64,000 bases of DNA from Eledone cirrhosa (lineage: Eukaryota). Location: contig OZ024748.1 of the NCBI GenBank assembly GCA_964016885.1, positions 10,788,001-10,852,000 on the forward strand, given 5' to 3'. Shown piece after piece: positions 1 to 64,000 of this stretch (position 1 is its first letter; each line of letters begins with the position of its first letter). The notes below the pieces were generated by a model. The model was not told the origin of the DNA, ran no database searches, and worked only from the letters and a program-made list of their open reading frames with translations. The translations under genes were made by a program, and so were the position numbers.

Positions 1-492
1 AAATTTACCATTTTTTTTTTTTTTTTTTTTTGGAGGTTTTTTTGTTTTTTTAAAAATATATCCAGCCAAGCAGTGGCGATGGCAGCGAAAGAAAGAAAGA
101 AAGAAAGAAATAAGGAAAGATAGAGAGCGCAGGGTGGGGGAAGATAAAAAAAAAGACAACCATATCAGGTTAGGTCAGACAGGTAAAAATATACAAACAA
201 CATTTAAAGGTGTTTAGCAAAATAACATGTTAGAAGGGAGGGGATTTTCTCTTTCTTACAGCTCACACCTATGTAGGTTTAGCCAGGGGTTTCTACAGTT
301 GGTCACCTGTAGCATATTATGTTACTTTTAAGAACAGTTCAATATGGCCCTTTTGTTTTTAAATTTTAGATGCTTACTACTATAAAATCTTAATTTTTAA
401 AGGTAAAAATTCTATTGAATATATTAAATTTCCAATTCAGTACTTTCTCTCCCCAAAACTGTTTTTCCCATTTTTTCTACTCATTCTATCAT

Positions 493-525
493 CTGATGAA
501 GGACTAATGTCCGAAACATTGAGAC
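493..525 (+). ncRNA. Degenerate hammerhead-like motif
   Basis: CTGATGA-a-ggac(taat)gtcc-GAAAC-attga; stem I and cleavage triplet poor. Confidence 0.35.
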
Positions 526-798
526 TTTTTCCCTACTATATCAAGTGCTAAACTAATAATATAAATCTTCATTGCTTTGTATTGTTTGCCTGTGTTGTTT
601 ATCTGTTTACCTTTGGCACCTATATGTGTGTCTGTATATATATATATATAAAGCTTTCTTACGCTAAGGGGCTTTGGGGGCTTAAACCCTTCCAATAATT
701 TGTTTCAATATAATTGTGGTTTGGTTTTTACTACACTTATTTTCTACTGACTCTAAATCTCCCAACCCCCAAACTATAACAGAAGCTCTGTTTGTTTG

Positions 799-882
<84 letters not shown>

Positions 883-953
883 ATAGTAATAATAATTATG
901 AAGACCAAAATCCAAAGAGGGCTTGATGAGTATTATATATATAAAATAAGTTT

Positions 954-1262
954 TGTTCCAAACAACATCTCAACATACCAATATATATGTCTTTAGTTAT
1001 GTTCCAAACATCATCTTAATATATCAATATATATGTCTTTAGTTATGTTCCAAACATCATCTTAATATACCAATATATATGTCTTTAGTTATGTTCCAAA
1101 CATCATCTTAATATACCAATATATATGTCTTTAGTTATGTTCCAAACATCATCTTAATATACCAATATATATGTCTTTAGTTATGTTACAAACAACATCT
1201 CAATATACCAATATATATGTCTTTTGTTATGTTACAAACATCATCTTAATATACCAATATAT
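954..1262. repeat. 46-bp minisatellite, about 7 copies
   Basis: gttccaaacatcatcttaatataccaatatatatgtctttagttat. Confidence 0.9.
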
Positions 1263-1526
1263 ATTTGTCGTTTGTTAAGCTATGTTCTTTATATATGAAT
1301 GAACGGAAAAGCTATTTTCCTAAATCCCCTTCCATATTGTTGATTACTTTCACAATTAATTGACTGAAACACATTGCCAGTCTATATTTCCAGAGAAATA
1401 TAGACTGGCAATAAAAGAAGAGGTTAAAATACACAACCACATCACAAAACTGCCAGAATACTTATTAAAAACCAACAAGAAGCCATTGAAATCCAATTAA
1501 AAGAAAGCCACATTGGTATGGTGAGG

Positions 1527-1744
1527 TTAACCCATTAGCATTTAAACCAGCCTTATCCAGCCAGAATTTCTCTCACCTCTTTTTGTTCAAACCGGCTGTA
1601 TCTGGCCACTCATACTGACATTAAGGTATTGTTCCCAAAATAAATATCAAAATCTCATAGATTCGATATTATGTGAGTTAATTATGTGAGGTAAACCCTT
1701 TACTGTGAAAATAGAATAGTGTAATGTAAATGTTAAAGGGTTAA
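1527..1744. mobile_element. TTAA-bounded piggyBac-type MITE, family C (also 6154-6382, 23517-23730, 48775-50158, 56554-56970, 58598-58776, 62042-62670)
   Basis: TTAA-CCC(t/a)ttagcattt ... aaatg(c/t)taaaGGG-TTAA termini; shared internal sequence. Confidence 0.75.
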
Positions 1745-3244
1745 GGTGAGTAGCCTAGAGGTTAGGGTGTTAGACTAATGATTGTGAGGTCGTGGGTTTG
1801 ATTCTTAGACTGGAGGGAATCTTTGTGTTCTTGAGCAAGATGCTTCATTTCACAATGCTGGCATTGAAACACCTGAGAAACCTCCTATGGGATAAACCTC
1901 ATAGAAGGCCAGATAAACCAGCATAGACATGAACTAATCATACAAATGTATGTATATGATAGGACTGGGTACCCCTGTCATTAATAGACTGGAGAAACCT
2001 CCTATGAGATACAGCTAAATAAGTGTGGGCTATAATGACAATATATTTATGTATGATAGGACACATTAAAATACTCATGAAACCTCCTGCGAGATCCAGC
2101 CTTGTAGCAAGCCAGCTAAACCTACATATGTGGGCTGTAATAACAATATATTTATGTATGTATGATAGGACACATCATTAAAATACTCATGAAGCCTCCT
2201 GCGAGATCCAGCCTTGAAGCAAGCCGGCTAAACCTACATATCAACAATAACATGTTGATATTAAGTACCAAACATCTAAATATGGCTTCACTCTTTTGCC
2301 TTAATTATCAATATAACTAGATGAAAAAAAAAAGAACAACATTGGAAGGTGACAGAGGGAGATATCTTTACAATGTGATAGAATCTCTAATTCCTGATTA
2401 GATCCAATAAATATATAAATATTTTGAAATGTTTTCACAGTGAATTACAAAACCAAGATTTAAGGTTTCAATGTAACTACAACAATCAGTGAAGAATCAT
2501 TTATAGGAAAAGAAAACTCAAGAATTCAATGAAAGATATTGAGATAACAGTAAAGAAAAAAATTTAAGATAAAAAAAAATTAAAATTAAGGATAACATTT
2601 TTTTCTTTTCTATTTTTGTTTGTTTTTGTTTTTGTTTTGTTTTTAATTAATTAATTACAAAGATGTGTTGTTAGAAACACTTTAAAAAACCATGTTTACC
2701 ACAAGTAATTCTTTCTTTGAAAAAAAATGCAGACATTGTTAAACAACGTGATTACTTGAATACAAAGAAAAAAAAGAAGCATATTTGTATTCATACACAT
2801 ATATACGTATGTATAAACACACACATACACATATATACGTATGTATAAACACACACATACACATGTATACGTATGTATATATACACACATACACATGTAT
2901 ACGTATGTATATATACACACATACTCATATATACATATGTATATACACACACATGTATACGTGTTACATTATCATCATTATTTACAAAGAAGATGATATA
3001 TACATTTGTATATATATACACACTGACAGTCGCACGCACACACATATATATGTAGCTGCATGTATATATAAATGCATATTTATATATATATATATACACA
3101 TGCATATCTATATATATATATATATACACACATGCATATCTATATATATATGATATAAATGCATATATATGTGTAGATAGACACACACATACATATATAT
3201 ATATATCCATATGCACGTATACATATGAACATCCACACACAGAA

Positions 3245-3275
<31 letters not shown>

Positions 3276-3685
3276 TGTGTATGAGATACAATTATAGGAT
3301 AAGATATAGCAAGGCTGTAGGTAGAAGATGGGAGATATTTATATAAACACAGACCAGACCACAACATGGCAAGAACTGAGAGGAGCATCACAGCAAAGTT
3401 ACAGAAGGGGGAAGGGGAAAGAAGAAGAAGAAGAAGAAGCAGCAAGGTTTCTTTTTTGTCTTTTACATTTGATTGCTGTTTATTTTGTATTGTTTTGTAT
3501 TGGTTTAATCAGTTAACGATGCGATAATTACACAGGCTGGAAACTGTGTTGGGAGAAAGTTAAAATAATCAATAAAGCAATGGAGAAGTATTGTGCTAGG
3601 ATAAGAATGAAAATGTCTTAATTGATTGAGAAGACAGATTTCACAGCATTATAAACACTATATGGGCATGTATGTATATGTATGC

Positions 3686-3726
<41 letters not shown>

Positions 3727-4231
3727 CATACATACACACATACAGGGTGATATTTGGACACCCTGCAAAGGGCGGATGAACCCAGCAGAGTCAACGGCTA
3801 TCCAAATAGTATTTTTTTTATTCCCACCTGGGAGTGAAAGGCCCCCAGTTGTTGTCACAACACCTTTCTATGAGAAGGAAACTCTGAAATTGGTCGAGTG
3901 GAAGGCCTTTCCCCACTTAAAACAAACTTTCAAAGCACAGGCATTGCTTGTTCAGGATATGTTACGGGTTTATGTGACAGGCCATAGCCTAAAAGTACAC
4001 CATTTTCTGTAATCTGACAAGCGATTGCAATACTCTTAGCAGAGTTTGCAGCCATCATATATATACATACACACGTGAGTCGTGGGTTCAATCGAGGGTA
4101 ACCACTGTAGGTAAGGTACTTCATACATTAGCAGTAGAGTGTAAACATCAAATTTAATATTGAAATGGTTTCTACAGGACTAGAACTGTTTCAATCGAAG
4201 GAAATCACCAGGAAAGCCAACTGTCATTGGA

Positions 4232-5552
4232 CGAGGAGGGATCAAAAAGTTCGCGGAATTTTTCAGAAAATATTCTATTTTTCAAAAAGTATGATTTATC
4301 TTCAATTTATTTTTCTACATAGTTGCCATCCAGGTCAATATACTTCACAAGGCGATGCTTCCAGCTTCGTAAGCTGTCTCTAAAGAAAGTTGACAGCCTT
4401 GTTCGAAGCCATGTGTTGGCTTTGAAGCCATTTGTTTTAGCTTTTTCAACACCACTAAAACGGGTTCCTTTTAGCATTTCTTTGAGTTTTGGAAAGAGGA
4501 AAAAGTCTGATGGGGCTAAATCTGGACTATAAGGTGGGTGAGGAAGCACTTCCCATCAAAATTATCGAAGAACTTCTTTTGCAACCCGCGCAGAATGCGC
4601 TGGTGCATTGTCATGGTCAAACAAGATCCCACCATGAAGTTTCCCTTTTCGTTTCTTGACTAATGCCTCTTTCAGCTTCCTTAAAACATTTGCATAGTAA
4701 GCTCCTGTCACAGTTCTTTGACCTTCAAGATAATCTATTAGTATCACCACATCTGATTCCCAGAAAATAGTGGCCATCACTTTTTGATCCGACTTTTGAG
4801 ATTTGAACTTGATTGGCCCTGATGATCCACGTGGAAGCCACTGTTTTGACTGTTGTTTGGATTCAGGATCATACTGGTAGATCCAGGTTTCATCTCCGGT
4901 GATGATTCTGGTCAGGAAACGCTCTTCATCAACTTCAATTTTGTTTAATATCGCCAAAGACAGATCACTTCGAAGAATCAGCTGATCAGGGTGCAACGCT
5001 TTTGGGACCTATCGCGCTGAAAGCTTGCTTAGTCCCAAATTATCGTGCAGAATTGAATTTGCCGAACCATATGAAATGTCTAGGGACTTAGCTAACTGAT
5101 TAACTGTTATTCTTCGATCTTCTTCAATTAAAGTCTGAGCAGCCTTAACGTTTTGGTCATTTTTTGATGTTCCTAGTCTTCCACTGCGATGGTCGTCTTC
5201 AAGGTCGTCTCTCCCTTGTTTGAATTGCTGAATCCACTTGTAGACAGCAGTTTTCTTTGGAGCAGTAGTACCGTAAACTTTAACTAAAGCCTCCATAATC
5301 TGTGTCCCTTTCCATTTGAGTTTCACCAGAAACTTGATATTCGATCTTATCTCAAAATAACTATTTTCCATTGTTCCAAAAAGAGGTTTTTTAAAGAGTG
5401 TCAGTACTGTACAATAGTCTGCACATAACTGACTGCCAGTGACTAATAGCAAGGTAAACACCCAGTGACAATGTTCTGACATGTTTAATATTGTTTTAAC
5501 CTATTTTTTTCCTACTACAATAAAATTCCGCAAACTTTTTGATCCCCCCTCG
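4232..5552 (-). mobile_element. Full-length mariner (DD34D) transposon, inactive
   Basis: About 30-bp TIRs (cgaggagggatcaaaaagttcgcggaattt / aaattccgcaaactttttgatcccccctcg); TA at the right end, GA at the left. Confidence 0.95.
4307..5371 (-). pseudogene. Mariner transposase, 355 codons, three in-frame stops
   Basis: HTH region, (W)VPK, TGDETW, HDNAPAH, YSPDLAPSDF; stops at 5009-5011 TAG, 4562-4564 TAA, 4556-4558 TGA; no frameshift. Confidence 0.93.
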
Positions 5553-6464
5553 TAATACAGTGGTATAGTTGTCTTTCCTGATAAACTAGCAGATATCAAA
5601 TGTCTATGTCCTATGATATCTGGAGTTTCAAACCTTAGGTAGCGTACATTTGTGTTCAGATCTTATTCATATAATAAATAATAAAGAGAGTGTTGGGAAT
5701 GTTGGTATATTACAGCTAGAAAAATAAAGATGGAACTGAAGTAAAAATGACAAGGCAAAAAACATATATTTTCCCTCCTATATATTTCTTCATAATATTT
5801 CAAGGTAAAGACTTTCATTATTAATTACATATCTATGGATGCAGATTTGCAGTACCAATAGAGGGTTGGACCCCATGCTAGCGTAGAAGAATGGACGTAA
5901 AACGGTGATGATGATGATGATGAAACAGTAAGTTTCTTGTCTTATGTCTGGAAGTGTTAAACTAAATCAATTATTCCTGTCCATTTCTACAACTTCTGTT
6001 ACAAATGAAGACAGTTATCAATCTTTGACAGAAATCAATCATTGTCAAGATAGACAATGACTCAACGACGGTCGCCTTTATCAGATCATATTCCTATTGA
6101 AGAACACAGACTTGTCAACTTAAAATGACACAAGATATTAGAGGAATTTATGTTTAACTCTTCAGCATTTAAACCGGTTGTATCTGGCCAGAATTTTCTC
6201 ACCTCTTTCTGTTCACCCTGGCTGTAACCAGCTGCTTATACTTATGTTAAAGTATTGTTCTCAAAATGAATAATATCAAAATCTCATAGATTCAATATTA
6301 TGTGAGATAATTCTGTGAGGTAAAGCCTTTACTGTGAAAATATAATATTAAATATAGAGTAATATAAATGCTAAAGGGTTAAATGAAGCAAGTATTTGTT
6401 TCTTATGAAAATGTAGGCATTTTTAATCTTTAATGTACCATTGCAGTACCTGTGGCCTGTGTCA

Positions 6465-7408
6465 TCTATATATATATAAAACTGAGGATGTCTGTCTGTG
6501 TGTGTGTGAGTTTGAATCCCTAAAACTCGAGAACCACCCAACCGACTGTTTTCAAACTTTACATATGTAATACTAATGTTTCAAGGAGTGTTCTGAGCAA
6601 AAAAAAATTCAAATTTTCAATGCCCTAGGGACCGCATTAGGCGATTTAGCGATCTCTCTCTATAATTCTTAGTCTTTCTCTTTTTAGATAGATACATACA
6701 TATAACGTCGCGTCCTTATAATATCTGTCTGTATGTCTAGCTGTCTGCATTACGTCACTTCCCTGAGGATGTCTGTCTGTGTGTGAGTGTGTGTGTGTGT
6801 GTGTACCTGAGTTTGAATCCCTAAAACTCGAGAAGTACCCAACCGACTTTTTTCAAACTTTACATGTGTATTACTTATGTTTCAGTGAGTGTTATGCACA
6901 TAAAAAAAATTCTACTTTTTGATCCCCTAGGGCATGATGCATTAGTTGAAAAACTGCGTTTTTTCAGGTTTTTAGGGGTTTTTGAGTCGTTACGTCAGAC
7001 TGATTTCCTTGAAATTGTAACTATGTATTAGTCAGTCTCTTCATACCGCGAGAAAAAAAAAATCCAACTTTCTTATGGCCTAGGGCCCGCATTAGGTGAA
7101 AAACTTCATTTTTTCAGCTTTTTAGGGCTTTTTTGAGGCGTTACATCTAGCCGATTTTCCAAAAATTTCAAGGCATATTATGCACATAAAAAAAATTCAT
7201 TTTCTTGATCCCCTAGGGCCTGCATTAGGTGAAAACCTGCATTTTTCCTCCTTCATTGAGGAAAATCTTAAAGATTATCCAGCCATCAGAGTATTCGGTT
7301 TATTTTCTTTACATATTGTCCATGCATGCAGTTTTTCCACGATTAGGTCTGTTGGTGGCCTGCGTTCCAAAATACCTTATCCCGTGCAACGCCGGGTACC
7401 ACTGTTAG
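6465..7408 (+). mobile_element. Non-autonomous Helitron-like element with internal repeats
   Basis: 5' TC(TATATA) after an A; 3' hairpin cccgtgcaacgccggg then TTAG (CTAG-like) before a T; internal duplication about 6482-6630 / 6763-6932. Confidence 0.7.
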
Positions 7409-7493
7409 TGTAAATATATAAATGTATGGCTGAGTCAACTGCAGGGGAGCTTTTCAAATAATTTTACTAAAAAAATGCATTGAACATTAAGGA

Positions 7494-7540
<47 letters not shown>

Positions 7541-7728
7541 TGAGTCAGGACCCCGACAGCTGAGCTCTTGCTGTTTCAACAGACCAGCTGTGGAAACATC
7601 AAGAGCTCAACTGTCGGGATTCTGACTCATTCATATAACCATACTCTACCACCTATAGTATTGAGTACTCTGGTGAGTAATGGTCTAACCAGTTTCTTAC
7701 TGGAACCGTCTTGATATTTATATATGTT

Positions 7729-7762
<34 letters not shown>

Positions 7763-7828
7763 TAGAAAGTGAGGTTTTTTTTTTTTTACAACATGAAAAA
7801 TAACCGAGGTGTCCTACACGAGTGGAAG

Positions 7829-8677
7829 TATAAAGAAAAAGGGATGAAATCGAAAATGCAACTGAAGTCTTATTTTTTTAAAAAATATATATATTTATTT
7901 GGTTCCTTTACCGGTTTCGCAGTTCTTCTGCTTTTCAAAAGGTGAGTTGAGATGGAGGGTCTGTGGTTTTTCTCACATCTGGTTGGTCTCTAAATGTTAC
8001 TTGTTTTATATGGAAAAAGTGGCTCGAAAACCAGGTTTTTCGAGAAGTAATTTGATTGGTTTGTCAATAATTATAATAAATTTCGCACCAGTTCGCGTTA
8101 CAATAGTTCTTCAAATAAGAGAGGGGGGGGGGGGGGTTGTCACAGGTTGTTTTTTCATATATGAGTGTTTGAATTTCTTTTTACTTGAAAAAATGAGGCT
8201 CACGAAGGCTTTTTTTTTGGTTGGTTATAAATGAAATTTGGCTGTCACGTGAACAAGTTTTCATTACATTTTTGCGCCCTTATTTGGAAAACTATTCTGT
8301 AGTCTTTATAGTGAATGTTATGACAATGGAGAGATAGTGGTCAAGGGAAAAGGGATTGGGAGAAATGTTCTGGTTCAGTGAATATGGCCAGCTGTCAGAG
8401 TTCAGGTGTCAGAGTTCAGATTTTCTATTGAGACTGAAGATATGTGTTTATTTGTGTGCTTCTCGAAAAACCTGGTTTTCGAGCCACTTTTTCCATATAA
8501 AACAAGTAACATTTAGAGACCAACCAGATGTGAGAAAAACCACAGACCCTCCATCTCAACTCACCTTTTGAAAAGCAGAAGAACTGCGAAACCGGTAAAG
8601 GAACCAAATAAATATATATATTTTTAAAAAAAATAAGACTTCAGTTGCATTTTCGATTTCATCCCTTTTTCTTTATA
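7829..8677. mobile_element. Element with 219-bp inverted arms (7829-8047 / 8459-8677), probably Penelope-like inverted pLTRs
   Basis: Arms are reverse complements (the ORF track gives identical peptides at 7899+ and 8607-); each arm carries a hammerhead-like motif. Confidence 0.6.
8564..8601 (+). ncRNA. Minimal type I hammerhead ribozyme-like motif (U3-A8 variant); second copy at 7905-7942 on the - strand
   Basis: cctt-TTGAAAA-gcag(aagaa)ctgc-GAAAC-cgGTA-aagg. Confidence 0.55.
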
Positions 8678-8815
8678 TATATATATATATACATATATAA
8701 ATATATATGTGTATATATATATATATTATATATATATATATTATATACATATATAAATATATATGTGTATATATATATATATATTATATATATATATTAT
8801 ATACATATATAAATA

Positions 8816-8854
<39 letters not shown>

Positions 8855-9421
8855 CATATATAAATATAAAGGATAAAAAGTGAGTCTTGTTACTCTGGAG
8901 TTTTGCCTGTTTATCACAAGGTCGTCATTCCATGAGAGTATCTTGGTCTGTCTATGAACTTTTCAGTCGACCCTCCCCTCATACACCAATAAGTATACAC
9001 GTGTACCTCTCCTGCTAGAGGTATATCTAATGGGGAGGGGAACGGAATACTTATGATAGATTAATGAGAGAGAAACAGCTGGGTGTCTGTACTAACAAAT
9101 AGTACAAACATATAATACCCGCAACTAATATGCTAGTAGTAGTAGTAGTAGTAGTAGCAGCAGCAGCAGTAGCAGTGGTACAGTATCGGTAGAGCTTTGT
9201 AGCAGAGAGTTATGGCCCTTTACGTTCTAAGTTCAAATCTAGCTGAAGATAGATTTGCCTTTCATTCTTACGGGGTCGACAAAATACAGCACCAGTAATG
9301 CACTGGCATAATTGCTGGCCTTGTGCCAAAAATAGAAACAATTATATATATATATGTGTATATATATGAGGACTGTACGCAATAATTTTCATTATATATA
9401 TATATATATATTCATCATTCT

Positions 9422-9750
9422 TGGCTTAGTGGTTAGAGCATTGGGCTTGCAATCAAAAGGTTGTGAGTTCAATTCTCAGACCGAGTGATGTGTTGTTTCC
9501 TTGAGCAAGACACTTTATTTCACATTGCTCCAGTTTACTCAGCTGTAAAAATGAGATGATAGGGACTGGGGTCCATATCATTCCACTGCAAAGTGGTCGT
9601 GGAGGTGCCACGGCAAAAAAAGTACCCAGCACTCACTGTAAATGAGGTTGGTGTTAGAAAGGGCATCCAGCTGTAGAAATAAAGCCAGAATCAGTTCCCG
9701 TCCCACCCTTGCAAGCAGGGAGAAGCGGATGTAAAATGATGATGATGATT
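9422..9750 (+). mobile_element. tRNA-derived SINE, family A
   Basis: A/B-box head (tggcttagtggttagagc...gagttcaattc), RTE-type 3' tail, (GAT)n end. Confidence 0.85.
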
Positions 9751-10075
9751 CATCATTTTACATCCGTTTTTCCCTGCTTGCAAGGGTGGGACGGGAACTG
9801 ATTCTGGCTTTATTTCTACAGCTGGATGCCCTTTCTAACACCAACCTCATTTACAGTGAGTGCTGGGTGCTCTTTTGTCATGGCACCCCCACGACCACTT
9901 TGCAGTGGAATGATATGGACCCCAGTCCCTATCATCTCATTTTTACAGCTGAGTAAACTGGAGCAATGTGAAATAAAGTGTCTTGCTCAAGAAAACAACA
10001 CATCACCCGGTCTGAGAATTGAACTCAGAACCTTTCGATTGCAAGGCCAATGCTCTAACCACTAAGCTATGTGCC
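9751..10075 (-). mobile_element. tRNA-derived SINE, family A, tail-to-tail with the previous copy
   Basis: Near-exact reverse complement of 9422-9750. Confidence 0.85.
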
Positions 10076-10792
10076 ATATATATATGTCTGTAACTCTAAC
10101 ATTTGCACACTCACATACACACTCTCCATCTATCTCAGTCATGTTGCTACAATTAGAAGTTCACTTTCCAATTACAAGGTCCTATCTAACCCTGCATCAG
10201 TTCCTATATATATCATAGTTATTTCTCACACATTTAATCACCTTGTATGTCATTTGTACATCGTATATGATGAACATTTATGTAATTATATCCTAGAAAT
10301 AAATTAATACATTACCAAAATACCATTCTTATATCTTTAATTACTTCCACATGTCAGTAATCAAAATAAACTATAAGGATTATCTTCCACAAACCATTAA
10401 TTTATAAAAACACAAATTTCCCAGTTTGTATGATTGTTCATATATCCAGTAACCTCGGTATATCTGTCTATCGACAAGGTCCAGGTTTGTAGTAATAGTA
10501 GTAGTAATGCTTGTATTACTGTGGCAACATGTCTCTGGTCGCTTTACTCATAGTGTCACTATTCCTTAACCTTTTGTGTTCACTCTGAGGAGAGATTTAT
10601 CAATTACTCACTCATTGAGTGCTTCATGACAGCCTCTGATAATTTGATTGTTCATCTGCTATTGTGCAGCTGCAACTTCGGTTATCATCATCATCGTTTA
10701 ACGTCCATCTTCCACGCTAGCATGGGTCATTATTATTATTATTATATATATATATATTGCCCTCTTAATAATAATATATATTATTATTAAGA

Positions 10793-10990
10793 GGGCGGTG
10801 AATTGGCAGTATCGGTAGAGGGTCGGACACCATGCTTTCCAGCATAGTTACGTCCCTTTACGGTCTGAGTTCAAATCCCGTCGAGGTTAACTTTGCCTTT
10901 CATCCTTACGGGGTCGATAAAATAAAGTACCAGTAATGTACTGGGTAATTGCTGGCCTTGTGCCAAAAAGTAGAAACAATTATTATTATA
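10793..10990 (+). mobile_element. tRNA-derived SINE, family B (related copies at about 9170-9345+, 20030-20220-, 30505-30740-, 58030-58248-)
   Basis: ggcggtg...gagttcaaatccc head; cctttcatccttacggggtcgataaaataaagtaccag core; (ATT)n tail. Confidence 0.8.
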
Positions 10991-12239
10991 TATATACCAC
11001 AAAACATCTAGCCCACACTGTAAAGTGATCATGTAGGTGTCACGACAAAAAGAAATCAGCCCACACTGTAAAGTGGTCATGTAGGAGACATAGTAAAAAG
11101 CACCCAGCACACATTGTAAATGTGGTTGGCATTAGGAAGGGCATCCAGCTGTAGAAAACCAGCCAGAAACAGTCCTATATGAGCAAGACATGGTCATTCG
11201 ACTCAACTTGCATCTAAAGGGACAAACTCGTCTAACCCACACTAGCGTGGAAAGTGGTCGATAAATGATGATGATTATGATATATACATCATCATCATTT
11301 TACATCCGCTTTTCCCTGCTTGCAAGGGTTGGACAGGTCCCATTCAGCACAGCATCTCTCCACTTGTCACGGTCCTTCGTCATCTCCTCGGTGAGCTTCA
11401 GCGATCTGAGGTCTGCTCTCACCACCTCCACCCATGTTTTTCATGGTCTTCCTCTACTGGGATTTCTTGGCACTTCTTTACCCAACGGTCATCCTCCATG
11501 TGCATCACATGTCCATACCATCTCAACCTTCTTTCCTGTACACCACAACTTATCCCTCTTATACCCAGTTTCTTTTTCAACTCGTCTATGCTTGGTCATT
11601 CACGCACATTGACATTGCACATCCAACATATATATATATATATATATATATGAATGGCATACCAATACTGTACTCCAGTATTACAGTCATTATTCATGTC
11701 ACTGGTCCTCTAGTTGTAGATAAAATTTATTAAATTCACGATATAAATCATCACCACACCATCGTTTAACGTCCATTTTCCACGTTCACATGGGTTAGAC
11801 AGATTGTCTCATTAGAGGCAAGTTTGGTTGAATGACCATGTCTCGCTTGCATAGGACTGTTTCTGGCTAGGTTTATGATAACAATAATTAATTAATAATT
11901 GAAATAATACAATGATACAATGATTAATAATTATAGGTCAGAGTAATTATTATTGTGTTTCAGGTTCACATCGACCTTGGAATTTCCATTGAGTTGGCTA
12001 GTATTGATAAATGAGGAATATCTGGAGATGTGTGTGTGTGTTTGAGTGTGTACTTGTGTGTGTGTACATGTGTATGTTGGGGTGATGGGAAGAAGGTGAG
12101 GGGGGGGGGGGGCAGGAGAGATAAGGGAGGTGGTTATGGATGGGAGAGAGAGAGAGGGGAGGAGGAGAGGAGGAGGAAGAGGAGGAAGGGTTTGCTTTGC
12201 AGGCTCCAAAACAGGCTTCATACATATGTGGGGTTTTGA

Positions 12240-12270
<31 letters not shown>

Positions 12271-12443
12271 AACCGCCATAACAGAAAAAAGAGATGTGGG
12301 TTCAATTCTCACACAAGCTAATGCCCATATTTTTTTCTGTTATGAGGGTTCATATGCCCTAATATTAAAATTAAACTATTTCCTGTAGTCAATTTATAGT
12401 GAAAGATTCTAATTCTACTTTCAAAATGATACATATGTATGTA

Positions 12444-12484
<41 letters not shown>

Positions 12485-13379
12485 TATGATTGTTAATTAA
12501 CTATTATATAATGCTTTTGCAGAAAATATCTAAAGACAGGTTTGTTAGTTCAAACATCTATATATAGTAACTTTACTAGTGAACAGATCATTGAGAAAAT
12601 TTGTAGTATTAGACTAATGCCTTCAAATTTATAATATGATGCAGAAATAAGTCTTCTTTTGTACTTTGTAAGAATGTCTTGCTAATGTGGTTTCATGTGG
12701 TACAGGACGTTAGGAATTAAGTACTAAAACTTAAACCAAATAACAGGCCTAGTTGACAGTTATTTATTAGTCTCACACTGTCGAGTTTGAATAATATTTA
12801 TTTTGTCATTTTGTAATAAATAACACAACTCTACTTGGTTTACTAAAGACAACATGTTGCAGGACATCAAATAAACACAGAGACTCTCACACACACACAC
12901 ACACACACATGTGCGTGCATATGTAATTAGTGTGTCCTGCAACATGTGTGTATGTGTGTGAGTGAGTGTGAGTGTGTGTGTGTATATATATATATATATT
13001 ATATACAGAGTGTCCATAAAGTCTGTGTATAGTTACAAAGCTACAAGTATTTTAATTTGCATGCAGACTTTATGGACACCTTGTATACATATATATATAT
13101 GCAAAAAAATAAACAGAAATGACAAAGCAAACAACACAGTACAATGAATAAATAATATGTATAAATATATATATATATATATATATGGAATGTGTGTGTA
13201 TCCCTACACAAGTGACCAAGATAACAGTCGATTGCTACAAATAATAGTTGAGAAAATCAGGCAAAGCATTCCTGTAGATGGAATACAGTGGACAGAGGCA
13301 TCTTGTGGTCATTTGCATTGGGACACAGGCATTTCAAAAAGGAAGACAAGCGGAATTGCTCTAATTATAGAGAGAGCTT

Positions 13380-14010
13380 CTCGTTAGGTCTCCCTGGTAA
13401 AGTCTATGTCTGGCAAAGAGATGTAGGGATATTGTTAAGTCCAAGCTAACACATGAACAGTGTGGTTTTCACCCAGGATACATTACAAGCGACCAAATAT
13501 TCACACTGTGGCAGGTATTTGGGAAATTGTGGGAGTATTGCCAAGAGATGTATGCTTGTTCTATAGACTTTGAAAAGGCATATCACTACTTTCTATAGCA
13601 CTTGTGGAAGGTTCTGCAGGAGTATGAGATTGGCGGGCAGCTTCTTGTTGCCTTGAAGTCTCTATACAAATACCATAATATTTGCATTCAGATAAATGGT
13701 GCTATGTCAAAACAATTCAATGTGAGTGTCAGACTCTATCAAGGATGTGTACGGTCACCTCATCTGTTCATAATCTTCATAAACAGGATTGACATTCAAA
13801 TTGAAAGATCACAGACTTTACTAACAAAGCCAACTGGTAGGAGATCCAAAGGTAGACTATGAGCAAGATGGTTGGATAACATCTATAAGCTCAGTTGATC
13901 TCACCTGAGGACCCAGCTGTAAATGGTTGCTTCTGATAGGACCTACTGATAGGCATATTTGAGGACTTAGTCTCACAACCCTCTCAGGAATAAGTGGACA
14001 AAGAAGAACA
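13380..14010 (+). mobile_element. Degenerate RTE-type LINE reverse transcriptase fragment
   Basis: EQCGF..., DQIFTL, IDFEKAY, LWKVLQEY, QGCV.SP.LF. Confidence 0.75.
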
Positions 14011-14229
14011 TATATATATACTCACACTGCATCATGCCATGGATCAAGGACTACTCTCATTTGTGGTCTTCCCAGCCTCTGTACTGCAAACTATCTATCG
14101 ATCTTGTATATAAACTCGTGGCTGAAGATTAGGTCACAATTTTCATCGTTCTTACATTCTGCCAATATGGCCAATGCTGGGCTTTGAAACCTTAAATAGT
14201 GCTTTTGTTCCATGTATGAACATAAATAA

Positions 14230-14274
<45 letters not shown>

Positions 14275-14276
<2 letters not shown>

Positions 14277-14675
14277 CGCCTTGCCTAAGTGCAAAGCGAA
14301 ACCTACAGTCAGTAGGCACCTCTTACCAAAATACACCCCCATCCCACTAACCCCACCCCATCCATACCACCCCCTTTCGCTGTAAAGTTATGTTGGTACC
14401 ACAACATCCAGTCCAAAACAAATGAGGTCGTGCAGGTGTCACGACAATAAAACACACAGTCCACGCTGTAATGTGGCCGTGTAGGTAACACGGTAAAAAC
14501 CTCCCAGTCCACACTGTAAACGTGGTTGGTGTTAGGAAGGGCATCCAGCCGTAGAAAACTCGCCAGACAGTCCTATGCGAGCAAGACAACCACTCTTGCC
14601 TCAAGTGGGAAAATTCCCGTCCAAACCCATGCTAGCGTGGAAGATGGACGTTAAACGATGATGATGATGCTGATA
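14275..14675 (+). mobile_element. 5'-truncated 3' UTR/tail of the RTE LINE at 20800-23420
   Basis: Closely matches 23021-23420. Confidence 0.85.
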
Positions 14676-16074
14676 TATATATATATGTCTCCGTATGTAT
14701 ACACTGTCATTTAACAACTATTACTGACCTCCCACTACATACAGTGAACAGGTGTATATATGTGTTTAAACATTATTATCAAAAAAAAAAAAAAAAAAAA
14801 AAAAATCGATACATTTTTATATAAAAATCAATAGTTTGCAGGTGGTGTACTGTGGGGGAGGAGTAGGGGCAGGAGGAGCAAGGTAATGGGTGTGTATTGG
14901 TGTATGTGTAGGTGTGTGTAAGCATGTGTGTATGTTTGTGTATGTGTACATGTGTGTATGTGCACGTGTGTGTTTATGTGTGTGTGTGTACGTATACGTG
15001 TACATGTGTGTATGTGCACGTGTGTGTGTATGGGAGTGTGTGTGTGTATATAGATGAGTGTGTATATACGTGAGGATATTTATACGTGAGAGTATGTATA
15101 CGTGAGAGTATGTATAGGTGAGAGTATGTATACATGTGTGTATGTATATATGTGTATGTATATGTGTGTGTATGTATGTAGAGGCGTGTGTATGTTTATT
15201 GATAAACTCTAAGTGAGAGAACTAAAGTACACTCAACCTGCTGGACACAGCAGCCAAACCTCCCTCAAATCACACTCATATCTCAGGTAAAAACCTGAAA
15301 CTCTCCACAGCGATTTAGGGTATACATATAGACTTGTGTACCCACACAGACACACGTATATCCCCTGGAACTTCATCATTTACAATCAGCTCACGACAAT
15401 TCTGTATCCTGAGACCACAAGGCAGACTAACCCCTAAACAGTGGGATATTAAACATATATCATTTACATTCAGCTGTCAAAGATTCTCTCCTCAGGTACC
15501 TCAAGACAGACTAACTCTTAAACATATATCATTTACATTCACCTAACAAAGATAAATCATTGTCTAAAGACACAGATGGTGTATTTCATTCAGAAATGTA
15601 ATTTTCAACAGGTTAAAGGAGTTTATTAAACAAAATAAAAATATTGTTGGGGAAAAAAGATTTAATTTGTTAAAAAAAGATAAAAATTAATATGAAAAAA
15701 ATAAAAACAAATGAAACAGAACAAAGAAATAAATATAAAAAAGTCAAATGAAATGCAACACTGGTACAATATAACTACAGTTTATAAACCTCCCTGTGAA
15801 AATATAAACAAATAGTAAAAACATTCTGTTATTCTTTATCATCACCATCATCATCACTGACTAATCTCTATTTTCCATGTTTGCATGGGTTAGACAGTTT
15901 ATCACATTATGACACTAGATAGGTCAGCCGACTATGTCATACTCATATAATCTGATTTGGGGGCTTGGTTTTCTTCGACTGAATGCTCTTCCTAATGCCA
16001 ACCACATTACAGTGTGTACTAGGAGCTTTTTTCATTGAACCACCATTACCAACTTACAGGAAGGATTGGATGAT

Positions 16075-19000
16075 TTTCATTATGACACTAGCACAACCAC
16101 TTGCACAGTGGACTGAGTGCTTTTCATTATGACACTAGCACAATCACTTGCACAGTGGACTGAGTGCTTTTCATTATGACACTAGTACAATCACTTGCAC
16201 AGTGGACTGAGTGCTTTTCATTATGACACTAGCACAATCACTTGCACAGTGGACTGAGTGCTTTTCATTATGACACTAGCACAATCACTTGCACAGTGGA
16301 CTGAGTGCTTTTCATTATGACACTAGTACAATCACTTGCACAGTGGACTGAGTGCTTTTCATTATGACACTAGTACAACCACTTGCACAGTGGACTGAGT
16401 GCTTTTCATTATGACACTAGCACAATCACTTGCACAGTGGACTGAGTGCTTTTCATTATGACACTAGTACAACCACTTGCACAGTGGACTGAGTGCTTTT
16501 CATTATGACACTAGCACAATCACTTGCACAGTGGACTGAGTGCTTTTCATTATGACACTAGCACAATCACTTGCACAGTGGACTGAGTGCTTTTCATTAT
16601 GACACTAGTACAATCACTTGCACAGTGGACTGAGTGCTTTTCATTATGACACTAGCACAACCACTTGCACAGTGGACTGAGTGCTTTTCATTATGACACT
16701 AGTACAATCACTTGCACAGTGGACTGAGTGCTTTTCATTATGACACTAGCACAATCACTTGCACAGTGGACTGAGTGCTTTTCATTATGACACTAGTACA
16801 ATCACTTGCACAGTGGACTGAGTGCTTTTCATTATGACACTAGCACAACCACTTGCACAGTGGACTGAGTGCTTTTCATTATGACACTAGTACAATCACT
16901 TGCACAGTGGACTGAGTGCTTTTCATTATGACACTAGCACAATCACTTGCACAGTGGACTGAGTGCTTTTCATTATGACACTAGTACAATCACTTGCACA
17001 GTGGACTGAGTGCTTTTCATTATGACACTAGCACAACCACTTGCACAGTGGACTGAGTGCTTTTCATTATGACACTAGTACAATCACTTGCACAGTGGAC
17101 TGAGTGCTTTTCATTATGACACTAGCACAATCACTTGCACAGTGGACTGAGTGCTTTTCATTATGACACTAGTACAATCACTTGCACAGTGGACTGAGTG
17201 CTTTTCATTATGACACTAGCACAATCACTTGCACAGTGGACTGAGTGCTTTTCATTATGACACTAGTACAACCACTTGCACAGTGGACTGAGTGCTTTTC
17301 ATTATGACACTAGCACAATCACTTGCACAGTGGACTGAGTGCTTTTCATTATGACACTAGTACAACCACTTGCACAGTGGACTGAGTGCTTTTCATTATG
17401 ACACTAGTACAACCACTTGCACAGTGGACTGAGTGCTTTTCATTATGACACTAGCACAATCACTTGCACAGTGGACTGAGTGCTTTTCATTATGACACTA
17501 GTACAACCACTTGCACAGTGGACTGAGTGCTTTTCATTATGACACTAGTACAACCACTTGCACAGTGGACTGAGTGCTTTTCATTATGACACTAGCACAA
17601 CCACTTGCACAGTGGACTGAGTGCTTTTCATTATGACACTAGCACAACCACTTGCACAGTGGACTGAGTGCTTTTCATTATGACACTAGCACAACCACTT
17701 GCACAGTGGACTGAGTGCTTTTCATTATGACACTAGTACAATCACTTGCACAGTGGACTGAGTGCTTTTCATTATGACACTAGTACAATCACTTGCACAG
17801 TGGACTGAGTGCTTTTCATTATGACACTAGTACAATCACTTGCACAGTGGACTGAGTGCTTTTCATTATGACACTAGTACAATCACTTGCACAGTGGACT
17901 GAGTGCTTTTCATTATGACACTAGCACAATCACTTGCACAGTGGACTGAGTGCTTTTCATTATGACACTAGTACAACCACTTGCACAGTGGACTGAGTGC
18001 TTTTCATTATGACATTAGCACAATCACTTGCACAGTGGACTGAGTGCTTTTCATTATGACATTAGCACAACCACTTGCACAGTGGACTGAGTGCTTTTCA
18101 TTATGACACTAGCACAACCACTTGCACAGTGGACTGAGTGCTTTTCATTATGACACTAGTACAATCACTTGCACAGTGGACTGAGTGCTTTTCATTATGA
18201 CACTAGTACAACCACTTGCACAGTGGACTGAGTGCTTTTCATTATGACACTAGTACAACCACTTGCACAGTGGACTGAGTGCTTTTCATTATGACACTAG
18301 CACAATCACTTGCACAGTGGACTGAGTGCTTTTCATTATGACACTAGTACAACCACTTGCACAGTGGACTGAGTGCTTTTCATTATGACACTAGTACAAT
18401 CACTTGCACAGTGGACTGAGTGCTTTTCATTATGACACTAGTACAACCACTTGCACAGTGGACTGAGTGCTTTTCATTATGACACTAGTACAACCACTTG
18501 CACAGTGGACTGAGTGCTTTTCATTATGACACTAGCACAATCACTTGCACAGTGGACTGAGTGCTTTTCATTATGACACTAGTACAATCACTTGCACAGT
18601 GGACTGAGTGCTTTTCATTATGACACTAGTACAACCACTTGCACAGTGGACTGAGTGCTTTTCATTATGACATTAGCACAATCACTTGCACAGTGGACTG
18701 AGTGCTTTTCATTATGACACTAGCACAATCACTTGCACAGTGGACTGAGTGCTTTTCATTATGACACTAGTACAATCACTTGCACAGTGGACTGAGTGCT
18801 TTTCATTATGACACTAGTACAACCACTTGCACAGTGGACTGAGTGCTTTTCATTATGACACTAGTACAACCACTTGCACAGTGGACTGAGTGCTTTTCAT
18901 TATGACACTAGTACAACCACTTGCACAGTGGACTGAGTGCTTTTCATTATGACACTAGTACAATCACTTGCACAGTGGACTGAGTGCTTTTCATTATGAC

Positions 19001-19672
19001 ACTAGCACAATCACTTGCACAGTGGACTGAGTGCTTTTCATTATGACACTAGTACAATCACTTGCACAGTGGACTGAGTGCTTTTCATTATGACACTAGT
19101 ACAACCACTTGCACAGTGGACTGAGTGCTTTTCATTATGACACTAGTACAACCACTTGCACAGTGGACTGAGTGCTTTTCATTATGACACTAGTACAACC
19201 ACTTGCACAGTGGACTGAGTGCTTTTCATTATGACATTAGCACAATCACTTGCACAGTGGACTGAGTGCTTTTCATTATGACACTAGCACAATCACTTGC
19301 ACAGTGGACTGAGTGCTTTTCATTATGACACTAGTACAATCACTTGCACAGTGGACTGAGTGCTTTTCATTATGACACTAGTACAACCACTTGCACAGTG
19401 GACTGAGTGCTTTTCATTATGACACTAGTACAACCACTTGCACAGTGGACTGAGTGCTTTTCATTATGACATTAGCACAATCACTTGCACAGTGGACTGA
19501 GTGCTTTTCATTATGACACTAGTACAATCACTTGCACAGTGGACTGAGTGCTTTTCATTATGACACTAGTACAATCACTTGCACAGTGGACTGAGTGCTT
19601 TTCATTATGACACTAGTACAATCACTTGCACAGTGGACTGAGTGCTTTTCATTATGACATTAGCACAACCAC
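16075..19672. repeat. 47-bp tandem satellite, about 76 copies
   Basis: Unit ttttcattatgacaYtagYacaaYcacttgcacagtggactgagtgc; varies at essentially three C/T sites. Confidence 0.97.
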
Positions 19673-19880
19673 CTTACAGAGCAAACTGGGTGTTTTTTAT
19701 GTATACAGAAGAACACAAGAAACTGCCGATACATATTTCACAGCTAGCTGACTGCTCATCAGTAAACAAATACCATTATACTTCTTTGTGAACAGAATGC
19801 TATCGTAACAAGGTTTATAAACTGTAGTTTTACTCACATTAAATTTATTATAGGATTTCTAATATATGCTGTGTTGTGTA

Positions 19881-20326
19881 TTAACCCTACTGATGTCAAA
19901 TTGCTTGAAACGACCCCTCATTCTATGATATTAAAGCTGTTTATTTGAAAGCGTTTATATTCATCTAAAAATCTTCCATCATAACTTTTATGTAAGAACC
20001 TTTGTTAAGTTATTCTCCAAACACAGTAATTTTCTTTTGGGGGGGGGGGGGCGAGTCGATTAAATCAAGCCCAGTACTTAACTGGTACTTTATTTTATTG
20101 ACCCTGGAAGGACAAAAGGCAAAATTAACCTCGGCAGGATTTAAAATCAGAACATAAAGAGCCAGAACAAACGCTGCTATGCATCTGTCTGAGGCCACAA
20201 CAACTCTGCAAATCCACTGCCCTACAATAACAAAGTTAAACACCTCCAAATTCTTGATTATTTTCAACATGGTTTGAAAATAATAGGCAGAGTCTTTTAT
20301 TAGAAATACGATAAGGAAAGGGTTAA
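19881..20326. mobile_element. TTAA-bounded MITE, family D, with a SINE B insert (also about 31136-31393 and 42430-42682)
   Basis: ttaaccc...gggttaa ends; shared internal sequence between copies. Confidence 0.65.
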
Positions 20327-20396
20327 ATATGAAGAAAGTGAAATATTGTTTGAAATGGTCGTAAACTGAAAGAAGGAAAAAGCATGTTTTACTTAC

Positions 20397-20565
20397 AACA
20401 TTAGCTCGGTTGGCTGCATTATATTGCTGTATATTTGGTATTGTAGGGTTGGCTGAGTTATAAGACATTGGTGTGCCAGGCGTAGATACAGCTGTGTTAG
20501 GAAGCTGGTCAAAAGGCGTCTGAACCAAGACAAAGTCAGATTCATCATATCCATAAGCAGTTGTA
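20397..20565 (-). CDS. DMXL2: DMXL exon 34 (TTAYGYDESDFVLVQTP...RANV), last exon identified
   Basis: cag/gtaagt; phase 2 to 0; DF-L-V motif that precedes the terminal WD40 region. Confidence 0.85.
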
Positions 20566-20799
20566 CTGTAATATTAAAAGATTACAATACTCAAGTAATT
20601 GTAAATAATGTTATACATAAGTAGTTGTACTGTAATATCAAAAGTAGCACTGTACCATCAATATACTATACATGAGTAGCTGAGATAGCACCGACAAATT
20701 CAAGTATAATACCACTGGCATACTGAAAGCATTAAGAAACAACCTGTGAAAATTTCTCATAATGTATTGTTATAGACTTTACATATATGTTATATATAC

Positions 20800-23420
20800 T
20801 CATGGTGGATAAGATAATAGACGTAAATAGAGTGAATGACAGAATAATTAAAATAAGACTTGTTCTAAATAGAACTACTGTGACAGTAATATCTGCATAC
20901 GCACCCCAATCCGGACTGCCTGGCGCTATAAAAGACAGATTCTATGAGACACTGATGCTCACTACCTCCCAAATAACCAACAGTGACTATATAATTATTG
21001 CTGGCGACCTAAATGGTCACGTTGGACAACATTGTGACGGCTATGACGGAATCCACGGAGGCTATGGGTTTGGTACTAGAAATGAGGAAGGCTCCAGAAT
21101 CCTGGAATTCTGTGACGCAAATAACCTAACTATCTGTAACACTAACTTAAAAAAACGAGACAATCACTTGATCACCTACAGATCAGGGGAACATACCAGC
21201 CAGGTAGATTATATCCTTACCAGAAGACGTGACAGAGTGTCTGTTGTAAACACTAAATCCCTCCCCCTTGAAGAATGCACCTCCCAACATAGACTGATAA
21301 TTAGCAACCTCATAGTCAGGACGAGACGTACTCGACAACAGAAGAGGACTATCCTCAGGAGAAAAATATGGAAGCTAAATGACCCCACAGCCAGTAATAA
21401 ATTTAAAAGCATATTACTTGATGCTTTCAACAGTAAGGAAGAGCATTTAGAGTCGTACAATATAGAGGAACAGTGGGAATTCCTGAAACCTGCTGATGGC
21501 GGCAAACGAAGTCTGTGGCTGGAGCAGGCCTATAGGCAGGAGGAGAGTAACGTGGTGGTGGAACAGTAAGGTAGAGGAGTCAATTAAGGCCAAAAAGCAG
21601 GCTTGGAAAGTATGGCGGGATGGGGGAAGTAGAGAAGACTATCAAGTGGCCAGGAGGGAAGCTAGGAGACAAGTGTACTTCGCAAGAAGGGAAGCAGAGG
21701 AAAGAAAGTTCAAGCATGTTCTACAAAAGTACCACAGACGCCCTTTTCATTGTACGACAACTACAGGAGAAGTACCTAGCTAAAAGTAAACCCCAATACT
21801 TAGCTTTTGTCGACTTGGAAAAAGCCTTCGACAGAGTCCCCCGTTCCATTATCTGGTGGGCTCTTAGAAAACTAGGTGTTGATGAATGACTTGTGAGAGC
21901 TATACAAGCCATGTATAAAGAAACAGTCAGCAAGGTTAGAATTAACAATGAATATAGTGAAGAGTTAAGCGTAAAAGTTGGTGTTCATCAGGGCTCCGTT
22001 CTTAGCCCCCTACTATTTATTATTGCCCTTCAGGCTATAACAGTGGAGTTCAAGACCGGCTGCCCATGGGAACTCCTATACGCAGATGATCTAACGCTCA
22101 TAGCTGAATCAATGGCCGAACTAAAGAAGAAATTCCAAACAGGGAAGCATGGCCTAGAATCAAAAGGTCTTAAAATTAACCTGTCTAAGACTAAAGTTCT
22201 AGTTTGTAGGAAGGAAAATAGGGCACCGGTCCCATCCGGGAAATGGCCATGCTCAGTGTGTAGGAAAGGAGTAGGTAGAAACTCCATTTTATGTCCCAAA
22301 TGCAAAGTGTGGGTGCATAAAAGATGTAGTGGGATCACAGGTAAGCTAACTAAGAACATAGATTTTATATGTGGCCGGTGCTCTGGTGCAATAAGTAGCA
22401 GCAAGTGCCCACAGAATACTAGCTCATTCCATTGCACAGATGGTTCTATAGAAATAGTGGACACCTTCCGTTACTTGGGTGACAAAATCAGCAGTGGTGG
22501 AGGGTGCTCTGAAAGTACAGTAGCTAGAGTCAGAACTGGAGGGAAAAAGTTCAGAGAGCTTATACCACTATTAGTCGCTAAAGGGTTCTCTCTAAAAATG
22601 AAAGGCAGGCTGTATGATGCCTGCATACGAACAGCAATGTTACATGGCAGTGAGACCTGGGCATTGTGTGCAGAGGATATACGCAGACTGGAGAGGAACG
22701 AAGCTTGCATGCTCCGCTGGATGTGTAATAGTAATATACGTGAACGGCAAAGCATAAACGAACTAAGGGAAAAATTAGAAATAAGAGGGATCAGATGTTG
22801 TTTACTCGAGAGAAGACTACGTTGGTATGGTCACGTGATGCGCATGAAAGACGACAGCTGTATAAAAAAGTGCAGGGCAATAAAAATAGACGGTAGCCAC
22901 GGAGTAGGCAGACCCAGAAAAACCTGGGACGACTTGATAAATTCCGACCTCACACACTTACACCTCTCCAAGACAATGTCACTGGACCGAGATCTTTAGC
23001 GCTACACAGTAATACAGAAGACCCGCCTTACCTAAGTACAAAGTGAAACCTACTACAGTCAGTAGACACCTCTAACAAAATACACCCGCGTCCCACTACC
23101 TCCACCCCATCCACACCACCCCTTTCAATGTAAAGTTATGTTGGTACCACAACATCCAGTCCAAAACAAATGAGGTCGTGTAGGTGTCACGACAAAAAAA
23201 CACACAGTCCACGCTGTAATGTGGCCGTGTAGGTAACACGGTAAAAACCACACTGCAAACGTGGTTGGTGTTAGGAAGGGCATCCAGCTGTAGAAAACCC
23301 GCCAGACAGTCCTATGCGAGCAAGACAACCACTCTTGCCTCAAGTGGGAAAACTTCCGTCCAAACCCATGCAAGTGTGGAAGATGGACGTTAAACGATGA
23401 TGATGATGATGATGATGATG
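20800..23420 (+). mobile_element. RTE-clade LINE, 5'-truncated and internally deleted, antisense within a DMXL intron
   Basis: APE endonuclease (SAYAPQ, GDLNGHVG, SQVDYIL, SQHRL); RT (DLEKAFDRV, QGSVLSPLLF, YADDL, FRYLG); GRPRKTW; frameshifts and stops; (GAT)n tail. Confidence 0.93.
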
Positions 23421-23797
23421 TATAAGTCACACTTTTTCCCACAAAAATACATAAAAAATTGGCATTTAACTTATCTAGTGGACCTACAAAACCCTTAATT
23501 CGAGATAAATATGATTTAACCCTTTAGCATTTAAACCAGCTGTATCTGGCCAGAATTCTCTAAACTCTTTCTGTTCAAACCGGCCATAAAAGCCACTTAT
23601 ACTTATGTTAAGGTATTGTTCTCAAAATATCTAATATCAAAATATCATAGAGTCAATATTATGTGTGGTAAAGTCTTTACCATGAAAATACAATAGTAAA
23701 TATAGAGTAATGTAAATGCTAAAGCGCTAAATATGAGTATATAGGGTAGTTAGTTAGTTTTAAATAAAGATGAAGAATGAAGAGAAGGTTGACTTAC

Positions 23798-23922
23798 TTG
23801 ATCAAGGTCTCAATGTCGTATTCATTCTCATCACTTAACCAGGCTGGTGGATTTAGTAAGGCACCAATATCTAATTCCACTATTTCCTTCTGAGTAGACA
23901 ATGCCAAACAATTGGAATTGGC
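23798..23922 (-). CDS. DMXL2: DMXL exon 33 (ANSNCLALSTQKEIVELDI...YDIETLI)
   Basis: cag/gtaagt. Confidence 0.92.
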
Positions 23923-24214
23923 CTGAAAAATACAATATACACATGTATATAATATATATACAGCATAATATACACATATATATATAATATATATACAGCA
24001 TAATATACACATATATATAATGTATTTACAGCATAATATACACACATATATATAATATATACAACATAATGTACACATATATATAGCACAATACACACAT
24101 ATATAATATATACAGCATAATATAATATATAGTTTGAGATCACAAGGGTTAAGAATTTCTAAATTCCATCTCAATCACTCTCGAAACTTGTATTACAATT
24201 AACTACCAGTTATT

Positions 24215-24284
<70 letters not shown>

Positions 24285-24662
24285 CACAGCATATATTATA
24301 AGATCAATTGCCTGCTTCAACTGCATGACCCTGCAAATATCATTCTGACGCACTCTAATCATGTATAGATAAGACAAGCGTGCATGCTACACGGGAGATT
24401 GCTTCATGCACTGACTACTCTAAGCTTTCCTCTTGCTTTATCTTCATAGACTGCCAACGCTTCATGTTTATCTTTATTTTCACTCTTGCTTTTATTTTAT
24501 TTTATTTTTATCATGTAACACTTTATTTTTATCATGTAACACTTTATATGTAAATTGCCATGCTATTTCATTTGATGAATGTCACCCCACTGTTGATCAA
24601 TATGCGCATATGTTTTATGTGTCTCTTGGGTTGTAAAGGAGGTCAAGTATGTTATAAATAAC

Positions 24663-24709
24663 TGCTCCGAAGAATCCAAACCTCGGTTTGGAGGAAACAA
24701 TTGTAAGCA
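24663..24709 (+). ncRNA. Minimal hammerhead ribozyme-like motif
   Basis: tgct-CCGAAGA-a-tccaaac(ctcg)gtttgga-g-GAAAC-aattGTA-agca; palindromic stem III acaattgt. Confidence 0.5.
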
Positions 24710-24742
24710 AATAAATGACAAACTGAACTTTGATTACTGTAA

Positions 24743-24789
<47 letters not shown>

Positions 24790-25151
24790 GATATTAAACA
24801 AATGGAAACTATATTTATAAAACCATATTTATTTCATTATACATATTTCGGGGATACCATATTAAAAATATGGCATGCCTTCTTCAGATAAAATACAATA
24901 TATAAACAGTTTTATATATATATATATATATATACAAATGGAAGTTTAGTAAAATCGAAGATTTGACTGTGGCCAAGCTAATGATACAATTAGGAATGTG
25001 CAGCAAAGCACTCGATAAGGTTGTGTCACCTTAGAGTAATAACATACGTTAGATAGCTTGACAAATTGAAAACTGCGACCAGTGAACCCAGCCACATGAA
25101 ACCAAAGCAACGAAAAAACCCATCAGGTATTGACATATATATACCAAGCAT

Positions 25152-25208
<57 letters not shown>

Positions 25209-25470
25209 CATGCTTGGGGACATGGAAATACTTGGTTTGGTGCCTAAACATGGAGTTTATACCCACTGGGAGTGAGAGACCCCTAGTTCTTGTTAGAACA
25301 TCATTGTAGGAGGACAAAAAGTCTGATGTAAAACCTGTGATTTATATTATATTATCTATTTATGTTCATCACAGAACAAAAATACTACCTAAGGTTTCAT
25401 TGATTAACACTAAAAGGTGTAATGATATCTAAGAGGTATGTAAATCCTCCATATAAAGAGAGATACCAAC

Positions 25471-25575
25471 CTGATTTATAGCAAACGCTGTAATGATGTC
25501 TTGTTCTTTATGAATCACTTTCATTAAAGATGAACTTTTCTCAGAGCTTTCACTGTCGCCCGAGTTTAATGTTAT
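25471..25575 (-). CDS. DMXL2: DMXL exon 32 (ITLNSGD...KVIHKEQDIITAFAINQ)
   Basis: cag/gttggt; IHKE.D.I.AF motif. Confidence 0.92.
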
Positions 25576-25876
25576 CTGAAATAGGAAGAAAGAAAAATTC
25601 CACTTGAAATATATCTACATGCATGTATGTATAAATATTATATATATATCATCATCATCATATGTCCACTTTTCCCTGCTTGCAAGGGTGGAACGGTCCC
25701 TATTCAGCAGTGTCTTTCCACTTGTCACGTTCCTTCGTCATCTCCTCTGTGAGGTTCAGCGATCTGAGGTCTGCTCTCACCACCCTTGCCCATGTTTTCG
25801 TGGTCTTCCTCTACTGCGTCTTGTCCATACCATCTCAGTCTTCTCTCCTGTCCCGCACATTACAACTTATCCCCCA

Positions 25877-26410
<534 letters not shown>

Positions 26411-26577
26411 TATATAGTAAAAGAATGAAGAATAAGATAGTCGGCTGTACAACAGGGTTTATTTAAAGTATTAACAATTGTTTCATTAGTCCAGTGTGTC
26501 TAAAAGTCGTTGATCGTTAGAAGCCACGTCACTCGACTTTAATTACCCATTCTTTTACTATTATTACTCCAAGAATC

Positions 26578-26762
26578 GCGGTGGATTGGCAGTATCGGTA
26601 GAGGGTCAGACGCCATGCTTTGCAGCACAGTTACGTCCCTTTACGGACCGAGTTCAAATCCCGCCGAGGTTAACTTTGCCTTTCATCCTTACAGGGTCGA
26701 TAAAATAAAGTACCAGTAATACACTGGGGTTATTGCTGGCCTGTGCCAAAAAGTAGAAACAA
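26578..26762 (+). mobile_element. SINE family B with 16-bp target-site duplication
   Basis: ttattactccaagaat flanks both sides. Confidence 0.85.
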
Positions 26763-27333
26763 TTATTACTCCAAGAATTGCCTGCCCAGGAACTTTCTTA
26801 AACCAACCACCTGACCAAGGAAACTTCTTGTTGAGTCAAACAATGCCAAACGTTAAAACTATCTTCAATACAGAGTACTCATAACCTCTAGTTGGATTAC
26901 TTTAAATGATATCTTATCTTATATATGGAATAGGCTTCCATCAGTTTTAACAATGAGTGTTCCAATATTCCAATTGTTTAATCAGTGGAACAACTTGGTC
27001 ATGAAATTAATGTACCTGTGGCTGAGTTTTTCAGAGGTACATATACTCTTAAAGTAACTCTCAGGAAGATTCAGCATAACACACAGTGTGTGGTAGGGCT
27101 GGTATTTTGAATTACAGGTATGGTCCATCAGACAGGCTTCCAAACAGTTTCTGCCTACCCTCACAAGGCCTGGCTTCCCCTGAGACTATGGTAAACAACA
27201 CACAAACCTCCAACCAAGATGCTACGTGGTGGCATAATTACAAAGCAACCTGCTTTACCATTTAGCCATTTTGTATCCATATTTTTAGACATACATACAA
27301 GAAGTTGAAGTGAGAGTGAGAGGAAACACTAAC

Positions 27334-27454
27334 CTCTGTATCTTCCAGGAACTTCTTCTTCTTGAAAATGTATCGAATAAACACATCCTTCAGATAATCC
27401 TCTCTGACAATGAGGAACCATAAACGTTTCAGGGGTAAGGTGGAGTGGTGGTTA
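27334..27454 (-). CDS. DMXL2: DMXL exon 31 (NHHSTLPLKRLWFLIVRED...FIRYIFKKKK)
   Basis: cag/gttagt. Confidence 0.92.
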
Positions 27455-27662
27455 CTGGAAACAGAGAGACAAGACATTGTAATATGTGCAACAGGTGGGC
27501 TGTATAATTGTGAATGTGGGGCATTGTGTATATATATATATATATATATGTGTATATAAAAATATATATGTGTGTGTGTGTGTGAAGCTGGAAGACTATA
27601 TATGAAATTGGAAGAATACAGGCCTATAAGAAGAGAAAGAGAGGAAGGAAAATAAACAAACT

Positions 27663-27693
<31 letters not shown>

Positions 27694-28805
27694 GGAGAGA
27701 AAGATATAGAAATAGAGAAAAACATATATAAAGAAAGAGAGACCTAGAGATAAAAAGAGTTTTAATAAGCAAGTGCAAATATACAATGGAAGACTTTGAA
27801 TAGTATTGTCTACAGAACCGTGTGTGTGATTGTGTGTGTGTGTGTGTGTGTCTATGTGTGATTGTGTGTGTATGTGTGTTTAGTAAATAGCAACTATAAC
27901 GACCGAAACACAACAATAGCTATGGAATTCATACAAAAAAGTGAATTCAGAAAAGCTGCTAACATTTAGAGATTGGATCAACGAAATGTCAGAACTTCAA
28001 ACTAGGATGAGTCAGATCCACACCCAGAAAAATAACTAATTTTTCCGGATTGGACCTGGGAAACTAACGTTTCTGCTGTTCTTCCCATTCCTGATATTAT
28101 CTGCAAGTCACTCAAACTCTGACGGAAATGTCACCACATTTCTGGGGACATGAACTCAGGTAGGTTTTGAACCCAGAATGTACAGAGTTAGAACAGATAT
28201 AGCTTTAATAATTCTACCAATCCACCCTTCCTTGGATTGGTACTTTAGTTACTGACCATGAAGGGGTGAAAGAGAAAGGTGACCTAGGTGGAGTTTGAAC
28301 GCAGCACAGAGAGTTGGAACAAATGGCACAAAATATTTTTTTCCGCTACCATAACAACTCACTGCCCAATACAAAAGAACAGCAAGTCTTTCAAAGTCCT
28401 TTTTCCTTGCTTCTTCTTCCGCCTGAGACAGAAATCATGTGACATCCACCAGTTGCTGCAACCAGTTCACAGTGGTGGGATAAGGGTGCATGAGGTCCAC
28501 ATTCTCAGATGGGTGGAGATCTGGGTACTCACCACATGACGTCCGCTCAAACACTGCAATCAGCCCACAGAAGTGGGATTACAATGCATGAAGGTTAGCC
28601 TTGCAGGTACCCATGAATGCTTCATGATCATCATGGGGTTGTTATTGAAGCTATGTCTTAAGGTCAGACACCGTTCATGGTGCCACCCACTTTTAGTCAC
28701 CTTTTATGACACAGAGGAATATGGTGTATCTATTCCAAATTAGATACACACAGCTTTATTACAAAGATATAAAAACCCAACCAGTTTTAGAATATATCAT
28801 CTTAC

Positions 28806-29001
28806 ATGAAAGGTGAGTTGTGAGGTTTGAGTAATGCCTCGTATTTGGTGTGGGGGATTCCTGCTTCAACATCTAGAATCAAGTGTGGAATGTAGTTGTC
28901 TGGAGGTCCAGAGAAAAGTTCCAGTTTGCTATGTAACACCTCCTCCCATTGTTCCAGGTTCTTCAAAACGGCATGTAGCAACGGAGAACTCACTGGAAGT
29001 T
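28806..29001 (-). CDS. DMXL2: DMXL exon 30 (ELPVSSPLLH...LLKPHNSPF)
   Basis: cag/gtaaga. Confidence 0.92.
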
Positions 29002-29428
29002 CTGAAACAAACAACAACAAAAATTTAAAAAAAAAGAAAGAATAATATAAAATAAAAAAACGATAATCTATATTATAAGAATGCCGTCTGCTCGTTCGTC
29101 TGTCTGCCCGTTCGTCTGTCCACCCGTCTGTCTTTCATGCTCACTTTATATAAAGAGAAGGAGATAGCCAAGCAAATGAGATGTACAAAGATAGAGAAAG
29201 AAAAGGAACGTCATTTGTTGAGAGAGAGAGAGAGAGAGAGTGGGAGAAGAGGGGGAAGACAACATCGCTCTCATCTAGTAACAACAACAACAACAACATC
29301 GGAATCGCATCCAAAGTCTTAGAAAATAAAATCAATATTGATAGATGCAGGTGTGGAGTGTGTGTGGCTGTGTGTGTGGCTGTGTGTGTGGCTGTGTGTA
29401 ACAGCAACAAGAACAATGTGAGACCAAC

Positions 29429-29559
29429 CTTGAAGTTCCATTGACACCATTGGGAGGAAGTTGTGTAAGTTGTGTAACACCAGACGGACAACAGCATAAC
29501 GAATTAAGCACCAGGAATAGGAGTTTGGATCATTGTGTTGTTGCATGGGAGAGAGACCC
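29429..29559 (-). CDS. DMXL2: DMXL exon 29 (GLSPMQQHNDPNSYSWCLIRYA...MELQ)
   Basis: cag/gttggt. Confidence 0.92.
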
Positions 29560-29909
29560 CTGGAAAAGAAGGGGGAACAGTTCACACATCATCATCATCA
29601 GTAGCAAATACAAACATTTAAATCTTTTTTTCTTCAAGAATTGATGACACACAACATGAAGCTTTCCATATCCTTTAAATAGTGGTGCCCCAACATGGCC
29701 TTAGTCGGCTGGGACAGGTAAAAGTTTAAGTAAAAAATTCTTTTCTTTTTTTTTTCATGATAACCAATTAGAATGTATAAGAATGACATGGTCCTTATAT
29801 ATATATATATATATAAAGTGTTTCTATAGGAAAGGTAAAGGAAAGGAGAGTGCTCAATGCAGGCTACAGAGCTTTTTAGTTAAAAGCTATTTACTCTCAT
29901 TAATATTAC

Positions 29910-29957
<48 letters not shown>

Positions 29958-30285
29958 GTAATATTAATGAGAGCAAATTTTACTCATTTACACAGAGAAT
30001 CCATCGAATTTAACAGGGTTAAAGTTTAGGAAAACTACTACTCTTCCAAGTAACTTTTAATACAACTGACACCATACTTTTTTGAACTATGATTTTTAAC
30101 CGATTTATTTTGATATTGAAGAGGTTATTGACCAATGGTCAAAAGTCTTTAACTTACTGTTGTTGGTCTCCCCAATGTCCATATATATAACCCATGCTAG
30201 CGTGGAAGAGAGACGTTAAATGATGATGATGATGATATATATATTGAAGAGGTTACTGACCAATGATCAATATATTTTAACTTAC

Positions 30286-30419
30286 AGTGTTGTTGGTCTC
30301 CCCGATGTCCATATTTTGTCATCCTCTTCTTCTTGGGACTCAATATCATCATCATCTTCATCTGACAGAGATGTATCAGAATCATAACTGATAATGGAGT
30401 TGGATGTTGATAGGAATGG
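30286..30419 (-). CDS. DMXL2: DMXL exon 28 (PFLSTSNSIISYDSD...GRPTT)
   Basis: cag/gtaagt; acidic YDSD segment. Confidence 0.88.
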
Positions 30420-30972
30420 CTGTCAATGATAAGGATGATAATAATAACAACAACAACAACAATAATAATAAATAATATAAACAATAACATTAACAACAAC
30501 AGTAATAATGGTTTCTGATTTAGGCACAAGGCCGGCAATTTGGGGGGAAGGGAAAATCAATTAAATTGACCCCAGTGCATTACTGGTACTTTATTTTAAC
30601 GACCCCCCCCCCCCCCCCCCCCCCGTAAGGATGAAAGGCAAAGTTAATCTTGGTGGGATTAGAACCCAGAACATAAAGGGGCCATAACTATATGCCACAA
30701 AGCTTGTTGTCCGGCGCTCTACCGATATTGCCAATGCTCTATAATAATAATGGGGTTATAAAATACTTTGGGCAAGTTTAAATGTTGCTTGTTCCAAGTG
30801 TCTGGTGTTTAGCTTGAACTGTGGAAAGGTCAGTGGTGAAAGTTCTGGTGGGATGTAATTCTGGGGAAGCAAGGATTGCGTAAGAAAATAAAACAACAAA
30901 ACAAAACAAAAATGAAAATAAAGTTTTTTTTACTAAAGGAATGAGAAGAGTTTACAAACAACAATCACTTAC

Positions 30973-31103
30973 CTTTGTCATAAAATAAGTTATCATACTT
31001 AGTTCAGGTGGCACAAATCTCTCTTCGTATGTTTGTCTTTCGTCTTTTCTAACAGACCCCATTGCCTTCATATGAACTTTCATTCTATGCTTAGCGGCAT
31101 CAT
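30973..31103 (-). CDS. DMXL2: DMXL exon 27 (DDAAKHRMK...YEERFVPPELSMITYFMTK)
   Basis: tag/gtaagt; FVPPE motif. Confidence 0.92.
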
Positions 31104-31774
31104 CTACAGGACCTTCATAGAAATATTAAGACACATCAACCCTTTTGTTACCATATTTCTAATGAAAGGCACTGCCTATGATTTTAGTAAAATTTTCAGA
31201 ATAATTTGGATGGATTTAGTAATATGAAATTTAACTAATTTCTCATTATTAAGCTAGTGTTAGGAGTACAAATTAACAAAGGTTCTTACATAAAATTATA
31301 ATGGAAAGTTTTTAGATAAATATAAACACTTTAAAATATTTTGTGTGATAGAGCTGAGGGCAGTTTCAGGCAGGTTGGTATCAATGGGGTTAATCAAAAT
31401 ATTTCACAAAACGGATGACCAAGTGTATATCCAGGGCCTCCTGGACAGAAGAAGGCAGAAGATGACAGGAGATGACAGAAGACAGATGTCAGAAGACAAG
31501 AGAAGACAGAAGATAAAGATAGACGATGACAGAAGAAAACAGAAAAAGACAGATGACAAAAGACCGAAAAAAATAGATGACAGAAAACAAGATGGAAGGC
31601 AGAAGATAAACGATGTAAAATGACAAAAGATAAGAGATGACAGGAGACAAGAGAAGATAGAAGTTAGAGGACAAGAGACAAAAGAAGACAGAAGATAGAA
31701 CCTAGAGAATGACAGATGACGATAGATGATAGAAGGTAGATGATGACAGAAGAGAAGCATTTCTTCTTTCTTAC

Positions 31775-32020
31775 CTTTGGGGAGAAGAACAGAATTTCTC
31801 TTAATTACAGTCTTAACACCTCCGCCAAACAGTGCTGCCCACGTCTGCTTGTCCAACTTGTGGGCCACAAGTCTGTAGAGTAGGTGGACATCATAAGTAG
31901 CTAAGCCATTGATGAGCAGACACATGTAGACAGCCACCAATGATTCACATAATAACACATCTAATCTTGGAGATTCTTCATCACGTTCACGAACTAACAG
32001 GACACGTAGAGATGTCACAC
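31775..32020 (-). CDS. DMXL2: DMXL exon 26 (GVTSLRVLL...LFGGGVK...LLPK)
   Basis: cag/gtaaga. Confidence 0.93.
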
Positions 32021-32375
32021 CTGAAACAATAAAACAACTCCATTAATACCGGACAACACTGTTGGTACAGAACAGTATTTCCTAAAGAGGGGGCCATGAA
32101 AAGATTCGAGGGTTTAGCAAGATAAGGTTTTTAGAATAGGTACACTGCATTCCTGAGTGTTGTAAGGGGTAACTATAAAAGGGTTGGTATAGTGGTCATG
32201 TAGGAGACATGACAAAAAGCACCCAGCACACACTGTAAATGTGGTTGGTGTTAGGAAGGGCATCCAGCTGTAGAAATCTAGCCAGAAACAGTTCTATATG
32301 AGCAAAACGCAGTCACCTGATCCAACTTGCCTCTAATAAGACAAACCAGTCTAACCATGTTAAGTGACGATGACT

Positions 32376-32415
<40 letters not shown>

Positions 32416-32459
32416 ATATGCATGCTACCTAAGGTTTCAAACTTCAACCAGCATAGAAC

Positions 32460-32492
<33 letters not shown>

Positions 32493-32681
32493 TACACATG
32501 AATACATCAACATGTCTAACAGCATTAATGTTACGAATACTAAACATTCAATATTTAAGGACCTCAATATCTCAATAACACATTTCTTCAGATGATCAGT
32601 GAAAAAGTGTGAAATGAGGTGGAAAAGTAAAAGGATAGTAATGGTAGATTAGTAACGCAAACGAGAGACTAGTGTGCTTAC

Positions 32682-32797
32682 CTGGCCACTTAGAAGGTGA
32701 AGTGTTCACAGCCTCTTCACATATACTACTGGGTAAACGACGTCGTTGTGGGTTCAAACCTGACATCAGGTTGTTTGCTTGGCAAGAGATGTTATGA
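32682..32797 (-). CDS. DMXL2: DMXL exon 25 (HNISCQ...VNTSPSKWP)
   Basis: cag/gtaagc; TSPSKWPG motif. Confidence 0.9.
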
Positions 32798-34349
32798 CTG
32801 AAAATACGTTATATTTAATTTGATATCATTTTTTTTTTTAAATGGTTAGAATCTCTGATTGTTGTAGACATAAACCATTACTAGACTGTCTCCTTATTAC
32901 ATAAAACATTATAAGACACTGTCCCCTATTACATAATACATTATTACATGTCCCCTAATTACAGCTACTAGGACAAAATCACCCCTAATTACAGCTACTA
33001 GGACAAAATCACCCCTTAAATTACACCAAACTGTCTTAAAAAAGGTGAGACACATTAAATAATATATATATATTTAATTACTTAGTAAGGAGGAAAGACT
33101 TGTGCCCATGAACGACCCTTTTCAGGCCCTCCAAAATTGACGAGACTGATACTAACAAGTGGTGGGGCTCTAGGTTAAGTTACAGGGGGAGGGAACTATA
33201 ATAGGTGGGATGGGGGGGGGGGGGGGGGGATGTTTAACTTTTGAAGTCCTGTACCGCGTGAGACAACACTGGCAAGACATTTCTGAAAAGTACAAATCAG
33301 CATTATGACTACATCATATTGAAAATGAAAGTGTTTACTCTTATACTGCAGGTTTTAACAATGATCTGTCCACTTGTAAAGATACTATAAATATTAGAAT
33401 TAATAAACTTGTTTTTTTGTTTAAGATATTTTCATTTTCTGCTCAATCATTACAAGATATTAAGAGTTAATATAAGAAGGAAAAACATGTTGAATAAATT
33501 ATGGTTCACTTTGAAAGGAGAATCATAGATGTTCCGGAATGAAGAACCAGGATACACTAAGAGGAATGTTTGATAAATGACTCAGTACTATATTGTGATA
33601 AAACAACATGTACTGTTGTTGATAAACTACCAAGCACTGTAATTGATGAAAAATAATAGTTCCAGCGTTTGTTACAAAGCAATAGGCACTGTAGTAGATA
33701 AAACAATGGGACCAGGAGTTGATAAAGCAATAGGTAGAAAAAACTATAGGCTTGGTGGTAGATATATAAAAAATTAGGTACTGTGTTAGATAACCCATTA
33801 GGTCCATGAGTACATAAAGAAATATGCTCTGTAATAGGCAATGTGGTTGATAAAATAATAGGTTCAGTTGTTGATAAAACAATAAGCTCTGTAATAGGCA
33901 AAGTGGTTGATAAAATAATAGGCCCAGTTGTTGATAAAACAATAAGCTCTGTAAAAAGCAATGTGGTTGATAAAATAATAGGCCCAGCTGTTGATAAAAC
34001 AATAGGCACTGTGTTAGATAAAACAATAGGTTATGTGTTAGATAAAGCAATAGGAACTGTCTTGATAAGACAATAGGTCACATGGTAGATGGAACAAGTG
34101 ACCCTGTAATGAGTTAGAGTTTAGGGCAATAATTAGGGTGAGTGTATGTAATAATGATTAGCTGTGGATGAGTAGAAACCTGAATTTATACAAGCACATA
34201 TATATATACAAATATACACAAATATTTATATATATATATATATATAATCATATACATTATATATATATATATAGTAATAATAATAAATTTGTAGACTAAA
34301 ATCCAAAGAGAGCAGCGATTCTTTGCTTAAACTTTAATCTGTTATTATA

Positions 34350-34398
<49 letters not shown>

Positions 34399-34488
34399 TA
34401 TACATAATTATATATATATATATAGGTATGTATATATATCTGCATGTATGTATAAAGGTATAACTGGGTGTGTTACAGTAGAAGGTAC

Positions 34489-34560
34489 CTGCTGAAATGT
34501 CCAGAATATTTTTTAGACCGTTTTTTAAGTTGCTGTTCAATCATTACATGGCACTGTTCC
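34489..34560 (-). CDS. Candidate duplicated 72-nt exon, copy A (EQCHVMIEQQLKKRSKKYSGHFS)
   Basis: Same splice sites as copy B; phase 2-2; open frame. Confidence 0.5.
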
Positions 34561-35545
34561 CTGAAATAAAAGGTTTTGGGTTGCAGAAGAAAAAATACAG
34601 TTTGTAATGTTGTCATTGAAGTCAACTTTGCTGAGACGTTTAAGGAAACTATTTTTATGACTGGCAGAATAGAAAGAGTAACCCCTACTCAATTTCCCCC
34701 ACCCCAAGATTCAATCAATTTCTCCAAACATACCTTCATAAGTGCACAAAATCAACCTTTACTCAAATCCTTCAGAACAATCCTCATAGTTTTTCTGACT
34801 GTCTCTTAATATATTCAGACTTATCCCATTCAATTGATTTAGATCAACCATCATTCAACTTCAGACCAATGCAGACATAACAAGGAATTTATAGAATAAA
34901 TTATGGTTCACTTTGAAAGGAGACTCATAGATGTTCCAGAATGGAGACCCCACGATACCAAACACTAAGAGAAATGTTTGATAAATGACTCAGTACTATA
35001 TTGTAATAAAACAACATGTACTGTTGTTGATAAACTACCAAGCACTGTAATTGATAAAAAATAATAGTTCCACAGTTTGTTATAAAGCAATAGGCACTGT
35101 AGTAGATAAAACAATGAGACCAGGAGTTGATAAAGCAATAGGTAGAATAAACCTTACATTTTGTGGTAGATAAAACTATAGGCTTGGTGGTAGATATATA
35201 AAAAATTAGGTACTGTGTTAGATAACCCATCAGGTCCATGAGTACATAAAGTAATAGGATCTGTAATAGGCAATGTGGTTGATAAAACAATAAGCTCTGT
35301 AATAGGCAATGTGGTTGATAAAATAATAGGCCCAGTTGTTGATAAAACAATAGGCACTGTGTTAGATAAAACAAATAGGTTATGTGTTAGATAAAACAAT
35401 AGGAATTGTCTTGATAAGACAATAGGTCACATGGTAGATGAACAAGTGACCCTGCAATGAGTTAGAGTTTAGGGCAATAATTAGGGTGAGTGTATGTAAT
35501 AATGGTTAGCTGTGGATGAGTAGAAACCTGAATTTATACAAGCAC

Positions 35546-35582
<37 letters not shown>

Positions 35583-35601
35583 TACATATATATCTGTATA
35601 T

Positions 35602-35792
35602 ACAGGGACTGCAAAAGTAGGTATACATTAATGAAAAACAAAACGTATTTTATTGATTATACAAACTTATCAATACTGGTACAATCCTTACTGTATAGTA
35701 TACAGTAAGGATTGTACCAGTATTGATAATATAATCAATAAAATACGTTTTGTTTTTCATTAATGTATACCTACTTTCGCAGTCCCCTGTAT
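35602..35792. mobile_element. Palindromic Tc1/mariner-type MITE (TA-CAGGG...CCCTG-TA)
   Basis: About 95-bp arms with almost no loop; smaller TA-bounded MITEs at 13005-13085 and 57592-57696. Confidence 0.7.
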
Positions 35793-35807
35793 ATACATAT
35801 ATGTGTC

Positions 35808-35855
<48 letters not shown>

Positions 35856-35982
35856 GAGATATCCACGGTAAGTTGTGGGGTTTATTCTGCATGAAGAACT
35901 CAATGTAATCCATATGTTGAAAATGTAGGTTAAAATAAATCCCGGAAAACAATAAAACATTAAAAGGAAAACAGAGTCATGA

Positions 35983-36319
35983 TATAAGTTAAAACAATGA
36001 AATAAAAAATCAAGTCATTAGAAATATACTTCACTGCTTTACGATCGTTTCTAGGTGATGATAATACATCATAACTATACTTCGTTATCGATCTATGTAA
36101 GGTTAGTTACAAAATATCAGATAAGGAGAATATTTACTTGCATATCACCAGCTGTTGTCAAAAGCAGTAAATATTCTCCTTATCTGATATTTTGTAACTA
36201 ACCTTACATAGATTGATAACGAAGTATAGTTACGATGTATTATCACCTAGAAACGATCGTAAAGCAGTGAAGTACATTTCTAATGACTTAATTTTTTATT
36301 TCATTGTTTTAACTTATAT
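35983..36319. repeat. Long fold-back palindrome (about 155-bp arms)
   Basis: tataagttaaaacaatga...gagaatatttac / gtaaatattctc...tcattgttttaacttata. Confidence 0.85.
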
Positions 36320-36392
36320 ATATATATAGGTATGTATATATATCTGCATGTATGTATAAAGGTATAACTGGGTGTGTTACAGTAGAAGGTAC

Positions 36393-36464
36393 CTGCTGGA
36401 CTGTCCAGAGTATTTTTTAGACCGTTTTTTAAGTTGCTGTTGAATCATTCTATGGCACTGTTCC
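36393..36464 (-). CDS. Candidate duplicated 72-nt exon, copy B (EQCHRMIQQQLKKRSKKYSGQSS)
   Basis: ttttatttcag acceptor, CAG|gtacct donor; phase 2-2, matching the host intron; open frame. Confidence 0.5.
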
Positions 36465-37134
36465 CTGAAATAAAAGGTTTTGAGTTGCAGAAGAAAAAAT
36501 ACAGTTTGCAATGTTGTCATTGAAGTCAACTTTGATGAGACGTTTAAGGAAATTATTTTTATTACTGGCAGAGGAGAAAGATTATTCCCTATTCAATTTC
36601 CCTACACAAGGATTCACTCAATTTCCCCAAACATACCCTCATAAGTGCACAAGATCAACCTTTACTAAAATCCTTCAAAACAATCCCCATAGTTTTTTTC
36701 AGACTGACTTTAATTTCTTCTTCACTCAATTCCTTCAGTCCAACCCTCACTCAATTCTTTCAGACCTACCCTTACTCAATTCCTTCAGATCTACCCTTAC
36801 TTAATTCCTTCAGACTTACCCTCACTCAATTCCTTCAGACCTACCCTCCTCCCCAATTCCAGCTCCAACTCTCTGAAGATCTTCTATTGTAATTTTATTT
36901 ACAAAATACATAACATTTTGAATCTCATCTTTTTAAAATTAAGGTGTTTGCTCTATATTAATCAGAGTTAGAAACGATGATCGTCGTCAACAGTTACCCA
37001 CCCTTGCTTCTGTTGGAATCCACTAGTTGGCAGTATGTCATCAGTTTTCAAAATTAATAGCTGAAAGCTTTCAAATATTTATCCATAAACAGTGTATATT
37101 GCTAGATATACAAAATACTCATAACTTTTTAGAA

Positions 37135-37782
<648 letters not shown>

Positions 37783-37800
37783 CCAGATTTTTGTGCTCAC

Positions 37801-38395
37801 CTAGTAAATCCTTCCAGACCCATCTCTGTTCTTTGGTTTTGGTTAATCATGGAATGGTCAATATCACACAAGCACTGGTATATAGAAGAAGACAAGGCAA
37901 CGCTGAGATTGCGCATCATCCATACAACGTTAGTTTGGCAATTGAGGCTTGGCGGCATGGAAAACTCGACAATTGAGTGAAGCAAATCCTGAGTGAGGTT
38001 TTGCAAATATTGGATTGGATCAGCAATGACCGTTTTTGATCTGGCAATACTGGCAGAAAGCAGAGGTAGTGTTGTTGGGAATGGTAACGGTGAGAGCAGC
38101 TGTTGCTGGGTTCGTTCTTGTTGAAGTTCTTGTAGTAGTAGAAGTAACTCCATCTGAACTGATGCTAAACCACCGGTTCCGGAACCTTGTAGAATGCAGT
38201 AGCTAAGAAGGGTACGCAACAGTTGTTGATTCACCTTCAGCCACTGTTTCCGTCGAGCGGCTCTAGACAGTTTCGCTTCAAAGTTCATCTTTTCTGCGTG
38301 GATGATTTGGTGCAGAGATGGACGAGAGTCTCTCCTAATACTACCATTTGCTTCCTCACCAATGTTGTCAGAGTCCTGACTAATGTCAAGATCAC
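37801..38395 (-). CDS. DMXL2: DMXL exon 24 (GDLDISQ...LLRTLLSYC...GLEGFT)
   Basis: aag/gtgagc; overlaps ORF 37797-38288. Confidence 0.94.
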
Positions 38396-38747
38396 CTTAA
38401 CAATAAAGAAAACAAGATCACACAGAACTAATATTAGTAATAGACTTTATAAGAGAGACTTCAGCTTTCACATGATATAAATTTCAACATAGAATGGTTT
38501 TTTTTTAGTAATCCAGAAAATAGGGTTGCTTTTATTCAAACTGTTCGCTTTGAAATTGTTTTTTTTAGAATACAGAATTACTATATATATTCAAATATAA
38601 GCTGAGGACCAAAAAAATTGATGGTAAAATGGAGGGGGGTGGGGACTTATATTTGAGTATATATGATAATTATTCTTTTAGAATACAGAATTAATTATTC
38701 TTTTAGAATACTGAATTAATCACTATTAGAAAACAGAATTAATTATA

Positions 38748-38932
38748 TAATAATAATAATGAAAATATTGTGTTCAGTGCTCAGGTGCACTACAACTCAT
38801 CAAAAGTGTATGTATAGTACATAGGGTAATGTACAAACGTCAGGAAAATGAACAGTGCATGAGTCATGATATACACATGTGTGCATGTGTATGGAAGGGG
38901 GACATCAGGTGTAGCTTTGGCGAATTTCGGCG
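38748..38932 (-). mobile_element. CR1 3' UTR fragment
   Basis: Reverse-complement match to about 49795-49975 (gctcaggtgcactacaactcatcaaa). Confidence 0.75.
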
Positions 38933-39767
38933 AATTACTCTTTTAGAAAACAGAAGTACACATAAGTATACATATTATTTAATACATGTAGACCCTAAAG
39001 TTAAGCTTAAACCGTTTTGATGGAAGAATGGGCTATAAATTAGCAATATATAAAGACATGTCATTAAAATTCTACTCAATTAAATTATGACTTATAACCC
39101 ATTTTAGTGTAGATATTAATTAACTATTAAATCTTGTCTTATTTGTTTTCATTGTTCGACCATATATAAATACATGTAAAGACACCATGAATGGAAATAT
39201 GTTGATAATATGTATTTAAAGAACACAAGAATGTGGTGATGGACTGAATGATGTATGTAGAGAGTTCTTAACCTTTAGCACGCTAGAAAGTTTTATGAAT
39301 TGCTTCCCTTGACACTGTATTATGTATCAAGGGTAGATTACTCTATTGACGGCATAATGTTCCTAGAGCGTGCTGAAGGTTAATGAATTGCAGCTTGTAC
39401 ATACACAAGGTAATATGAATATACATAAAGTGGAATTTCCATGGGTCCTGCCAGTAAATATAATTATTAGTCCCTGCATAACTGCAGGCAACTGACCTTT
39501 TGTGCAGTCATTAATTTCTTTAGTGCACCAGTTGCAAAACATGTACACACACACAGACCTTAGATCAGTAGCTTAAGATCTAGTACAAACTTTTAATATC
39601 TGTTCAAACAAGATTAGCACCTAAACTACATACATGTGTATTTATGGTAGCCAGACAATGTGACTAGAAATAATATATATATAATCCACATATAATAACT
39701 GGCAATGTGCTTTTATTTGCTGTCACACAAACTGTGGAAGTAGGAGGCAGTCAAATAAGGAGGAGGA

Positions 39768-40340
39768 GTGACAGTAGGAATGAATGAACAATAAAGATGA
39801 GTAACAGTGAGAGTGACAGTAGGAATGAATGAACAATAAAGATGAGTAACAGTGAGAGTGACAGTAGGAATGAATAAACAAAAAGATGAGTAACAGTGAG
39901 AGAAGAAAATTGAGAGTAAGTTGCAATAACAGCTTTGAGATGGATGAAAGTGAGAGGTATAGAAGTGAGAGAGAGTTGCAGAAAGAGTCTTGGGATGGGT
40001 GAAAGTGAGAGGTATAAAATTGAGAGAGAGTTGCAGAAAGAGTCTTGGGATGGGTGAAAGTGAGAGGTATAAAATTGAGAGAGAGTTGCAGAAGGAGTTT
40101 TGAGATGGGTGAAAGTGAGAGGTATAAAATTGAGAGAGAGTTGTAGAAGGAGTTTTGAGATGGGTGAAAGTGAGAGGTATAAAATTGAGAGAGAGTTGCA
40201 GAAGGAGTTTTGAGATGGGTGAAAGTGAGAAGTATAAAATTGAGAGAGAGTTGCAGAAAGAGTTTTGAGATGGGTGAAAGTGAGAGGTATAAAATTGAGA
40301 GAGAGTTGCAGAAAGAGTTTTGAGATGGGTGAAAGTAAGA
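39768..40340. repeat. Adjacent minisatellites: 45-bp (about 3 copies) and 55-bp (about 7 copies)
   Basis: gtgacagtaggaatga... and gaaagtgagaggtataaaattgagagagagttgcag... Confidence 0.9.
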
Positions 40341-40447
40341 AATATCATGTGATAAAATGATAAGAACGTTTTCAAAGAAATTTCTCTAAAAAAAAAAAAA
40401 CAAAAAAAAAAAAAACAAATATATATATATATATATAAATATATATT

Positions 40448-40640
40448 GAGTTAGAAACAGAAGCCTTCGCCACATTTTGACTAAAGAAAATTAGCCTGAT
40501 AGTGGGGTTTAAAAACCCTCAAAATGGAAAAAGATGAGTATTGACATACATCATTTGTTTCCATTTAGAGGGTTTTAAACCCCACTATCAGGCTAATTTT
40601 CTTTAGTCAAAATGCGATGAAAGCTTCTATTTCTAACTCA
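40448..40640. repeat. Fold-back palindrome (about 85-bp arms)
   Basis: tgagttagaaa...ccctc / gaggg...tttctaactca. Confidence 0.8.
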
Positions 40641-41118
40641 GTTTCAAACTTCACTAGCCATCCTCAGAAACAACAAGCTTGCTTTATAAATTTTCAATCC
40701 AGGACCTTTTTTCACTCCTATGAGAGGAACCATTCCCTGATTGACCTCCACCATTTTCTGTTTTGGTTTTTGGTCATGACAGGAGTGTAGCCGTACTCAC
40801 CACGCTTGGCCAATTGCGGGTTGGTGAGGCTATTTAACCCATAGCTGGGTAAACTCATTTCTACAGCTGAGTGAACTGGAGCAACGTGAAATAAAGTGTT
40901 TTTTGCTCAAACTCACAACCTCCGGATTGTAAGCATGATGCTCTAACCACTAAGCCATGCGCCATCTGCTTTATAAATATATATATATATAAATGTTTTA
41001 AATGGTGTTAATAACAAATTCATATCTTTTAAACCATGCAGTAAATATTTAGAAACAACATGCAAGAAAAATGAAACAAATAACAGATTAATTAATTAAT
41101 TGATTGATCAATTTAATA

Positions 41119-41149
<31 letters not shown>

Positions 41150-42035
41150 CACACACATACATATGCACATATACATATATATGTATACGTGTGTGTGTAT
41201 GTATATATATATATGATGGCAAATTATGTATATTTATAAACATACAAGATAGAATTGTAGACATTGCCTCTATAGTCAGGTGGGGTAGCTAATTCAAAGA
41301 TACTTCTTCCAATGTAGTCTTTGGCTAAACCAACTTCACACAGACACACACAGACAGGCATAGATACATACAGACATAGACACACTGATATATAGAGACA
41401 GGCACACATAGATACATACATAGAGACACACATGCACACACAGATACATAGACACACACATATATACACATACATACATAGAGACAGACAGGCACACACA
41501 GATACATACAGACACACACAAATATATACACATACATAGAGACAGACAGGCCCCCCCCCCCCCAGTATTTCTAGGCTCACACCTACTTACAGCCAAGTGG
41601 ACAATGTTTTTTGGTTGCTAATACATTTTATTTTACCCGTGGACTCATTACAGTACCAGTGAGACATGCACACATATATGTACACAGGGATTTAATTAGA
41701 ACCAATCACACAATGAGGAGAAATACAATATTAATCAGTAATTGCTAATACTTTAATCATCCTGACAAATTTCAGGAGACAACTCTGGATATATTTCGAC
41801 CATATTAAACCTCTTCAGTGAAACATCACATACTTCATTATAGTTACCCAAAGAGTTAGAATAAGTATCTTTGAATTCCAATTAGCCTGCCTCAAGTGGT
41901 GCCTATCTATAGTGGCAGTACCATTTGTAGTAGTGGTGGTAGTAGTGGTGGTGGTGATGGTTAAAACAGGCAGTGTAGTCTTAACTAAAGATTAGTTCAT
42001 ATATACTCATGGAATTTAGGTGCTTCAAAGCCTAC

Positions 42036-42098
42036 CTGGTTTAGATTTTAACGAAGAGAGGACAGGTAAAGTCCCTGGCATATTGTTAATTAGACCAG
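42036..42098 (-). CDS. Candidate 63-nt cassette exon (AGLINNMPGTLPVLSSLKSKP)
   Basis: Pyrimidine-rich tttccag acceptor, CAG|gtaggc donor; phase 1-1, matching the host intron; no stop. Confidence 0.5.
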
Positions 42099-42722
42099 CT
42101 GGAAATAGCATAGTAAGGAAAGAAAACCTGTATATCTGCTTCTGTCTTTTATAATAGTTCTTGGATAACTTTAGCTTACAAGTGACGAACAATACAAACT
42201 TTACATATTTATTGTTTTGTAATAAATTACTGATAATTATTATCATTATAAGAAAAGGAATTAAATATAAAGCATCATTATTATTATTATTTTAAATAAA
42301 GAAACAATAATAATTATTATTAATGTTAACAACCATTATCTTTATATATTGTATTACTAAATCCCTCAATTTTTTTTTTATTATTTAGAATATTATTTGG
42401 AAATCTCTCATTAGAAATATAGTAATGTGAGAATTAAGCCTTCTGATACTAAACCACCTTCAACTGCCCCTGGTTTTATGATATAAGTTGTTTATTTTAA
42501 AGTGTTTATATTTATCTAAAAACCTTCCACCATAATTTTACATAAGAACTTTTGTTATACTCCAAACACCAGCATAATAATGAGAAAGTTACTAAATCAC
42601 TCAACATTCTTGATTATTTTCAAAATGATTTGCAAATTATAGGCAGTGTTTTTCATTAGAAATATTGTAACAAAAGGGTTAAGTGATGGAAAAGGAAGAT
42701 AAAATATGATAATTATCCTTAC

Positions 42723-43860
42723 CATCCATTAAATATTGGGAGTTAGACTTGCCTCCACTATAGCTGCACAACACTCGCAGACATTCAACCTCCTTCTCTA
42801 ACCAGATGTACAGCTGGTAACGCATTTGGCCACCGTCCACTTCAAAGCCAGTTGCTAACGTCCGTAATTCCTCCATCATTACCTTCAGACAGGCAATGAA
42901 CTTGTACTGTTGTGCCATGATATCAATCTCGGCAACTTTCTTATCGTAAGATAAATCCTCGTCCGCTTCTTTCACCGGCACAGAGTTTTTGCGGCTACTG
43001 CCCTTCGTTGCACAATCTGATTCATTGTCTGACCTCTCGGAATTCATATCAAAGTTGAGGTCAAGTTTTTCCTCGATGTTGGTATTGATTGAAGAGATTG
43101 GCACACCCCAGTCAAAATCAACGGATCTCTGGCGTGTTAGGTTCTGCACTGGCTCGCTCCAATCGTAGCTTTCAGTGGTTTCTCTAAACGGGTTTGTCTG
43201 ACTGAGATCCACTGGTGGTGCGGCCGTTTTTAAGGATGATCTGCGGTCAAATATTTCAGATATTTGGTATTGACCTGGGGTTTCAATCTCGATAACTTCA
43301 TCATAGTCTACAAGTGGAGGTAGTTTCGAGAGAACTTCGAGGGCCAGTAGGGGACAACCATTTTTGAAATGTGCATGAGCTGTTGTGAAAAACAGCCGAC
43401 GTTCAACGGGAGTGATGCAATCATCATAGGTGACATTCTTGTCCCGAATACCAATGTGAGAGCTTTGAGAAACGAGAGGCATTTCAGCAGCTTTGGAAAC
43501 TTTATTCTGTCGAATGATGAGTGGGTGGGCTCGGAGATAATTATAGAAGTTAAATACACTCGGACTGGAGAAATATTTTTCTCCATCATCCTGTTCTTCA
43601 AGCATATGTCCTGCTCCAAGCCCAGTTTGAAGGAGAGTTTGCAGGGCTCCATCATGGTCCTTCAGCATCCATAACACAATGCTACGAAGGAACGGATCAG
43701 GGTGGGCTTTGCTAGGGAGGTAATTCTGACCACTTTCGTTACAGCCGAGTATTTTCGTATACAAAATCTTCTTTGCACTTTCTGGTAGGCCATCACTACC
43801 ATCGTATAAGCGGCAAATCACCAATGCCAGCTGGATATCTTTTAAACGATCCAAACATAC
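42723..43860 (-). CDS. DMXL2: DMXL exon 23 (VCLDRLKDIQLA...QLYIWLEKEV...YLMD)
   Basis: aag/gtaagg; within ORF 42679-43887. Confidence 0.96.
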
Positions 43861-44481
43861 CTTTGAAATGAAACAAAAAAAAATCAAAAAAAGAGTAAAC
43901 TTTGTAAAGCATTACATGAAAATATTTCAACGGATATTTTATAATATTCTATTTTCTAGATTTTAAGAAATATTTGTACAGAAATAAAAAAATAAAAAAA
44001 ATAGAGTAAAAATTTCCGGAAATTAATGTTTATAAATTTCGGAGTTGTATTCTTATGACTAAGTGATTTTTTTCTCCAGTTTTCTCACCAGTCTACCAAT
44101 TTGACTGATCTACTACCACCCTAGCTCTAATATTGATTAGATCAACCCAGTATTTTACTGGTACTTTATTGTATCGACTCCCGAAAAATGACAAGCTTAA
44201 TACTGAATACGAACTATCTCTATTCCTAAGAAAAAGATAAAACAAAACAAAAATGAACACAAGGGAAATAACTCTAGATCTTATCGTATGATATACTACC
44301 ACAAGGGAGATAAATACTGAACACAAATATAAGCTGACGACATGGCTAAATTATGTTCGATTTGACCAAATTATTGGAATTGTTTGTTATTGGCGATGAT
44401 GATGATGATGAAAAGAAGACAGAAGAATGAAAGAAGAAGACTGTGTAGAAAAAGAGCCGTAAAAAACTCAGCATTACTGAC

Positions 44482-44647
44482 CTCAACTGCATCAGACAGA
44501 GAGTTTCCAAGGAGGAAGAAAGCAGCTGCATGAAGGAATCGCTGACGACCAAGGAGAGCAAATGCATTTTTCAAAGCAGCTTTCCGCCAGCGTTCCTCGT
44601 TGAAGTTGTTGCGGAAGAAGTCGCTCATCTTTTTTTCATCTACTGAT
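44482..44647 (-). CDS. DMXL2: DMXL exon 22 (SVDEKKMSDFF...WRKAALKNAFALLGRQRF...DAVE)
   Basis: cag/gtcagt; Rav1 hallmark motif. Confidence 0.95.
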
Positions 44648-44756
44648 CTGTAACAGCAAAAGCAACGACGTTAATGAAGGCACCACAGGTTTTAAGAATG
44701 TGCTACTGGCAAGAAGCATCATTGAGAATATTACTAGAGAGAGAGAGAGTCATCAC

Positions 44757-44854
44757 CTGAATAAACCCCACAAAATGGCCTTTTTCTTCATTGCAAGGTA
44801 AAATATGGCAGCATCCATTGGTTCCTTGTTGGCTTGGAATGCAGCTTTGGCGAC
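44757..44854 (-). CDS. DMXL2: DMXL exon 21 (VAKAAFQANKEPMDAAIFYLAMKKKAILWGLFR)
   Basis: tag/gtgatg. Confidence 0.93.
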
Positions 44855-45312
44855 CTAACATTGGAGAAAATGGAATTATAAAAAGGAATATACATATAAA
44901 TGAAACTGAGACAATAGATTAATCTAAAAAATTGAAAAAAAAAAAATGTAGTTTTAAAAATGAGGGTTCATAACTCCTGATGGAGTTGTAGGAGTGCCAT
45001 CCTGAGATATGGTGTGTCTTGGTCATTTTAAACGTAACAGAGCCCATCCCTCTTTTAGGATGGAACTTATATAGTTGAAGAGAAAAATTGAGAAAGAAAT
45101 GGAGAAAAACCAGCCCCAGTACTGGACTGGTAATTTATCGATCTCAAAAGAATGAAAGGCAAAGTCTTAAATATACAGTGTCAAAACCCTCCATCAGTGC
45201 TGTTAAAAATATTCTTTCTTGAGCTGCGCCATATTCACAAACAAGCCCTAACCTAGGAGCTAAATAACAACAGAGATTAATATTACTTTGTAGAAGAAGA
45301 CGCCTGTCTTAC

Positions 45313-45432
45313 CTTCTCAATGGTCTTTCGAAGCTGGTTGATGTTTATGATCCACCAACCAGCTCCATACTGTTTCAGGTCACTCCATGCAGGTTCACCT
45401 TTCTTCATGCTCGGAATACAGGAAAGCAGCTC
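45313..45432 (-). CDS. DMXL2: DMXL exon 20 (ELLSCIPSMKKGEPAWSDLKQYGAGWWIININQLRKTIEK)
   Basis: cag/gtaaga; 40 codons. Confidence 0.93.
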
Positions 45433-45956
45433 CTGAAACACAACAGATATGTCATAAATTAATGTCTGTCTTCTCTACTAGCAAGAGTTGGATGGGTCAT
45501 CATATACTGAGTTTGTACTTAATCAGAGCAACTGGCCTCTCAGAAAAGGCAGTGTGCCACATCTCATATACGTTTTTTACCACTCTACATACACATTCTC
45601 AAAATATAGTACTGTAGTAATGTGCCATCACGTTGGTTGCATTCTCAAAATAAAACGTTTTATTATATATTTTGCATTGGAATGAAAACAGAGAATTTAT
45701 TGGAAGATCTGTTTTAGTTGAATTTGATCAAGTAACTCAAGATGTCGTGATCAAGAACACACAAGAGGACTCGAGCAGCAAACTCAAGATATTTTGATCA
45801 GGAACACACAAGAGGATGTGAACAAGAAACTCAATAAAATTTGAACAGGAAGCTCAAGATGTCTTGCTCAGAACCACACATAATAGGACTTGAGTGATAG
45901 AATTCCAAGAAAGACAAGAAATATCTACAACTGGTAGAAGAAGATGCCTGGCTTAC

Positions 45957-46111
45957 TTCTGTGGCTTCAGAATGGAAAGCCCAAACAATGTAATGAGAGC
46001 GCAGTCCTTCTTTCTGTAGCTGTCTTCTCTGATGGGGTGGTAGTGTCCTTGACAGATAAGAATGAAACCGCATGGCCAATAAAAATTTGATTCCACATTC
46101 ATCCATAGATT
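45957..46111 (-). CDS. DMXL2: DMXL exon 19 (ESMDECGIKFLLAMR...WAFHSEATE)
   Basis: cag/gtaagc. Confidence 0.93.
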
Positions 46112-46512
46112 CTGGAAAATAAGTTTAAAAATTTATCAAAATTAGCAGGGAAAGAACCTCATAAAATATACAAGGGAACATTAATCCTTTTGATAGCATA
46201 TTTCTAATGACATATATTGTATTTCAATTAATCAATTAATGAAAATTTGGAGGGATTAACTAGAATTATTATTTCATTATTAAGATGGTATATAACAAAA
46301 GGTATATATATATATAATTATGACTACCAAGTATCAACCAGATACTCAAGGCAGGCATCGTTGGTTTTGACAGTTTTCAATAACTTTTTTTTTCTATTGT
46401 TCTGTCTTCACATTCATTTAAATTATTATTATTATTATTATTGTTGTTGTTAGATAATGTCTATGTTGGAAGTGGGTGGGACTAGAGATAAGATTGTAAA
46501 GGTATACTTTAC

Positions 46513-46554
46513 CTGTATTTGTTGGAGTTATATCATCATCTGTGCGTTGGTTAT
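46513..46554 (-). CDS. DMXL2: DMXL 42-nt exon 18 (DNQRTDDDITPTNT), possibly alternative
   Basis: cag/gtaaag; symmetric phase 1-1; open frame. Confidence 0.65.
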
Positions 46555-46941
46555 CTGTAGATTATATATAACAATATAGTATACTTTATATGATGAAATA
46601 TAGACAAATGATAAATACATGACAATTAATATACATACAGATGAAAATGTATGTGTATATATATATATATATCACACTATATTATACTTTAAATGTTATA
46701 TATATATATATATATATATGACAACTACATACTATACTTATTTGTGTACAATATGCACTCGTGTATAATGTGCATCTATAATTATGGACAAGTCTAAAAA
46801 CAAACAAGCCTAAACACAAACATGTATAAACACTAACAAACCCTAAACACTAACAAGTCTAAATACTAACAAGTCTAAACACTAACAACACTAAACATTG
46901 ACAAGTATACAAATAATAAGAGGTGAATTAACGAGATATAC

Positions 46942-48573
46942 CTGATGACTGTGCATTGTAAGTGCTGGTATCTGTACTGGTAGTTGATATGGTATCAGCC
47001 AGAGCTAGGAGGTACATTTGGTCAAGGTTAGTGAGCCCTGGTAGAAGCATGTGGGTGAGATGTTTGCCGAGAGATTGACACTGTGTGGTGCCAAAAACGT
47101 TGAGCATCTGATGGGGTGTTGGTGCAGACATAGACAGGAAACGACCCCTGTTACTGTTTGACCTTTGTCTAGAGGTCATGCCGTCGTCAGATGTGTTAGA
47201 GAAAACATCAGTGTCGGAATCAGAGTCATCCAGAGTGTTTTCGAAAAGGTCTGTGTAATCTTGGGAAGATGGTTTACCTGTGCCAGCCCCACCACCAACA
47301 ATGTCCGCATCGATGGCAGAATCGTTATCGGCAGCGAGAAGGGCGTAAATCGGTAACGGTGGGATTGAGGTGATTTCAATGTAGTCTAGAGTTGTTTCTT
47401 CACAAATACCAGCAGGTTCGTTCGGTGTGCTGGCTCCGATAGATTTTGTCCTTTGACGATGCAGAGAATGCATCTTGCTCTCTGACGCGTCCATTTCGTC
47501 GCTGTACGTCGTTTGGTAGACTTCACTGACAGCGATGCACCGCACCAGGTGAGAGAGGATCGCACGAACCCTCTTGATGCGGCCAAAATTTAAGAGTTCA
47601 ATCAACTGTTTTGGATGGTACTGAGCCAGGACAGGGTTGGCCTGGCGTGCAGCTTCAAATAAACCGAGATCAGTGATCAGAGTTAAACTAGCAGTACTTT
47701 CACTCTTAGTCAAACTAGCTCTCTTACTGAGCTCCTTCTTCTTTGGGTGGACAGGGGTAAGCGGAGCACCGGGAAGTTGTTTGAAACTGGATATGGATAA
47801 AGATGACTTGAAATTCTGCATGGACTTGCTAGCAGTGAGCATAGATGAACTAGGGATGGTGGACAAGTTGAAATCGGAGAGACTTCGCTTGTCGCAATCT
47901 GGCTCATCATAATTACCAAAGCTTTGGTTATCAAAGCAAGCAGCAGAACCTCGCCACTGAGAGTAGACATGGACCTCATTATCCATAGCCACCACAAGAA
48001 TACCAGAGCGAACCCAGGACATATGCATGGGTAGTGGGGGTAAGCAATCTGCTGTGCTGAGTTCGATACAACGCAGTTTCATCCAACGAATTTCTTCTTC
48101 ATAGTTGTCCACAACAATGCTTTTAGATTTGTGAATTCTTTTTGCATGGCTTGTTTGCCTTTTTCGGTTGTTTGCCGGTTTGCCCATAGAGATCTGAGCA
48201 ATTTCTTCGGACACCTGGGCGTACATGAGAATCTTTGAGCCGACGCCAACGGTGAGGATGTGAGATCCGTCTTCAGTAGAGACCCAGTCTAGTTGTACTA
48301 AATGTTTTTGTACCAAAATGCCAGTTTTGTTTCCGTACTCAGCGATAGATTTCCGTACACTGTGGATAGTGGAGAGACTGGGGACAGATTTAGTGCGAGA
48401 GATGTTGGCAAAAGAACTGGACGGTGAGAGGTTACTCTCTTCTCCAATGCGAAACACTGGAAGGTTTACATTTTCAGGACTCATTATCAAGTTCAAATCT
48501 ATTTCTGCTTTTGGGTCCGGAATGCTTATGTTGTTTAATTCTATTGTATCTTCGAGGGACCATTCTGACCCAC
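46942..48573 (-). CDS. DMXL2: DMXL exon 17 (GGSEWSLED...LDWVSTEDGSHIL...QSS), start of the Rav1p_C-like region
   Basis: cag/gtatat; within 575-aa ORF 46928-48655. Confidence 0.96.
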
Positions 48574-48802
48574 CTGCAAAAGACAAAATCAAGTTTTGAA
48601 TAAAGGAAAGCACATACAGACACATGCATGTATATACACACACACTGACACACACATATCTAATATATACAGCCCCTTCTCTTCCACCAGTCTTGGAGGC
48701 CCTGCACTGTCACAAATACTTGACCCTTCCATCTCTGAAGTAACAGTGAAAATACACATTTGTTAAAATGGAGTTTAACCCTTTAGCATTTACATTACTC
48801 TT

Positions 48803-49975
48803 ATGGCAAAACTCTCTGCAATAGTTGTGAAGGATTATCTTTTTAACTGGTTGAATTCCTTCATTCTCAGTCGAAGAGAGGTAGTCTCGGTTCTGGGACA
48901 GCATTCCTCACCATATGAGATATCATCTGGTGTACAACAGGGATCTGTTCTTGGACCCCTTTTGTTTGACATAGATGCCAACTTAAAGAATGCCACAGTA
49001 CTGAAATATGCAGATGACATCAAGCTGTACCTTGAGATAAAAAGGACAGATCCTGAACACTATAGATCTTGCCTGCAATCTGACCTGGACACAATGCAAC
49101 AATGGATCACAGACTGGCAACTCAAGCTAGCTGTGGACAAGTGCACTACCATGCATTTTGGGAGTAAAAACCCAGCGTCCACATACTCCCTCCACAACAC
49201 TAATATCAAGAAGTCTTCTTGTGAACGTGACCTGGGCATTACGGTCAGCAGCAATTTGCGTTGGACGAAGCACGTCTCTAAAATTGTCAAGAAAGCCAAG
49301 GGTGTCTTAGCATCACTCAGCAAGACCTTTGTCAGCCGTTCTGCAGCTATCTATTTAAAGCTGTACATAGCTATGGTGTGGCCACACTTAGAATTTGCAT
49401 CACCTGTCTGGAACCCCTATCTTGCTCAGAACATTGATCGCCTGGAAACTGTTCAGAGACGTGCAACCAGGCGAATACCCTCCATCAGGCATCTACCATA
49501 CTCTGAATGCCTTGCTTCCCTGGGCATGGATACATTGAAGCTCCGACGTCTGGCAACTGACTTGGTAAACACCCACAAAATTATTAACCATCTTGCCAAC
49601 AACAACCCTGAGTACCTTTTTGATTTCCATGTGTCTAACACATGGGGGCATGCCCACAAAGTCAGAAAACAGCACAGCTCCCATGACTTTCGGAAACATT
49701 TTTTCACGCTCAGAGTTGCTGAAGCATGGAACAAACTACCTGCATCAGTTGTTAGCTGTCGAGACACTGCATCCTTTAAGGCCTCCATGCTTCCTGAGAT
49801 TCGCCAACACTTCACCTAATATTCCCCCTCCATACACATACGCACATGTATATCATGACTCATACACTATTCAATTCCATGACATTTGTATATTATTCTA
49901 TGTACTATACATGCACCTTTGATGAGTTGTAGTGCACCTGAGCACTTTACACAATAATTTCATTATTATTATTAT
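48803..49975 (+). mobile_element. CR1-clade LINE 3' fragment inserted in MITE C
   Basis: GVQQGSVLGPLLF, YADDIKL, ERDLGI, HLEFASPVWNP, VQRRATR; (ATT)n tail. Confidence 0.92.
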
Positions 49976-50236
49976 ATACTATTGTATTTTCATAGTAAAG
50001 GCTTTACCTCACATAATATCAAAGCCATGAGATTTTGATGTTTTTTATTTTTAGGACAATACCTTAACATCAGTATGAGCGGCCGGTTTGAGCAGAAAGA
50101 GGTGAGGGAATTTTGGCCAGATACCCGGATATGGCCGGTTTGAATGCTGAAGGGTTAAGTGTCTCAAGACAAGAGATTTCCATATCTAAACTAGTGACAC
50201 ATGTGACCGAGTGACAATCAAATCAATAACACATAC

Positions 50237-50377
50237 CTGTTGATTCGCATTCATAAATTGCCACACATAAGTTGACAAACACATTGTTAGGTTGCTCCAA
50301 AGTTGTACGTATCCCACCAAAGCGATAGGCCACAGCCAGTCTCCCGCTGTAGGCACAACATACTGTGATGGGTTTCC
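50237..50377 (-). CDS. DMXL2: DMXL exon 16 (GKPITVCCAYSGRLAVAY...AIYECEST)
   Basis: cag/gtatgt. Confidence 0.93.
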
Positions 50378-50790
50378 CTGAAACAGTAATAATAATAATG
50401 ATAATGGTGTTGGTAATGATGATGGTGGTGGTGATGGTGGTGATGAAGGTGGTGGTGATTATGATGGCGATGATGGTGATGGCGATGATGATGGTGGTGG
50501 TGGTGGTGATGTAGGTAGTGGTCGTGGTGGTGTTGATAGTGGCTGTGATGATGGTGGTGGTGGCGGTGGTGATAGTAATTATGATGATCATAGTGATGGT
50601 GGTGATAGTGATGTGATGATGATGTTGGTGAAAATTATAATATTAGAAGTGATAATAATAATAATGATGATGATGATAGTGAAGGCAATACCGAGAAGAA
50701 CAGCGATGATGATGATAATGATAAGATGAAATGAAATAATCAATCTATCTATTAACCAATCAATAAATAAACAAAAAGATCCCTCCTCAC

Positions 50791-51178
50791 CTGGGATTGA
50801 TATTGAACTTGACTTCTTCATATGATTATTCATGGACCACTGTTGCCACTGGTACCTAGAATTGAGGGCAACCGACTGGACATGTGTATTGTAGGTGGGT
50901 TTATTAAAACCCCGTCTATCATCAATAGCCATCTCAAAACTGGTGATACTGGTAGTTAGGTAATCGTCCAGGGGATCCATGCCGCCCACTGACATGTAGG
51001 GTTCCACGGTTTCCATCTCACAGCGCCAGAAATACACCGATTTGTTGGAGCAGGCAGTGACGATGAGGTAGGGGGCCAAACATGCCGGGTAGATCGACGC
51101 AGAACTTAGATGACCGGCTGCAGTGGTGGCACAAATCACCTCCACGTTGCTGGGTAGTGGCAGCTGTTGAGTACTTAC
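50791..51178 (-). CDS. DMXL2: DMXL exon 15 (VSTQQLPLPSNVEVICAT...AGHLSSASIYPACLAPY...ISIP)
   Basis: tag after a (TC)n tract; gtgagg donor. Confidence 0.9.
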
Positions 51179-51218
51179 CTAGATAGATAGATAGAGAGAG
51201 ATTGATAGTTAGAGAGGA

Positions 51219-51316
<98 letters not shown>

Positions 51317-51323
51317 CTAGAGT

Positions 51324-51361
<38 letters not shown>

Positions 51362-51400
51362 TTTATAGAATGTACAGGGTGAATTTCAAAATGACACCAG

Positions 51401-51437
<37 letters not shown>

Positions 51438-51497
51438 AAAAAAATAAATAAATAAACAAGAAATTAAAATCAGAAACTAAGAAATATTTTGAAGTAC

Positions 51498-51670
51498 CTT
51501 AGCTGTGGAATAAGAGATCTTTACACTAACAAGTGATTTGGCAAATGGTTCACCATGAAAGTCTTCCTCATCTTCATCTGAGTCTACATCAAAAGAATTG
51601 ACAAAGGTTTGTTCTCTGGTCTGCTGTTGTTGTTGTTGTTGTTGTTGCTGTTCACTGTGGCTTGGGGCTT
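51498..51670 (-). CDS. DMXL2: DMXL exon 14 (KAPSHSE-polyQ-TREQ...SYSTAK)
   Basis: cag/gtactt; converts phase 1 to phase 0; contains a polyQ run. Confidence 0.85.
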
Positions 51671-52245
51671 CTGTTGGGGTTTAGAAATAAAAAATGTCAA
51701 TCACCATCCTTCTCTATTCTGTCTGCCGAGGCTGCGGGGAGGCCAGCACATGGCCCCCATTTGCTTATTATAGTGAGAGATGAGGAGAACAAGAAAGATG
51801 GAGGCAGTGACAATGGGAATTTGATTCTATTATGTTTAGTCCTTGTTAAGAAATAAAGACAGTGTGTTTAGGAAAGACTAACAGATTTCAAGTAAAATCT
51901 AAGCTCACTTTACATCTATAGAAATAAATTTTAATTTCTAATTGATAAATTTATTATAATTTTGGGGGGAAATATTAAACCAAGATATTAATCTGCTCTG
52001 TAGTAATATAATTAACTTTCTCATTGTCAAGTCAGTGTTTGGAACATAACTTAACAAAGGTTCTTAGATAAAACTACGATGGAAGGTTTTTAGATCAAAG
52101 AGATTTGAGGTTTTAAATCAGGAACCATGTGGTTGTAAAGTAAACTTCTTAACCTACACAGCCATACCTGTTAATTGAACATTACAGGAATCTGAAGGAA
52201 AGAATAAAAAGGTGTGATGAAGAAGGTAACTTAGGTGGTACGTAC

Positions 52246-52471
52246 TGGTTTCATTAGCCGAGTGAGATGAAATGGTGAGTTTCCACATGTGTAATACTGA
52301 TCCACCATGCTTAGCCTTTTCTAGAAGAACTAGGTAGAAATGCTCTTCAAATGAAGCCAAGTTCCTAAGATCCACAAAAGCTTCCAAGTTTTCCATTGTG
52401 AAATCAATAGGAACTTTGCCAGTGAGCAACTGTTCTTGAAAAACATGCAGTAACTGAGTCTCCTGCCAGTC
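52246..52471 (-). CDS. DMXL2: DMXL exon 13 (DWQETQLLHVFQEQLL...LHMWKLTISS)
   Basis: cag/gtacgt. Confidence 0.92.
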
Positions 52472-52731
52472 CTGGATAACATAATACAGATAATAAAATA
52501 GATAAGAGTTCTTCAACCCCTTCAGTCATAGATGTGAACGTTTGTAATAAATCTACTGTTAAGAAGACAACATTTTGTTTTGAAGCTGTAATAGTTACTG
52601 CACTGATTCTTGGTGTCGATGAAAACCAAACAGAAGTACATTCCCATCAACATCAATGGAGAATGTCTCCATTTTCAACTTGATACTGCTTTAGATACCA
52701 ATGTGATATCTATTATATCCATTATATCAAT

Positions 52732-52772
<41 letters not shown>

Positions 52773-53212
52773 GTGTGTGTTGGTGATCTATACGATAAAT
52801 GCACCCAGTACACGCTGTAAAGTGATTGGTGATAGGAGGACCCTGAAGTTGTGTCAAGGACATGACAACCTCTCCTGTGTACTCAGTGATGGAATATATT
52901 ACTGTACATAAACGAGACACAGACCCTCCAGAGGTCACACATACACACACAGACACACACATAACAGATATTGCATCATTCTACATCAGTGTTTCTTAAC
53001 CTGTTTAGTTCCACACTCCACCACAACACCTCAAAAACGTTCATGTCCACCCCTCAATATATAAACATATTTGATGTTGTAAACATATTGTAAACATGTT
53101 ATAAAGATATATTGTAAACATTTTTTTCTAAATTACTCCCACAAACATTAAAATCACACTGTGTGGGGAATGACGTGACTCCCACGTTCAAAATCATTAT
53201 TGTATATCTTAC

Positions 53213-53371
53213 CTGTTTGGCATCGACAATACTTTCAAGTTGTATAATACAACCAGGGTGAGAAGTGGATTGTAAACTGACTATATTGAATATATCATTG
53301 ACTGATGTCTGTGCTGGTTGTTCTTCTTCTTCTATATGGGTGTCCATACTGCTTGACTGACTCTCCAGGCA
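53213..53371 (-). CDS. DMXL2: DMXL exon 12 (CLESQ...IVSLQSTSHPGCIIQLESIVDAKQ)
   Basis: cag/gtaaga; 53 codons. Confidence 0.9.
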
Positions 53372-53585
53372 CTGAAAACAAAAATAACATGAACCAACTT
53401 TAGCTTTCATACTTTCACAGTCAATAAAATAATGTATTAAAGTATTGGAGTTGATTTAATTGATTTTCACCGTTCCTCCCCACCAAATTACTGTGCAGCT
53501 AATGTTAGAAAGAACTGTCTTTATATTAGGGGAAACACGGTATTAGACAAGTTTGTCTGAGAAAGGGTCAACAAGAGGTACTTAC

Positions 53586-53718
53586 AGTCTTCTGAGGTAC
53601 ATTGGATTCAATCAACATTGTTCTAGCATCTATTACAGCCTGGTACATTCGCAGACATTCACCATCAGATGCCACAAAGAGGGCACTAGGGGAGTTGCTG
53701 AAACCACCTAGTGTGTTA
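53586..53718 (-). CDS. DMXL2: DMXL exon 11 (SNTLGGFSNSPSALFVASDGECLRMYQAVIDAR...)
   Basis: cag/gtaagt. Confidence 0.92.
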
Positions 53719-54191
53719 CTGGAAAATAAATAAATAAATAAATAATAATAATGGGGATTATGATGATGTTTTAGATTAGAAGGCACAAGGCCAGCAATTT
53801 AGAGGCAGGGGAATGTCAAATATATCAATCCCAGTATTTAACTGGTACTTAAGTAGTGGGGTCGATATAATAGACTTTTCCCTGCCCCCAAATTGTTGGC
53901 CTTGTGTCAATGTTAGAAAGATACAGAGAGAGAAGGAGAGTAGTGTGTGGTGAGAGAGAGGGGGGGGGGGGTGACAGTAGTGTGTGGAGAGAAAGTGAGA
54001 GATAGCAGGAGCAGTGGTGGAGAGAGAGTGATACAGAAAGAAACAGAGAGATAGCAGGAGAGAGAGAGAGAGGGGGCTAGTAGTGTGTGGAGAGAGAGAG
54101 AGAGAGAGAGAGAGGGAAGGAGGGAGTAGTGTGTGGAGAGAGAGAGAGAGAGGGAGGGAAGGAGGGAGTAGTGTGTGGAGAGAATATTTAC

Positions 54192-54899
54192 CTGGGAAGT
54201 AATGTAGGTATCCATGAAACATTTGAGAATGCTGATATTTCGGCCGAGTTGATTCTGGCCAGTTCCACGATACCTCCCGACTTTGAGAGTGGACCGACCG
54301 GGTCGACCTTCCATAGGATGAGTTCACTGCAGAACTCAAAACCAAAGGGACATGCATTGCCATTACACTCCTGGTGTTCGTCACACTGACCACAGTTGTT
54401 GCTGTTGGGAGAGTCCACTTCAGGAATGTTGTGATGTGACGTGGTCAAGAGAAGAGGCAGCACAGGGTGGCATGATGCAGAGTTGGTACGGAAGCGGTGA
54501 CCGCAGGCACGGGATATGTGAGCGACGCTCATCACTGTGGAGAACTTCGACGTCTCCGAGAAGCTGACCTGCCACAGGTTTAAGCTACCATTCAGGTGTT
54601 TTGAAATCATGAGTACGTTCGGGATGAGCATGTTGTCGCTTTGTCCGGGAGAGCTTTTGCCCATCGGTGCTGCTGACTCTAGCAGGGGTCCCCTCTGGCC
54701 ACCTTCCATGTTGTGGTCACTCTCACTTAGTTTCATTGCAGACTTTATGTCCATTTTACTGTATTTACAATATAACAATATGTTGCTGGACATTGTCCGA
54801 GCATCAAGGATAGGAACTGCGTGTGGTATTCGACAAGAAAAACTAACTTGGGCTTGACGGAAACAGAACGCTGTGTATTCATCTAACCAATCAACAAGC
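54192..54899 (-). CDS. DMXL2: DMXL exon 10 (LVDWLDEY...GHRFRTN...WIPTLLP)
   Basis: cag/gtaaat; overlaps ORF 54188-54793. Confidence 0.95.
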
Positions 54900-55339
54900 C
54901 TGTAGAGAAAGAGAAAATTACAAAAGATAAAAACATTTCAAGCAGTGTATTCACCAACCATCTTCAGGTGTTCAACTTCTAAATATAAATATATCCCTAG
55001 GATCAGGCCTGTGCAAAGCTGATAACAGGTTCAGACCATATATAAAATGTAGGGTTGCAGAGCTAGCAATAAGCCCAGGTCAGTTATGAAATATAGGCTA
55101 CCAAAGCTGGTAATAGGCCCAGGCTAGATGTGAAATGTAGGCTTCCAGAGCTAGCAATAAGCCCAGGCCAGATGTGAAATGTAGGCCACCAAAGCTGGTA
55201 ATAGGCCCAGGCCTGATATGAAATGTAGACTCCGTTTCAAACTTTTCACTAAGTATTTTAGCAATCAAGGCTAAATACATATTTATATATAGATAACAAG
55301 TATATATATATAAAATGTATGTGTGTGGGTGTATAAACA

Positions 55340-55680
55340 TATCATCATCATCATCACTTTACGTCCGCTTTTCCCTGCTTGCAAGGGTGGAACGAGAACT
55401 GATTCTGGCTTGATTTCTACAGCTGGATGCCATTCCTAACACCAACCTCATTTACAGTGAGTGCTGGGTGCTTTTTTGCCGTGGCACCTCCACAACCACT
55501 TTGCAGTGGAATGATATGAACCCCAGTCCCTATCATCTCATTTCTACAGCTAAGTAAACTAGAGCAATGTGAAATAAAGTGTCTTGCTCAAGGAAACAAC
55601 ACATCACCCCGTCTGAGAATTGAACTCACAACCTTTCGATTGCAAGACCAATGTTCTAACCACTAAGCCATGTGCCTCCA
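55340..55680 (-). mobile_element. SINE family A
   Basis: Closely matches the reverse complement of 26062-26410. Confidence 0.85.
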
Positions 55681-55769
55681 TATATATAGCATACCTGATG
55701 TACTTATGATTATCAGAAGAGAATGAAAGAACTAGAATCTAAGGAGAAATACAAAATGTTTCTACTAAC

Positions 55770-55882
55770 CAGACAAGAAAGCTGCCATCTTGTGGATGGA
55801 CACTAAATAACATGTCAGGACTTTGATGCCAATCTCGTAACAGATTCTCAATTTTTCTATCAACAATGTCAGTGAGGGCTCC
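55770..55882 (-). CDS. DMXL2: DMXL exon 9 (GALTDIVDRKIENLLRDWHQSPDMLFSVHPQDGSFLVW)
   Basis: aag/gttagt; conserved motif; too short for the ORF track. Confidence 0.92.
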
Positions 55883-56327
55883 CTTTAAATAATAAATAGA
55901 AGGGTAACAGAGAAAGGGTTTTAAGGAAATTTATGATTTTAGGGTAACTTAATATTAAGACAATATCAACAAATGGTAATAAATATCACAAAATGAAAAA
56001 AATTTATAGGGCTAACGCCATTGGTAAAACTGGCTCACATGAATGCTTATAGAAGGCAAACATTAGTTGTTATATGGGGCTAACATGAGTGGGTATACTG
56101 AGATAACATGAATGGTTATAGAGGGAAAATATTAGTGGTTATATGGGGCTAACATGAGTGGTATACAAGACTAATATGTGAGGTTATATAGGGTTAATGT
56201 GTGAGGTCATGCAGGGCTAACACAAGAGTGGTTATGCAGGGCAAACAAGCGTGGTTATGCAGGGCTAACACAAGCTATTACCTAGAGCTAGGGCTATGGA
56301 GTAATTAAGAAAGTTTAATTAACTTAC

Positions 56328-56473
56328 ATAATCATTAACAGCGGCATCATTAGAATCCAGATAGTCAGAGCTGAAGTTGCTCAATGTATCAGATCCACTG
56401 TCAACACTTCTGCTGGCCTGCTTGTGTTTACGACGGAATAGCTTAGTGGCCTTCTTCTTCTTTGGGTTTGTAC
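56328..56473 (-). CDS. DMXL2: DMXL exon 8 (GTNPKKKKATKLFRRKHK...AVNDY)
   Basis: cag/gtaagt; needed to convert phase 1 to phase 0. Confidence 0.85.
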
Positions 56474-56733
56474 CTGGGTATAGAATTAGAACAGTCAGGT
56501 TATTGTCTTTCAATCTGCCTATACACATACACACATGAATATACACGAGTTTAGTTAACCCTTTAGCACTTAAACTGGCCAGAATTCTCTTACCCCTTTC
56601 TTTTCAAACCTGCCATAATTGGCTGTTCATACTTATGTTATGGCATTGTTCTCAAAATAAATAATACCAAAATCTCGTAGATTCGATATTATGTGAGATA
56701 ATTATGAGAAAGTGTTTACCATGAAAATATAAT

Positions 56734-56920
56734 TGTTTCTACTTTAGGCACAAGGCCAGCAATTACCCAGTGTATTACTGGTACTTTATTTTATCGACCC
56801 CCGTAAGGATGAAAAGCAAAGTCAACCTCGGCGGGATTTGAACTCAGATCGTAAAGGGACGTAACTATGCTGGAAAGCATGGCGTCCGACCCTCTACCGA
56901 TACTGCCAATCCACCGCCCT
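56734..56920 (-). mobile_element. SINE family B with 15-bp TSD, nested in a TTAA-MITE
   Basis: ccatgaaaatataat flanks both sides. Confidence 0.85.
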
Positions 56921-57012
56921 CCATGAAAATATAATAGTATATATACAGTAATGTAAATGTTAAAGAGTTAAACCATGAAGATGATAATGAACTGTATGAA
57001 TGTCTAAATTAC

Positions 57013-57288
57013 CAGCAGAGGTTTCATCCGGCTGAGAACCCGTATCAGGGTCTGTGTCGTTATGTTCTTCGGTAACTCCGTTGCGTTGTGAAGCTGGTGT
57101 CGTGTCACTGATCCAGGAGTTCAACTCCACACCACCACCACCACTGTCGATGTTCGTGTGTTTGTGCATCTCCTGCAGGATCTTCTCTGCCTCAGTTGTA
57201 AACTGAAGTTCTTTGTTGTTCAACCAATTCAGTTGGAAGTGGAACAATTGGTCGTTGGAGTTCCCTGTAGTTGGCAACAGAGGAATAT
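57013..57288 (-). CDS. DMXL2: DMXL exon 7 (DIPLLPT...NWLNNKELQFT...ETSA)
   Basis: cag/gtaatt; WLNNKEL motif. Confidence 0.88.
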
Positions 57289-57400
57289 CTGCAACAGAGA
57301 CACACAGACAGAGAATTTACTACCATACAAGCTAAACAACATATAGACCACTTACATATATCCACATATAATAATTTGTAACATTTTTATTTGCTGTCAC

Positions 57401-57453
<53 letters not shown>

Positions 57454-57555
57454 CGAAGGAAATGTGGTAAGGAACCAGGTGGACCATAATGCACCAAAGT
57501 ACTCAACACTTAGGGTAGTAGAGTGGGTCATAAGAACGAGTGGGTCCTACTCGTT

Positions 57556-57595
<40 letters not shown>

Positions 57596-57827
57596 AGGTG
57601 CCCCCAAAAAATGTAAACACACTTCAACAGCATTCTAATAAATATTGCCTGTACAGGTAATCAAAGTGTGTATACATTGTTTGGGGACACCCTGTATATA
57701 TACATGCACACACACACACAAGAAGGATCCAAGACAAGAATCCCAGAAGAATCCAAGGCAAGAATCCCAGAAGAACCCAGGAAGGATAAAAATAAGATAA
57801 AAAAAAATAATGGAAGAAGAATGGTAC

Positions 57828-58003
57828 CGGTTTTTGGATTGACACTCCCAGCCAAGTGGAAGTGAAATGCCGGAGCAACTCCGTTGTGGTGGATACCAAA
57901 CTTGTGGAAATCATGAACACTCTGAGTACCAATAAGTTGGGTTGAAGTCATCACAGTTTCTGGGCCATACTTCTGATGTTTCTTCCTCTTGTTGATGGCA
58001 TGC
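57828..58003 (-). CDS. DMXL2: DMXL exon 6 (HAINKRKKH...FHFHLAGSVNPKT)
   Basis: tag/gtacca; in phase. Confidence 0.88.
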
Positions 58004-58814
58004 CTAATAATAATAATAATAATAATAATGGTTTCTAGTATAAGCACAAGACCAACAATTTTTTGGGGGAGGGGAAAGTCGATTAAATTGACCCCAGTGC
58101 ACTACTGGTACTTTATTTTATCTACCCCGTAAGGATGAAAAGCAAAGTTAACCTCGGCAGGATTTGAACTCAGAACATAAAAGGCTGTAACTATATGCCA
58201 CAAAGCACGGCGTCCGACCCTCTACCGATACTGCCAATCCACCGCCCTTATAACATAGTAATAATAATGGTTCCTTTATTAACCACAAAGGGTTCATATA
58301 AAGAAAACATTAAAGATGGTAAGGATGTTGAAGTGTGGGTTTTTTTTCATGTAAAAATATAATATCAAAAACAACATGAAAAATTAAAACAAAGGAAAAT
58401 TCCCCAATAGGCATCTGATGGTCTCTCATTGAGAAAGCCCACAAAAAGCCATGGCCACCCTGACTGCTAGGGCAAGCCATGTCTTTGACACAGCTGAAGA
58501 ATCTTCTCGCCACTTTGTTTTGGAGGTTTTTTACCAAACAAAAGTGTAAAGCAATTTACATTGAATACTTGCTATGGTAGCTCTGTTATTGTTAAACTTA
58601 ACCCTTTAAGTACCTGGCCAGAATTCTCTCACCTCTTTCTGTTTAAACCAGCTGTAACCAGCCACTCATACTATGTTAAGGTATTGTTCTCAACACAAAT
58701 AATATCATGTGAGGTAAAACCTTTACCATGAAAATATAATAGTAAATATAGAGTAATGTAAATGCTAAAAGGTTAATTTAATGTAAATAATAAAACCAGG
58801 AGCTAATTTCTTAC

Positions 58815-59000
58815 CGAATTGTCTTTAATCTCTGCATGAAGCGTTTCTTGTGTCTGCGAGTGTGATATCTTGGGTCTTGTGTAGCAACAGGATCAAACTG
58901 ATCTAGATCAACAAGACCATCGTCTGGTAGTATGGTCTCACACCAGATTCGACAAACATTATCTTTACAAGAAGTCACTAACATGTTAGCAACTGCTCCT
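58815..59000 (-). CDS. DMXL2: DMXL exon 5 (GAVANMLVTSCKDNVCRIWCET...RLKTIR)
   Basis: tag/gtaaga; conserved motif. Confidence 0.92.
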
Positions 59001-59706
59001 CTACAACAAAAACAAACATATATAGATATATAGAGAAACATATATATATATATATATATAGATATATAGAGAAACATATAGATATATATTATTATTTTGC
59101 AGAAAATAGTTAGCTCTTTCAAACGATTTTTTAATAATTTTGAAAATAATCAATAATATGGAGGGATTTAGTAATATAACTAACTTTTTTATTAAGTTGG
59201 TGTTTCGAATATAACTTAACAAAAGTTCTTACATGAAATTAAAGAGAGAGCACGAGAAGGAGCAAGAAAGAGAGAGAACAAAATAGAAAGAAGAGAGAAA
59301 GAGAGACTAAAGGAATTGAACCAATACTGAAACTAAGGCTATATGAACCCTGGAGGGATGGCAAACAAAATTAATCTCAATGGAATTTGATCTAAGATAA
59401 CAGGGAGCTGGAATGAATCCCACAAGAACTCTATCCGACGTTGTAATGACTACCAATTTGTTATCTACACCGTAAATGTTGTCTAAATAAAATAAGGGTA
59501 TGGCTCATCTACCAGTACGGCTTATCTACCAGTGTGACTTATCTACAAGTGTGACTTATCTACAAGTGCGGCTTATACACAAGTGTGGCTTATCTACAAG
59601 TGTGGCTTATAGAGAAGCACGACTTATAGAGAAGCACGACTTATAGACAAGTGTGTAGAGTTATGCATTTTAGGGAGTAAATATTGTTTGGCATATTTGT
59701 TGTTAC

Positions 59707-59842
59707 CTTGGCATGTATCTACTGGTCTTTCTCCATGAAAATCCTGTCACAGCTCGTGGATGGCATATGTACACAAAAGAGTAATGTAGTTCTTCCCTGC
59801 GAGGGCTTGGATGGCCTTCTTGTCGTGAGAGAGGCAGCAGAA
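59707..59842 (-). CDS. DMXL2: DMXL exon 4 (...YSFVYICHPRAVTGFSWRKTSRYMPR)
   Basis: tag/gtaaca; conserved DMXL motif. Confidence 0.92.
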
Positions 59843-59954
59843 CTACAAACAACAACAACAACAATGATAAAAACAATAATAATAATGATGACGATGGTAA
59901 TAATAGTGGTGATATAAAAGACATATGAGGCAGTAAAAACAATCCATAAAATAC

Positions 59955-59994
59955 CTTTTCGATCTTCATACCATATTTTCACAACTCTATCATT
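59955..59994 (-). CDS. DMXL2: DMXL exon 3 (NDRVVKIWYEDRK)
   Basis: cag/gtattt; 40 nt; D-x-x-V-K-I-W WD40 end. Confidence 0.88.
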
Positions 59995-60682
59995 CTGAAA
60001 ATGAATAAAAAAGAAAACAAAGAATTATTTATCATTTTTAAAGTAAGTTTAATGTAGGTGTAATGTTTTATTGTGAAACTATTATATAATGTAGATGTAA
60101 TATAATGTAGATGTAATATAATGTAGATGTAATATAATGTAGATGTAATATAATGTAGATGTAATATAATGTAATATGATATAATATAATGTAGATGTAA
60201 TATACTTTGTTATGGAGGTCTAATATATTGTCTACATTGATTTATTAGCGGTGTCATCCAGTTCCGGGCTCTAAAACCATTGGCTCCACTGTTAGATGGG
60301 TTCGGTGTGGCCATCTGACCTGTCCCTCATTAGCTGTGCCATCCAGTTCCCCAATGTAAATGTGGTTGGTGTTAGGAAGGGCATCCAGCTGTAAAATCCC
60401 CAGCCAAATTTAGAGTGGCCAGACTTGTCTTCTGAAGTGGACGACCCGTCTAGCCCATGCAAGCATGGAAAATGGACGTTAAATTAGTTTGTTCATATGG
60501 ATATGATATAATGTTAAAGGGTTAATTTTAGATGATTGATTTATTGTATTAAACATTGTGTTTCTGTGACTGAGTAATTGTATTTCATGTGGTGGGTCTT
60601 AATTGGTTTACGTTTGTTGTATTTGTTTACCTTTATTTCAATGCTGTGTAAGGCTATAACAGAAGAAATATACATGTGTTTG

Positions 60683-60714
<32 letters not shown>

Positions 60715-60937
60715 TATACTACTTTTTCACACCATTAAAGTTTCATGTTAAATAGAGCATTCTTCAGATAGATGTGATTTTATGTTGTTACTATTTTGTG
60801 ATATTACTGTAGAGATACTATAGTGATATTACTGTAGATAATATAGTGATATTATTGTAGTGATACTCTAGTGATATTACTGTAGTGATACTATAATGAT
60901 ACAACTGTTGTAGAGATATTACTGTAGTGCTACTTAC

Positions 60938-61004
60938 TTTTCCAACAGATGCAAACAGAAGACTGTCTGGTGAGAACTTCAAATGGTACACTGGGGTTGC
61001 TGGT
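60938..61004 (-). CDS. DMXL2: DMXL exon 2 (PATPVYHLKFSPDSLLFASVGK)
   Basis: cag/gtaagt; in phase; WD40 FSPD motif. Confidence 0.9.
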
Positions 61005-61790
61005 CTGAAAGGTCAACAGTGATTGGTCAACAGAATATCAAAAATGAAAATTCAACAGTGAAAGGTGAACAACAGAAAGTTAACAGTGAAAGGTGAACAA
61101 CAGAAAGTTAACAGTGAAAGGTGAACAACAGAAAGTTAACAGTGAAAGGTCAACAGAAGGTCAAGAATGAATGGCCAATACCGAAAGGTCAACAATAGTA
61201 AAAGGTTGTTGACCTTTTACTATGGCATCCAGCCATATAAACCTTCCCAATACCAACAATTTTACAGTGTGTTTTGGGAGAATTTTGTTTTACTATAGCA
61301 CTACCACTTTCAGAGCAGACTGGGAGCTTTTTGTTGTGGCACCTTACACGGTGGACTGCATGCTTTTTATCATGGTACCAGCAACTGTATATATATATGA
61401 CGCATATAGACAATATGCTCCCACCTCCTCCTACAGCAAAGTGGTCGTGGAGGTGCCACGGAAAAAAAAGCACCCAGCACTCACTGTAAATGAGGTTAGT
61501 GTTAGGAAGGGCATCCACTGTAGAAATCAAGCCAGAATCAGTTCCCGTATGAGCAAAACAAGGTCAGCCAACCGGACACTGCCCAAAACAGGACAACCCG
61601 TGTAACCCATGCTAGCGTGGAAGCACGGACGTAAAACGGCGATGATGATGATGATATATATTTATTTAGCAATATGTCTGCGTGTGTATGTATATATGCA
61701 AACGTGTTTGTCTATGTATGTGCATATAATGTGAAAAACAGTGAACAAATTACTTGAAACATGGTAAACAACAGTGAACTGTTCACTTAC

Positions 61791-62007
61791 TTGCACTGCC
61801 ACACACAGATCCACTCCGGCTGTTCCACGTCTGAAACTGGTTTAGAAAGAGAAGGGGGAGCGCCTGGTACAAGTAGAGAATTTTCTTCTTCAACACCAAC
61901 TGCATCTCCGAGGGAGAACTGAACCCCTGCAGTAAATTCTTCATCGGGCATTAGAGAAGGTAACTGCCAAATCTGAATGGTTTCACCACCAAGGAGAAGT
62001 TTGGAAC
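61791..62007 (-). CDS. DMXL2: DMXL exon 1 of window (GSKLLLGGETIQIW...EWICVWQCK)
   Basis: cag acceptor, gtaagt donor; N-terminal WD40 segment. Confidence 0.9.
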
Positions 62008-62084
62008 CTGATAAAAACAAAGAGAAAAACAAAGATAAGTGTAACCCCTTAACATTTACATTACTCTATATATGTACTATTGTA

Positions 62085-62535
62085 TTTTTGTGGTAAAGGC
62101 TTTATCTTACATAATTATCTCACATAACATTTACATTATATATATTACTGTATTTTCGTGGTAAAGGCTTTATCTTACATAATTATCTCACATAACATTT
62201 ACATTATATATATTACTGTATTTTCGTGGTAAAGGCTTTATATTACATAATTATCTCACATAACATTTACATTATATATATTACTGTATTTTCGTGGTAA
62301 AGGCTTTATCTTACATAATTATCTCACATAACATTTACATTATATATATTACTGTATTTTCGTGGTAAAGGCTTTATCTTACATAATTATCTCACATAAC
62401 ATTTACATTATATATATTACTGTATTTTCGTGGTAAAGGCTTTATCTTACATAATTATCTCACATAACATTTACATTATATATATTACTGTATTTTTGTG
62501 GTAAAAGCTTTATATTACATAATTATCTTACATAA
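62085..62535. repeat. 68-bp minisatellite expanded inside MITE C
   Basis: acataacatttacattatatatattactgtattttcgtggtaaaggctttatcttacataattatctc, about 6 copies. Confidence 0.9.
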
Positions 62536-64000
62536 TATCAAATCTATGAGATTTTGATGTTGTTTATTTTGAGAACAATACCCTAACATCAGTATGAGCT
62601 GCCAATGATAGTCAGCTTGAACAGAAAGAGGCGAGAGAATTCTGGCCAGATATGGCCGGTTTAAATGACTTTAATCTTCAGAATTACCTTGACCCACAAA
62701 CATCTGGTCTCCCTGCAGTGGTAGGACAGGCTGCCAGCAGACTAGGTTGTTACTAACCCCACAAATGGTGAATAGGCAGGGAGCCTGTATCTCAATTACA
62801 TATCGAGTGCTCAAGCAGGCTGATGGCCCACAATTCATCCACATATGATCCTGCATTTATTGTGGGACCAGCACTATGGCACATTATCATGTCAGTGTTA
62901 GCAACATTTAACCTTTTGACCTTGTATTTTGGCAGTAATGTTGTACCAAAATCTCAACCCTTCATAGACAACCCTCACTACAAACACAATAACAATAATT
63001 CATCTTCATCATCTCCTCAGCCTCCTACTTCTTTTTCAATCAATTATTCCATAGGGTGTGGTGTGAGCAGCATCTTCAAATACACCTTCCACAGGGGCCT
63101 ATTAGAAGTAACCATCTCGAAATAAAACAAAAATAATTGCAACAATAAATCTTATTTCTATATTTATTATTATTAATATTATCTTTTTTTTTATCAGATT
63201 TTGTTGTTATTTTTGTTATTTTCTTCTTGTTTATGTTTCCTTTCTGCAATAAATCTGAGGGAAAAAAAGACATAAAACACACATACACACTTTTCCTCTC
63301 ACCTTTTTTTTATCAATTTACACACTTTCACTCTCTCTTATAAACACACTCACATACACACACTCACATACATCCTCACACACACTCTCACTATCTTTCA
63401 CTCACTCTCCCTCTCCCTGTTTAGCTCTATATAAAATCAAAACATTACCACAAGAAACCAATTTCCATCTATCAATGTAGAATATTTATGTTTATTGTAT
63501 AACAGCAACAACGACAACAACTACAATAGAACAATTGGTACTAAGGAGAAATAAAACCAAGTAAAAGCCATCAATAAATATATAAATATACAAGTAAATA
63601 AACAGACAAGTTTGTTGGTTGTCATTGAGTGAGGAGAGAATTCTCTAGGAATATTGGACTGTTGGAGAGAATTTATGTGTTATATATATATATATATATA
63701 TATATACATACATACATACGTACATACACACATATACATGTGTATATATTGATTTATGTGTGCCAATATAACTTAGGTAATATTAGTAGTACAGTGGCTC
63801 TTTAAGAATATGGCCAATGTTGTGAAAGAGAGAGAGAGAGACTTCTTGAGAATTTCTCACTTGCTAGCCTTCTAATTATATTATTCTATTACGTGTTCCA
63901 GCTGACAGACTGAGGCCATGCTGGAGCAACCAGCATTGATGATACATCCTCTCTATAGCCAGATTTCCTTGGTTGGCCATTGATGCAAAAGTGAGTTTGT

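What the first reader, a model, noticed from the sequence alone, without database searches (positions are those of the whole stretch)
7829..8677. Twin minimal hammerhead ribozymes with a U3-A8 compensatory core inside 219-bp inverted arms
Seen: 8564-8601(+) and 7905-7942(-) read cctt-TTGAAAA-gcag(aagaa)ctgc-GAAAC-cgGTA-aagg. This gives stem I, a CUGANGA box changed to UUGAAAA, a 4-bp stem II, GAAA, a palindromic ACCGGT stem III and a GUA cleavage triplet. Established: hammerhead C3-G8 is a tertiary Watson-Crick pair, so U3-A8 is a compensatory swap; minimal hammerheads with palindromic stem III occur in Penelope-like pLTRs and retrozymes and can cleave as dimers. Inference: a recent non-autonomous PLE/retrozyme-like element (the arms look identical) with a ribozyme on each strand.
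Basis: partly seen in the sequence, partly recalled or inferred. Interest (0 to 1): 0.75.

Follow-up and report, generated by a model that had tools for sequence, protein, structure and literature searches.

The report
Head-to-head Penelope retroelement ends with hammerheads
This is one of thousands of shortened, head-to-head copies of an active jumping gene of a known kind; its predicted self-cutting RNA is an already described variant, but the ends of the copies likely record where the element's RNA starts and where copying begins.

Summary
In detail: the 219-bp arms are perfect and each carries a minimal hammerhead motif with U3-A8. It is not a separate non-autonomous element or a retrozyme. 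The insertion spans 7762-8677 and consists of two 5'-truncated 3' ends of an autonomous Penelope-like retrotransposon (RT plus GIY-YIG), joined head to head inside (TA)n. The motif occurs 11,539 times in this genome, and 48 of the first 100 matches are such twins. U3-A8 cores and opposite-strand twins were published in 2014. The twins cannot pair in one transcript.

Extra findings from family statistics:
- Copy 5' ends stop at a wall 29-30 nt below a TATA box (1,704 vs 110 control), likely the RNA start.
- 46 of 47 inverted insertions have one tailed and one tail-less end.
- There is no wall at the ribozyme cut site, so templates are mostly uncut.
- One copy looks spliced across the ribozyme.
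- ORF1 and ORF2 overlap at a conserved -1 slippery site.

Two earlier scan notes describe similar Penelope ends on other DNA. New member of a known kind.

The parts
7762..8461 (-). Long arm: 5'-truncated 3' UTR/pLTR of a Penelope-like element, ending in the tailed ('long') 3' end
   Evidence: 99.4% identical over 633 nt to the 3' end of ORF-bearing copy L049; 97.3% to its upstream pLTR with tail
7762..7828 (-). About 67-nt tail; in full copies it runs straight into ORF1. Ends at a UAUAUA microhomology with the (TA)n target
7905..7942 (-). Minimal type I hammerhead motif, U3-A8 core, predicted cut between 7909 and 7908
7814..7976 (-). Putative 163-nt GT-AG 5'-UTR intron that contains the hammerhead and the short 3'-end site (inferred from one genomic copy)
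   Evidence: L416 joins (C)AGAT to the base after the AG; acceptor AG in 12 of 12 older arms, donor GC in 30 of 34 older arms
7980..8010 (-). TATA box (8010-8004) and inferred RNA start (7981/7980)
8459..8461 (.). Head-to-head junction with a 3-nt microhomology shared by both arms
8459..8677 (+). Short inverted arm: 5'-truncated pLTR ending at the tail-less ('short') 3' end, at a UAUA microhomology with (TA)n
8496..8526 (+). TATA box (8496-8502) and inferred RNA start (8525/8526), where 5' ends of short copies pile up
8564..8601 (+). Minimal type I hammerhead motif, U3-A8 core, palindromic ACCGGU, predicted cut between 8597 and 8598
7716..7761 (.). (TA)n target, left flank
8678..8870 (.). (TA)n-rich target, right flank

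Best explanation
The stretch 7762-8677 is two 5'-truncated copies of the 3' end of an autonomous Penelope-like retrotransposon joined head to head in a TA microsatellite, likely made when the element's enzyme cut both target strands and copied sense RNA from each end, and each arm carries a known U3-A8 hammerhead variant that is predicted to cut only slowly, as a dimer or with protein help. Shown: family identity, copy number, RT and GIY-YIG, the one-tailed/one-tail-less rule, UAUA microhomology at both 3' ends, the 5'-end wall below a TATA box, and no wall at the cut site. Inferred: each nicked strand primes internally at one of two sites 67 nt apart; the two cDNAs anneal by a few bases (3 nt here) and are filled in; most genomic copies are run-off cDNAs primed in the upstream pLTR that stop at the RNA start, whereas this copy reaches past that start and so came from the 3' pLTR of a longer RNA; RT-EN is made by a -1 frameshift from ORF1; the ribozyme's substrate is the full transcript with two direct copies about 4.7 kb apart, not this locus.
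For: Family: 40 of 40 scored matches full length and ~100% identical, 921 candidates. RVT_1 and GIY-YIG in ORF2. About 37 of 141 scored copies have a stop-free 775-aa frame (hand count). CX4CX2C linker. 3' ends: one long plus one short in 15 of 15 top-scoring insertions with both ends read and 31 of 32 pairs from a position-ordered sample of 60 loci (the 32nd shows a damaged tail); this matches the two RT start sites of anole Poseidon (PMC11167929). 5' wall: 55 of 92 arm ends lie 140-154 nt from the short end and 0 of 92 at 155-169; genome-wide 1,704 ends at 8525/8526 vs 110 six bases upstream, mostly subfamily variants; TATAAAA lies 29-30 nt upstream. Ribozyme selection: in related PLE loci the distinct sense-strand motifs are 20 C3-G8, 11 U3-A8, 1 U3-G8, 0 C3-A8; the three differences between older and young subfamily inside the motif all lie in stems, and the young form makes Watson-Crick pairs at all three. 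Active dimer -21.1 kcal/mol, within 1.4 of the best dimer. Slip site U_UUU_UUA in frame in 16 of 17 copies, first Met in the -1 frame only 155 codons in, same heptamer in 5 of 8 relatives at >=35% identity whose junction is held.
Against: No RNA or cleavage data. Within this lineage 3/8 covariation is not shown: 49 of 51 C3 copies keep A8 and the older subfamily is U3-A8 in 35 of 37. The motif is not more conserved than its neighbours (3 of 38 majority differences vs 4 of 34 and 5 of 35 upstream, 4 of 33 in the tail; only the A/T-rich stretch below it is faster, 17 of 76). The best fold pairs U3 with A17 in monomer and dimer. In the older subfamily the TATA box reads CATAAAA, the CCAAT motif is absent and the donor is GC. 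The intron rests on one copy among 35 hits. Nine of the loci with U3-A8 relatives come from one record set, so the covariation counts are not independent events. No clean pseudoknot was seen after the slip site (fold without pseudoknots).
Confidence: 0.8

Rival explanations
1. The identity is as above, but the inversion is made by fold-back self-priming on an antisense template (model of Arkhipova et al. 2013), not by two primings on sense RNA.
For: Head-to-head geometry and near-palindromic junctions are common; the model explains intron retention (PMC3846280).
Against: Both arms stop at the sense-strand start below a TATA box; each outer end is an internal sense-RNA site with its own (TA)n microhomology; in L416 one arm looks spliced and its partner unspliced, which needs two different sense RNAs (one copy).
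Confidence: 0.15
2. The U3-A8 motif no longer cuts: it is a relic, or a structural or splicing signal carried along in the pLTR.
For: U3-A17 mispairing is favoured. At most a twofold excess of 5' ends at the cut site: 22 vs 11, 11 and 7 at the next three bases among the first 100 of 270, and 14 vs about 3-10 per upstream base among the first 100 of 519, both hand counts. The anole hammerhead is not needed for insertion in vitro.
Against: No core base differs between subfamilies and stems improved; 3-8 pairing is kept across relatives; a small excess at the cut site does exist.
Confidence: 0.25
3. One reading: a non-autonomous retrozyme-like element built with one working ribozyme on each strand.
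For: This locus codes for nothing; short palindromic copies of about 370 bp are very numerous.
Against: All of the sequence matches the autonomous element at 97-99%; arm lengths and junctions differ from copy to copy; short copies lack the TATA box; no tandem 170-400-nt units; a read-through RNA would be double-stranded over both motifs.
Confidence: 0.04
4. A MITE or foldback DNA transposon with terminal inverted repeats.
For: Perfect inverted arms in a TA target.
Against: Arms are 3' ends of an RT-encoding element with variable inner ends and unequal outer ends.
Confidence: 0.01

Closest known systems
C-terminal EN+ Penelope-like elements, Neptune/Nematis type (Craig et al. 2021, PMC8557442; passages read, figures not seen)
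   Same: RT followed by GIY-YIG, CX2-5CxxC linker, (TA)n targets, partial tandem plus inverted 5'-truncated copy, tail often at one end only, hammerhead in the pLTR, start and intron in the pLTR; the Fig. 1 legend says ORF1 can be separated by a frameshift
   Different: Tail about 67 nt rather than 30-40; tail rule near-strict here; clade (Neptune vs Nematis) not placed on a tree; the text I saw does not say which clade has the frameshift
Minimal hammerheads of metazoan PLEs, including the U3-A8 variant of Schistosoma Cercyon (Cervera and de la Pena 2014, PMC4209133; parts 1-2 of 4 read)
   Same: Short stem I, palindromic 15.2-16.2 region, G10.1-C11.1, U3-A8 core, pairs on opposite strands 100-700 bp apart, expected dimer activity
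   Different: 4-bp stem II without the extra base after A9; GUA triplet that allows U3-A17 mispairing; copies are near-identical (11,539 exact), unlike the heterogeneous families reported
Poseidon element of Anolis, PAc (Frangieh et al. 2024, PMC11167929; parts 1-2 of 4 read)
   Same: Two adjacent internal RT start sites define the tail; both target strands cut; AT-rich target; uncut RNA is the main template
   Different: PAc is a single ORF and starts at sites not homologous to the target; here both sites share UAUA with (TA)n, the hammerhead lies upstream of ORF1, and there are two ORFs
Penelope of Drosophila virilis (Schostak et al. 2008, PMC2377424; passages)
   Same: Start site and a 5'-UTR intron in the pLTR; inverted terminal repeats of variable size
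   Different: Penelope has a TATA-less internal promoter and a 75-nt intron 46 nt from the start; here a TATA box lies at -30 and the putative intron begins 4-5 nt from the start and holds the whole hammerhead
Non-LTR retrozymes (PMC7229834 listing; bioRxiv 2026.07.22.740005 passages)
   Same: Small non-coding repeats with type I hammerheads, derived from PLEs
   Different: Retrozymes are direct tandem units; this is a head-to-head integration product of the autonomous parent

Membership tests
EN+ Penelope-like element | RT plus C-terminal GIY-YIG in parent copies | tested here: met
EN+ Penelope-like element | pLTR from a partial tandem; inverted 5'-truncated copy | tested here: met
   L049, L036, L038
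EN+ Penelope-like element | [quoted passage not shown] | tested here: met
   15 of 15 and 31 of 32
EN+ Penelope-like element | Hammerhead motif in the pLTR, sense strand | tested here: met
EN+ Penelope-like element | Retained spliceosomal intron in the 5' UTR | tested here: inconclusive
   one spliced-looking copy; donor GC in older subfamily
Neptune/Nematis clades | CX2-5CxxC linker between RT and EN; (TA)n preference | tested here: met
   CX4CX2C at ORF2 residue 639; TA flanks
Neptune clade | RT phylogeny with named reference elements | not testable with these tools
   no named reference sequences among the hits
Minimal type I hammerhead | Core boxes, stems I and II, palindromic stem III, 3-8 pair | tested here: met
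Minimal type I hammerhead | Self-cleavage at NUH | not testable with these tools
   only an indirect, at most twofold excess of ends at the site
Rfam hammerhead families | Covariance-model match | tested here: not met
   no hit at E<=10
Non-LTR retrozyme | Direct tandem short units with hammerheads | tested here: not met
Programmed -1 frameshift | In-frame X_XXY_YYZ heptamer conserved at an ORF overlap | tested here: met
Programmed -1 frameshift | Downstream stimulatory pseudoknot or stem | tested here: inconclusive
   weak hairpins only; fold cannot show pseudoknots

The most novel reading that the evidence does not exclude
The family records the Penelope transposition cycle. One complex primes the two target strands at two fixed UAUA sites on two separate sense RNAs. 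Most copies are run-off cDNAs from the 5' pLTR that end at the cap. The hammerhead sits in a cap-proximal intron, so splicing makes an mRNA that lacks both the ribozyme and one priming site, which would explain why Penelope elements keep their introns.
Probability: 0.35. Interest if true: 0.65.

Novelty: new member of a known kind. Interest (0 to 1): 0.36.

Why it matters
The ribozyme variant and the twin layout are published, so the finding as written is ordinary. Its value is the family: a very young, very large Penelope-like family with dozens of intact RT-EN frames. Its copy ends allow open questions to be tested: sense or antisense template, origin of the tail and of the inversions, role of the hammerhead, and reason for intron retention. 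PMC8557442 and PMC3846280 name these as unresolved.

Tried and rejected
- Rfam scan: no hammerhead hit.
- C3-to-U3 switch inside this lineage: two C3-G8 copies (L111, L112) looked like ancestors, but the subfamily around L111 is U3-A8 in 35 of 37 and 49 of 51 C3 copies keep A8, so I rejected it.
- Wall of 5' ends at the cut site: not found.
- Cap-derived G before the start: not separable from junction microhomology.
- Splice donor at the GUA site: no such junction among 35 hits.
- RNA evidence: no RNA holder listed; no reads were laid.
- Metagenome scan with the single protein and viral scan: nothing.
- ORF1: no Pfam family; Atlas best score 0.82, gag-like, a lead only.
- Lunse et al. 2017 is not held and is known only through a review passage, so whether a U3-A8/GUA motif was assayed there is unknown.
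- Searches found no text that describes a start-site wall or assigns the frameshift to a clade. Arkhipova 2006 and 2017, all figures and all supplements were not seen and may do so.

Full report
Observation. The arms are real: 7829-8047 and 8459-8677, 219 nt, fully complementary. Each carries the stated motif, with U3 and A8, a 4-bp stem II, ACCGGU and GUA. Rfam does not score it as a hammerhead. The monomer folds no better than shuffles and prefers a 5-bp stem I in which U3 pairs with A17. The active monomer costs 1.7 kcal/mol more, and the active dimer is within 1.4 kcal/mol of the best dimer.

What it belongs to. The window lies in a 3.0-Gb genome. The arm has 921 candidates, and all 40 scored are full length and about 100% identical. 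The 30-nt core has 11,539 exact matches against 0 for the control; by hand count, 48 of the first 100 lie in head-to-head pairs within 5 kb. In other copies the sequence continues from the left arm through the 'spacer' into RT and GIY-YIG coding sequence. About 37 of 141 scored copies have a stop-free 775-aa frame. The linker is CX4CX2C, which PMC8557442 gives for Neptune and Nematis. The insertion is therefore a long arm 8461 to 7762 on the minus strand and a short arm 8459 to 8677 on the plus strand, overlapping by 3 nt, in (TA)n. The long arm is 99.4% identical to a full copy.

Prior art. PMC4209133 reports U3-A8 cores in PLE hammerheads (about 1,300 hits in Schistosoma), dual motifs 100-700 bp apart on opposite strands, no monomer activity and low dimer activity (parts 1-2 of 4 read). 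PMC8557442 and PMC3846280 describe inverted truncated copies, one-sided tails, (TA)n bias and 5'-UTR introns (passages). PMC11167929 shows two internal RT start sites and a protein-assisted hammerhead that is not needed for insertion. Two earlier scan notes on other DNA reach similar readings; they are unchecked and not used as support.

Is the ribozyme under selection? Across 93 related loci from other organisms, a descriptor free at positions 3 and 8 found 20 distinct C3-G8, 11 U3-A8, 1 U3-G8 and 0 C3-A8 motifs on the sense strand, 1 on the antisense strand, and 3 unpaired-type hits in fivefold shuffles. Many of these come from one record set, so the counts are not independent events. Within this genome the older subfamily is also U3-A8 (35 of 37). 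Its three differences inside the motif lie in stems, and the young form pairs at all three. Against this, C3 copies keep A8 in 49 of 51, and the motif is no more conserved than the sequence just upstream. I put cleavage competence at about 0.7, inferred. The two motifs here cannot serve each other: they are on opposite strands, and a read-through RNA pairs both completely.

What the copy ends say. (a) Outer ends are of two kinds 67 nt apart, both at UAUA microhomology with the target. Complete inversions have one of each in 15 of 15 top-scoring cases (two further loci had one end unread) and 31 of 32 pairs in a position-ordered sample of 60 loci (the exception shows a damaged tail). (b) Inner ends pile up: 55 of 92 lie 140-154 nt from the short end, none at 155-169, 30 further out and 7 closer. 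The sample requires an intact core, so ends inside the motif are under-counted. Genome-wide, 1,704 copies begin at 8525/8526 against 110 for a like pattern six bases upstream, mostly subfamily variants. A TATAAAA box lies 29-30 nt above this wall. I infer that the wall is the RNA start and that most short copies are run-off cDNAs primed in the upstream pLTR. An RT stop at RNA structure is not excluded, and the older subfamily has CATAAAA. Both arms of the window copy pass the wall, so they derive from the 3' pLTR of longer RNA. (c) There is no wall at the cut site, at most a twofold excess (hand counts of the first 100), so templates are mostly uncut. (d) One of 35 hits joins (C)AGAT at the start directly to the base after a conserved AG, removing a GT-AG segment of 163 nt that holds the hammerhead; its partner arm is unspliced. 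This is one copy, and the older donor is GC, so it is suggestive only.

Coding. ORF1 (about 400 aa, no Pfam family) overlaps ORF2 in the -1 frame at U_UUU_UUA. The heptamer is in frame in 16 of 17 copies; ORF1 is open in 14 of 17 and stops 22 codons later; ORF2 has no Met for 155 codons; the T run is 6 long in 40 of 40 occurrences in partly overlapping loci. Of 8 relatives at 35% identity or more whose junction is held, 5 have the same heptamer, one has another slippery heptamer, one a near match and one none. None of the 120 best homologues is longer than 803 aa, although 1,346 was allowed. The Fig. 1 legend of PMC8557442 already mentions an ORF1 frameshift, so I do not claim it as new.

Mechanism and verdict. 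Likely order, inferred: transcription from an upstream pLTR; frameshift gives RT-EN; both strands of a (TA)n target are cut; one primes at the long site and one at the short site; the cDNAs end early or at the RNA start, anneal by a few bases and are filled in. The hammerhead likely processes only a minority of transcripts. The finding as written is a new member of a known kind. The family statistics make known open questions testable, hence 0.36.

Noticed in passing
L035:3513-6991, L049:2998-6221: Full copies have ORF1 and RT-EN overlapping at a conserved U_UUU_UUA -1 slippery site; the first 240 residues of ORF1 get gag-like Atlas hits at 0.82, a lead only.
   Followed up: yes
L165-L187: Distant PLE relatives (about 29% identity) from one record set mostly have a G_GGU_UUU-type heptamer at the ORF1/RT junction and switch between C3-G8 and U3-A8 hammerheads among families.
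   Followed up: partly
L189-L205; P0012, P0034, P0040, P0046: PLE sequences sit in records labelled as bacterial genomes or symbionts, likely host contamination.
   Followed up: no
L081-L108: A second family in this genome carries a C3-G8 motif with the same ACCGGU palindrome and a GUC triplet, some in head-to-head pairs.
   Followed up: partly
window 7533-7637: Small hairpin repeat (50-nt arms, 90%) next to (TA)n, just left of the element; recurs near other copies and may be a short end-pair of another family.
   Followed up: no
window 9392-10099: Two tRNA-derived SINE-like copies tail to tail, forming a 700-bp palindrome.
   Followed up: no
window 42682-48709 (-), possibly also 37800-38396 and 20013-20573: Exons of a Rav1p_C (DmX/rabconnectin-like, name recalled) gene; whether the element lies in its intron was not established.
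   Followed up: partly
window 4310-5500 (-): Broken mariner-type transposase (Mos1 HTH hit).
   Followed up: no
window 20763-22996 (+), 48779-49816 (+): Fragments of other non-LTR retrotransposons; one RT frame also has a PHD finger.
   Followed up: no
window 8528-8533 (+): An AUG followed at once by UGA lies 2-3 nt after the inferred RNA start and overlaps the putative splice donor; the older subfamily has GC there and lacks this stop.
   Followed up: no
L032: One insertion is a near-perfect 5.2-kb palindrome with two RT-bearing arms.
   Followed up: no
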